A stretch of 63,987 nt of DNA, counting the filler, from Chiloscyllium plagiosum (Eukaryota), in NCBI RefSeq assembly GCF_004010195.1. It is 12 parts of 12 records of this genome, joined end to end, with 100 filler letters (N's around TTAATTAATTAA, not from the genome) between each part and the next. Parts side by side here need not be neighbours in the genome. Positions count along the whole stretch, not along the records: positions 49,465 to 56,706 come from NW_025201652.1; positions 56,807 to 59,571 come from NW_025184622.1; 10 more parts are not named here. One strand, 5' to 3'. Both the position numbers and the translations under genes were made by a program. Of this stretch, positions 1 through 63,987 are shown one piece after another. Positions within the stretch are counted from its first letter, which is position 1; each line of letters starts with the position of its first letter. The notes below the pieces were generated by a model. The model saw only the letters and a program-made list of their open reading frames with translations. It did no database searches and was not told the origin of the DNA.

Positions 1-59
1 CCTTGCCCCCACCAAATCCCACCCTACCCCACCTCCACACCCTGACTCCATTGATCCCT

Positions 60-1890
60 GAAAGATCATCACCAATGTCCTCACAACCTCCTCAGTGATC
101 TCCTTCAGAACACACTGGTGTAGTTCATCCAGTCTGGGTGAGTTATCCACATTTAGACCTTTCACCTTCCCCAGTACCTCCTCCTTAGTGATGGCCACTA
201 CACTCCCCTCTGCCCCCTGACAGTCTTGAAGTACTGGTATGCTGCTGGTGTTTTCCATGGTGCAGACTGATGCAAAGTATCGATTCAATTCCTCGGCTAT
301 TCCTTCATTTCCTATTCTTCGTTCTCCAGTCTCATTTTCCAGCGATCCAAAGTCTATTTTTGCCTCCCTCTTCCTTTTTATATATTTGATAAAACACTTG
401 CAACCTTCTTTTATATTACTGGTTATGGCCCCAACATTGACACCTGCAGAACTCTACCGGTCACCAGCTGCCGTTGTTCCTCACTCTCTGCTTTATGCCA
501 ACCTGCCAGTCCTCAGTCCATGCCAGGACATTGCCCCTAAAACTATGGGCGCTTATTGTATGTCAAATGTTTTCTGGAAATCCAAGTAGATTACTTCCTC
601 TGACTCTCCTCTTTTATATTACTGGCTAGCTTACCCCCACATTTCACCTTCTCCACCCTTAATGCTTTTTCAGTTTCCTCTACAGGTTTTTAAAGACTTC
701 CTAATCCTCTGGCTTCCCACTATTCTCAAGGCTTCCCAATTCTCTGGCTTCCCACTATTCTCCACCACATTGTGTGCTTTTTATTTTGCTTTAATGCTGT
801 CCTTGACCTCCCTCATCAGCCATGGTTGCCTTGTCCTCCCCTTATTATGTTTCTTCTTTTTTGGGATGAATTCCTACTCTGCTTCCTGAATTACCCCCAG
901 AAACTCTGCTGTTTGCTGCCCCACCATCTTACCTGCTCGGCTCCCTTTACAATCAACTCTGGCCAGCTCCTTCCTCATGTCTTTGTAGTTATCTTTACTC
1001 AATTGAAATCCTGTTCCATCTGATTGCAGCTTCTCCCTCTCAAACTACAGGGGGAATTCTATCGTATTATGGTCACGTATCCACAGAGATACTTTCACCT
1101 TAAACTCACTAATCAAGTTTGCCTCAATACACATCACTGAATCCTGAACTGCCTGTTCCATAGTGGCTCAACCACAAGCTGCTCCAAAAACCATCTTGTA
1201 GCCATTCCATAAAATCCTTTCCTTGAGACGCGCTACCCAGTCCACCTATCCATTGAGGTCTGCCATAACATTTTGTATCTGGCTTTTCAGTCTCCTGATT
1301 GATTTCCTTCCCCACACCCTGATTACTGCTTGGAGACCTGGACATAACTTGCATCAGATTCTTTATTTCTTGCGGTTCCTCAACTCTACCCACCCAGATT
1401 CTACACCTTCTGACTCTCTATGACTTCTTGCTATTGATTTAATTTCATTTCTCACTAACATGGCAACTGTTCCCCCTCTGCCCATCTGTCTGTCCTTTTG
1501 ATAGAACATGTATCCTTGGATATTTAGTTCCCAGTCCGGATCCCCTTACAGCCATGTCTCTGTGATACCCACAACATCGTACCTGCCAGTTTCAATCTGC
1601 ACTACAAGCTCATTGTGTATACTGTGTGCTTTTAAGTACAACACCCTCAGTCCTGCATTGACTGCCCTCCTTCTCATCATTAGGAGAAAGTGAGGACTGC
1701 AGATGCTGGATGCTGCCTGACCTGCTGCATTTTTCCAACAACACATTTTTAAGCTCCTTCTCATCATTGTCCTCTTATCTGCTGTGCTTGATATTTGATC
1801 TCTGATCCTTTCCATCCTCTCAAACTTATTACATCTTCTAAAAACTTGAATACCCTCTCCTGAGCCCTCCTCCACTTTAACTAGTTTAAA
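60..1890 (-). mobile_element. CR1-like LINE fragment, ORF2 endonuclease region, degenerate
   Basis: Minus-strand peptides LRVLYLKAHSI..RYDVVGITETWL and DFMEWLQDGF resemble the CR1 APE domain; many stops and frameshifts; boundaries approximate. Confidence 0.85.
1682..1753. mobile_element. Short Penelope-pLTR-derived insertion with internal inversion and 15-bp TSD
   Basis: Flanked by ctccttctcatcatt at 1667-1681 and 1754-1768; its two halves match the element at 61210-61326 in opposite orientations. Confidence 0.75.
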
Positions 1891-2342
1891 TNNNNNNNNN
1901 NNNNTGGCATCACTTTGTTGACCTTACTCGGAATGCTTCGTGTGTTTAGATACAAACTCTTTAAGTTTGTTCTATTATTGATTTTCCCTGCACATTTATG
2001 GTTCCTTTGATATTCAAAATTCCATCTCTTCCTTTTATTTTCTGGTAATAATCAATCCCATCACTAACCAGCAATCCTCCCATCTCCTTTACCTTCCATT
2101 TTCTCATTTTCCATCCAACTGAACCAAATCACTTTCTCTTTGGGTTGAGTTCAGGCCAATATTTATCGTTGAGCCAACATCATTATTGCTCTTTGATCTC
2201 ATTGCTTCTAGTGGGATCTTGCTGTGTAGAAACTGGCTGCCACTTTACTGGCATTGCAACAGTGACTGCTTCTCAAACAAAACAGTCTGTAAATGTCTTT
2301 GGGCGAGCCTGAATTGTTAAGGGCTGGATTGAAATACAATTA

Positions 2343-3010
2343 GAGTCAGAGAGATGGACAGTTCAGAAACTGACCTTTCGGTCCAACTCGTCCATGCTGA
2401 CCAGATATCCTAAATTAATCTAGTCCCATTTGCCAGCATTTGACGCATATCCCTCTAAACTCTTCCTATTTATACACCCATGCCTTTTAAATGTTGTAAT
2501 TGTACCAGCCTTCACCACTTCTTCTGGCAGCTCATTCCACACAATTAACACCCTCTGAATGAAAACGTTGTCCCTTCGGTCCGTTTTAAACCTTTCCATT
2601 GTCACCCTCAGCCTATTCCCTCCAGTTCTGGACTCCCCCACTCTGGAGAAAAGATCTTCTCTATTCACCCTATCTAAACCCTACATGATTTTATAAACCT
2701 CTATACGGTCACCCATCAACCAGCAATGCTGCAGGGAAAATGGCCTCAGCTTGTTCAGCCTCTTCCTTTTGCTCAAACCCTCCAACCTTGGCAACATCCT
2801 TGTAAATCTTTTCTGAACCATTTTAAGATTCACAACATTTTTCCTATAGCAAGGCGACCAGAATTGCACACAGTATTCCAAAAGTGCCCGAACCAATGTC
2901 TTGTACACCCGCAACAGCTCCCAACTCCAATACTCAATGCACTGACCAATAAAGGAAAGCAAACCAAATTATTTATTTACCCCCCACCTGCCTGCAACTC
3001 CACATTCAAG
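2343..3010 (-). mobile_element. CR1 (HER1-like) LINE 3' end
   Basis: Peptides YKTLVRALLEYCVQFWSPCYRK..VQKRFTRMLP and FIQRVLIVWNELPEEVVKAGTITTFKRH, followed by a CR1-type 3' UTR. Confidence 0.9.
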
Positions 3011-3059
3011 GAACTATTATTTTTGTTTTTGGATGAACTAGGAGTCTTTCAGTTGTGAA

Positions 3060-3600
3060 AGATGCCATTTCATGACACTTTGGATGAAGAGCAGGCAGTT
3101 CCCCCTGGTGTCCCTGGTCAATATTTATCCTACAGTCAAAATCACTAAAAACATATTCCTCTGTTAATTATCATACCGTGTTTGGGATCTTGCTATGCAC
3201 AGTCTGCTGGAATGATCCATTGGGGCATCCTGAGATTAGATTAAATTAGATTAGATTACTTACAGTGTGGAAACAGGCCCTTCGGCCCAACAAGTCCACA
3301 CCGACCCGCCGAAGCGCAACCCACCCATACCCCTACATTTACCCCTTACCTAACACTACAGGCAATTTAGCATGGCCAATTCACCTGACCTGCACATCTT
3401 TGGACTGTGGGAGGAAACCGGAGCACCCGGAGGAAACCCACGCAGACACGGGGAGAACGTGCAAACTCCACACAGTCAGTCGCCTGAGGCGGGAATTGAA
3501 CCCGGGTCTCTGACGCTGCGAGGCAGCAGTGCTAACCACTGTACCACCGTGCCGCCCACAGATGGGGATAGGTCCTACACAAATGCAAGTCTGTCATTAA
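3060..3600 (+). mobile_element. Deu-domain SINE remnant (SacSINE1/AmnSINE-like) interrupted by a V-SINE
   Basis: gaagagcagg..ggtgtccctggtcaatatttatcc..atcactaaaa..gggatcttgct resembles the DeuSINE core; uninterrupted copy at about 4840-5050. Confidence 0.6.
3237..3559 (-). mobile_element. Full-length HE1/V-SINE
   Basis: tRNA-like head gggcggcacggtgg..gggttcaattcc, V-domain core gtgtggagtttgcacgttctccccgtgtctgcgtgggtttcctccggg, (AATCT)n tail; agat TSD at 3233-3236 and 3560-3563. Confidence 0.92.
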
Positions 3601-4298
3601 GGTTTGAGTCTCCTGATCCGGATCCTCACCCATTGTCTGCGCACTCTCACCTTCCAGGGTTCATTAGGAGCAGTGACCATATCTGACCCCAGGACACTGA
3701 GACTCTTTTGCAGCCTCACCCTTGACGTCAGCCTAGTGGTGTGCAGCAAGGCTTGGAATGAAATCTAAAACCTTCTACACAGACACCCAACGTGACTCTT
3801 TCCTGAATTGTGTAGATCCAAGTCTGCTCCAANNNNNNNNNNNNNNNNNNNNNNNNNNNNNNNNNNNNNNNNNNNNNNNNNNNNNNNNNNNNNNNNNNNN
3901 NNNNNNNNNNNNNNNNNNNNNNNNNNNNNNNNNNNNNNNNNNNNNNNNNNNNNNNNNNNNNNNNNNNNNNNNNNNNNNNNNNNNNNNNNNNNNNNNNNNN
4001 NNNNNNNNNNNNNNNNNNNNNNNNNNNNNNNNNNNNNNNNNNNNNNNNNNNNNNNNNNNNNNNNNNNNNNNNNNNNNNNNNNNNNNNNNNNNNNNNNNNN
4101 NNNNNNNNNNNNNNNNNNNNNNNNNNNNNNNNNNNNNNNNNNNNNNNNNNNNNNNNNNNNNNNNNNNNNNNNNNNNNNNNNNNNNNNNNNNNNNNNNNNN
4201 NNNNNNNNNNNNNNNNNNNNNNNNNNNNNNNNNNNNNNNNNNNNNNNNNNNNNNNNNNNNNNNNNNNNNNNNNNNNNNNNNNNNNNNNNNNNNNNNNN

Positions 4299-5283
4299 TT
4301 CTTCTGGCAGCTCATTCCACACAATTAACATCCTCTGAATGAAAACGTTGTCCCTTCGGTCCGTTTTAAATCTTTCCATTGTCACCTTCAGCCTATGCCC
4401 TCCAGTTCTGGACTCCCCCACTCTGGAGAAAAGATCTTCTGTATTCACCCTATATATATCCTACATGATTTTATAAACCTCTATACGGTCACCCATCAAC
4501 CAGCAATGCTGCAGGGAAAATGGCCTCAGCTTGTTCAGCCTCTTCCTTTTGCTCAAACCCTCCAACCTTGGCAACACCCTTGTAAATCTTTTCTGAACAA
4601 TTTTAAGATTCACAACATTTTTCCTATAGCAAGGCGACCAGAATTGCACACAGTATTCCAAAAGTGCCCGAACCAATGTCTTGTACACCCGCAACAGCTC
4701 CCAACTCCAATATTCAATGCACTGACCAATAAAGGAAAGCAAACCAAATTATTTATTTACCCCCCACCTGCCTGCAACTCCATATTCAAGGAACTATTAT
4801 TTTTGTTTTTGGATGAACTGGGAGTCTTTCAGTTGTGAAAGATGCCATTCCATGACACTTTTGGATGAAGAGCAGGCAGTTCCCCTGGTGTCCCTGGTCA
4901 ATATTTATCCCACAGTCAAAATCACTAAAAATATATTCCTCTGTTAATTATCATACAGTGTTTGGGATCTTGCTATGCACAGTCTGCTGGAAAGATCCAT
5001 TGGGGCATCCTGAGATGGGGACAGGTCCTACACAAATGCAAGTCTGTCATTAAGGTTTGAGTCTCCTGATCCGGATCCACACCCATTGTCTGTGCACTCT
5101 CACCTTCCAGGGTTCATTAGGAGCAGTGACCATATCTGACCCCAGGACACTGAGACTCTTTGCAGCCTCACCCTTGACGTCAGCCTAGTGGTGTGCAGCA
5201 AGGCTTGGAATGTAATCTACAACCTTCTACACAGACACCCAACGTGACTCTTTCCTGAATTGTGTAGATCCAAGTCTGCTCCA
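4299..5283. repeat. Near-identical second copy of 2519-3832 lacking the SINE (tandem duplication or uncollapsed haplotype)
   Basis: Direct sequence match across the N gap at 3833-4298 with scattered substitutions. Confidence 0.9.
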
Positions 5284-5289
5284 ATGTTC

Positions 5290-5830
5290 TCGGATAAAGT
5301 TCTCCTGATCTGTGGGTGATCGGAGATTTGTTAAAGATGTATCGAGCTCCATCCCACTTTCCAGCTCTTGCTCCATAGCTCTGGAGGTTTCACTGTTCAA
5401 GTGAATATCCAAGTGTTTTTCAATGTGATGAGAGTTTCTGCCTCTCCCACCCCTTCTGACAGTCTCAGATCCCACCAGCCTCTGGTGGAAAACAATTACC
5501 GTCAACTCCCCTCAAACCCTGCCCCCAAATGATTTCAATCTCTCATCATGATTATTGCCCTCTGTGCTGGTGGAAATCAGTCCTTCCGACACACCTTATC
5601 CAGGCCCCCCATTATTTACACACTACGATCAAATCTTCCCTCAGCCTCTTCTGTTCCAAAGAAAACAGTCCCAGCCAATCCAATCATTCCTCAAAGCTGA
5701 AACTCCCCATTTCTGACAAAATCCTCCTCTATCTCCGTCTCTAATGGGATCACATCCTTCCTGTAATGTGGTGACCAGAACCGTACACTGTTCTCTCACT
5801 GTGCTCTAACTGGAGTTATATACAGTTCCA
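5290..5830 (-). mobile_element. Old CR1 LINE 3' fragment
   Basis: Reverse complement of CR1 C-terminal motifs (gaccagaaccgtacac, cctcagcctcttctgttccaaagaaaac). Confidence 0.65.
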
Positions 5831-5876
5831 GAATAAACAAACTCCTTGCTTTCACTGTCAACCGAAAATGAGATAA

Positions 5877-6205
5877 GGGAGGCGATGGTCTAATGGTATT
5901 ATTGCTGAGCTGTTAATCCAGAGATCCAGATAATGTTCTGGGGACCAGGGTTAGGATCCAGCAGACGGTGGCATTCAAATTCAATCAAACAAAATCTGTA
6001 ATTAAGAGTCTAATGACAACCATGAAACCATTGTTGATTGTCAGAAAAACGCCATCTGATTCCTTAATGTCCTTTAGCAAAGGAAACGGCCATCCTTACC
6101 ATGTGACTCCAGAACTACAGCAATGTGGTTGACTTTAAACTGCCCTCTGGGTGATTAGGGATGGGCAATAAATGCTACTGATCCAGCAATGTCCTCATTC
6201 CATTA
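5877..6205 (+). mobile_element. tRNA-derived SINE with CR1-type tail
   Basis: Head gggaggcgatggtctaatggtatt; tail ctgccctctgg..attagggatgggcaataaatgct, which recurs elsewhere in the window. Confidence 0.6.
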
Positions 6206-7336
6206 AGGGTAAAAGAAAAACACTTTCTCCCATGTGTCTTCTTGATCACCTTACTGACCCGCATTAATCACCATGGCCACATCTTCCACTCCACACTCAT
6301 GTGACCTCCAGCTTCAAATTGATGAGAGACATTCCTTCATTGTGTGAGAAAAAGATAGAAACGTCCAAACTAGGAGCAGCAGTAGGACATTTGGCCCCTC
6401 AGGCCTGCTCCACTATTCAATATGATCATGGCTGATTATCCAACACGTTCCCCTTTTCCGGCTTTCTCCCCACATTCTTTGATCCCTTTAATCCGAAGAA
6501 CTATATCTAATTCCGTCTTGAACACATACCACATTTAATTCCCTCTTGCTGGAAAAATGGATGACAATTATTGAGTTGTTGTTTTTTGACCAGTATGGAC
6601 GCAATGGGCTGATGGGCCGATGGGCCTTTTGGGTCTCTCTGACTCGATGACTCTATGATTATATATTATGCATAACTGGGTACCAAGGACTGACACATGT
6701 GGTACTCTAACCTGTCATTCAGAAAAAGACTCCTTCTTTCTGTCCTGTCTGCCAACCAGTTCCCAATCAGTGCATGACCCCTAATCCCTTTGTTCATTCG
6801 GTCGAGATTTGGGAGTCCCACCCTTACTCATTGTGGGAACAGTTTCTGAACGATCTCTGTCTCGTCCTTTGAGGGCTCCCACTGCCCTGACACTGATTTC
6901 CCATCATGTCACTGCTTCCGGTCCACTTTTACCAAAGCACCACACAGTTTAATAGAATGAAAGCTTTTATATTTGCTCCATGGTTCTCCATTTCCATCCC
7001 TCCTCTCAATCTCACTGAGTTCTGATCACTGTCACTAAAATGATCCCCCATTGATAACCCTTCCAGCTGCCCACTTTCATTCCATAAATGATGGTCTAAA
7101 ACTGTCCCTTCTCTTTCATCATCACCCTCTCAGGAGCAATTAGGGATGGATAATAAATGCTAGCCCTGCCAGAGACACTCACATCCCAAGAAGCAATGTG
7201 AACAATGCCTGTTCTTTTGTCGGGTTTATTCTGTATTGACCAAAAATGTGCAAAAAGATTGTGTTGCCAGTGAATATTGTGAGGGTTGAATTCCCTTCAA
7301 ATGGCAGGGATTAAAATTGTTTCTCTTGTCATTCAG

Positions 7337-7637
7337 GCTGTGAGAACTCTCAGCCCAAGCTGACCCTGCTGCCCCCTCCCCGGTGCAGGTCAATGCCAAG
7401 GGCACTGCCACCCTGGTGTGCCTTGCCAATCACTTCTATCCCGATGAGCTGGAGGTGCAGTGGAAGAAGGATGGTGCAGTCATTTCGGACGGGATTCAGA
7501 CCAGCAACTACCTGCGAGCTTCGGACAGCACCTACAGTGTCAGCAGCCTGCTGACCTTCTCTGGGTCTGACTGGGAGTCCAACGCTCACTTATCCTGTGC
7601 CCTCACCCACGTGACCCTCCCCTCTCCCCTAAGCAAC
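7337..7637 (+). pseudogene. IGKC: Ig kappa constant exon pseudogene (Ck1)
   Basis: Acceptor ttcag at 7332-7336; KGTATLVCLANHFYPDELEVQWKKDG..YSVSSLLT..SCALTH; 1-bp deletion in the C-run near 7372-7376 (frameshift); a deletion of about 200 bp removes the terminal SIRRSECV-stop. Confidence 0.93.
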
Positions 7638-8189
7638 TGTGTCAAACCTCATGCTGTCCTTGTCCTGGGAGTGTTTGATGGGACACGGTTGTCTTGTGAT
7701 GCTAAATAAAATTACTTGAAGTTGCTGAAGACTGTCAGCTGTACAAAACAATGTGAACCTCAGAAATCTCTGCTTCAGTAGACCAGATCTTCTTCCTGCT
7801 CAGCCGCCAGTTCCAATTTAAGGTTTTATCACTGTTTAAAGGGTCAGGATTCTCATGTTGTTGAGTAAATCTCCACAAGTGTTTTCCTCAAGCTCCATTG
7901 TGGCTGTGAATTTGAGCAGCTTACTCTCTGGGCTATTAATTCCAGTTGTTTTTTTTCTGTCAATGTGAATGTGGAAAAGGGAATAAAGATGAAAATTCAG
8001 TCTTTGTCTCTGTGTGCTTTGAAAATAGACGACCTCCCCCTCCCCCTATTGATTGGCTGCATTTCAGTAGGTCATTGTCACAATTGGTTGCTTAGCCTGT
8101 CCATAAATTATAATCATCAATCATCAATCCTTTTCAAATAATCCCTTTGATCAGGAATTTATGTAGGTTATAAGATTCCAACACGAACA

Positions 8190-8314
8190 TGATTTGGAGA
8201 TGCCGGTGTTGGACTGGGGTGTACAAAGTTAAAAATCACACAACACCAGGTTATAGTGCAACAGGTTTAATTGGATGCACACTTGCTTTCGGAGCAACGC
8301 TCCTTCATCAGGTG
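8190..8314 (-). mobile_element. Short Penelope-pLTR-type insertion with hammerhead-like motif
   Basis: Absent from the paralogous flank near 46480-46500; minus strand reads CTGATGA-a-GGAGC-gtt-GCTCC-GAAA-gc. Confidence 0.7.
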
Positions 8315-8320
8315 AAAAGA

Positions 8321-9640
8321 ACAAAAACTGAAAGCTGTTAGGACTTAATAAGTACAATCTGACACATTCTCTCTTCAATCAGTTGGTCCAGGCCCAGCTG
8401 AAGGGATCGCACTGTGCAATCCTTGCTGCTTGTTGGGTAGCCCCTGAAAAAATCTTCGACCATTCACAGAAATTGTCAGCTGTGTCTCTCTGAGTGAGTG
8501 TTTCACTTAATGCTGCCTGCAGGCGTCTCACTGAGTGTGGGTATGTTACTCAGAGAGACACCTACAGGTAGCACTGAGTAATACACCCACATTCAGAGAG
8601 ACACCGACAGGCAGCACTGAGTGACATGCTCACACTCAGAGAGACACCTACAGGCAGCACTGAGTAACACACGCACATTCAGAGAGATCTATCCGCAGCA
8701 TGGAGTGTGATCATGTTACTCAGTGCTGCCTATTTCTCAGAGTGCGTGTGTTACTTAGTGTTGCCTGTAGGTGTCTCAGCGCGAGTGTGTTACTCTGTGC
8801 TGCATGTCGGTGTTTCTCTGAGGAATGTGTCTCGAGCCCTGGATTGAGAATGGGCCTTGTGCTGGGGATTGTAGATTAGCCTTTAATCTTCTCAAATCAT
8901 GAATGAAAAACAGTTCAGCTGATTCAGTCTGAGATGGCAGCTCATTCAGATGGCCAAAAACAAAAACTGAAAGCTGTTAGGACTTAATAAGTACAATCTG
9001 ACACATTCTCTCTTCAATCAGTTGATCCAGGCCCAGCTGAAGGGATCGCACTGTGCAATCCCTGCTGCATATTGGGTAGCCCCTGAAAAAATCTTCGACC
9101 ATTCACAGAAATTGTCAGCTGTGTCTCTCTGAGTGTGTGTTCAATTTAATGCTGCCTGTCGGTGTCTCTCTGAGTGTGGGTATGTTACTCAGAGAGACAC
9201 CTACAGGCAGCACTGAGTAACACACCCACATTCAGAGAGACACCGACAGGCAGCACTGAGTAACACACCCACATTCAGAGAGACACCTACAGGCAGCACT
9301 GAGTGACATGCTCACACTCAGAGAGACACCTACAGGCAGCACTGAGTAACACACGCACATTCAGAGCGATCTATCCGCAGCATGGAGTGTGATCATGTTC
9401 CTCAGTGCTGCCTATTTCTCAGAATGCGTGTGTTACTTAGTGTTGCCTGTAGGTGTCTCTCTCAGCGCGAGTGTGTTACTCTGTGCTGCATGTCGGTGTT
9501 TCTCTGAGGTATGTGTCTCGAGCCCTGGATTGAGAATGGGCCTTGTGCTGGGGATTGTAGATTAGGCTTTAATCTTCTCAAATCATGAATGAAAAACAGT
9601 TCAGCTGATTTAGTCTGAGATGGCAGCTCATTCAGATGGC
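8321..9640. repeat. Two-unit tandem duplication (about 640-680 bp) containing a 43-bp minisatellite in direct and inverted orientations
   Basis: Units start acaaaaactgaaagctgttagg at 8321 and 8960; repeat cagagagacacctacaggcagcactgagtaacacacccacatt. Confidence 0.9.
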
Positions 9641-10231
9641 CAAAATTAAAAAGCACACAACATCAGGTTATCGTCAAACAGGTTTATTTGGAAGTAGAAG
9701 CGTTCAGAGCACTGCTCCTTCATCAGGTAGCTGGAGGGGCAGGATCATTGTCACAGAATTTCCAGTAAATTGAGATGGCAGCTGAGAGTATATTCTCGCT
9801 AAGTGAGTGATTTCAGAGGTCGTGGGCACTGTGCTCCCGAATGTGTTGCCCAATTCCGAGGGGATTTACTGAATCCAGGGTCAGAACAGTTGTGGCTGCC
9901 TGCCCAGCCAATGCTGGCTCCCCATATTCATATTTCAATGGTTAATTAACCCCAAGCGAGGTGCAGCAATATTACCTTCCAGGGAGGGGAGCTGTCTGAG
10001 TGAGGGAGGTTGAACTCTTGCAGCCCTAAGAGAGGTTGCGGTAGATTAATAACAGCTATGACCACCATGACGGTGCCACTTTCTCTCCTCTTGCCCCAGC
10101 TGTGATGACCCTCAGGTTAAAAGTGGGACTGCTCTGGGATGATGACCACATTCCTGGTTGATGGATCGAAGGGGCATCAAGAGTAAGCATGGGGAGATTG
10201 AGGGTGACAGAAGGAGGGGGTTGGTTGGCAG

Positions 10232-10374
10232 ATCACTATAGGCAATTTAGCACGGCCAATTCACCTAACCTGCACGTCTTTAGATTGTGGGAGGAAACCA
10301 GAGCACCCAGAGGAAACCCACGCAGACACGGGGAGAATGTACAAATTCCACACAGACAGTTGCCTGAGGCTGGA
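10232..10374 (-). mobile_element. HE1/V-SINE fragment running into a gap
   Basis: Matches the V-domain of 3237-3559. Confidence 0.85.
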
Positions 10375-11152
10375 NNNNNNNNNNNNNNNNNNNNNNNNNN
10401 NNNNNNNNNNNNNNNNNNNNNNNNNNNNNNNNNNNNNNNNNNNNNNNNNNNNNNNNNNNNNNNNNNNNNNNNNNNNNNNNNNNNNNNNNNNNNNNNNNNN
10501 NNNNNNNNNNNNNNNNNNNNNNNNNNNNNNNNNNNNNNNNNNNNNNNNNNNNNNNNNNNNNNNNNNNNNNNNNNNNNNNNNNNNNNNNNNNNNNNNNNNN
10601 NNNNNNNNNNNNNNNNNNNNNNNNNNNNNNNNNNNNNNNNNNNNNNNNNNNNNNNNNNNNNNNNNNNNNNNNNNNNNNNNNNNNNNNNNNNNNNNNNNNN
10701 NNNNNNNNNNNNNNNNNNNNNNNNNNNNNNNNNNNNNNNNNNNNNNNNNNNNNNNNNNNNNNNNNNNNNNNNNNNNNNNNNNNNNNNNNNNNNNNNNNNN
10801 NNNNNNNNNNNNNNNNNNNNNNNNNNNNNNNNNNNNNNNNNNNNNNNNNNNNNNNNNNNNNNNNNNNNNNNNNNNNNNNNNNNNNNNNNNNNNNNNNNNN
10901 NNNNNNNNNNNNNNNNNNNNNNNNNNNNNNNNNNNNNNNNNNNNNNNNNNNNNNNNNNNNNNNNNNNNNNNNNNNNNNNNNNNNNNNNNNNNNNNNNNNN
11001 NNNNNNNNNNNNNNNNNNNNNNNNNNNNNNNNNNNNNNNNNNNNNNNNNNNNNNNNNNNNNNNNNNNNNNNNNNNNNNNNNNNNNNNNNNNNNNNNNNNN
11101 NNNNNNNNNNNNNNNNNNNNNNNNNNNNNNNNNNNNNNNNNNNNNNNNNNNN

Positions 11153-13510
11153 CGCACTGACAGTGCCCCCATTGCCTCCAGTGATCTCCCCTCCACTGCC
11201 TCTATTCTCATACTCCCCCAGCCCTGCAATGCCCAGTTTGTCTGCTCCCCAAGATCCACAAGCCCATACACCCTGGGTAACCCAACATCTCAGCATGCTC
11301 CTGCCCCACTGAACTCATCTCATCCTACCTCAATCCATCCTCTCCTTGGTTCAGACACTTCCCACCGACATCCGTGACACCAACCATGCCCTCCATCTCT
11401 TCAGTAACCTCCAGTTCCCCAGCCCTAAGTGCTTTACCTTCACTATGGGTGTGCAGTCCTTATATATGTCCATACCCAATAAGGATGGCCTCCAGCCCTC
11501 TGCTTCTTCCTCTCCAACAGATCCATCCAGTCTCCTCCACCAATACCCTCCTCCGCCTTGCTGAACTGGTCCTCACCCTCCACTACTTTTTCTTTAACTC
11601 CTCCCATTTCCTCTAAATCCAGGGGGTGGCTATGAGTACCTGGATGGGCCCCAGCTACCCCACCCCTTTATTGGCTAAGTTGACAAGTCCCTCTTTAGAG
11701 CCTACACAGGCACTATGTCCCAGCTCTTCTGCCATTTCATTGATGACTGCATCGGTGCAGCATCCTGCACCCAGACTGAACTGGAGCAGTTCATCGACTT
11801 CACCCACAACTTCCACCTTGGCCTCAAATTCACTTGGTCCACCTTGGACACCTCCCTCCCCATTAATGACCTCTCCATTCCCATCTCCAGTGACAATCTT
11901 CAGACTGACATTTACTACAAACCCACAGACTCCCATAACTAACTGGAATACAGCTCCTCCAACTCAGTATCCTGCAAGAATTTCATCCCATTTTCCCAAT
12001 TCCTCTGCCTCTGCCTCAACTGCTTGGATGACATTCCATTGATCACAGATGTCCACCTATTATGAACAATGTGCTATTCCTCCTTCTGTCATGCACTGCA
12101 CCACCTCCACTTCCCATTCCACTGCTCTAAACCCCTCCAAACGTAATAAAGGCAGAGAACCCTTGTCCTCACCTACCACCCCACCAATCTCCGCATCCAC
12201 CACATCATCCTTAAATACTTACACCAACTCCAGCTAGACCACACCACCAAGAACATCTTCCTCTCCTCACCGCTGGCTGCCTTCCACAAGGACCATTCCC
12301 TTTGACAATTCTTGGTTTGTGCCACTTGCCCNNNNNNNNNNNNNNNNNNNCTTCCCTTGCAACCCAAAAAGATGCAAAGCCTGCTGGTACACCAACCCCT
12401 CACCTCTATCCAGAACCCCAAACAGTCCTTCCAGGTGAGACAGAGGTTCACCTACCTCTCCTCCAACCTAGTTCACTGCATCAGGTGCTCCTGATGTGGT
12501 CATCTCTACATCGTGGGACCAAACGTAAACTTAGGGAACGTTTTGCCAAGCATTTCAGCCAGGCCCGGAGGGACCGAACGGTTCTCCCAGTCACCACCCA
12601 TTTTAATTCCCCTTTCCACTCCCTTTCTGACATGACGATCACTGGCCTCCTCCATTGCCACAATGAACCAAACCACAAATTGAATACTTCCGCCAACTCC
12701 AGCTAGACCACACCACCAAGAACACCTTCCTTTCCCAACCGCTGGCTGCTTCCCACAAGGACCATTCCCTTTGACAATTCTTGGTTTGTGCCATTTGCCC
12801 ACCTACCCTCCTGAACCCCCAGGAGCCTTCCCTTGCAACCCAAAAAGATGCAAAGCCTGCTGGTACACCAACCCCACACATCCAGAACCCCATACAGTCC
12901 TTCCAGGTGAGACAGAGGTTCACCTACCTCTCCTCCAACCTAGTTCACTGCATAAGGTGCTCCTGATGTGGTCATCTCTACATCGGGAAGACCAAACGTA
13001 AATTTAGGGAACGTTTTACCAAGCATTTCAGCCAGGCCCGGAGGGACCGAACGGTCCTCCCAGTCACCACCCATTTTAATTCCCCTTCCCACTCCCTTTC
13101 TGACATGACGATCACTGGCCTCCTCCATTGCCACAATGAACCAAACCACAAATTGAAAGAACAACATCTCATCTTCTATCTGGGCAGCCTACAGCCCGGA
13201 GGACTCAACATTGAGTTTGCCAGTTTCAAATAACTACCCTTCCCGTCCCCATACTCCCTTCCCAACCCCTCGCCCTCCCTTCCACTCCTCCCTGCCACCA
13301 AACAGATTCATTCCTCCCATTAACCAACCAGGTAGTATCATCTACCTGTCATCACTGATCCACACTTCATCATCCTGTCCCAGTCACCCCCTTTATCGGC
13401 AGCTCCCCCAACACCCAACCCCATTCCTGAAGAAGAGTTACACCCAAAAGTCAACTTCTTCACCACCTGATGCTGCCTAACTTGCTGTATTTTTCCAGCC
13501 TCCTGCCTAT
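11153..13510 (+). mobile_element. Penelope-like retroelement (RT plus GIY-YIG endonuclease), degenerate
   Basis: RT motifs MGVQSLYMSIP, GVAMSTWMGPSY, FIDDCIG, IYYKPTDSH; GIY-YIG-like SSNLVHCIRCS..LYIGKTKR..RERF.KH; degenerate ctgaagaag..aaaagtc motif near 13427; internal duplication 12222-12684 / 12691-13157. Confidence 0.88.
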
Positions 13511-13639
13511 CATTGAATGGAACCAGCAGGAAGGGGTTAGACAATTAAGTGTCAGGGCCATGAATAAATGGGAATGGGGCATGCTACAGACAGATGCATT
13601 GAGACAGTCAATCAAAGAGAAGACCAAACTGGAAATGAA

Positions 13640-13985
13640 ACACTAATACACAGTGAACGGAATTTAATATCAGAAAGTGTGAGACCATGCACTTGCGTCA
13701 GAATAATCTAAAGGCCGACTATTAGTTAAATAGTGAGAGATTCCAACAAAGTGCAGTACAGAGTGATCTGGGTAGTATTGTGCATGAAACACAGAAAGTT
13801 AGTGCAGGTACAGCAAGTAATTGAGAAGGTGAATGGAAGTTTATCCTTTATTGTTGGGGGTTGGAATTTAAAAGTAGAGAAGTCTTGTTAAAACTGTACA
13901 GGGTGTTAGTGAGCCTGCATTTGGCGTATTGTGTGCAATTCTGGTCCCTGTATTTAAGAAAGGATGGACAGCTATTGGAGGCTTC
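13640..13985 (+). mobile_element. CR1 LINE fragment
   Basis: EFKSREVLLKLYRVLVSLHLAYCVQFWSLYLRKD. Confidence 0.8.
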
Positions 13986-16900
13986 CTCCTGCTCCTATTT
14001 CCCATGTCCTTCTGTGCCCCAATATCCTTCTCTCACATCAGAGCTGACGTATAACACATATATAATTCTCTCTCCTTTTATATTTTATCTCCATGTCTTC
14101 CCAGCTGTCGCCTGACAACATTACACACTTGTGTAAAATCTAGAATGAATCATGAAAATCTGGGAGAACTTACTCTGTGACAACACTGGGATTAATGACC
14201 ACCTCCTCAGTGGGCTTTGAGGATGAAGGTCAATAGCTGTCTCATGGGCCTTGATCTAAATTGTCTCCAGTCAGTCAGTGTTTTTGTCTGGTCCAAACAG
14301 TACCCTGTGATCTGATTGAGATGAAGGGTTAGCTGTGCTGGGCTTTCACACATGGCTCGCATACAGAGTGAAGCAGGGATTACCCATTTCACAAGAGTAA
14401 ATGGAACGAACAAACTGGGTGAGTGTGACAACCCCATCCTCTCCCCAAGACAGTGGGACAGGAACAGTAATATTCTCAAAAAGAAAGGTTGGTAAAAAAA
14501 ATGGTACCCCGCAGAGAGAGGGGGGATGGGAAACGTGACACTCTCCAGAGACAGGCGAACAGTAACTGTCTGTTCCCCACTTTCTTGTTGTGACATATGT
14601 CCTTGGGAAATGGGTTTTGTTTATATTTTCTCAGTAACAAGGATTCCAATTCCATATTTCGTGTAGCAGCAGATCCACTGAAGGTCATGCTTTCTTTGGA
14701 GGTTGCCCAGGTTTCTGTCCAGGCTGATACAGCATGATCTACCAGTGTTGCTCCTATTGGGCTAAACCATCACACACCAGGGAGTCTGACGGGCACTTTC
14801 TCTTTGTGCTGGCAAAGGGAGGGATTTGCTTTTACTGCCATGGCGGCCAAAGAAATTAGTTAGTGGATGTATTTCCAGCTGAGCGGAATGTGCATGATGG
14901 GATTAACCTTGACAGTTCCCACTTGCCTTTACACCGACAGTGGGACAGGAAGTCACCACGCAGTGGTCTCCTGGCTCACACTGAGAAACCAAGTTGATGG
15001 TATAACTGCAGAGAGCAAGACAATGGCTTGGACTCACCGAACAACCAGAGGCTTCAGCCAACAACTGGATCACAGGCAAATGGCGTGTTGTGTAAACTCT
15101 CAGGATCTCAGGGAACAAACACAACTACTGAGCTCCAAAACTGAACAGGATATTTTTATGACAAATTGGCATTCCAAAAATAAAATCCAAACACAATATG
15201 TATAAAAACTGAGTACAATCTCATTTCAAAGACTATAGCATTTTGTTTGAAAGCTGGACGATAATGAGATGGGAATTCAAACAACCACCCACTCCATCAC
15301 ACAGTGTTCTCATCATAACACATTTGCAAGCCTCTTAAAAACACGGAAGGAGAGAGAAACATTGCAAACTGTATTACCACGAGTGAGGATCCATTAAAAA
15401 CTAGGATGATGATGTTAAAGCTAGAAACAACACAGATGCATTCCCATCATTAGAAAGTTAAATAATGTTAAAATGTCTGCCAACCACTTTCATAAAGACG
15501 GAGTATTTTTAAATCTCAAGAGGCATTGATGATTTTTTTTCCAGTTCCATAGCAAGGAAGCAGCAGCTGACATATGAACTCTAACAAAATGATAACAGGC
15601 ATTGAATACAGAGCTGGGTCCTGAGAGAAAACAAATCAACAGCAGAGTTCTGTCCAGTACTGGGATCATTTTAGACAAGACACCTTGTTGCCAGCAAGTT
15701 ACTGCAGCTTGAAAACTCCAGTACAGTCAGAAAGAGAAAAAGGACAATGTGCAGATTGTTGAACAGGCCCCTACACCTGGGCCTGAGGCAGGAGCCCTCA
15801 CTTCACAACAATCTTCACACAGTGCGGGGTCATGAACTCCGGCCATCAATTCCTCTGGGACCGGGATGGAGTGAGGGAACAGGGTCAATTGTAGAAGTGT
15901 CAATAGAGAGTAAAGAAAGATGGAGAGGGTGTTTTGGAAAGGGTTTAGAGGAGGAAGTATACTTTGTGCCACTCAGTACTGACATTGTCTATGTCCATCA
16001 CAAAATTAACAAAACAGCACACTGTGAAGACAAACAAAAGTCACATCAAAGTACTTTCCTTATCACAGGGGACATTTTCATTGTGGTGCGATAAGTACCC
16101 CGCTTCTAAAGCTGTACACTTTATGCGTCTCTACAGATTGAGCCGGTTACCTACAAGCAGAGTCCCAGTTTACTTTTTTACTGATCAGGGACAGTGAAAC
16201 AGTTGCCCACTAGTGGCGAGAGAGCACTTGCACGGCTGCTGAGGATTATGGGTAAAGTCCCCTTCCATTGGCGCCCACACAAACCAGCAGCCACTTCAGC
16301 TGCTTTATTGAAAACCACAAGCTTTTAAGGCGCTGATCTTTCAACGGTGGAACTGGCCACACGATCATATGAATTAGGCGCAAATGAAGGAGATTCATCC
16401 TCTTGAGCCTGCTCCCCATGGCTGACCTGATTATTCCACATTCTTGCCTCACTGATAGATTCTTGATAAGCAATGACTGTCTACTTCTTCACTACAAGCA
16501 TTCAGAGGTTTCATTTCTATGTTTGAAGAAGCGTTCCAAAGATCGATGACCTTAAGCAAGAAAAAAAACTCTGCTTATCTCAGTCTTCTATGAGGGAACT
16601 TGTTTTAATTTGATATTCTCCCCGAAAAGGAGACATGCTTTTCACATCCACGCGGTATTCTATGTTCATATTGATATGGCATCTGCTTTAATCAGCTGCT
16701 CTCTCATGAGAACAGCTACCTATCCTGCCACCTTCAGTGATGCTCATAAACATCCAGGTCCTACTGCCCCTACATCCACCCATACTTGTACCCTTCAGTT
16801 TTTTTGTCTCTCCACAGTTTCCTTCCAAAATGAATCAGTGACATCTCTTTCCATTAAATTCTGTCCGCAACCATCTGCTCATTCCATTAACTTACCTGTA

Positions 16901-19269
16901 TATTTTTAAAGTTAGACACTATCTTCTTCATGACCCATAATATATCCAAGTTTCATACCATCAGCAAATTTTGAAATTATGCCTTGTACACTCAGGTTAA
17001 TATAGATTTAACTATTTTAAATAGTTTTTAAAATGAACTATTTTATAAACTATTGTAAATTATACCTCAAATTTATTGCCCATCTCCAGTTGCTCGGACT
17101 GAGTTCTGAGCCAGATCATGGGGCCGTTAAGAATGAATCGCGTCACTGTGGGACTGGAGTCACAGACCGGTTGATGACTGGGTTCCCTTGTCCAAACTAC
17201 ATTCATGAGCATGACATTGAGTTTCATGGGTTTTTTTGTTCAGATCCCAGCGCCTTCCTACCCAGATATTACATGGCTCACCACCGCCCTCTCCAGGACA
17301 ATTAGGGAAGGGCAACAAGAAGCAGCCAATTTTGTGCCTGCCCATCCCAGGAGAAATCAAAATAAACGAGATACACTTCAAATGATTAAACTGGTGAGGC
17401 TTGAATTCATCTCTTTGAAAAACAGGAGCCTAGCCTAGAAATAGAGCTATGACATGGGTGAACCTGGTTTGTCAGACTGAAAGGCGGAGTGTCCTTCGGA
17501 TTGACACCGGGATCAGGCACAAAATGAATTACACTCAAAGACCGAACAAACGGCTATCAAAGCGGGTCACCAAACTGCAAAGAGCAGCAATTTATCTGGG
17601 AGAACTCAACAGGCATCAGTGGGTGTAAGAGCATTAGGCAGGCAAGTGTCATGTTGTTGAACACACCGTAAGCACAGTCACACATAAAGGGAAGCTGTTG
17701 GGATCGAGCAGGGAAACGGGAATAACTGAATTTCTCCACTGAGAGCTGGAAGGGGTTTTCTCGGTTGTAACACATCTGAGAACGATAAAGGTTGAAGGGC
17801 CGTTTATATTATAAACAACACAGCAGCACGCTAGAAAGGATGCCGAGTGACATATCTCCTTTACCTTGGAAACAATATCAGAAACTAAGGTCAATGTGGT
17901 TTTGGATTGAATATTGAGAGTGAGGAGATGGAGGGGAGAGTGACCATGGCAGCCGTCCTGAAGAATGGTTAAGTCACGTCCAGAATATGGTGCACAGTTT
18001 AGGGCTATTTTGAGGGACAAGACATAATGGGACAGGGACAGAGGATCTTGGTCACAAGATTTTATTTCGGGATGTAGATTTCTTTACACAGAAGGTAGTA
18101 AGAATTTGCAATTTTCTGCCACAGGCTGTTAAAACAAAACCTATCCATGTTTTATTCTCTGGTGGGACATGGGCGCTGCTGGTTGGCCAATATTTCCTGC
18201 CTGTCCCTCATTTTCTTTGAACATGGTGAGGAGCTGCCTTCCTGAACCTGCTGCAGCCTTGTGCTGCAGGTAGACCCAGAATGCCCTGAGGGAGAGAATA
18301 CCCTGATTTTAACCCAGTGACAGTGAAGGAACAGGGATATATTTCTAAGTCAGGATGATGAATGGTTTGGGAGAAATCTTACAGATGGCAATGTTCCCAT
18401 TTGTGCTCTATTTTAAAAGGTATTTAATAACCTGAAAAGAGGAATAATAAAGGGAAAGTAATGCTGAAAAGCATTCGACTGGATGGTGATGGATTAATTA
18501 TTGTGGTGACTTTTTGGGCAGAGTTGGCTGTTCTTGTCCAGCAGCAACATTCTCCATGGTAACGCTTCATTGCATTCCAAAAGAACATGTTTAAAACTCA
18601 AAACTCTGACCTCACACAAAGACAGTGCTAATTATCGACAGATTTTATGACTTTCTTTAAGTTTCAGCCTTGGCTAAATTGGTAGAACTCCTTCCGTGGA
18701 GTCAGAAAGGTTTGGGTTCAGTCCACTCTAAGTTGGGTCAACAACGATCTCACCCATCAGTGACAGAACTGCTGGGGAGCTCCTTTTGGTTCCTGGGGAG
18801 GTCCCCAGTTGGAAGCGAGCAGAGCAATGCTTGTTGGAGGCAGGGCTCTCACTGGAGACCTTGGCTTATTATGGAATCCCAGACCAAATGCAACTAAAGG
18901 CAGGTGTGGGTCATGGGAGAGGTGGCAGTTTAACATGAGGACATCATCTGAAGTTAGGTCCCTTGCTTGGACACATTGTGTGAAAGCCAAGCCTATTTAA
19001 TCCCTGAGCTGCCATTAAATCAGGATAGATTCAGGAATGTTGATGTCAATTGTCTCCTCAATCTAGTTGATATTGTCTGATGATGTCTGGGAATTCTAGC
19101 ACACTACTTCTATCCTGATATTCATTGAGAGAAACTTTGCTGCCATTGGGGGCATTGGAATGGGCCACTTGAATGATTAAGTGTGCACAGAGTCATGTTT
19201 CCAACTGTATGAAATCTAGCCCAAAGTGTAAAAATCAAAACTCATGTTTCATTTACAAAACTGAGAGAA

Positions 19270-19480
19270 GATGTTTAGGTTAGGGGAATTGGCTGTGCTA
19301 AATTACACATTATGCCCAAGAGGTATGCAGGCTAGCAAATGGAAAATGCCATGGACAATGCAGGGTTACGGGGATAGGGTAAGGGAGGTGTGGGATGGTC
19401 TTCAATGGGCCAGTACGAGCTTGCTGGGCTGTGTGGCCTCCTTCCACCCTGTAGGAATTCCTCGATTCTATGATTCTATT
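19270..19480 (+). mobile_element. Degenerate HE1-type SINE 3' half
   Basis: gaattggctgtgctaaatt..ccaccctgtaggaatt..(ctatgatt) tail. Confidence 0.55.
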
Positions 19481-20799
19481 AAGGCCAGAACAGGATCTTG
19501 ACAGTGGAGGGAGGGAATTCTGATGTTCAAAAGTTCTTAAACAAAAAAACACAGTAAATGTAAATTTACCATCAAAGCAGACAAACTGAAAGGCAAAATG
19601 ACACATTCTCCAATCATATACCAGGTATAGAAAAGAGATCAGTAAAAATATTTTGATGCAGTTATTGGAACTTAATGATGAATGATGATAAACATAGTGC
19701 TCCATTCACAAAAAGACAGAATTACTTTTTAGAATTTCAACAAGTCTGAAGCAAAAGAGGAAATCAGGATCAAATAGTCATTTGAGAATTTGAAACTAGA
19801 GTGAGAAAAAGTCCTTCTTATGAAAACATTTCATTTTGCCTTGCTTTCTCTCCATGGGTGCTGCCTGACCCTCTAGGATCTCCAGTCTACATGGTACTTG
19901 CCTTTGCTGTGCTATTTCTTGCAAATTGCCCTGATGTGTGCAAGACAAAAACTTCAACAAAACCTCTCTTTTTTCAGCAACACTCAAATTCGGATCAGTT
20001 TAGAGAGAAAGCAGGGACAGGGAATCATCTTTCCCCGCAGGGAGGGAGGGAGTGTGTGTGGAATCTCCCATGGGCAGGGTTCTCCTGGCTGCCACCACAT
20101 CAGGAAGGCTAGAACCTGATGATCGAGCTGAATGGACAGGGCTCACTCTCACAGTCCTCAGGGCCATGGAGCCTCTTGTGATGGGAGCATCTGCTCGGTG
20201 TCAGGGCAGACAATGACATTGCAATGGGTTTGGAGATGGGGCAACTCGACAATGGATGCTGCACAATGGCTGCACTGACTCTTCCACTCTGCCTGGTCCC
20301 TCCAGGAGTGAACGTGGATGTACAGAATGGCTGGACACCTTGATTATTGCAATGGAACATTGTTCTCCAGCTGACACTCACCAGCTTGGTGCTGGAAAAG
20401 GGTCCTTTATCCATTGAGCTGAGAGCCTTGCTCCTGACCCAGCAGATTGGTGTTGAGTGGCATTTCAGGAGATAAAGAGAGGCTGAGAAGGGAATGAATG
20501 AGCAAGTGAATATATCTGTTTCTCAAATTTCCCAGCAACAATGAGAGCTCAGGGTTAAGACACGAATGAGGAAGGGTGAAGCTTTGAAGAAATCTTTTGC
20601 ACAGAGAGTGTGCATGAGTGGGTACAGAGAAAAGACCATTCAATTGTTTTGAACTTACAAACTAGAGGCTGAATTCGGCCTTTCAATCCTTCAAGACTTC
20701 TCGACCAATCAATAGGACCATGGCTGATGTGATTTTGCTTCCAATGCCACATTCTCATCCAGCACAGAATGGTGAATGCACAACAAAAGTGGACAGAAA

Positions 20800-21915
20800 A
20801 GCCAGATCCTGAACAACAACAGCAACCACCCAAACACACACAGGAGAAGCTGCACTAGGCCCCTGTTCCTAAGGGCTACAACACATTGCAGCACTCCCGA
20901 CCTGCAAAGAGAAGAACACTTCTACAGAGTCTTTACCAAGAACTGATTTTCCTGCAACTTCATCCGCAGATACCTAACAGACAAACAACACGATGAGGAC
21001 ATGCTACAAGCCACGCTACCTTACATAAAAAAATGCCATAGAACTGACAGCCAGACTTGTCCAACCATGGAACGGTGGCTCATTGGTTAACACTATTGCC
21101 CCACAGTGGCAAGGATCCAAGTTCAATTCCCACATCAGGAAACTGTCTGTGTGGAGTTTGCACATTCTCCCCGTGTCTGCATTGATTTCCTCCGGGTGCT
21201 CCGGTTTCCTCCCACAGTCCAAAGATGTGCAGGTCAGCTGAATTGGCCGTGCTAAATTGCCCCTAGTGCTAGGTGCATTAGTCAGGGTCAGTATTGGGCA
21301 GGGACTGGGTCTGGGTGGGTTACTCTTTGGAGGGTCAGTGTGGACTTGTTGGGCTGGAGGGCCTGTTTCCATACTGTAGGGAATCTAATCACTCATAAAC
21401 TGCCCAGAAACTGAAGCCACGCTCAGTCAACAATGCATGAGAACAAAAGACCCAAAACCAATCATGTGAAAGACAAATGTAGTTTACAAGATTCCATGCA
21501 AAGCCTGCAAAAAACACACAGGACACACAGCCAGACAACTAGCCATCCACATCCATGAACACCAACGAGCCACTAAACCCCATGAGCAGCTGTCCTGAGT
21601 AGCTATACACACAGATGACACGGACCACAAATTCGATTGGGCCAACATTATGATCATAGAACAAGCTCAACAAAGGGCAGCCAGAAAATTTCTAGAGCCA
21701 TGGGCTCCATCAATAAACACATTGACCGAGACCCAGTATATCGACCACTGAAGTGAACATTCCAAAAACCAGCAACCGGAAACAGCAGGAATGGAACCAA
21801 ATAAATTCCAGAAGACACAGTACAACAGGAAGCTCCAAAGCTCTGAAGGTGTCAACTAGACAGGGGACAAAATGTCTACAAATCAACTTCCCAGCTCGGC
21901 GAACATACCCACAAC
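20800..21915 (+). mobile_element. Penelope-like element 3' fragment (second family), interrupted by a SINE
   Basis: KTNVVYKIPCKAC and HKFDWANIMIIEQAQQRAARKFLEPW resemble GIY-YIG-region peptides; degenerate hammerhead-like ctgaagg..gacaaaatgtc at about 21843-21876. Confidence 0.75.
21069..21390 (+). mobile_element. HE1/V-SINE
   Basis: tRNA-like head, V-domain and aatctaatc tail. Confidence 0.88.
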
Positions 21916-24212
21916 TAGACCAAGAGTGAAGGGTTTTCGCGTCCTACACTATTCTCCAAATCCTTACCTGCCCGCCTCATTGTCATACCCTCATGCCCCT
22001 TACTACACATGGAATTGGAATGCCTGGTCCTGAGGCTTATAACTTCCTTCTGGAACAAGGTCTCCAGGTATCTCTGCACCTCCCTGATGTGTCGCCAATT
22101 ATTTCAACACAGCCTCCAGTCCAAACACCCTGTGTGGGTGTTGTTGTACATTTATACGTTCACTGCAGATGTATTTAACCTGAGTCACTTTAATTTAATA
22201 AAGAAATACAGATCCTACTTACAAATGGAAGATACCCATTCCTGTATTAATCCAGTAATTGTCTTCAGTATCTGAATTTAAGTTTTCGTGCTTTCCATTT
22301 ATTGACCTTCTCGAATGGGGGGTATCCCGAAGCAGTACAAGACGACACGAGGATATAGATGGGCTGGGAGGGTCAGATGGTCTGATCAGTCACAAGTGGA
22401 ATTCATTCAGATAAATGTGAGTCAGTGGACTGAGCTCTCCCTGACCATGCGAGTGAGGTGAGGGCAGAGTGACAGCACTTGACATCAAGGCCTCTTTGAT
22501 GGTGTGTGGCATCAGGAGCCTGCTGTTCCATGGAAGGGATCAACATCTGGATCCTTCCGAGCAACTCCTGCGAGTTCTGTCATCCCAAAGGGACACATCC
22601 TCCTCCTCTGTTCACACAAACAGCAGCAAGTCGGCCACACACACTGTCCAAACTGTTTGGGGGAACTGACCTGAACTCTCACAGCCCTGTGCCATGCTCT
22701 GCTGAAAGATGGAGGGACTATTGGGGAGCCCTAGGGGCAGACAGTTCTACCAATATCGTTGGTCTTTAAATGTGAAGGTGAACTTGTCCTGGTCCTCAGC
22801 CTTCCCTGACCCGATATGGACCAGGGCACATTCGAAATGACCAACTGTGTAAAGACCCATTCCCAGTCCATCAGCAATGAGCCAATCTGCTCTGAACACA
22901 CCCTGAGTGAGTGCACTCCATTATGTTCCGATACACTGCCAGAGAGCCCACCCTTACACTCCAGGGTTCTGATAGCACTCCCATCACAGAGTCCCCCCAT
23001 GAACCCCTTCAGTTCGTTCTCAACTGGAGAGGGCTGGTTCCAGTGGTTTTGATGGATGCATCTGTGTGTGAGATATAATGAGATATATACATATATAACA
23101 TATATAACTCGATATGTTCTCTGTTCCCCACCCACACATGTATGGACACAGGCTCTTCCCCAATAATCGTACACTATCAGGCACAGGTATTCAGAATGGG
23201 TACTGCCCCTTCAGTGCACCACCATGGTGGATGGGGGGTTATGGAGTGAAAGGTACCCTCCTTACTTTGGGTTTGGACCTTTCCCATCTACACTCTGAAT
23301 TCAGCTTACTCTCGGCATCATTCTTCGATCTTTCCAAAGCCAACATACCTTTCTTCTTTTCCCCATTTATTGGGGAATATTTTCTCAGGGCCCTGCCCCT
23401 TCTGGCCCAACTGTAGTATTTCCCTCCTGCTCCCGGGACCCCATTGCCCTCTCTATTCTCCCCCTCGTGTTCCGTGCCTTGAGGGTGGAGGGTTTCACTT
23501 CACACACCCTTTCTCTGAGGCTTCAGCTCGGGCCATTTCCAAAGCACACATGAGACAGAGACTGAATCTTCTTCATCTTTACTCCCTCTTCCAGATTGAC
23601 ATTGACAGAAAACAGTCAGCAAGTAACAGCCCAGACAGAGGAAGCTACTCAAATTCACAGCCACAATGGAACTTGAGGAAAACACTTGTGGAGATTTTCC
23701 CAATAATATGAGAATCCTGTCCCTTTAAACAGTGACAAAACCTTAAGGTGGAACTGGTGGCTGAGCAGGAAGTAGGTCTGGTTTACTGAGGCAGAGACTT
23801 CTGAGGTTCACATTGTTTTTGTACAGCTGACAGTTTTCAATATCTTTGAAAGGTTATGCTTGTTATCGCAAGTCAACACTGTCCCCAACAAACAGTCTCC
23901 TGGACAGGGACAGAATAGGGTTAGATCCAGAGTAAAGCTCTTCTGTACTGTTCCCACCAAAGACACCCAGGAGAGGGACAAGATAATAAACAGAATAAAG
24001 CTGTCTCCACACTGTCCTCATCAATACTCCCAGCACTGGGTTCTCAACAGTGTCACAGTAACCTGCCTTAACCTCTGAACCTCAGAGCCTCCCAGAGGCC
24101 AATTTCAAAAAGGAAGAGAGTTGAAATTCAGTGCTGACAATGACCTTTGCCCTGCCAGTTCAACCCTGTTCTATTTAAAGTTGTGTCGCCTCTGTGGACT
24201 TTCTCACACACT

Positions 24213-24301
24213 CTACACACATTCTGATCTCCTGATGCTCTTGCTGAGGGGAGAGGAGAGGGTCACATGGGTGAGAGCACAGGAGAAATGAGCGTTGGAC
24301 T
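24213..24301 (-). pseudogene. IGKC: Ig kappa constant exon remnant (Ck2), 5' three-quarters deleted
   Basis: Minus strand SNAHFSCALTHVTLSSPLSKSIRRSECV-stop fused directly to upstream intron ttttgccagt; the Ck 3' flank continues to about 23170. Confidence 0.9.
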
Positions 24302-24817
24302 GGCAAAAGTATCATTTTGAATATTTGTATCCAATACCCAACAAACCCGATGTTTTTAAAATTCCTTTTTGATTCCGGACATTGAAGTCCCCCACCCAGA
24401 GTACATTCTGTGCCCTCACCACCCTCAGAGCTTCCTCCAAGTGCTGTTCAACATGGAGGAGAGACTGACACATCAGCCGAGGGAGGACAGTACGTGGTCA
24501 TCAGCCAGAGGTTTCACAGAATCAGAGAATCATACAGTGTAGAAGAGGTTCCTCATCTGATCATGTCTGTCCCACCAAGGCAAAACTAAATCTACTCTCC
24601 ATCCACTTTCCAGAACTGGGCCCAAAGCATTGAATGTTCAGATATTTCAGGTGCTCAGCCAGGTATTTTATTAAAAGATATATTTTTAAAATATTGATCA
24701 GGACACCATGGGGATCTGCTCTGCTCTTCTAATAGTGTCATGGCATCTTCTACTGTCCCCTGAGGGGGCAGACATCAGAACATCCCATCTGAAAGATGGT
24801 CCCTGAGCACTGAACCT

Positions 24818-25105
24818 CTGACAGTACGGCACTCCCACAGTATTGACTTTCTGACAGTGCAGCATTCCCTCAGTATGAACTCTCTGACAGTGCAGCACTC
24901 CCTCAGTACTCACCCTCTGACAGTGCAACACTCCCTCAGTACTCACCCTCTGACAGTGCAGCACTCTCTCAGTACTGAACCAACATTAGTGCAACACTCC
25001 CTCAGTGCTGACCCTCCAATAGTGTGGAACTCCCTCAGTACTGACCTTCTGACAATGTGGCAGTCCCTCAGTACCGACCCTCTGACAGTGCTGCATTCCC
25101 TCAGC
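24818..25105. repeat. 33-bp tandem repeat, about 9 copies
   Basis: Unit ctgacagtgcagcactccctcagtactcaccct. Confidence 0.9.
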
Positions 25106-26031
25106 ATTGCACTGCACTCTCAGCCTAGATAATTTACTTCAGTGATAGAATCATGTAAAGATGGAAACTGTACCATGTCGAAGCAGGCCATTCACTCCAA
25201 TGAGTTCACACCAATCCTCCAAAGAACATCCCGCCCAGATCCAAACCACGACAATATGCCTGTAACCCTGCATTTCCCAATGGCTCATCAACCCAGTCTG
25301 CTACATTGCGTGTCTGAGGGGAGAGTGCTCCCCACTGAGACTAGGCTGACATCTCCCGGTCCAATAGCCTGCTTCGCTTCCCCATCCCAGCCCACATTTG
25401 GAGGAATGAGACCACCTGGGGAGGCTCGAGATGTTTCCCAGCCAGAGATAGTGCCTCAGGAGAGAGCTAACCATCGCCCTCTCCAGGAGTGTTAAGGAAG
25501 GGCAATAAACAGCAGACATATCAATGTCCTCCCCATCGCAGGAGTAATCAAAATAACTGATGAACAATTCAAACAATCATACTGGTGGAAGGTGGTTAAA
25601 TCATTCCAGTGATTAAATTTCACCTGGTAATTCCTGTATTAAGTTCAAGGTGAAGCTATCCTGGTCTCTGCTGAATTTAGACCAATTTTCATTGTTAACT
25701 TAATACATTTCCATGTTCATTCTTTCTCTCCAAACTGATCCTAATTTGAATGTTGCAAAAAACAAAACATTTTGTTGAAGCTTTTTGTCTTGCATGCATC
25801 AGGACAATTTGCAAGAAATGCCACAGCAAAGGAAAACAATATTTAAACTGGCGTGTTCATAGTGACAACACCTCAGCCTGTCAGCACTTCCCTCACTTGC
25901 AATATAAATGTCATGTTTTTATCCTTTGATTGGTACTTTTACAACCATCCTGATGAGGGCAAAATGAAAAGCTGCCAAAAACTGGGCATTTTTCAGGCCA
26001 GTTCAATATTCTCAAATGACTATTTGGTCCT

Positions 26032-26131
26032 NNNNNNNNNNNNNNNNNNNNNNNNNNNNNNNNNNNNNNNNNNNNTTAATTAATTAANNNNNNNNNNNNN
26101 NNNNNNNNNNNNNNNNNNNNNNNNNNNNNNN
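26032..26131. other. Artificial 100-bp contig linker N44-TTAATTAATTAA-N44 (first of 11)
   Basis: Identical structure also starts at 28911, 34203, 41754, 43382, 44773, 47850, 49365, 56707, 59572 and 62858; stops in all six frames. Confidence 0.97.
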
Positions 26132-26277
26132 AGAAGCAATTTTAAAAGGCCCTGTCCTTTCATGGGGTTTGTTAGGTATTGAATACAAATGTTCAAATGG
26201 ATTGTTTTGCCAGTGAATGTTCAGAGTTGAAATCCCTTTGAATGGGAGGGATTAAAATTGTTTCTCTTGTCTTTCAG

Positions 26278-26606
26278 GCCGTGAGAACTCTCAGCCCAAG
26301 CTGACCCTGCTGCCCCCCTCCCCGTAGCAGGTCAATGCCAAGGACACTGCCACCCTGGTGTGCCTTGCCAATCACTTCTATCCCAATGAGCTGGAGGTGC
26401 AGTGGAAGAAGGACGGTGCAGTCATTTCGGACGGGGTTCAGACCAGCAACTACCTGCGAGCTTCAGGCAGCACCTACAGTGTCAGCAGCCTGCTGACCCT
26501 CTCTGGGTCTGACTGGGAGTCCAACGCTCGCTTCTCCTGTGCCCTCACCCACGTGACCCTCCCCTCTCCCCTCAGCAAGAGCATCAGGAGATCAGAATGT
26601 GTGTAG
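26278..26606 (+). pseudogene. IGKC: Ig kappa constant exon pseudogene (Ck3)
   Basis: Intact acceptor; RENSQPKLTLLPPSP then TAG at 26325-26327 (GAG in paralogs); the rest is intact to SECV-stop. Confidence 0.94.
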
Positions 26607-27002
26607 AGTGTTTGAGACAGTCCACAGAGGAGACACAACTTTAAATAGAACAGGGCTGAGCTGGCAGGACAAAGGTCATTGTCAGCACTAAATTTCAACT
26701 CTCTTCCTTCTTGGGATTTGCTCAGAGACACTTCTGAGGTTCAAGGGTTAAGGCAGGTCATTTGGATCATCAAAAACAAGTTTTATTCTGTATCAAACCC
26801 CATGCTGACCCTGTTCTAGGAGTGTTTGATTGAACAGTGAAGACTCGTGATGCCAAGTAAAACCTCTCAAAGATGCTGAAAAGTGCCAGCTGTACAATAA
26901 CAATGTGAACCTCAGAAGTCTCTGCTTCAGTAAACCAGACCTCCTTCCTGCTCAGCCACCAGTTCCAATTTAAGGTTCTGTCACTGTTTAAAGGGACAGG
27001 AC

Positions 27003-27115
27003 TAGATTAGATTACATTACAGTGTGGAAACAGGCCCTTCGGCCCAACAAGTCCACACCGACCCGCCGAAGCGCAACCCACCCATACCCCTACATTTACC
27101 CCTTACCTAACACTA
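27003..27115 (-). mobile_element. HE1/V-SINE 3' tail running into a gap
   Basis: (agatt)n acagtgtggaaacaggcccttcggcccaac; same insertion point as 63731. Confidence 0.88.
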
Positions 27116-29336
27116 NNNNNNNNNNNNNNNNNNNNNNNNNNNNNNNNNNNNNNNNNNNNNNNNNNNNNNNNNNNNNNNNNNNNNNNNNNNNNNNNNNNNN
27201 NNNNNNNNNNNNNNNNNNNNNNNNNNNNNNNNNNNNNNNNNNNNNNNNNNNNNNNNNNNNNNNNNNNNNNNNNNNNNNNNNNNNNNNNNNNNNNNNNNNN
27301 NNNNNNNNNNNNNNNNNNNNNNNNNNNNNNNNNNNNNNNNNNNNNNNNNNNNNNNNNNNNNNNNNNNNNNNNNNNNNNNNNNNNNNNNNNNNNNNNNNNN
27401 NNNNNNNNNNNNNNNNNNNNNNNNNNNNNNNNNNNNNNNNNNNNNNNNNNNNNNNNNNNNNNNNNNNGGCACAGCAAGATCACAAGCCAAGAAATTCAAA
27501 TCAACTGTTAGGGTTCCCAGTGGCTCTGGCTCCCTATATTGATGAATATGACAAGCAGGACCTTGTTACTCAGAATAACAATTGCACAATAACAATTTGG
27601 GAAATAAATATTCCATAAATTAGACCTGGGTTTTCTTTCCTCTTCAAATGGGACGGAATTGCCCCGTGTGTCCATAGGGTCAGATTGAGAATGTTCAGTC
27701 CGGGGGCATCTGGGAGTCACGGCTTGGGAGGACCATCAATGATGGTCCTTTTGCTGTCATATTCTGTAGCCCCTGGGCCATCTCAGTGAGGATCATCCAG
27801 GGCTCAGGGTGGATTCCAGAGCAGCTCATTGTCCTGACTGTTGTGTTCCTCAGTCCACATGTGGCTCCAGCAATCTCACTCCATGGCTCTTGTACCAGTG
27901 GGAACCCATGGGGCTGAAATCTTATCCAAACAGACCCTCACACAGTGTGGAGGCTGCTGGTGCTCAGAAACCCTTTGGATTCAGTCCCAGATTCCACCGT
28001 GCCTCTTTCATTCAAACACTGCATTAGCACACTGACACCACATTCAGAGGGCAATCCTGAGATGGGGCAAGTTTGGTTCTTGATTCCAATGTGAGGAAAT
28101 GGGGGCTTGGTGTGAAATGTCTAGTCTGAAACAGGTACTTTATAATGAAGAATAGAAACTGTTGTGAGAATAAAGTCAGGTGTTGAAGAGAGTGAGGAAT
28201 ATCTCAGTGATCTGTCTCCAGAATCCACAGATGGCACATGTCCTTCTGTCAGACCCTGAAGGCTGAAATCAGCTCCTCGACATCATATATTTCTCTATCT
28301 TTCTCAGAAAAGGTGAAGTATTCTCTGTCTCTCTGGGTCAGGTCATTTTAAAAAGGGCTGTGGGAAGGGAACTGTTGACTCCCAATGACAAAGCCAATGG
28401 AAGGATGTGGAGCTGGCTCTGTGAAATGTTAGGACACAGAGGATGACACCAGAAACAATTTAATGTTGTCGCGCCCTCCTTTGAAATTGCTCAACTGGTA
28501 ACAATTACTTTTTGCTCACAATTTGTCCCCTTGTGTTCGATCCATGTGCCTTTCTTGCTTTGCTTCTTTTGACTTCAGTCTGTGGGTAGTTCCATCAAAA
28601 CCCAATCTCCTCACACTCATCCTGGCCCCTGAAGAGATTAGCGACAAATAAAAAAACTGCAAATGCTGGAATCCAAGGTTGACAAACAGGAGGCTGGGAG
28701 AACACAGCAAGCCCAGGCAGCATCAGGAGGAAGTGAAGTCAACGTTTTGGGTATAACCTTTCTTTAGGAAGTGGGCCAGGTGGGTGTTGGGTGAGCTGCA
28801 GATAAAGGGAGTGGCGGGGGTAGGGTGGTTAGATGGGGATAGGTGGAGACAGGTAGAGGATAGGACCTGGTTGGTCGAGGGGATGGATGATTCTGGATTC
28901 ATCGACCAATNNNNNNNNNNNNNNNNNNNNNNNNNNNNNNNNNNNNNNNNNNNNTTAATTAATTAANNNNNNNNNNNNNNNNNNNNNNNNNNNNNNNNNN
29001 NNNNNNNNNNATCTCACTGAGTTCTGATCACTGTCACTGAAATGCTCCCCCATTGATAGCCCTTCCAGCTGCCCATGTTCATTCCATAAATGATGGTCCA
29101 AGACTGTCCTTTCTTTTTCACCATCACCTTCTCTGGGGCAATTAGTGATGGGGAATAAATGCTCGCCCTGTCAGTGACACCCACATCCCAAGAAGCAATT
29201 TTAAAAGGCCCTGTCCTTTTATGGGGTTTGTCAGGTATTGAATACAAATGTTCAAATGGATTGTTTTGCCAGTGAATGTTCAGAGTTGAAATCCCTTTGA
29301 ATGGCAGGGATTAAAATTGTTTGTCTTGTCTTTCAG

Positions 29337-29707
29337 GCCGTGAGAACTCTCAGCCCAAGCTGACCCTGCTGCCCCCTTACCTGGAGCAGGTCCATGCCAA
29401 GGGCACTGCCACCCTGGTGTGCCTTGCCAATCACTTCTATCCCGATGAGCTGGAGGTGCAGTGGAAGAAGGACGGTGCAGTCATTTCGGACGGGGTTCAG
29501 ACTAGCAACTACCTGCGAGCTTCAGACAGCACCTACAGTGTCAGCAGCCTGCTGACCCTCTCTGGGTCTGACTGGGAGTCCAACGCCCGGTTCTCCTGTG
29601 CTCTCACCCACGTGACCCTCCCCTCTCCCCTCAGCAAGATCATCAGGAGATCAGAATGTGTGCAGAGTGTTGGAGACAGTCCACAGAGGAGACACAACTT
29701 TAAATAG
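29337..29707 (+). CDS. IGKC: Ig kappa constant exon (Ck4), open frame with stop loss and 14-aa extension
   Basis: Acceptor ttcag; both domain Cys, the Trp and the terminal Cys are retained; TAG>CAG reads through to QSVGDSPQRRHNFK; PPYLE replaces PPSPE. Confidence 0.88.
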
Positions 29708-32700
29708 GACAGGGCTGAGCTGGCAGGGCAAAGGTCATTGTCAGCACTGAATTTCAACTCTCATCCTTCTTGGGATTGGCTCAGAGACATGGCTGAGGTT
29801 CAAGGGTTAAGGCAGGTCTTTGGGATAATGAATAAACAAGCTTTACTCTGTATCAAACCCCATGCCCCCTGTTCTAGGAGTGTTTGATTGGACAGTGAAG
29901 ACTAGTCATACCAAGTAAAACCTCTCGAAGATGCTGAAAACTGTCAGCTGTACAAAACAATGTGAACCTCAGAAGTCTCTGCTTCAGTAAACCAGATCTC
30001 CTTCCTGCTCAGCCACCAGTTCCAATTTAAGCTTCTGTCACTGTTTAAAGGGACAGGATTCTTATGTTATTGAGAAAATGTCCACAAATGTTTTCCTCAA
30101 GCTCCATTCTGGCTGTGAATTTGTGCAGCTTCCTCTGTCTGGGCTGTTAATTGCAGTCTGTTTTCTGTCAATGTCAATCTGGAAAAGGGAATAAAGGTGA
30201 AGAAGATTCAGTCTCTGTCTCTTGAGTGATTTGAAAATGGCCAGAGCTGAAGCCTCAGGGAAAGAAAGGTGTGTGAAGTGTTAACCTCCACCCTCAAGGC
30301 CTGGAACAAGAGGGGAGAATTGAGGGGGTAATGAGGTCCCTGGAGCAGGAGGGCAATTCTACAACTGCGTCCAGAAGAGGTTCTTTCAGAAGGAATGCAG
30401 GGCTCCAAGGAATTCTTTCCCAATAAATGGAGAAAAGAAGGAAAGCAGGAAAGGACACTGGGGAACACAATAATCTGATGGAAATTCCCTCACCCATCCC
30501 TGAGGCACAGCAAGATCCCAGGCCAAGAAATTCAACTCAGCTGTTTGTGAGCCAGTGCCATTGGGAACCCTGTATTCATGAATATGACCAGCAGGCTCTT
30601 GTTACTCAGAACAACAATTCTACAGAGTTTGAGAAATAAATATTCCATAAATTAGACCTGGGTTTTCTTTCCTCTTCAAATGGGACGGAATTGCCCCGTG
30701 TGTCCATGGGGTCAGATTGAGAATGTTCAGTCCGGGGGCATCTGGGAGTCACGGCTGGGGAGGACTATCAATGATGGTCCTTTTGGTGTCATATTCTGTA
30801 GCCCCTGGGCCATCTCAATGAGGATCATCCAGGGCTCAGGGTGGATTCCAGAGCAGCTCATTGTCCTGACTGTTGTGTTCCTCAGTCCACATGTGGCTCC
30901 AGCAATCTCACTCCATGGCTCTAGTATCAGTGGGAACCCATGGGACTGAAATCTTATCCAAACAGACCCTCACACAGCGGGGAGGCTGCTGGTGGCTCAG
31001 AAACCCCTTTGGATTCAGTCCCAGATTCCACCGTGGCTCTTTCGTTCAAACACAGCATTACCACACGGACACCACATTCAGGGGGCAATCCTGAGATGGG
31101 GCAAGTTTGATTCTTGATTCCAATGTGAGGAAATGGGGGCTTGGTGTGAAATGTCCAGTCTGAAACTGGTACTTTATAATGAAGAATAGGAACTGTTGTT
31201 AGAGTAAAGTCAGGTGTTGATGGGAGTGAGGAATATCTCCGTGATCTGTCTTCAGAATCCACAGATGGTACACATCCTTCTGTCAGACCCTGACATCATA
31301 TATTTCTCTATCTTTCCCAAGGAAGAGAAGTCGACGTTTTGGGTATAACCTTTCTTCAGGAAGTGGGGTGGGTGGGTGTTGGGGGAGCTGCAGAAAAAGG
31401 GAGTGGCGGGGGCCGGATGGTTAGGTGGGGATAGGTGGAGACAGGTAGAGGATAGGACCTGGTTGGTCGAGGGGATGGATGATTCCGGATTCATCTGTCC
31501 CATCAACCAATCAGGTCAAACTCTCTATCTTTCTCAACCTATCCCCACCTCACCAATTTTCTCCAATCCACCCCTTTATCCCCCCTTCCTGAAGAAGGGT
31601 TCCTCTGAAATGTCGACCCCTGAAGAGATTCGACGAGGTTATTTTACTGAATCAAATCATCGAGCCCATCAATCCTGAGAACAGATTCCAGCATTGGAGT
31701 CATGTAAAGTGTCTCTCATGCTGAAAGAAGGAAGCTTACGATTGAGAAATGAATGAGCTTAACCCAGATCCTGAACAACAGCACAACAGAATGGAGTGAT
31801 ATAAATCAGAAACAGTATAAATGCAGAGCAGCCTATATACTGCAGCTCACACTGAGTGTAGCCAGCACAGAGGGGAATGCTGGGGAGTTTGGTCAGTGTG
31901 GGAGTTTGGTGAACTGGGGGAAGGAGTCTACCTTTGCTTTTTCAAACTGATTTGGAACTGTCACTTCAGCTGCTGGGAGCCTACACATGCACTTGGTTTG
32001 AATGAAAGAAAATGATAAACAAGAAAATAGGAATCTGGGATTTGTTTAGTTTGAGGGGCTGTATAAATAGACTGCTTCAGGACATGTCCATTAGGGGTGG
32101 TTAATAAATGGAAAGTATTGAAACTTCAAAACAGAATGAAGACAATTACTGCTCTAATGAAGGAATGGATATTTTTCATTTGTAAGTGAGATCAACATTT
32201 CTTTATTGCATTGAAATGATTCAGGGTAAATATATCTGCAGTGAATGTATAAAACTACAGGAACTCCCACTCAGGGAGTTTGGAATGAAGGCTGAATTGA
32301 AAAAGCAGTGATATATCAGGGAGTGCCGGAGATACCTGGAGACTTAGTTCCAGAAGGAAGTTATCGGCCTCAGGACTGCACAGTTCAATTCCACATGTAG
32401 TAAAGGGCAGGAGGGTATGACCCATGAGGGAGGCAGATAGGGAGTTGGAGAATACAGTGGGACAGGAAAACCCCTCACTCTTCCAAACTCCAGTGAGAAC
32501 AAGGCCAGCCTTTCCAATCCTTCCTCTTCACACAGCCCACTCATTCCAAGGATCAATCAGGTAAAACTCCTCTGAACCACTTCCAATGCATTTATATTCT
32601 TCCTTCAATAAGGAGACCAAAACTACACACATTATTTGAGATGTGATCACACCAATGTCCAGGAATAACTGAAACATCACAGTCTCACTTTCTGGTCCCA

Positions 32701-34302
32701 AATCACACCTACTCTTACTTTTACCAGCATTTTTACTGTCCATCTTTAATTGTCCTGGACAAGATGGTGCTGTAGGTAGACCCACAATGTCCTTAGGAAG
32801 GGAATTCCAGAATTCTGACCCAGTGATAATATTTCCAAGTCAAACTGGTGAATAGCTTAGAGGGAACTTGCTGGGGTGATGTTCCCATTTTATCTGCTGC
32901 CCTTGTCCATCTTGATTCAAGTAATCATGGGTTTAGAAGGTGTTGTCTCAGGACTTTTGATGAATTTATTGCAGTGCATCTTGTAAATAGTACACACAGA
33001 TGTTACTGAGTGTTGGTGTGGAGGGAATGGATGTGTGTGGAAGTGGTGCCAATCAAATGGGCTAAAATTTGATAAGCAAAATGTAAATAAAATAATATAA
33101 AACAACTTAAAATGGAATAAAATAAAATGCTGCTGCTTTTTTGATAAAACGTCACTGAACCCCAAAAAGTTAACTCCTCCTGTCCCCACAGAGGCTGCAC
33201 CTGTTCCCTTTTTCCAACATCATGCTTCTATTTGAGATTTGCAGTATTTTGTTTTTGTATCTGTTTTCATGCCATTGGTTATAAGAGAAGTATTGGTCAG
33301 CACACTGGCGGGGATTTTGTCTGAGATAGTTGGAAAGCCCTTACATTCACATTGACCTGAGAAGGCAGTGGTTTAACCAATCATCCAGCAGATGGCGTCT
33401 TTCCCTTTGCCAGCCTCAGGATAGTGCTCCAGTTTCTGGAGTGGGGCTTGAAACTTTCAGGTTCAGGTGATGGCATTACCACTGAGGCTGTCTATTCTTT
33501 CCTGGGATGTGGGTGTCACTGGTAAGACCAGCATTTGTTCCCCATCCCTAAGCTTCAGTGTTTGCGCTCGGTCTGCATTTTCCCTTGCTAATTGTCCCCC
33601 TTTTACATGATAATGAGGAAAGAAGGCTTGTTGGTTCAGTTTTCTTTTAATCATTTCAGAATATTCAAAGCTGCGAGCACAGAACAGTCACGTTCCCAGA
33701 CAAGATGGTGAGGTCCCACAGACAGTAAACGAATGACGAAACCCATCTGTTTTGTTGGCACTAGTTGATTAGCGAGCAGGACAGCCAAGGGAATCTTTCA
33801 GAATGGGATCTTGTCGAGCCCGCTGAGGTGGGGTGGGGCTGGTCGGGGTGTGATGGTGGTGGAGCCTCAAATGATGGTGCCAGAGACTGTGCAACTTTGA
33901 TCAGTGCACCACAGTCTTAGCCTGGATTCTGTGCTCTCATTTCTGAGGTGGCTTTCAACCCGATGACCATTTTGACGATGAGGCAGGAGCATTGCCCATG
34001 GAGCCATGGGCAGTAACAATGTAAACTGTGTGGCTCTGAAAACCTGAGTCTGCATCTCAGCTCGGAAGGATATCAGCTCATTCACCAAATCTGTTTCTGC
34101 CCCTCTGCAGGCTGACCAGGCTGCAGGTGCCTTTCCAACACTCCCACGTTTCCTCTTGTGCCACAGCTTATTCTCCTGAGGGATAGTTGTGCTCGGAGTC
34201 GANNNNNNNNNNNNNNNNNNNNNNNNNNNNNNNNNNNNNNNNNNNNTTAATTAATTAANNNNNNNNNNNNNNNNNNNNNNNNNNNNNNNNNNNNNNNNNN
34301 NN

Positions 34303-35135
34303 GATCAGATAAGGCAATGGGTGGAGGAGTGGCAGATGTGTTCCAAAAAAGAGAAAGTGAGATGCTGCATTTTGGAAAGCCAAACCTGAGAGAACCCATA
34401 CAGTGAATTGTAGGGCCCTGTGGAGTGTTGCTGAGCAAGGTGTTGGTCATCTGTTGCTGGGACTGGTGGGTTTGAGCTATCGGGAGAAACCAAAGGTCAT
34501 TCCAGTGGTGAGGAATGTCAGTGATGAAAGTGGATCGGAGAAGTTGGTTCTGTCTTCCTTGGAGAAGAGAAGGCTGAGAGGAGGAATTGTTCAAGGAATT
34601 CAGCTTCACGAGAGGTTTGGATACAGTAAATAGGGAGAAAATGTTCCAAATCAGGAAAAGGATTGGTCTTCCTTGGAGAAGAGAAGGCTGAGAGGAGGTT
34701 TGTTCAAGGAATTCAGCTTCACGAGAGGTTTGGATACAGTAAATAGGGAGAAAATGTTCCAAATCAGGAAAAGGATTGAGTGCGAGAGGCCACAGATTGA
34801 AAGTAATTGTTCAAAGAAACACAAGTAAAATGAGGAAAAAACATTTTCAGCCAGTGAGTGGTTCAGGTGTGGAATGCACTGCCTGAGAGTGTGGTGGAGT
34901 CAGCTTCAATTGAAACATTCTGAAGGGAATGAGACTGTTATTTGAAAAGGAACAATGTGCAGGGTGACAGGGAGAAGGCAGGAGAATGACACTCAGTAAA
35001 TTGCTCATTCAGAGAGCTGTTTCAGACAGGATGGGCAGAATGGTCTCCTTGTGCACAGTAAATTGCTCATTCAGAGAGCCAGTACAGACAGGATGGACAG
35101 AATGGCCTCCGTGTGCACTGTAACATCTCTGTGAT
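34303..35135 (+). mobile_element. CR1 LINE 3' fragment with a tandem duplication of about 114 bp
   Basis: SLEKRRLRG motif duplicated at about 34552 and 34666; vWNALPESVVE motif. Confidence 0.8.
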
Positions 35136-35577
35136 TGTGTGATTGAGCAGAGTTAAAGCTGGGGGAGGTGGGAGCTCGGTGTCTCACTGTGCCGCTGCTG
35201 CTGCTGAGGTCAGTGAGATCAGAGACTGGGACAGGGAGCCAGAGCTCACATCAAATTCTACCCGTGTCCGTCGCACTGAGACTGGCAGGAGGCTACTCAC
35301 TGATTTCACTCCATGCTGCAGGAATGGGACCACAGACTGCAAATGGACAGAGCTCCTCCACACGGTGAGTAAAACTGATTGACTTATATCTTGCTGCTTA
35401 AAGGGGCAATGAAACTAAAGAAAGACAGCTGGACATGCTGTTGGACACAGTGCTCCTCAATCAACCATTTCATTCACTGCAGGTCCCCACTAACAACTTC
35501 AACAATTCAGCATGTGTGGTTTAGAAAGTGTATTTCAGTATTGACAGGTTAATAACGGACGATTGAGGTTTACTTAC

Positions 35578-35612
35578 TCAGTCTGAGCTTGGTTCCTTTA
35601 CCGAATGTAAGC
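35578..35612 (-). CDS. IGKJ: Ig kappa J segment
   Basis: LTFGKGTKLRL with FGxG motif; phase-1 donor A|GTAAGT compatible with the Ck exons. Confidence 0.95.
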
Positions 35613-35651
35613 CACAGTGAGAGCTCCCAGTGCAGAGGCTGTACAAAAACC
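35613..35651 (+). promoter_or_regulatory. Jk 23-RSS
   Basis: CACAGTG 35613-35619, 23-nt spacer, ACAAAAACC 35643-35651 (perfect consensus). Confidence 0.96.
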
Positions 35652-36096
35652 TCTAATCTCTGCTTCCCCCTGTCACTCTCAACCTCTCCCTGTCTCTCTC
35701 TGTCTCTGTCTCTTCTTAGTCAATCTCTTCCACTCCCTGCCCCTCTCTGTCTCTCCCTCATTCATGTGTCTTTCTCTCTCTGTCTCCCTGGGTTGTGTCC
35801 ACCTACTCTCGGGGGTTTGTGAAATATATTTATCGATGTTAAATCTTGTAGCTGCTCTTCACATGTGGCCATGGTGTGTCAGAGGGAAACTTGAGGCCTT
35901 CAGTGAGCAGTGGACACCACAGGGACTGGAGTGTGTAGTGGACAGTGACAATCCCAGCATGGGGTAATTTGTTCAGTTTACTTTATATATAACTGTCGGA
36001 AATGTCAGTGATGAAGGTGGGACTGTGTGTACATTACTATACATTTTATATAACTACAGATTGTGTCAGTACAGGAGGTCGTGTTGTGTGTTTTGA

Positions 36097-36124
36097 GGTT
36101 TTTGTATGGCTCTGTAACACTGTG
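36097..36124 (-). promoter_or_regulatory. Vk 12-RSS
   Basis: CACAGTG, 12-nt spacer, ACAAAAACC on the minus strand; V12/J23 is the kappa-type arrangement. Confidence 0.96.
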
Positions 36125-36423
36125 TCAAGGGTTGCTGTAATTCTGCATACAGTAATAGTCAGCGACATCCTCATTCTGAGCGTTGCTGATTGTCAGGGTG
36201 AAACCGGTCCCTGATCCACTGCCGGTGAATCGATCGGAGACTCCTGTGAATCGAGTTGCTGCATTGTAGATCAGGAGAGAGGGTTTCTGACCTTCTCGCT
36301 GCTGGTACCAAGCAAGGTAGCTGTTAATGCTCTGACTGGCCGTACAGGTGATGGTTTCAGTCTGGCCCAATCCCACTGACAGCACCGGGGGAGACTGGGT
36401 CATGATGATGTCCCCACTGATAC
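36125..36423 (-). CDS. IGKV: Ig kappa V exon, unrearranged
   Basis: [70 protein letters not shown]; acceptor ctcag; last triplet before the heptamer is TGA. Confidence 0.95.
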
Positions 36424-36608
36424 CTGAGGGGTCAGAGAGAAACACAGTGAAGTCAGAACTGTCTCAGAAAGAGCCTGTCAAATGAGAGATTGTTGGAGAC
36501 ACTGAGCATTCCTCTGGTTTCAGCATTTTCCCTTCAATCACAAGTCAGTGGAATTGGAGTGAATGGAGAGCAGCTAAAGATTCAAGGTGGAAGGAGAGAG
36601 ATTTGTAC

Positions 36609-36657
36609 CTGCGACACAGAATGCCAGGGTCCAGATCAGCTGGATGTGTGAAATCAT
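36609..36657 (-). CDS. IGKV: Vk leader exon
   Basis: MISHIQLIWTLAFCVA plus G|GT donor, 49 nt, in phase with the V exon. Confidence 0.9.
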
Positions 36658-36717
36658 GGTGTGTATTCCTGTCCCTGAGCCTGGTTCCTGATAATCTCTC
36701 CCTTCACTGGGCTCTGC

Positions 36718-36771
36718 TTTATAAAGCTGCAGCCTGTGAGAGTCTGAGTGGGTGTTCCTCAGTATGTAAAT
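36718..36771 (-). promoter_or_regulatory. Vk promoter: octamer variant and TATA box
   Basis: ATTTACAT (one mismatch from ATTTGCAT) at 36764-36771; TATAAA at 36718-36723. Confidence 0.7.
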
Positions 36772-38054
36772 GGCATCAGGCAGAGAGAGCCACGTCAGCC
36801 CCTCACACTTCCTCTTCTCTCTCTCCCCCTCATTGTCTCTCTGTCTGTCTCAGAGAGTCATTGATGTGAACAGCACTGAATGAGGCCATTTGGCCCATTG
36901 TGTCTGTACTGGTAAACAGTGATCTGATGACACTAATCCCGTCCTCCAGCTCTTGGCCCATTACCCTGGAGGTTACAGCAACACAAGGGAATATCTAAAC
37001 ACTGCTCCAATGTCACGACAGTTTGTGACTCAACCAGCCTTTCACGCAGTGATTTCCAGACTCCCACCACCCTCTGAGTTAAAACATTTGTCCTCAACTC
37101 TCCTCTCTCTCTCCAACTCGACTGGGCCTGGACTCACTCAAGTTTAGAAGGATGAGAGGGGATCAGATTGAAACATATAAAATTCTAACAGGGCTGGGCA
37201 AGGAGGANNNNNNNNNNNNNNNNNNNNNNNNNNNNNNNNNNNNNNNNNNNNNNNNNNNNNNNNNNNNNNNNNNNNNNNNNNNNNNNNNNNNNNNNNNNNN
37301 NNNNNNNNNNNNNNNNNNNNNNNNNNNNNNNNNNNNNNNNNNNNNNNNNNNNNNNNNNNNNNNNNNNNNNNNNNNNNNNNNNNNNNNNNNNNNNNNNNNN
37401 NNNNNNNNNNNNNNNNNNNNNNNNNNNNNNNNNNNNNNNNNNNNNNNNNNNNNNNNNNNNNNNNNNNNNNNNNNNNNNNNNNNNNNNNNNNNNNNNNNNN
37501 NNNNNNNNNNNNNNNNNNNNNNNNNNNNNNNNNNNNNNNNNNNNNNNNNNNNNNNNNNNNNNNNNNNNNNNNNNNNNNNNNNNNNNNNNNNNNNNNNNNN
37601 NNNNNNNNNNNNNNNNNNNNNNNNNNNNNNNNNNNNNNNNNNNNNNNNNNNNNNNNNNNNNNNNNNNNNNNNNNNNNNNNNNNNNNNNNNNNNNNNNNNN
37701 NNNNNNNNNNNNNNNNNNNNNNNNNNNNNNNNAGAGCAGACTCAAAGGGCCGAATGGCCTGCTCCAGCTCCGAGTTTCTATGTGTCCATGTCTGTGTTAC
37801 CTTCAATCTCTGTCCCAGGTTATTGAGTCCTTTACTGATGTCTAAAGTCCCTTCCTACCCACCCTATCACTGCTCCAAATAATCTTATCCCCCTCTATCA
37901 TGTCCCCTCTCAGCCTTCACTGCTCCAAGGAAAACAACCCCAACCTTTCCAAGATTTCCTCACAGCTGGCCCTCCATCCCAGGCAGCATCCTGGGGAATC
38001 TCTGCACTCTCTCAAGTACAATCACATCCTTCCCAGAATGTGATGACCAGGGTC

Positions 38055-38475
38055 TGTCCCTCTCTCTCTATCTCACAACTGCCACTTCTTTCTCTCCACA
38101 CCTCTCTCTCCTACTGTTAATCTCTTTCATGTTCTCTCTCTCTCTCACTCTGTCTCATAGCCACTCTCTCCAACTCACTCATACTTTCTCACTCCATCTC
38201 ATAATCTCTATTTCTCCATCTCTCACTGTCTCCATCACTCACTCCCTCTCTCACTTCAATTTAACGCCTCTGTTATCTCTCCTCTCTCTACCTCCCTCTG
38301 TCTTTCTACCTCCCTCTCTGTTTTCCCAATCTACAGTCGCACTCCCTCCGTCTCTGTCATTCTGTCTCTAATCATACTCATATCTCTCACTTTCTCTCTC
38401 TCTCTCACAAGCACACACACAAACATGTACAGACACTCGCCCTCTGTCTCTGTCTCACTTCTGTCTCTTTCTCAC
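38055..38475. repeat. CT-rich low-complexity tract
   Basis: Degenerate (CT)n. Confidence 0.85.
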
Positions 38476-39122
38476 AGTGTCTCAGGTAGTGGCAGTTGAA
38501 TGCAGGATAAACCTCCGTCTACTCTGCCCCACTCATGGATGTTAGCCTCTGACCCCAGAAGCATGTCTTCTCCTGGAGTAAGGCCCAATTTTCCACATTG
38601 GCCTGGGTTTGGCCTCTCTCAGAAAGATGGCTAGATTCTTGTCAAATGAAGGGCAGTTCTATGCTGTTGGCCTGTTCTCACTGGGGACTGATTTGGACAC
38701 AAAGCTCATTTCATAAAGGCTCAGCAGAAAGAGGAGACCCTCAAGCCACCAGTGTGAGCTGGAGGGACAGGACAGGCTCTGACCCACTGACCCAGCCTGT
38801 CCATTCACAACATTTTTCAATCCCTTCCCCTCTCCTACCCCTTTCCTTCCCTTTCCATTGTCAGTCTCTGAGTCAGGGTGTTTTACTGGGATGTGGGTTG
38901 AACCATCACACAGTTACAACAGAAAGGAACTGAACCCCATACCCACTATGGCGTCCACAATGCACTGGACTCTCCAACAGAGTCCAGTAAACATGGAATT
39001 CAGTTCATGGGGCTGCCTGATGGAGAGACATAGGCCTCCTTCCCACCGAACCTACCATCAGAGACCATTAAACATGGGCCTCCTTCCTGCAGGAGCCTCC
39101 ACTAGAGACCCGTAAACATTAC

Positions 39123-39250
39123 GTAAAAGCAATGACTGCAGATGTTGGAAACCAAATTCTGGATTAGTGGTGCTGGAAGAGCACAGCAGTTCAGGCAGCA
39201 TCCGAGGAGCAGTAAAATCGACATTTCGGGTAAAAGCCCTTCATCAGGAA
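39123..39250 (-). mobile_element. Short Penelope-pLTR-derived element with hammerhead motif
   Basis: Near-identical to 62415-62543; CCTGATGA-a-GGGC-tttt-ACCC-GAAA-tgtc. Confidence 0.75.
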
Positions 39251-39434
39251 TACAAGAATACATTGGTCTCCTTTTGACTGGACTCTCCAAAGGAGACGAG
39301 TAAACATGGACCTCCTTCCTGCTGGAACCTCCAATACAGACCAGTAAACATGGATCTCCTTCTGACTGGATCCTTCAAGACAGACCAGTAAATATGGACC
39401 TCCTATTCACTGGAACTTCCAATGGAGATGAGTA

Positions 39435-40677
39435 GATGGTTGAATTTTTGAAGGAGTAAGCAAGAAGATAGGTAATGGTAGAGTAGAACACTCTGGCTAC
39501 ATGGAGTTAAGCAAGGCCTGATACAAGGTTCCCCATGGTAGACTGCTTAATAAGATTAGATCACATAGATTCCAGGGAGAGCTTGCCAATTGGATATAAA
39601 ATTGGCCTGATGATAGGAGGCTGAGGCTGGTGAGAGAGGGTTGTTCTTCAGACTGGAGGCCAGTGACCAGCCGTCTGCCACAAGAATCGATCCTGGATCC
39701 ACTGTTGTTCATCATTGAAACGAACAATTTGGATGAGAAAATACCAGGAACGGTCAGTAAGTTTGTGGCTGACATTAAATTTGTTGGCATCGTGGACAGG
39801 GAAGAAGGTTATCCAAGAGTGCAATGTCATCTTGATCAACTGGGCCAGTGGGTCAACAAATCCAGATGGAGTTTAATTTTGATAAATGGAAGGAGTTGTA
39901 TTTTGGTAAGACAAACCAGGGCAGGAATTACACAATTAATGGTAGAGCCATGGGGTGTGTTGTTGAACAGAGAAACCAAGTGTATAGGTACATAGCTTCT
40001 TGGAAGTGGTGTCACAGATAGACAGGGTGGTGAAGAGGGTATTTGACATGCTCACCTTCACTGGTCAAAGCAGGGAGTACAGGAGCTGGGACATCATGTT
40101 ACAGCTGTACAAGGCATTGGTAAGGCCACATTTAGACTCTGTGCGCATATTTGCTCATCCTGATATAGGAACCAAGTTATTACACTGGTTTGAATAAAAG
40201 AAAGATTAACAGGGATGTTATCAAGATTGGAGGGTTTGAATTACAAGACGAGGCTGGATTAGCCGAGATGTTTTTCCAGGGAATGCAGGAGATTGAGGGG
40301 TGACCTTATAGAGGTTTATAGAATCATGGGGGTCATAGATAAGGTGAATAGCCAAAGTCTTTTCCCCAGGGTAGGAGAGTACTAGAAGGAATAGGTTTAA
40401 GTTGAGAGGGGAAAGAATTAGAAGGGATCCGAGAGGCAACCTTTTCAAACAAAGGTTGGTATGTATGTTTAATGAGCTGCCAGAGGAAGTCGTAGAGGCG
40501 AGTACAATTACTACATTTCAAGGACATTTTTACAGGAACATGGATAGGAAGGATTTAGAGAGGATTGGGCCAAACACAGGCAAATGGGACTAGTTCAGTT
40601 TTTGGAAACTTAGTCAGCATGAATGAGTTGAGCCGAAGGGCCTGATGCCATGCTGTCAACCTCCATGACTCTATGAT
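39435..40677 (+). mobile_element. CR1 LINE RT and 3' end
   Basis: SDWRPVTSRLPQESILDPLLFII..SKFVADIK; MLQLYKALVRPHL; NELPEEVVEA; (ctatga) tail. Confidence 0.9.
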
Positions 40678-41924
40678 GATGTCTACATGGGCCACCTTCC
40701 CATAGGACCAAAAAACACGGACCTCTTTCCACTGGAACCTCCAATAGACACCAATAAACATGGACCTCCTTCCCACTGGTTGCTCCAGAAGAGACCAGTA
40801 AACATGGTCCTCCTTCCCTCAGGACTGTCCAGCACCTGAGCTGCAAACCCCACATCCTCTCCATCAGGTATGCCTCTTACATCAATCTCAACAACATTGT
40901 CTATCTCTGCACTACCTCAGCCCCTTGACAACAGAAACCCTAATTCCTGCTTGTCCTGCCTCCTAACTCTATGCTTCCAATGTCCTCTCCGAGCTTCCTA
41001 AAGCCATATTCCATAAACTCCAACTTGTCTGATATGGAATGGGCCCTTCCCTGTCTTACCCATATGTCATTCCAGAATGATCCCCGACCTCACTGCAAGC
41101 TAATTGCCTCCATGGCCTCCCTCCTCCCTCACTCTGTGTCCTGCTGCAGACTCACATTTCCTCCCTCCCCTTCCATCTTCTGTCTCTGGTCTCCAATCCA
41201 TTGCTGCTTCCTCCATCTCACCAATGACAGCCGAGCCTTCAGACCCCGACAGCATGCTCTCTGACCTCCTGCCCTTCATCCCTTCCCCACTCGATGGTTG
41301 TGCTATGAAATATATTGTTCAGTGCCATTACTTTTGGTTCACTGTTCCATTGCCATTGATTTGCTGAATAATTCCTCATCAGTAAATCTAGTCTGGCCTG
41401 TTCCCTGAGTTACTTCAAGACCGTTTTGCTTGAGAAAACACTCTTCTGTAAACTGTGTTGTCTGTTTCTCCAAGTCTTTGTATAAAGGTGAGAATAAGTG
41501 TGTGTAATTTAACTAACCGTCACAATCGGCCCAATGACCGCACAGACAGAGGTCACTGAGCCTATTGTGACTGTTAGTTAAATGAGTCCAATGAGTCCCA
41601 TTTACCCAGCCCTTCCTGTATAACCCTGCAATTGTTTCCTTTTCAGCTATTTCTCCAAATGTCCCTTTGAAAGTTGCTGTTGAATCTACTTCCACTCACC
41701 TTGCAGACAGTCATCATGAACTCGCTGGATAAAAATGTTCCATCTTCTCTCTTNNNNNNNNNNNNNNNNNNNNNNNNNNNNNNNNNNNNNNNNNNNNTTA
41801 ATTAATTAANNNNNNNNNNNNNNNNNNNNNNNNNNNNNNNNNNNNNNNNNNNNATTAAGTCTCACATTATTTTCCCGGTCCTTCAAAGGTAATAATCGCC
41901 AGCTTGAGACTAAACCTTGTCAGT

Positions 41925-42004
41925 GGTTTTTGTATGAGGATGTCACTGTGCACATCACTGTGACCCACTGTAGTATCACAGCGATTTAGACCTGTACATT
42001 TTCT
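41925..42004 (-). other. IGHD: IgH D1 segment (41963-41976) with 12-RSS at 5' and 22-RSS at 3'
   Basis: ATACTACAGTGGGT; 3' RSS CACAGTG-22-ACAAAAACC; 5' RSS CACAGCG-12-ACATTTTCT. Confidence 0.9.
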
Positions 42005-42364
42005 GTAATACGCTCTGGGTCTCAATTTTCATGTGAAATAGACATTTAGTGCTTATAGTGTTTAGAATTAAAGGCATGGTTTACAGACCACGATTAGTAG
42101 ACATTTCCCGAACTGTCAGATACATTAAAACTAACATCATGTCCAAGCATTTAATTGGTGGAAGAGTAAGTAGTACATACGAAATGCCAAAAACATTGTC
42201 CCATGATATCACCCAGTTTGTTAGTTTCAATGGTATGTTTCCTCTATGATAGGGTTGTAAAAGGCAGCCCGAGGTGTGCTTCAGATCGCAGTTGGTTGAA
42301 CTGAATTTAAAACGGGTACTGACCATCAGTTAACGATGAAATTGGCAAAATGTCCCCTTGAGCT

Positions 42365-42403
42365 GTTTTTTGAAAGGGTCCAGCGCTGGTTCCTCTCGCT
42401 GTG
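42365..42403 (-). promoter_or_regulatory. VH-A 23-RSS
   Basis: CACAGCG-23-TCAAAAAAC. Confidence 0.88.
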
Positions 42404-42883
42404 GTATCTTGCACAGTAATAGATGGCGGTGTCTTCGATCTTCAGGCTCTTCATCTCCAACGCGAAGATGTTGTTTGAAGTGTCTTTGGACGCAGTAAAT
42501 CGATTCTTAATCGCTGGGTCATAGTTACTGCTGGATGGACTTTTGTCATTTAGCAGTCACTCCAGCCCCTGTCCGGGAACCTGTCGGATCCAGTGCATCC
42601 AACCATTGCCAAGATCGAAGCCGCTGGTTTTACAGGTCAGTTTCAGGGTGGCCCCGGAATGGCCACTCTCTGCCTCTGGTTGAGTTAAAACAATCTCCGA
42701 CTGGACACCTTTCAAAATGAAAAAAAAACCATGAGAATTAATGCTGATACAATGATGCCTGAGTCTTTTACATTTCTGAGGCAGACTAACATTGAGACAG
42801 TAACAAAGAGAGACATGAAAAAAAAAACACTCACATGATAAGAACGTCAGTAACAAACTGAGAAAAATTGTTGACTTAATCAT
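42404..42883 (-). pseudogene. IGHV: IgM-type VH pseudogene (VH-A): leader 42835-42883, V exon 42404-42708
   Basis: [16 protein letters not shown]|[41 protein letters not shown] then TGA at 42557-42559 (Trp codon in paralogs); continues in frame to YYCARY. Confidence 0.93.
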
Positions 42884-43758
42884 TCTGAACACGTGTGGAA
42901 AACAGTTCTGTCAAGAGCTTTCTAAACAAACCAGATCCAGGGGTGTTGAATTAAAGCACAGTGACCCGGATTTTTATGATCATCAGAAGGGGCAGGCTTC
43001 CAGGTTCCGCCTGTTGGTTTCCTGCTGGAGGCTGAGACTGGATCCTCGTATCACCTTGCACAGCCCGAACAGATGGGTTCATATTTACACGAGATTATTC
43101 TTAAACATGGAAATATACACACCTTGGGATATTGTTTTGCTGATGAGCTTGCTAGGAAGTGTGTTTTGAATGAGGAAAGTGAAACTTAACAGCTTGAAGT
43201 ATTTTTCAGATGAGGTTTTCAGATATTTTGTTTAAACCAACAAAACAAATTCAATTGGAAGTTGGCTCTCTGTATTTTAGCATGAATTCACGAGTAAATA
43301 AAACTAAAATCAAAGTTCGAAGATATTATCAGCCAATTAATTAACTAGCCATACGATCTTCTGGACACTCCAAACCTCCACNNNNNNNNNNNNNNNNNNN
43401 NNNNNNNNNNNNNNNNNNNNNNNNNTTAATTAATTAANNNNNNNNNNNNNNNNNNNNNNNNNNNNNNNNNNNNNNNNNNNNACCACAGACAAAATAAAAT
43501 CACGATAAATCTTCCTCACATAATTACGCTAGTGAATTCTGATCATTCTTGATAAATTTTAATACTGTTTTATACTTCACAGAATAACACATGAGCTGAT
43601 TCTCAAAATCCCCAACTGGTGTACCGATAATTACCCAACACTTTTACAAATTAAATACTGATACTGGCATTAAACCGCACAGAACTAATACTGCACTGCA
43701 AGTTAAGACGGTTTGTAGAAGTAATCACTGACTAGTTTCAAACAATAGAGGCTGAATA

Positions 43759-43829
43759 GGTTTTTGTATTGATCATAATTGCAGTGTCACTCCAGCTATA
43801 TCACTGTGAGACACGTTGTGTCAAATACT
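43759..43829 (-). other. IGHD: IgH D2 segment (43787-43801) with 12/12 RSS
   Basis: ATATAGCTGGAGTGA; 3' RSS CACTGCA-12-ACAAAAACC; 5' RSS CACTGTG-12-TCAAATACT; 369 bp from D1. Confidence 0.85.
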
Positions 43830-44132
43830 ATGACAGACTGTAAACTGTAAAATGCAGAGAATTTCTTCACTTCCTAGAAAGCAGTGATTTAGACTCCTCT
43901 AAAAATGATTTGGTGCATTATTCCAGCTTTTACTATTCATTGTATTTTGAAAGCTTGGAATACTTTTCCAGGTTTGGTCTGCATTTAACTTGACAATCAA
44001 CACGAAGAAGGTAGAAACAAACTATACAATTGTACAAACTAGCACTACTGGATTGTGTTTAAATTGCATCTCACCTTATTTCTCGCGCCTGCCATGGTAG
44101 AAATCACCAATTTGAGATAAACACTTGTCAGT

Positions 44133-44212
44133 GGTTTTTGTATGAGGATGTCGCTGTGCACAACACTGTGACCCACTGTAGTATCACAATGATGTAGACC
44201 AGTACACTCATT
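44133..44212 (-). other. IGHD: IgH D1 segment (44171-44184) with 12/22 RSS
   Basis: ATACTACAGTGGGT; 3' RSS CACAGTG-22-ACAAAAACC; 5' RSS CACAATG-12-ACACTCATT. Confidence 0.92.
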
Positions 44213-44572
44213 CTCTGTTCTTTACTCGAGGTCTCAATTTTCATTTGAAAGAGCCATTTAGTTCTGATCATGTTTAGAATGAATGCCATAGTTGACATAA
44301 CAATTAGCAGTGATTTCCTGAGCTGTCAGATATATTAAAACTAACATTTTATCCGAGCATTTAATTGATGGAAGTGTTAGCAGTACATATGACATGCCCA
44401 AAACATTGTCCCATTGTGTCACCAGTTTGCTAGTTTAAATGGTACATTTCCTCTTGGATAGTTTTGTAAGAGGCAGCCTGAGGTCTGCTTCTGGTTGCAG
44501 TTGGTATAATTGCATTTAAAACTCGCACTGACCGTCAGTTTATGATGGAATTGACAAAATGTTCCCTCGAGC

Positions 44573-44611
44573 TGTTTTTGAACGGGTCCAGCCCTGGTTC
44601 CTCTCGCTGTG
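44573..44611 (-). promoter_or_regulatory. VH-B 23-RSS
   Basis: CACAGCG-23-TCAAAAACA. Confidence 0.9.
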
Positions 44612-44772
44612 TCCTCTTGCACAGTAATAGATGGCGGTGTCTTCGATCTTCAGGTTCCCCATGTCCAACGCGAAAATGTTGTTTGAAGTGTCTTTCGACG
44701 CAGTAAATCGACCCTTAATCGCTGGTGCATAGTTATTGCTGTTTGAACTATAGTAGCTAACCAGCCACTCCA
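44612..44772 (-). CDS. IGHV: IgM-type VH 3' half (VH-B), cut by contig end
   Basis: [53 protein letters not shown], open frame. Confidence 0.92.
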
Positions 44773-45129
44773 NNNNNNNNNNNNNNNNNNNNNNNNNNNN
44801 NNNNNNNNNNNNNNNNTTAATTAATTAANNNNNNNNNNNNNNNNNNNNNNNNNNNNNNNNNNNNNNNNNNNNCATAAACAATGGTCCAAAACTATCCCTT
44901 CTCTTACACCATCACCCTCTCAGGGGCAATTAGGAATGGGCAATGAATGCTGGACCTGGCAGTGACTCTCATATCCCAAGAAGCAATTTAAACAATACCT
45001 GTTCTTTTGTCGGGGTTTATTCTGTATTGACGACAAATGTTCAATAAGATTGTATTGCCAGTGAATATACTGAGAGTCAAAATCCATTTGTTTGACAGGG
45101 ATTAAAATTGTTTCTCTTGTCTTTCCCAG

Positions 45130-45449
45130 AACTCCCAGCTCAAGCTGACCCTGCTGCCCACCTCCCCGGAGCAGGTCAATGTCAAGGGCACTGCCACCCT
45201 GGTGTGCCTTGCCAATCACTTCTATCCCGATGAGCTGGAGGTACAGTGGAAGAAGGACGGTGCAGTCATTTTGGACGGGGTTCAGACCAGCAACTACCTG
45301 CGAGCTTCGGACAGCACCTACAGTGTCAGCAGCCTGCTGACCCTCTCTGGGTCTGACTGGGCGTCCAACGCTCGCTTCTCCTGTGCCCTCACCCACGTGA
45401 CCCTCCCGTCTCCCTCAGAACGAGCATCAGGAGATCAGAATGTGTGTAG
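45130..45449 (+). pseudogene. IGKC: Ig kappa constant exon pseudogene (Ck5)
   Basis: Acceptor region partly deleted (ctttcccag|aac, wrong phase for Jk); 1-bp deletion near 45412-45415 shifts away the terminal ECV. Confidence 0.9.
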
Positions 45450-45783
45450 ATTGTTTGAGACAGTCCACAGAGGAGACACAACTTTACTTAGAACAGGGCT
45501 GAGCTAGCAGGACAAAGGTCATTGTTAGCACTGAATTTCAACTCTCTTCCTTCTCAGGACTGCTCAGAGATATGTCTGAGGTTTGGATGTTGAAGTAGGT
45601 CACTGCGACAATGTCGAGAGACTTTACGCTATGTCAAACCTCATGCTGTCCTTGTCCGGGGAGTGTTTGATGGGGAAGTGTTGACTGTATGCCGAGTAAA
45701 ATCTCTTGAAGTTGCTGAAGACTATCAGCTATACAAAACAATGTGACCCTTAGAAGTCTCTGCTTCAGTAAACCAGACCTTTT

Positions 45784-46087
45784 GGGCGGCACGGTGATGC
45801 AGTGGTTAGCACTGCTGCCTCCCAGTGCCAGAGACCCGGGTTCAATTCCTGCCTCAGGCAACTGACTGTGTGGAGTTTGCACATTCTCCCCGTGTCCGCG
45901 TGGGTTTCCTCCAGGTGCTCTGGTTTCCTCCTACAGTCCAAAAATGTGCAGCTTCGGTGAATTGGCCACGCTAAATTGCCTGTAGTGTTAGGTGTAGGGG
46001 AATGGGTCTGGGTGGGTGCGCTTCCGCGGGTCGGTGTGGACTTGTTGGGCCGAAGGGCCTGTTTCCACACTGTAAGTAATCTAATCT
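45784..46087 (+). mobile_element. Full-length HE1/V-SINE in the Ck5 3' flank
   Basis: gggcggcacggtgatgcagtggttagc head through taatctaatct tail; absent from paralogous flanks. Confidence 0.92.
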
Positions 46088-48221
46088 TCTTCCTGCTGAG
46101 CTGTCAGTTCCAATTTAAGGGTGTGTCACTGTTTAAAGGGACAGAATTCTCATGTTATTGAGTAAATCTCCACAAGTGTTTTCCTTAAGCTCCATTGTGG
46201 CTGTCATTTTTGAGCAGCTTTCTCTGTCTGGGCTGTTAATTGCAGTTTTTTTTCTGTCAATGTCAATCCGAAAAAGGGAAAAAAGATGAAGATTCAGTCT
46301 CTGTCCCGGTGTACTTTGGAAATAGATGACCTCCATTCCCCCTCCCCCCCCTGTTGACTGGCTGCATTTCAGCAGGTCATTGTCACAATTGGTTGCTTGG
46401 CCTGTCAATCAATTACAATCATCATTCATTAATCATTTTCAAATGATCCCTTTGGTCAGGAATTTATGCAGGTAACAAGATTCCAAAAAGAACAGAAACT
46501 GAAAGTTGTTAGGACTCAATAAGTACATCTGACGCATTCCCTCCAGGCCCAGCTGTGGGATTGCACTGTGCAATCTCTGCGGCATGTTGGGTAGCCCCTG
46601 AAACAATCTTCAGCCATTCACAGACATTGCTGGCTGTGTCTCTCACAGTGTGAGTGTGAGTGTTTTACTTTATGCTGCCTGTAGGTGTCTCGCTCAGTGT
46701 CACCTGCAGGCAGCATGGAGTGTGACCATGTTACTCAGTGCGGCCTGTCTCTCAGTGTGAGTGTGTTACTTTGTGCAACCTGTAGGTGTCTCTCTCAGTG
46801 CGAGTGTGTTACTCTGTGCTGCCTGTAGGTGTCTTTGAGGTCTATGTCTCCGAGCGGTGGATTAAGAATGGGCTTTGTGCTGGGGATTGAAGATGAGGCT
46901 TTAATTTTCTCAAATCATGAATGAAAAACAGTTCAGCTGATTCAGTCTGAGAGGCAGTTCATTCAGATGGCCAAAGTTAAAAATCACACAATACCAGGTT
47001 TGAGTCAAACAGGTTTATTTGGAAGTAGAAGTACTCGGTGCGCTGTTCCTTCATCAGGTAGCTGCAGGGGCAGTATGACAGGACACAGAATTTATAGTAA
47101 ATTCAGATGGCAGCTGAGAGTGTATTCTCGGTAAGGGAGGGATTTCAGAGGCAGTAGGTACTGTGTTCCCGAATGTGTTGCCCAATTACAAGGGGATTTT
47201 CTGGATACAGGTTCAGAGCAGTAGTGGCTGCCTGCCCAGCCAATGCTGGCTAACCATAGTTGTATTTCAGATGTCAATTAGCCTGAAATTAGGAGCAGCA
47301 ATATTACCTTACAGGGAGGGGAGCTGTCTGAGGGAGGGAGGGAGGTTAAATTCTTGCAGCCCCAAGAGAGGTTGCAGTGGATTAATGACAGGTATGACCA
47401 CCATGAAGGTGCCAAGTTCTCTCCTCCTGTCCCAGCTGTGATGCCCCTCAGGTTAAAAACGTGACGGTCCTCCTTTAGGATGGTGACTATGTTCCTGGGT
47501 GAGGTAGGGAGGGAAGGTCAGCCTCTCCCAAAGGCAGCACAAGCTGGATCGAAGGGGAAACAAGAGTAAGCATGGGGAGATTGAGGGTGACAGAAGGAGG
47601 GGGTTGGTTGGCAGGTTGTTATTCAGAGTCAGGTCCCAGAGTATCAGTCCTTCTGACACTCCCCTTTTCTTTTTTTTAGAACCTCTGACACTCCTGTTTA
47701 TTTTTCTTTCTGTTACCCCCACACTACCTCCTAACTGCAGTCGCTTTTTTTATCCCCAGCACGCATGGTGTGTGTGTGTGCAGGTGCGAGACACAGTGAG
47801 AGACACAAGGTGTACAAACCTTTATTCAGTTTCCACCACCAGGAAGAAANNNNNNNNNNNNNNNNNNNNNNNNNNNNNNNNNNNNNNNNNNNNTTAATTA
47901 ATTAANNNNNNNNNNNNNNNNNNNNNNNNNNNNNNNNNNNNNNNNNNNNAGAAGCTATTCAGCAAAACCAATATCCCAAGATATGTATGTGTCCATGTTT
48001 AAGCAGAACCTCATGTAAAGACATGATCCCATGTGTTCGGGCTGTACAAGCTGATACCAGGATCCAGTCTGAGCCTCCAGCAGGAAACCAACACGTGGAA
48101 GCTATAAGCCTGCCCCTTCCGATGGCCAGATAAATCCTGGGCACTGGACCGTAATTCAACACTCCTGGGTCGGATCTGTTTAGAAAGATCTTAGCAGAAC
48201 CGCTTCCCACAAGTTATCAGA

Positions 48222-48701
48222 ATGATTGTGTCGACACTTTTCCTCAGTTTGTTACTGACTTTCTTATCATGTAAGTGTTTTTTGTTCAAGTCTCTCTTGT
48301 GACTGTCTCAATGTTAGTCTACGGCAGGAATGTAAAAGACTCAGCCATCATATCACCAACATTAATGCTCATGGTTTATTTGTTTTCTTTTTAAAGGTGT
48401 CCAGTCGGAGGTTGTTTTGACCCAGCCAGAGGCAGAGACTGGCCGTCCCGCAGGCAGCCTGAAACTGACCTGTAAAACCAGCGGGTTCGATCTTGGCAGC
48501 TACAGCATGTACTGGGTCCGACAGGTTCCCGGACAGGGTCTGGAGTGGCTGCTGTACTACTATAGTTCAGCCAGCAGTAACTATGCACCAGCGATTAAGG
48601 GTCGATTTACTGCGTCCAAAGACACTTCAAACAACATTTTCGCGTTGGACATGGGGAACCTGAAGATCGAAGACACCGCCATCTATTACTGTGCAAGAGA
48701 C
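48222..48701 (+). CDS. IGHV: IgM-type VH (VH-C), intact and unrearranged: leader 48222-48270, V exon 48397-48701
   Basis: [16 protein letters not shown]|[60 protein letters not shown]; GT/AG intron. Confidence 0.95.
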
Positions 48702-48740
48702 CACAGCGAGAGGAACCAGGGCTGGACCCGTTCAAAAACA
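48702..48740 (+). promoter_or_regulatory. VH-C 23-RSS
   Basis: CACAGCG-23-TCAAAAACA. Confidence 0.9.
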
Positions 48741-49100
48741 GCTCGAGGGAACATTTTGTCAATTCCATCATAAACTGACGGTCAGTACGAGTTTTAAATG
48801 CAATTATACCAACTGCAATCTGAAGTAGACCTCAGGCTGCCTCTTACAAAACTATCAAAGAGGAAATGTATCATTTCAACTAGCAAACTGGTGACACAAT
48901 GGGACAATGTTTTGGGCATGTCATATGCACTGCTAACACTTCCATCAATTAAATGCTCGGACAAAATGTTCGTTTTAATATATCTGACAGCTCAGGAAAT
49001 CACTGCTAATTGTTATGTCAACTATGGCATTCATTCTAAACATGATCAGAACTAAATGGCTCTTTCAAATGAAAATTGAGACCTCGAGTAAAGAACAGAG

Positions 49101-49180
49101 AATGAGTGTACTAGTCTACATCATTGTGATACTACAGTGGGTCACAGTGTTGTGCACAGCGACAACCTCATACAAAAACC
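49101..49180 (+). other. IGHD: IgH D1 segment (49129-49142) with 12/22 RSS
   Basis: aatgagtgt-12-cattgtg ATACTACAGTGGGT cacagtg-22-acaaaaacc. Confidence 0.92.
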
Positions 49181-49464
49181 ACTGACAAGTGTTTATCTCA
49201 AACTGCTGATTTCTACCATGGCAGGAGCGAGAAATAATGTGAGATGCAATTTAAACGCAATCCGGTAGTTTTAGTTTGTACAATGTATAATTTTTTTTCT
49301 ACCTTCTTCGTGTCGATTGTCAAGTTAAATACAGACCAAACCTGGAAAAGTATTCCAAGCTTTCNNNNNNNNNNNNNNNNNNNNNNNNNNNNNNNNNNNN
49401 NNNNNNNNTTAATTAATTAANNNNNNNNNNNNNNNNNNNNNNNNNNNNNNNNNNNNNNNNNNNN

Positions 49465-50310
49465 CAACCACTAGGAGGTTGAACAGTTCATCACACTGAC
49501 TAAAACCTTCCACCCTGACCTAAACTTCACAGGGACCATCTCGAACACCTCCCTCCCTTTCCTAGACCTCTCCACCTCTATCTCCAGTGACCAACTAAAC
49601 ATTTACTACAAGCCTACTGACTCTCACAGCTACCTGGACTACATCTCCTCCCACCCGACCTCCTGTAAAAATGCCATCCCTTATTCTCAATTCCTCTGCC
49701 TCCACTCGCATCTGCTCCCAGAAGGATTAGTTCCACCATAAAACATCCAAGATCCTTTTTTTTAAAGACTACAATTTCCCCTCCCACGTGGTCGACAATG
49801 CCCTTGAACCCATCTCTCCAATTGCAACAGGGATCCCTCCTGGTCCTCATTTTCCACCGCACCAATCTCGCATACATCATATCATCCTCCGCTGCTTCCA
49901 CCACCTGTAAACAGACCCCATCACTCGGGGTATATTTCCCTCTCTACACCTATCCGCATTCCGGAGACACCATTCCCTCCCTCGGCAGGTCCATGCCCCC
50001 CCCCCCCAGATCAATCTCCATCCCTGTCACCTTTTCCTGCCACCACAGGAAATGAAAAACCTGCACCCACACCTCCCCCTCACCTCCGACAAGGTCCCAA
50101 ATAATCCTTCCACATCCCACAGAAACCTATCTATACTTCCACAAATGTCATCGACTATGTCTGTTCCACCTGATGTGGTCTCCTCTACATCAGTGAGACA
50201 GGACACTAACTTGCAGATCATTTCAGAGAACATCTCTGGGAAACCCGTGCCAACCAACCCCACGGCCCCATGGCTGAACACTTTAAATCCCTCTCCCACT
50301 CCACCAAGAA
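49465..50310 (+). mobile_element. Penelope-like element fragment
   Basis: FHPDLNFT, LPFLDLS, IYYKPTDSHSYLDY, KNAIPYSQFL; related to 11153-13510. Confidence 0.8.
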
Positions 50311-52959
50311 CAGACGATCATATTCCTGTTCAATTCCAACGAATAAATACAAAATAACCGAGACTGAATTTGGGATGATATTAACAGAATTTATTTTGAT
50401 CTAAGCATGAATGGATTATTTTGACATTACAGGTGGAGAGATTCACTTCCTGAAAAAGCAGCACAAGTGATATAAGCTGGCACCAAACCGAGTTTGGTTA
50501 ATACTGAGGCAAATATACAGCATACAGTATTGAGTGAAATTAATAAAGAAACTATCTTAACCCCGGAACAAGATATAGTGTATTAAATATGAACAAAGAC
50601 ACAAGTATTTTAGGATGTAATAGAAAAGTAATTTATAGTATATTGAAATGCAAACAGAGATGTGAATTTGTGTCTCTACATTCTTCCTAGCTAAATTAAT
50701 CATTTCAGAAATGCCTTTGTTAATTTTCATGTATCACCTCGTCGGTCCACTCCACGAACCTTGCTAGGTCCTTGTTAAATTCTGAACCATCAGGCGATGG
50801 TTCACAGTGGTTGCGAGTTTCATATTACAGCAAATTGTGATGTTGTCCAGAGAGTCAGGTGGATTTTATTGATATCATTGAACCGAATGCTTGGAATATT
50901 TCCGGTATGAATCATGCGAATTAGAGCCTCTGAAAGAGACAAAGTAGGAAAGATGAATTTCGGAAAAATGAAGTTTTCACGTCAGAGAGAGATCACTTCG
51001 CCCATCATACCTGTATCACTTGAAAACAGAACCTGCCAGCCAACACCCACTTTATAGCATGTTGTCCATAACCCTGCAGGTGATAGCACTTGAAGTAAAC
51101 ATTCGGGAATATTGTGTAGGGTCTAATCCATTATCAACATAGATATGATCTCCAATACTGTAGGTCCTGGCTGATGGGGAAAAAGTAGGGGCAGAACTTA
51201 TCAATATTCAAACAGTTGGTACAGCCCTGAGGAGCTAATAGACCCATTTCTAAACGTTGTTTCTCAGGACATTTTGACAATTTTTGACTTAATAGCATTG
51301 TAAACTTACATGAAAAAAAATGCAGACCTGTTCCCCAGAAATGCTGACAGCAACATACCTTTACTCAGTTAAGATCAGCAACATGAATTAAGAAAGTTTT
51401 TAAAAATCTTTCTTTTAACTAATTATTGACAACACAGATTTCACAAAGTGAAAAGTACAGAAGGGAAGGGTGGAGGGGTAGGTATGTACGATGTTCACTT
51501 GTGAGAAACAAAGCTCACACACTTCAATAGTTTCAGTCCAAGACAAAATCTGAATCCGTAGTGCCCTTTATTTGACTCTTGCAAGAGGGTGTGATGTCCA
51601 CTGTCGACAAGGCAGGGACATACACACTGAATTTAACTAATACACAATATTTATGTAATTTTGTTTTTTTTTATATCCTATTGCTCCTCCCAGTTTGCAT
51701 CTTCCACTTCCCTAAGACCAGCACCCATTACTCCTGTTTATCTCTTGCCTTATCCGGCCTTGTCTGTGAGAAAATGCTTAATTCTGGTCTCACAAGGCCG
51801 TTTGACCTCATCCCGCTGTGGGTCATTGTTAGGCATATCCTTTCTTCATCATTATCTACTCCCTCCATTTGTGCCTTCCCCTACCAGACTGATCCTTATG
51901 ACCCTTTTAATTGGGGTTTGTTCCAGTGTTTCTGTAAAAGTGGGAAACAGATGTTTATACCTACTGTTTGTACAGGCGTATCTAGCATAATTCGCTCCCC
52001 TCGCAGCATCTTATCTATTCGTCTGTAATATCTACCATTGTTTTGCAGTCACGTTTCATTCTTGCATACAATTTTAGCTAATACAAAACAATTATGTTGG
52101 GCCGAAGGGCCTGTTTCCACACTGTAAAGTAATCTAATCTAATCTAATTATGTATTTCCTCCATGTAGTTTCCATTCTTGTTGACTCAGCTCTTGGCTGA
52201 AACAATTACACACTGGTGTGAGTTCATTTACTTTGTATAAGTAATTATAATTGCAGAAATAACACTACTTTACCTATATCCCACACACTGTTCCCTGATA
52301 TCTGGTTGCATTTGTGAGCAACAGATGAACCTGCGAACCACATTCAGGATGGTACTGCAGGTATTTCGGCAGATACTGTGTACACGGAATTCTCCCATAA
52401 ATCAGCAATGGCATGAACATGTATTTTTTATGGTGTTTGAAGCCAAATAAAATTGAACAATNNNNNNNNNNNNNNNNNNNNNNNNNNNNNNNNNNNNNNN
52501 NNNNNNNNNNNNNNNNNNNNNNNNNNNNNNNNNNNNNNNNNNNNNNNNNNNNNNNNNNNNNNNNNNNNNNNNNNNNNNNNNNNNNNNNNNNNNNNNNNNN
52601 NNNNNNNNNNNNNNNNNNNNNNNNNNNNNNNNNNNNNNNNNNNNNNNNNNNNNNNNNNNNNNNNNNNNNNNNNNNNNNNNNNNNNNNNNNNNNNNNTTTT
52701 GTTTGATAAAATAATTCATCGTAGACTTCCTCAGAGTAACTCATGTCAACAAACTTGTTTTTTTTTTGTGTGTGTGTGTGGAGAAACACACGGAATGTTA
52801 CTTTATTACGATTGATGTGAACCATTTGCATTTCAGAAGTTATTTGAAAACGTCCATCGCATTAGATACGCGAATAAATTTTACAAATCATTGATCAAAG
52901 GGAACAATGTTTTTTGGACTCAAGGAAGATCCACAGTGATATTTTGTAAATGTTTGGAG

Positions 52960-53295
52960 CTGGGATTATTTTCAATGTTTGACCCAGACATTCCCTATGG
53001 TGAGGGATTTCAACAATAGGGAACATGTTTTTACAATGAGAGGAGAAATTTTTTTAAAAAGATATCAGAGACAACCTTTTACACAGAGAATGGTTTGTGT
53101 GTGGGATGATCTGGTGGTGGATACTTACAATCTTTAGAAGACATTTGGATCAGTAAATGACTATCAAATGTTTGGAAGGATATGGGCCAAGTGTATACAT
53201 GTGGGATTAGTTTAGTTTGGGATTATGACTGGCATGGACTGGTTGGACCGAAGGGTCTGTAACCATGCTGTATCACTCCATGACTCTATGACTAT
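52960..53295 (+). mobile_element. CR1 LINE 3' fragment
   Basis: ttttacacagagaatgg..ggaccgaagggtctgt..(gactctat) tail. Confidence 0.7.
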
Positions 53296-55253
53296 TTGTC
53301 AATTTTTCTCAATATTAAACAGTGCTCTAGTGATCCTTGAATGAGCTGTTGATGTTTAGGTTGTGTCTAAGACTCTGCGAATATTTCCTTCAATGAGAGG
53401 AGGGACTAGTTCTCCAAGTTACATAACTGAAAAATAAACTTTCCTCCAGCATTGTTGCTGAGTTGATTTGTTTCTGCGGAGGCAGTGGTTATGTTTTGCA
53501 GTTTGCTTTCCACCAACTGGTCAACAGTGAGACAAAATATCTTTGATCCACTGCAGAAACTCCACCTGCTTCCAGTAAATGAAACTGGGAACTCAAGGAC
53601 CTTTTCTGTAGTCAGCTTAATTGCTGCCAACTATTGTATCTGGCCGATTAAAGGGAAAATGAATCAACTAAAGTAAACTCCTACGAAACATACTATAGTT
53701 TCCCATTTACTCACATTGGATACATTTCACTTGGCATTTCTTCTTTAAAAAGGAAAGTCAGTGAATACAGCATTCACTGTATGACTATCAGAAAACAGGA
53801 CATTGAATGCAATGACGTTCTAGTTAGTTCAGCCTGTTTACTGAGTATCTTTAAAGCTCCTGAATATGAAGTTAATGGATTCAAAATCCCACATTGTAGT
53901 AACCTTTGTTATCATCTCAAAGTAAATTAACAAAATTGAACTGGTTCAAACTCACATCACTTGTTACACCATTCTCTGATTCAAGCATCTCATTAAAACT
54001 GAGTGAGCCCTTTATACATGGTTAACACTGGTGTAGTGTAACAGCGAATTTTTGCTGATTTTTATGAGTTAACTGTCCTGTCAGAGCGATTAGTGAGCAG
54101 AGAAATGTACTGTTTATAACCTACATTCGTGGTAATTATTACTGTAATACTCTCTAATTTGACCAAACATTCCTGATGTACCCAGACTGTTACATGCAAT
54201 GGTTTAGACGTTGAGGATTAAAAAAAAACTAATGGACTGCCTTGTTCTAGTTCATTAGATGCTCTTTCAAAAGTTTACCTTGGTGTTATGTATCATTGCG
54301 GACTCACATTTTGTTTCTCAAGCACACAGCTTTCCTCAACTATGCATTTTAGTGTCGGAGCCATTTGAAAAAAAAAGATGCAGGGAGAAACATTCTGCAA
54401 TGTAAGGAGGTGCTTCTAATCTCCAGGTCCAAACTGTTATTGACATACACTCACATTCTGAACATAATCACTTTAGACATGCTCCACATTAGGTTGCCGA
54501 AACTGAATTTAGAAACGCAGATTAGAAATGGTATGTTGTTTTGTAATGTGAGAGAGACTTTGAGTGACAGCAAAAATAAAGTCACTCATTTTGTTGGCTA
54601 ATAATATTATTGAAGTTCTTTTTAGCTTTTTCTGCTTGTGGTGGAATGTAGGATGAAAGGGAGTTAACTTCTAATTGAATATTCTAAATATAATCACTTT
54701 GGACACGCTCTGTATTCAGTTGCCTAAATTGAATTTTGAAATGTTTCGTATGAATTACATGTTATTTTGGAGTGCGTCAGAGACTTGCAGTATCCAGGGA
54801 AGAAAAGCTCAACTGTTTTATTAGCTAGTTATATGTTTGAACTTTAATTTTAGTTGTATCTGCTTGTGAATGAATGTAGAAATAAAGGGAGCTAACTTCC
54901 AGTTGAAATTTTTTTTTAAACAAAATACATGCAACTATCATGTGAAACAGACCTGAAGCTACTCAAATCTACTTCCAAAGAAACTATTCAGCAAAACTAA
55001 TATCCCAAGATGTGTATGTGTCCATGTTTAAGCAGAACCTCATGTAAAGACATGACCCCATGTTGTGTTCGGGCTGTGCAAGCTGATACCAGGATCCAGT
55101 CTCAGCCTCCAGCAGGACACCAACAGGCAGAAGCTGTAAGCCTGCCCCTTCCGATGGCCATATAAATCCTGGGCACTGGACAGTAATTCAACACTCCTGG
55201 GTCGGCTCTGTTTAGAAAGATCTTGACAGAACCGTTTCCCACAAGTTATCAGA

Positions 55254-55735
55254 ATGATTGTGTCGACAATTTTTCTCAGTTTGTTACTGACATTCTTATC
55301 ATGTGAGTGTTGTTTTTTCAAGCATCTTTTTGTGACTGTCTCAATTTTAGTCTACCGCAGGAATGTAAAAGACTCAGCCATCATTTCATCAGCATTAATG
55401 CTCATGGTTTATTTGTTTTCTTTTTTAAAGGTGTCCAGTCGGAGGTTGTTTTGACCCAGCCAGAGGCAGAGACTGGCCGTCCCGCAGGCAGCCTGAAACT
55501 GACCTGTAAAACCAGCGGGTTCAATCTTGGCAGCTACTACATGAGCTGGGTCCGACAGGTTCCCGGACAGGGTCAGGAGTGGCTGATTAGCTACTATACT
55601 TCATCCAGCAGTTACTATGCACCAGCGATTACGGGTCGATTTACTGCGTCCAAAGACACTTCAAACAACATTTTCGCGTTGGACATGGAGAACCTGAAGA
55701 TCGAAGACACCGCCGTCTATTACTGTGCAGGAGAC
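55254..55735 (+). CDS. IGHV: IgM-type VH (VH-D), open and unrearranged: leader 55254-55302, V exon 55431-55735
   Basis: [16 protein letters not shown]|[51 protein letters not shown]; TATA-like catataaat near 55160. Confidence 0.94.
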
Positions 55736-55774
55736 CACAGCGAGAGGAACCAGGGCTGGACCCATTCAAGAACA
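55736..55774 (+). promoter_or_regulatory. VH-D 23-RSS with mutated nonamer
   Basis: CACAGCG-23-TCAAGAACA (TCAAAAACA in VH-B and VH-C). Confidence 0.88.
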
Positions 55775-56134
55775 GCTTGAGGGAACATTTTGTCAATTCC
55801 ACCATAAACTGACGGTCAGTACGAGTTTTAAATGCAATTATACCAACTGCGATCTGAAGCAGACCTCAGGCTGCCTCTTACAAAACTATCAAAGAGGAAA
55901 TGTACCATTTAAACTAGCAAACTGGTGACACAATGGGACAATGTTTTGGGCATGTCATATGTACTGCTAACACTTCCATCAATTAAATGCTCGGACAAAA
56001 TGTTAGTTTTAATATATCTGACAGCTCAGGAGATCACTGCTAATTGTTTTGTCAACTATGGCATTAATTCTAAACAAGATCAGTACGAAATGGCACTTTC
56101 AAATGAAAATTGAGACCTCCAGGAAAGAACAGAG

Positions 56135-56162
56135 AATAAGTGTACTTGTCTCCATCATTGTG
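56135..56162 (-). promoter_or_regulatory. 12-RSS retained 5' of the fused DDJ block
   Basis: CACAATG-12-ACACTTATT, homologous to the D1 5' RSSs at 49101-49128 and 44185-44212. Confidence 0.85.
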
Positions 56163-56234
56163 ATACGACAGTGGGTAACTGGGGTTACCATCTTGGCTAC
56201 TGGGGCCAAGGGCCCATGGTAACAGTGACTTCAG
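56163..56234 (+). CDS. IGHJ: Pre-joined D1-D2-JH segment (V-DDJ configuration)
   Basis: D1 ATACGACAGTGGGT, then AACTGGGGT (7/9 match to the D2 core AGCTGGAGT), then JH; reads TTVGNWGYHLGYWGQGPMVTVTS with G|GTAAGA donor; no intervening RSS. Confidence 0.9.
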
Positions 56235-56883
56235 GTAAGACCCTTGAACTTTCTTAGTGACTTTTTAATAACTTTCTATTCATGTGACTAATTTCTGAAT
56301 TAAATTAAACTCAGATTTTTTGCTGAGTTTGGTTTGGTTCGGATTGATTTTTGTTCAGACTAATAATAGACTTCAGTTAAGGCTCAGCAAATAGTTACAA
56401 TGGTGATGATCGAGTCAGTTACTCGGTGTATCTCTTTTTTTGATCAGATGGGCATTCTGTGTGGCTGGGTTACTTGAAACATCTAATGTATCTTAATCAG
56501 TCAGCTATAAATAATGTTTAATGTCAGTGACATCCTGACTGTGAGTTTTATTATCAACAACAAACGCTAAGAATTCAAAGATGTTCGAGATATTACTAAA
56601 CATGATTAAAATATGCTAAAATATCATTATTCACTTCTTGAATATATGTTCTTACCCTGATTATATTTTCTCGTGTATTTTGTTAATTTTGTTGATTGCA
56701 AGCAGGNNNNNNNNNNNNNNNNNNNNNNNNNNNNNNNNNNNNNNNNNNNNTTAATTAATTAANNNNNNNNNNNNNNNNNNNNNNNNNNNNNNNNNNNNNN
56801 NNNNNNTGAAATTCAGTGCTGACAATGACCTTTGCCCTGTTCTATTTAATGTTGTGTCTCTTCTGTGGACTGTCTCCAACACT

Positions 56884-57209
56884 CTACACACATTCTGATC
56901 TCCTGATGCTCTTGCTGAGGGGAGAGGGGAGGGTCACGTGGGTGAGGGTACAGGAGAACCGAGCGTTGGATTCCCAGTCAGACCCAGAGAGGGTCAGCAG
57001 GCTGCTGACACTGTAGGTGCTGTCCGAAGCTCGCAGGTAGTTGCTGGTCTGAACCCCGTCCGAAATGACTGCACCATCCTTCCACTGCACCTCCAGCTCA
57101 TCGGGATAGAAGTGGTTGGCAAGGCACACCAGGGTGGCAGTGCTCTTGGCATTGACCTGCTCTGGGGAGGGGGGCAGCAGGGTCAGCTTGGGCTGAGAGT
57201 TTTCACGGC
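56884..57209 (-). pseudogene. IGKC: Ig kappa constant exon (Ck6) with mutated splice acceptor
   Basis: Frame open to SECV-stop, but the acceptor is tttcTG instead of tttcAG; one Lys codon deleted (WKDG). Confidence 0.88.
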
Positions 57210-58224
57210 CAGAAAGACAAGAGAAACATTTTTAATCCCTGCCATTCAAAGGGAATTCAACTCTGAACATTCACTGGCAAAACAATCCATTTGAACATTT
57301 GTAGCCAATACCTAACAAACCCCATAAAAGGACAAGGACTTTTAAAATTGCTTCTTGGGATGTGGGTGTCACTGGCAGGGACAGCATTTATTGCCCATCC
57401 CTAATTGCCCCTGAGAAGGTGATGGTGAAAGAGAAGGGACAGTTTTGGATCATTCTTTAGGGAATGAATGTGGGCAGCTGGAAGGGCTCTCAATGGGGGA
57501 GCATTTCAGTGACAGTGATCAGAACTCAGTGAGATTGAGAGGAGGGATGGAAATGGAGAACCATGGAGCAAGTGTAAAAGTTTTCATTTGGGAACAAACC
57601 ATTTTACTAAACAGGGCNNNNNNNNNNNNNNNNNNNNNNNNNNNNNNNNNNNNNNNNNNNNNNNNNNNNNNNNNNNNNNNNNNNNNNNNNNNNNNNNNNN
57701 NNNNNNNNNNNNNNNNNNNNNNNNNNNNNNNNNNNNNNNNNNNNNNNNNNNNNNNNNNNNNNNNNNNNNNNNNNNNNNNNNNNNNNNNNNNNNNNNNNNN
57801 NNNNNNNNNNNNNNNNNNNNNNNNNNNNNNNNNNNNNNNNNNNNNNNNNNNNNNNNNNNNNNNNNNNNNNNNNNNNNNNNNNNNNNNNNNNNNNNNNNNN
57901 NNNNNNNNNNNNNNNNNNNNNNNNNNNNNNNNNNNNNNNNNNNNNNNNNNNNNNNNNNNNNNNNNNNNNNNNNNNNNNNNNNNNNNNNNNNNNNNNNNNN
58001 NNNNNNNNNNNNNNNNNNNNNNNNNNNNNNNNNNNNNNNNNNNNNNNNNNNNNNNNNNNNNNNNNNNNNNNNNNNNNNNNNNNNNNNNNNNNNNNNNNNN
58101 NNNNNNNNNNNNNNNNNNNNNNNNNNNNNNNNNNNNNNNNNNNNNNNNNNCTCAGGAGAAGTTATTAAAGTATCCAGACCAAGTAATAGGATCGAGAGTA
58201 TGGAAAGGATCAGGAATCGAACTT

Positions 58225-58480
58225 GAGGCACCGCAGGGTGGAATGGTAGATCAGTGGGTAGCACTGCTGACTCACAGCTCCGGAGACACAGACTCAATTC
58301 CAACTGACTGTCTGTGTGGAGTTTACACATTCTCCCCGTGTCTACTTGGGTTTCCTCCCATTATCACAAAGAAGTGTAGGTTAGGAGGATTATCCGTGGG
58401 TATTGTAGGGTGGGTGGGATGCTTTTTGAAGGGTCAGTCTGGGCTGAATGGCCTGCTTCCACGCTGTAGGGATTCTGTGA
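58225..58480 (+). mobile_element. Degenerate HE1/V-SINE
   Basis: tgtgtggagtttacacattctccccgtgtct core. Confidence 0.7.
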
Positions 58481-58519
58481 TTTCTAAAGGAGATAACTAT
58501 GAGAAGGAGGCGGTCAGTA

Positions 58520-59571
58520 CATGACTGAGGGTGTTGTACTTCGATGCATCGAGTATATGAAACGAGGTAAATGAGCCTGTAGTGCAGGGACGTGGCTGCA
58601 AGGGGATCAGGGCTGGGAACTAAATATCCAGGGATGCACATCTTATTGAAAGGAAATGCAGGGGGATAGAGTGTCAAGTGTGAAGGAGGAACTGAAGGTA
58701 ATCCTGGTTAGTCGGGAAATGGTCTTGGAGAAGCTGATGCTATCAAAACTTAATATGTCCCCAGGGTCTGATGCTCTGCAACTGAGTCCTTCTGAAAGTG
58801 GGTGTAGAAATAGGGTTCACATTGGTGATCATTTTCTGGCATTCTGTCGACTCTGACAGAGTTCCAATGGATGAGACAGTATCCACTGTAACCCCACTTT
58901 TTAATAAAAGGAGGGAGAGTGAAAATGAGGAATTATACATGAGGAAAACACCGGAATCAGTTCTTAAAGATGTAATAATCGAGCTTTGGAAAGCAGTGAC
59001 AGGATCAGTCTAAGTCAGCATGGATTTACGAAAGGGAAATCAGGCCTGACACATCTTCCGAAAGGTTTTGAGGATGTGATCAGTTGAGAGTGGACAAGAC
59101 TGAATCAGTGGACAACAAAAATAAAAATTGATGAAAAATTTTGGCAGATCTGGCAGTATCTGTGGAGAACAATCGAAGTTAGAGTTTCGGATTGAGTGAC
59201 CCTCCTTCAGAATTCAGTGGATAGTGTGTATCTGGAATTTCAAAAGGCTTTTGACAAGGTCCCATACAAGAGATTAGTGAGTTACATTAAATCTCATGGT
59301 ATTTGAGGTAATGTATTGACATGGAGGGAGAACCCATTGGCAGATAGAAAGCAGAGAGTTGGAATAAATGGGTCCTTCTCAGAGTGGCAGGCAGTGATGA
59401 GTGGGGTACCGCAGGGTTCAGTGCTGGGACCCCAGCTGTTCACAATATTGATAAACGATATGGGCAAAGGAATTGAATGCAATCCCTGCAAACTTGCAGA
59501 TGTCACGAAGCTGGGTGACAGTGTGTGGTGTGAGGAGAATGCTAAGAGGCTGCAGGGTTAATTGGACAAGT
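58520..59571 (+). mobile_element. CR1 LINE ORF2 fragments
   Basis: YLEFQKAFDKVP; RKQRVGINGSFSEWQAVMSGVPQGSVLGPQLFTILIND..LADVTKLG. Confidence 0.88.
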
Positions 59572-59671
59572 NNNNNNNNNNNNNNNNNNNNNNNNNNNNN
59601 NNNNNNNNNNNNNNNTTAATTAATTAANNNNNNNNNNNNNNNNNNNNNNNNNNNNNNNNNNNNNNNNNNNN

Positions 59672-60105
59672 TCTGAAGCCCTCCCTCCTACACCAGCCTT
59701 GCAACCACGTGTTCAACTGCACTCTCTCCCTATTCTTTGCCTCACTGTCACGTGGCACCGGCAACAACCCAGAGATGACGACTCGGTCTGTCCTAGCTTT
59801 TAGAACACACACCCACTCAAATACTAATCACTTACCTTCCCGCCCAGCTATGCGCTCCAACCTCACTTCCGCTGCTCCCACTCAAATGACCGTTGGTGAT
59901 TAAAGGGTGAGTATTTATACTCACAGTTCTCCTTCCCGGCTGCCCCTCTGTTTGCCGTCACTTCCTCTGCTGCTCCCGCTCTTTTTGTGAAGAGAGGAAA
60001 AAAAAACACCGCTGCCCGCTACAGGTAAGTAATTTTGAAACAAACTGTCTTACCTTAGCTGTAGTCTCCCGGGTTCGCCTTTACTCGGCCGCTGCTCCCA
60101 CTCAA
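59672..60105 (-). mobile_element. CR1 ORF1 esterase (SGNH-type) fragment plus repeated, probably 5'-end, pieces
   Basis: ARTDRVVISGLLPVPRDSEAKNRERVQLNTWLQGWCRREGFR; gctgctcccactcaaa repeated at 59871 and 60091. Confidence 0.75.
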
Positions 60106-60114
60106 AAAAAAAGT

Positions 60115-60723
60115 CAGAGTATCGAATACAAGAGTTGGGAGGTCATGTTGTGGCTGTGCAGGACATTGGTTAGGTCACTTTTGGAATGTTGTGTGTAAAT
60201 CTGGTCTCCCTCTTATCGGAAAGAAGCTGTGAATCTTGAAAGGGGTCAGAAAAGATTTATAAGAATGTTACCAGGGTTGTTGGGTTTTATTTTAGGAATG
60301 GGGTGAGGCTGAACAGGCTGGGCTGTTTTCCCTGGAGTGTCAGAGGCTGAGGGGTGACCTTATAGAGGTTTATAAATCATGAGTGGCACGGATAGAGTAA
60401 ATGGACAAGGCATTTTCCCTGGGGTGGGGGAGTCCAGAACTCGGTTTAGGGTGAGAAGGGAAAGATTTGAAAGGGACCTGAGGGGAAACCTGAGTGTGGT
60501 TTATACATGGAATGAACTGCCAGAGGAAGTGTTGCAGGTTGGTACAATTACAACATTGGAAGGACATTTGGATGAGTATATGAATAGGAAGGATTTACAG
60601 AGATATGCGCCAAGTGCTGGCAAATGGGACGAGATTAGTTTAGTATATCTGGTCGATATGGATGAGTTGGACCAAAGGGTTTGTTTCTGTGCTGTCCATC
60701 TCTATGATTATGAGACTCTATGA
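60115..60723 (+). mobile_element. CR1 LINE 3' end
   Basis: VGESRTR..ERFERDLRGN..WNELPEEV..KWD; (ctatga) tail. Confidence 0.88.
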
Positions 60724-61209
60724 AATGCAGCAAAGCTGAGACACACATCTACAGACATTACTGGGTAACAGTCACATCCACACTCAGAGACATGCACCTA
60801 CAGACAGTACTGGGTAACAGTCACACCCACACCGGGTCATGTATGCTTTGAGATCCTGACTGATCCTCTCTCAGAACGAAGACCTCACTCAGTTCAGTTT
60901 TGAGCTGTCACTGAGTAACAGGCTAAGGTGGGACAAATGAATATAATACCTGAAGCCTCCAGTGTCTGTGATTGGCCACAGCTCATTTCAAATGTTACCC
61001 AGCATCAGCAGAGAGGGCACAGTGCGATCCCACCAGCTGGGTCTGGACAGAGTGAAGAGGGAATGCCTCAGATTGGAATAATTGAGTCCCAGCAGCTTTC
61101 AGTTTCTGGTGTGTTTAAAATCTTGCAAACGTGACAGATTCCAGATCGAAGGGATCATTTGAAAGTGATTGATGATTGGCTCCCAATGTGTCATTGATTG
61201 ACCATCCAA

Positions 61210-61326
61210 GGGCTCATGCCCGAAACGTCGATTCTCCTGTTCCTTGGATGCTGCCTGACCTGCTGCGCTTTTCCAGCAACACATTTTCAGCTCTGATCTC
61301 CAGCATCTGCAGCCCTCACTTTCTCC
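61210..61326 (+). mobile_element. Short Penelope-pLTR-derived insertion with 11-bp TSD
   Basis: TSD tgaccatccaa at 61199-61209 and 61327-61337; begins in hammerhead stem II: GGGC-tcat-GCCC-GAAA-CGTC. Confidence 0.8.
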
Positions 61327-62052
61327 TGACCATCCAATCAGCCAATCAGGACCATCATTTGCTGAAACGTAGCCAATCAACTGAGACTGAGGCAGTCTAT
61401 CGCGAAAGCAAACACGAGACAGAGACTGAACCTTCTTCATCTTTATTCCCTTTTCCAGATTGACATGAACAGAAAACAGACTGCAATTAACAGCATAACA
61501 GAGGAAGCTGCTCGAATTCACAGCCACAATGGANNNNNNNNNNNNNNNNNNNNNNNNNNNNNNNNNNNNNNNNNNNNNNNNNNNNNNNNNNNNNNNNNNN
61601 NNNNNNNNNNNNNNNNNNNNNNNNNNNNNNNNNNNNNNNNNNNNNNNNNNNNNNNNNNNNNNNNNNNNNNNNNNNNNNNNNNNNNNNNNNNNNNNNNNNN
61701 NNNNNNNNNNNNNNNNNNNNNNNNNNNNNNNNNNNNNNNNNNNNNNNNNNNNNNNNNNNNNNNNNNNNNNNNNNNNNNNNNNNNNNNNNNNNNNNNNNNN
61801 NNNNNNNNNNNNNNNNNNNNNNNNNNNNNNNNNNNNNNNNNNNNNNNNNNNNNNNNNNNNNNNNNNNNNNNNNNNNNNNNNNNNNNNNNNNNNNNNNNNN
61901 NNNNNNNNNNNNNNNNNNNNNNNNNNNNNNNNNNNNNNNNNNNNNNNNNNNNNNNNNNNNNNNNNNNNNNNNNNNNNNNNNNNNNNNNNNNNNNNNNNNN
62001 NNNNNNNNNNNNNNNNNNNNNNNNNNNNNNNNNNNNNNNNNNNNNNNNNNNN

Positions 62053-62206
62053 TCCGAAATGACTGCACCATCCTTCTTCCACTGCACCTCCAGCTCATCG
62101 GGATAGAAGTGATTGGCAAGGCACACCAGGGTGGCAGTGCCCTTGGCATTGACCTGCTCTGGGGAAGGGGGCAGCAGGGGCAGCTTGAGCTGGGAGTTCT
62201 CACAGC
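62053..62206 (-). CDS. IGKC: Ig kappa constant exon 5' part (Ck7); remainder in a gap
   Basis: Intact acceptor; CENSQLKLPLLPPSPEQVNAKGTATLVCLANHFYPDELEVQWKKDGAVIS is open; status of the rest unknown. Confidence 0.9.
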
Positions 62207-62414
62207 CTGAAAGACAAGAGAAACGATTTTAATCCCTGCCATTTGAAGGGAATTCAATTCACAGAACATTCACTGGTAAAATGTTTGAACATTTGTATCC
62301 AATCCTGACAAAATAATTTAACTGTTTAAGTTGCTTCTTGGGACGTGAGTGTCACTGGCAGGGCCAGCATTTATTGCCCCTGTGAGGGTGATGGTGAAAG
62401 AGGAGGGACAGTTT

Positions 62415-62543
62415 CCTGATGAAGGGCTTTTGCCCGAAACGTCGATTTTACTGCTCCTCGGATGCGGCCTGAACTGCTGTGCTCTTCCAGCACCACTAAT
62501 CCAGAATCTGGTTTCCAGCATCTGCAGTCATCGTTTTTACCTC
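62415..62543 (+). mobile_element. Short Penelope-pLTR-derived insertion with 4-bp TSD
   Basis: TSD gttt at 62411-62414 and 62544-62547; empty site in the paralogous intron near 57436-57450. Confidence 0.8.
62416..62443 (+). ncRNA. Minimal type I hammerhead-ribozyme-like motif
   Basis: CTGATGA-a-GGGC-TTTT-GCCC-GAAA-C-GTC: conserved core, stem II and palindromic ACGT at stem III, as in Penelope-associated minimal hammerheads; stem I not evident. Confidence 0.6.
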
Positions 62544-63004
62544 GTTTTAGACCATCGTTTAGGGAATGAATGTAGGCAGCTGGAAGGGCTATCAATGGGG
62601 GAGCATTTCAGTGACAGAGATCAGAACACATTGCAAAAGAGAGTCTGGATGGAAATGGAGAACTATTTTACTAAACTGTGTCGTGATTTAGTTAAAGTAG
62701 ACTGGAACCAGTGACATGATGGGAAATCAGTGTCAGGGCAGTGGGAGGCTTCCAAGGACGAGACAGAGATCGGTCAGAATCTGTTCCCACAAAGAGTAAG
62801 GGTGGGACTCCCAAATCTAGACTTTCAGCCTGGGATGTCAAAAGGCAGTCAGAGTAGNNNNNNNNNNNNNNNNNNNNNNNNNNNNNNNNNNNNNNNNNNN
62901 NTTAATTAATTAANNNNNNNNNNNNNNNNNNNNNNNNNNNNNNNNNNNNNNNNNNNNAATCCCTTTGAATGGCCGGGATTAAAATTGTTTCTCTTGTCTT
63001 TCAG

Positions 63005-63342
63005 GCCGTGAGAACTCTCAGCCCAAGCTGACCCTGCTGCCCCCCTCCCCAGAGCAGGTCAATGCCAAGGGCACTGCCACCCTGGTGTGCCTTGCCAATC
63101 ACTTCTATCCCGATGAGCTGGAGGTGCAGTGGAAGAAGGACGGTGCAGTCATTTTGGACGGGGTTCAGACCAGTAACTACCTGCGAGCTTCGGACAGCAC
63201 CTACAGTGTCAGCAGCCTGCTGACCCTCTCTGGGTCTGACTGGGAGTCCAACGCTTGCTTCTCCTGTGCCTTCACCCACGTGACCCTCCCCTCCCCCCTC
63301 AGCAAGAGCATCAGGAGATCAGAATATGTGTCGAGTGTTTGA
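63005..63342 (+). CDS. IGKC: Ig kappa constant exon (Ck8), open but with altered C-terminus
   Basis: Intact acceptor and domain Cys/Trp; terminal ECV-stop changed to EYVSSV-stop; extra Cys (NAC versus NAR). Confidence 0.88.
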
Positions 63343-63730
63343 GACAGTCCACAGAGGAGACACAACTTTAAATAGAACAGGGCTGAGCTGGCAGGGCAAA
63401 GGTCATTGTCAGCACTGAATTTCAACTCTCTTCCTTCTTTGGATTGGCTCAGAGACACTTCTGAGGTTCAAGGGTTAAGGCAGGTCATTTGGATCATCAA
63501 AAACAAGCTTTACTCTGTGTCAAACCCCATGCTGACCCTGTTCTGGGAGTGTTTGATTGAACAGTGAAGACTCGTGATGCCAAGTAAAACCTCTCAAAGA
63601 TGCTGAAAAGTGCCAGCTGTACAAAAATAATGTGAACCTCAGAAGTCTCTGCTTCAGTAAACCAGATCTCCTTCCTGCTCAGCCACCAGTTCCAATTTAA
63701 GGTTCTGTCACTGTTTAAAGGGACAGGATT

Positions 63731-63987
63731 AGATTAGATTAGATTACAGTGCGGAAACAGTCCCTTTGGCCCAACAAGTCCACACCGACCCGTCGAAGCG
63801 CAACCCACCCATACCTCTACACTTACCCCTTACCTAACACGACAGGCAATTGAGCATGGCCAATTCACCTGACCTGCACATCTTTGTGACGGTGGGAGGG
63901 AACCGGAGCACCCGGAGGAAACCCATGCAGACACGGGGAGAATGTGCAAACTCTACATAGTCAGTCGCCTGAGGCGGGAATTGAACC
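63731..63987 (-). mobile_element. HE1/V-SINE, cut by window end
   Basis: (agatt)n tail and V-domain; same site as 27003. Confidence 0.9.

Follow-up and report, generated by a model that had tools for sequence, protein, structure and literature searches.

A shark heavy-chain gene with D1, D2 and JH joined, probably in the germline, and VH still apart

Can a shark antibody heavy-chain gene be inherited with both of its D segments and JH already joined and VH still free? Germline joining of shark antibody genes has been known since the 1980s. The question is raised here by a locus of Chiloscyllium plagiosum within a window of 63,987 nucleotides (the whole stretch of DNA that was analysed), on a 7.2-kb piece at positions 49,465-56,706 that comes from NW_025201652.1. 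Read from the assembly sequence, the gene at 55254-56240 (the V-DDJ gene) has D1, D2 and JH fused and VH separate, and we conclude that this observation is real and probably germline. All of its elements lie on the plus strand, in the order leader, open VH exon, 23-RSS, 427 nt, 12-RSS and then an open block of 72 nt with a splice donor behind it, with no N in the assembly sequence of 55254-56240. Contigs from four public runs, X1, X2, X9 (from organism B) and X15, were aligned to the gene.

The leader exon (55254-55302) encodes 16 residues plus 1 nt, from the ATG at 55254 to a GT donor at 55303, and is near-identical to the leader of bamboo-shark protein P0001. It is followed by a 128-nt GT..AG intron (55303-55430, acceptor AG at 55429-55430), whose splice joint, 55302>55431, skipping 128 nt, is present in runs X1 and X15. 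The VH exon (55431-55735) is an open reading frame with the conserved C..W..YYC pattern and a Pfam V-set match (E 8.8e-17); its best V match is a Chiloscyllium punctatum protein (85% identity), and it is 79% identical to Heterodontus HV01. Directly behind it lies the VH 23-RSS (55736-55774), composed of CACAGCG at 55736-55742, a 23-nt spacer and the nonamer TCAAGAACA at 55766-55774. The 7.2-kb piece has no other match of this quality, and 300 shuffles gave 0.09 on average. This RSS differs from nearly all aligned contigs at 55764 and 55770, and the A tract of its nonamer has a G where contigs and paralogues have A. Upstream, TATAAAT at 55161-55167, 87 nt 5' of the leader ATG, is a possible TATA box judged by its letters only. 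The octamer ATGCAAAT is absent from the 300 nt upstream of the ATG, with the closest one-mismatch match at 54929; matches to ATGCAAAT occur at chance level (10 found against 11.1 expected), none of them exact near the V promoter. A tandem repeat finder returned no rows, and a Pfam search of the open stretch 49478-49741 returned no families.

The DNA between V and D1 (55775-56134) is covered by contigs fitting 55785-56083 (X15), 55852-55992 with no differences (X2) and 55200-56004 (X9). Recomputed, the distance from the V coding end to the D1 coding start is exactly 427 nt without any N, which bears out the original prediction that within one gap-free contig the VH 23-RSS is followed 427 bp later by the D1 12-RSS. 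The 5' 12-RSS of D1 (56135-56162) consists of the nonamer AATAAGTGT, a 12-nt spacer and CATTGTG (heptamer CACAATG on the other strand). As a motif it is weak: its nonamer matches at 4 of 9 positions, and the piece holds five matches of equal quality against a shuffle mean of 1.5, so that the call depends on position and on reads. Unrearranged paralogues share it: X9 record 31, from another species, spans it with D1 unrearranged. X1 record 4 and X2 record 22 also run across it without gaps. A search for heptamers by themselves gave 30 matches where 23.2 were expected; as such a match proves nothing alone, heptamer, spacer and nonamer were scored together.

The joined block itself (56163-56234) is 72 nt of coding sequence followed by GTAAGA, and reads TTVGNWGYHLGYWGQGPMVTVTS in the J frame without a stop, as had been claimed for it. 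Within it no intact heptamer is found, the nearest matches being GACAGTG and AACAGTG, in line with the earlier statement that the inner RSSs are lost. D1 occupies 56163-56176 (14 nt) and is untrimmed at both ends: the 5' end is given by the heptamer and the 3' end by loose ends of contigs from X1, X9 and X15, so the full length originally ascribed to it holds. Namely, paralogue contigs in these three runs match the gene as far as 56176, after which they show a CACAGTG heptamer and a nonamer separated by a 12-nt spacer. Compared by eye, a 12-letter stretch of this paralogue D1 3' RSS region is identical to the reverse complement of a part of RSS-D1, a nurse-shark primer, as given in the accessible text of PMC2435157. 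On the other side, paralogue contigs in X9 and X15 fit from 56190 onwards, and the loose ends that precede this point read CACTGTG plus ACT, ending in CACTGTGACT. In paralogues, then, a D1 heptamer begins directly behind 56176, and three letters separate a J heptamer from 56190. These loose ends fix the borders of the block at 56176 and 56190 and show it to be a true D1-D2-J coding joint, without RSSs or intersegment DNA. Sequence and paralogue borders thus agree on the predicted structure, with D1, D2 and JH fused, the 5' RSS of D1 intact and VH unjoined.

Between these borders, the 10 nt at 56177-56186, with the core AACTGGGGT(T), are D2-like and probably D2-derived, though its outer letters may be N or P nucleotides. 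This assignment draws on a rearranged X1 cDNA contig in which the D2-like 9-mer sits between D1-like letters and J, with near-copies in two more; germline D2 itself is not among the contigs. JH follows at 56187-56234 and ends in YWGQGPMVTVTS; its first 3 nt are uncertain, reading ACC here and ACT after the paralogue heptamer. Upstream of D1, the J frame holds no ATG-led open frame, as a stop intervenes and no ATG follows it; a D-mu-like protein made from a sterile transcript is thereby ruled out.

What kind of gene carries this joint? A split leader with a shark-family VH exon, a 23-RSS behind V at about 400 bp (427 nt) from the 12-RSS in front of D1, and a JH with the W-G-x-G motif (YWGQGPMVTVTS) and the splice donor GTAAGA are all features of a cartilaginous-fish IgM minilocus, from which we infer an IgM-type shark heavy-chain minilocus, the IgM identity included. 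The GTAAGA donor opens the J-C intron (56235-56706), and the piece stops 472 nt past J, short of any constant exon. A transcript carries the D1 flank and its fit ends at the J donor; past 56234 an X1 loose end shows J spliced to other letters. In an X1 loose end a related J is spliced to letters that, read by hand, we tentatively take for the beginning of a first constant domain of mu type. In the nurse shark, according to the available text of PMC2435157, the distance from Cmu1 to J is 6.3-6.8 kb and segments lie about 400 bp from each other. A processed retrocopy is ruled out, the J intron and the D1 flank both being retained.

The joint could be inherited, or it could be a somatic '2R' V-DDJ intermediate from lymphocytes in the sequenced tissue, a state met with in shark thymocytes and B cells that the accessible part of PMC2435157 documents as somatic and as prominent in nurse-shark Group 5 genes. 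The joint with an intact upstream 12-RSS was found in X1 and X2, that is, in two samples from two studies (S1/P1 and S2/P2): X1 record 4 fits 56088-56234 with 1 difference, no gaps and a depth of 8.94, and X2 record 22 fits 56078-56212, also with 1 difference and no gaps, at a depth of 20.8. Of the depth at 56120, the gene-specific C makes up 9.0 of 725.9 in X1 and 20.8 of 2446.8 in X2, exactly the depth of the joined contigs, and no unrearranged contig with this C is found among the aligned contigs of either run. All contigs with C at 56120 are thus joined in both runs, which argues against a somatic intermediate, since a far deeper germline form would be expected beside a somatic product. 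Moreover, the same joint, save for 1 difference, recurs in two runs of different studies and in the assembly, and a depth of 20.8 in a DNA-like run far exceeds what is expected for a single polyclonal junction. On this evidence a somatic origin is very unlikely, and the germline origin of the original prediction is supported. Counting against it, organism B (X9) gave only unrearranged contigs.

The nature of the two runs could be read from their contents. X2 looks like DNA, as it shows no splice or V-J joints and its exon depth is about equal to its intron depth. X1 looks like RNA: its leader is spliced, untemplated letters occur at its 6 V-J joints, and the V exon is about 50 times as deep as the intron. 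A rearranged V-DDJ product was sought in X1 and did not appear: none of the 6 V-J joints listed lies in D1 or D2, and all land at 56190-56198 with other letters between. Tissues and individuals of the runs were coded, and the independence of these animals from the assembly animal is taken from sequence differences only. At 56221 and at seven intron positions the assembly has letters that no contig of the four runs shares, so the reads are not from the assembly's own copy. An exact copy of the assembly is present in no run; the best run holds 0.42 of the sampled words, and none reaches half. The first 126 letters of X2 record 22 do not fit the assembly, and we read them as a partner ligated at the GATC site (56078-56081). 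In that case, the depth of 20.8 could partly represent copies of one ligated molecule.

On the V side, the DDJ joint might be real and germline and the assembled piece a paralogue mosaic or collapsed consensus, with V taken from another cluster. The DNA-like X2 lacks the V-specific letters at 55575 and 55632, and only one of its contigs has the assembly's V-RSS letters, matching that region with 10 differences in 155 nt; the assembly's J-intron letters occur in none of the four runs; and the family has many near-identical copies, with depths of 1400-2400 against 20.8. The organism A contigs listed do not bridge 55992-56078 with gene-specific letters and overlap by just 6 nt, around 56078-56083; together with the missing V-specific letters in X2, this means that only the assembly provides the link from V to DDJ. 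Against a mosaic, the joint in two runs continues upstream into an intact 12-RSS and no less than 85 nt of the flank of D1, which leaves it unattached to V whatever its upstream partner. The spacing of 427 nt and the flank also fit the usual cluster layout (X9 record 25, X15 record 12, and the roughly 400 bp given for nurse shark in the available text of PMC2435157), the assembly runs from V to J without any N, and the private differences are substitutions, which fits a divergent copy absent from those animals and not a chimera. We therefore regard a mosaic as unlikely.

The reading we prefer, and consider likely, is that RAG acting in germ cells joined the D1, D2 and JH of an IgM-type shark minilocus in the germline and left VH apart. 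RAG recombinase in germ-line cells would be the most likely agent, as proposed for other germline-joined shark Ig genes; germline-joined IgH clusters are attributed to germ-cell RAG in the accessible text of PMC2193156, PMC5192425 and PMC4279169. Two coding joints (D1-D2 and D2-J) would have taken out four RSSs and both intersegment stretches, with D1 kept whole, D2 trimmed on its 5' side and few or no letters added. Any segment pair may join first in the nurse shark, where V-DDJ is prominent in Group 5 genes, as the consulted part of PMC2435157 describes. The same layout could also have arisen without RAG acting on this cluster, by unequal crossing-over or gene conversion between a V-D-D-J cluster and a joined VDDJ or VD-DJ one, and the many paralogous clusters, with their highly similar flanks, would permit such an exchange. 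Its breakpoint, however, would need to lie within the 14 nt of D1 or precisely on the D1 border, D1 is untrimmed and has a normal RSS as a direct D1-D2 coding joint predicts, and no donor gene was seen; we give this exchange the least credence of the explanations considered.

Since the V 23-RSS and the D1 5' 12-RSS both survive, the 12/23 rule would still permit one V-to-DDJ join in a lymphocyte, with the C-terminal part of CDR3 fixed. Recombination would thus take a single light-chain-like step and may yield a semi-invariant CDR3. The G in the A tract of the V nonamer and the poor D1 nonamer make the ability to rearrange uncertain; RAG as the agent and germ cells as the place are put forward as probable only.

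How does the V-DDJ gene compare with known systems? The germline forms named in the available text of two reviews (PMC5192425, PMC4279169) are VD-J, VD-DJ and VDJ only. The germline-joined IgM clusters of horn shark and skates resemble the V-DDJ gene in being of the minilocus type, with coding joints without RSSs or intersegment DNA and an origin ascribed to RAG (PMC5192425, PMC4279169 and PMC2193156, as far as their accessible text goes). In the clusters that those review texts describe V is always joined to D. The V-DDJ gene is joined on the D-D-J side and has a free V, which leaves one recombination step to be made and the V-D junction able to vary. The somatic V-DDJ '2R' intermediates of the nurse shark have an identical layout and, in the part of PMC2435157 available, V-D joining can come after D1-D2 and D2-J joining, above all in Group 5 genes. 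Those are per-cell products beside a germline form, whereas no unrearranged form of the V-DDJ gene was found in two runs.

Nurse-shark type III IgNAR has pre-joined D segments. Bamboo-shark IgNAR2, 5 and 6, like the V-DDJ gene, have germline-fused D segments with recombination still to come, there of both V and J (accessible text of PMC8692893). These pre-joined IgNAR clusters belong to another isotype and have three D segments with J outside the fusion, whereas J is fused here. Nurse-shark IgM1gj offers a germline-fixed CDR3 with a proposed role in early-life immunity (available text of PMC4279169 and PMC5192425); it is a fully joined VDJ for which RAG is not needed, unlike the V-DDJ gene, which still needs one join. 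The mouse DJH intermediate and light-chain-type V-J loci share with the V-DDJ gene a D-J unit whose 5' 12-RSS faces the 23-RSS of V, with one step left (PMC2435157, in the part accessible). Mouse DJ is somatic, and no D-mu-like protein is expected from the V-DDJ gene, given the stop upstream in the J frame.

For Chiloscyllium plagiosum, 37 IgM clusters are reported in the available text of PMC8692893, which does not give their joining states. Literature searches returned no match for the J peptide strings or for shark 'DJ joined' genes, and a search of the genome-era literature found nothing on the joining states of shark IgM clusters. The doubt raised earlier over whether germline V-DDJ had been reported before is thus partly eased: in the searchable literature V-DDJ appears only as a somatic intermediate (PMC2435157, accessible text), but key primary papers lie outside that search. 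We would call the V-DDJ gene a little-described variant of the well-known germline-joined shark antibody genes; it would hardly surprise a specialist, being expected although undocumented.

The case for RAG activity in shark germ cells is built mainly on germline-joined antibody genes, and a cluster joined at D-D-J with V free extends the listed set of VD-J, VD-DJ and VDJ. It would show that germ-line joining proceeds without a fixed order, as somatic joining does in the nurse shark, and would represent a natural heavy-chain gene one recombination step from completion. Two testable questions follow: whether V-DDJ genes supply a restricted, early-life repertoire, and whether a four-segment locus could become a two-segment, light-chain-like locus in one lineage. 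The species may keep an inherited, working V-DDJ class, possibly in several copies, that is completed in a single V-to-DDJ step and gives a largely germline-encoded CDR3 varying only at the V-D junction; we offer this tentatively, as a possibility we rather doubt. If true, the V-DDJ class would form an innate-like repertoire between IgM1gj and ordinary clusters.

The gap-free 7.2-kb piece that ends at 56706 carries a heavy-chain minilocus of the textbook shark type as far as D1. Read from the sequence, a leader exon (55254-55302) is followed by a 128-nt GT..AG intron and an open VH exon (55431-55735) that ends in YYCAGD and matches the Pfam V-set domain (E 8.8e-17). This exon shares 85% identity with a Chiloscyllium punctatum protein, which also has nearly the same leader as the window, and 79% with Heterodontus HV01. 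A motif scan placed the V 23-RSS (heptamer, 23-nt spacer, nonamer) at 55736-55774, the sole site of such quality in the piece; 300 shuffles gave 0.09 such sites on average. Exactly 427 nt separate the V coding end from the D1 coding start, which is flanked by a 5' 12-spacer RSS at 56135-56162. Upstream, adjoining the VH promoter region, a unit of about 227 bp is doubled head to tail (54455-54680 and 54681-54907, 72-80% alike); the output of Tandem Repeats Finder contains no repeat at 54455-54907. Farther upstream lies an open stretch (49508-49741, +) in which Pfam found no family and whose hand translation is reminiscent of a motif that follows the reverse-transcriptase domain in fish retroelements.

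Behind the D1 RSS lies a joined coding block of 72 nt (56163-56234, then GTAAGA) that translates in the J frame as TTVGNWGYHLGYWGQGPMVTVTS without a stop, as had been predicted; a heptamer search revealed no intact heptamer inside it. The recomputed coordinates likewise agree with the original prediction for the 427-bp V-to-D1 gap, the V 23-RSS and the D1 5' 12-RSS. By motif the D1 RSS is poor (nonamer 4/9; the piece has five sites that score as well, shuffled copies 1.5 on average) and therefore needed outside support, which public runs gave. We compared contigs of four coded sequencing runs with 55200-56706 at 90% likeness: X1, X2 and X15 from organism A (studies P1, P2 and P7) and X9 from organism B. 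Contigs of X1, X9 and X15 match the window to 56176; CACAGTG then follows, separated by a 12-nt spacer from a nonamer, which reads as the 3' RSS belonging to a D1 that has not rearranged. Contigs of X9 and X15 also match from 56190 on, directly preceded by ..CACTGTG and ACT, which read as the RSS and the opening letters of a J still unrearranged. From these breaks D1 is an untrimmed 14 nt (56163-56176) and J starts at 56187-56190, so the 10-nt D2-like stretch between them, AACTGGGGTT, must have been contributed by D2 or have arisen during joining. Derivation of the 9-mer AACTGGGGT from D2 is well supported, because it sits between D1-like letters and J in one rearranged X1 cDNA contig, with near-copies in two more. 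With the borders at 56176 and 56190 taken from contigs, a D1-D2-JH fusion beside a free VH (V-DDJ) is a correct description.

The joint recurs, together with the intact upstream RSS, in X1 record 4 (56088-56234, depth 8.94) and X2 record 22 (56078-56212, depth 20.8), each with 1 difference and no gap. A private C at 56120 has a depth of 9.0 out of 725.9 in X1 and 20.8 out of 2446.8 in X2, in both runs exactly that of the joined contig, and all other contigs, including those running into the D1 RSS, have G. Since all depth with C belongs to joined contigs, no unrearranged form of the gene with this letter was found in X1 or X2. A somatic rearrangement intermediate, the refuting alternative named with the original prediction, would be expected beside a much deeper germline parent; the reads of two runs, with no such parent, speak against it and make it unlikely. 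X2 behaves like DNA, with no splice or V-J joints and similar exon and intron depths. X1 behaves like lymphoid RNA: its contigs show a spliced leader, six V-to-J joints that contain untemplated letters and a loose end where the J donor lies, and the V exon is about 50 times as deep as the intron. X1 record 4 ceases to match precisely at the J donor and has 7 more letters beyond it, which suggests that the V-DDJ gene was transcribed unrearranged and that the transcript was spliced at J.

At 56221 and seven intron positions (56269, 56306, 56318, 56320, 56362, 56365 and 56367) the window differs from every contig of the four runs and two species, and in the V RSS (55764-55778) from nearly all contigs. 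Therefore no run represents the assembly's own copy, and the assembled copy is a private, divergent paralogue or allele. The joint thus appears common to at least two, probably three, sources, which we infer to be separate animals, samples and tissues being coded; in organism B (X9) no joined contig was found, only unrearranged ones. In our judgement the joint is real, and inheritance is its most likely origin.

The chief remaining doubt concerns the assembled V, which might not belong to this DDJ, although we consider that unlikely. X2 lacks the letters at 55575 and 55632 that are specific to the window's V, and it matches the V-RSS region only with 10 differences in 155 nt, so the V-DDJ link rests on the assembly, where the stretch from V to J contains no N. 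Moreover, the organism A contigs among those listed share no more than 6 nt of overlap, at about 56078-56083, and of sampled words of the window stretch no run contains half (best 0.42). X2 record 22 has 126 leading letters without a match to the window and breaks at the GATC site 56078-56081, where several other X2 contigs break too, continuing with GATC and unrelated letters. These breaks look like proximity-ligation junctions of a Hi-C-type library; on that reading the 126-letter mismatch is harmless, but some of the 20.8 depth might come from a single molecule that was copied. In one DNA-like X2 contig 9 other letters take the place of the J RSS immediately before 56190; they reflect either a further germline D-J joint of this species or a junction made by ligation.

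With V and DDJ paired as assembled, a single V-to-DDJ join appears possible, because a 23-RSS stands opposite a 12-RSS, as the 12/23 rule requires. A blunt join would be out of frame, as usual, since 2 nt come after the full V codon; roughly a third of joins would therefore be productive. V joined into 56163-56186 occurs in 0 of the 6 listed X1 V-J joints, a count that does not imply absence, as contigs drop rare variants. The V nonamer has a G inside its A tract at 55770, where almost all contigs have A; the D1 nonamer is poor, yet common to paralogues that evidently rearrange. This G, the poor D1 nonamer and constant exons lying beyond the piece count against easy function; in nurse shark, constant exons lie 6.3-6.8 kb from J (PMC2435157). 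A D-mu-like protein is not expected: the J frame has a stop ahead of D1, and after that stop no ATG occurs. The J-C intron also contains an RSS-like site (56516-56543, -; CACAGTC, 12-nt spacer, nonamer ACATTAAAC), which outranks every other 12-spacer motif of the piece (heptamer 6/7, nonamer 6/9) and may be due to chance.

Heavy-chain germline-joined forms named in the matched parts of two reviews are VD-J, VD-DJ and VDJ (PMC5192425, PMC4279169). Among 25 literature matches listed out of 762, V-DDJ appears in a single paper, as a somatic two-rearrangement intermediate of nurse shark, prominent for Group 5 genes (PMC2435157); the literature check thus yielded the somatic form and not the germline one, of which an earlier description is possible. 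In nurse shark the first join can involve any segment pair (PMC2435157), so RAG activity in the germ line can be expected to yield V-DDJ as well. Bamboo-shark IgNAR clusters are reported to differ in that the D segments are pre-joined and both V and J are free (PMC8692893). The Rhincodon typus protein P0008 (145 aa, annotated 'Ig heavy chain V region') runs from V through CDR3 into a J-like WGQETMVTVTA, and may be a germline-joined VDJ or a gene-model artefact. Germline-joined Ig genes of cartilaginous fish have long been known and are ascribed to germ-cell RAG activity (PMC2193156). V-DDJ would add to these forms, and the one-step joining with a semi-invariant CDR3 that had been proposed for it is plausible.
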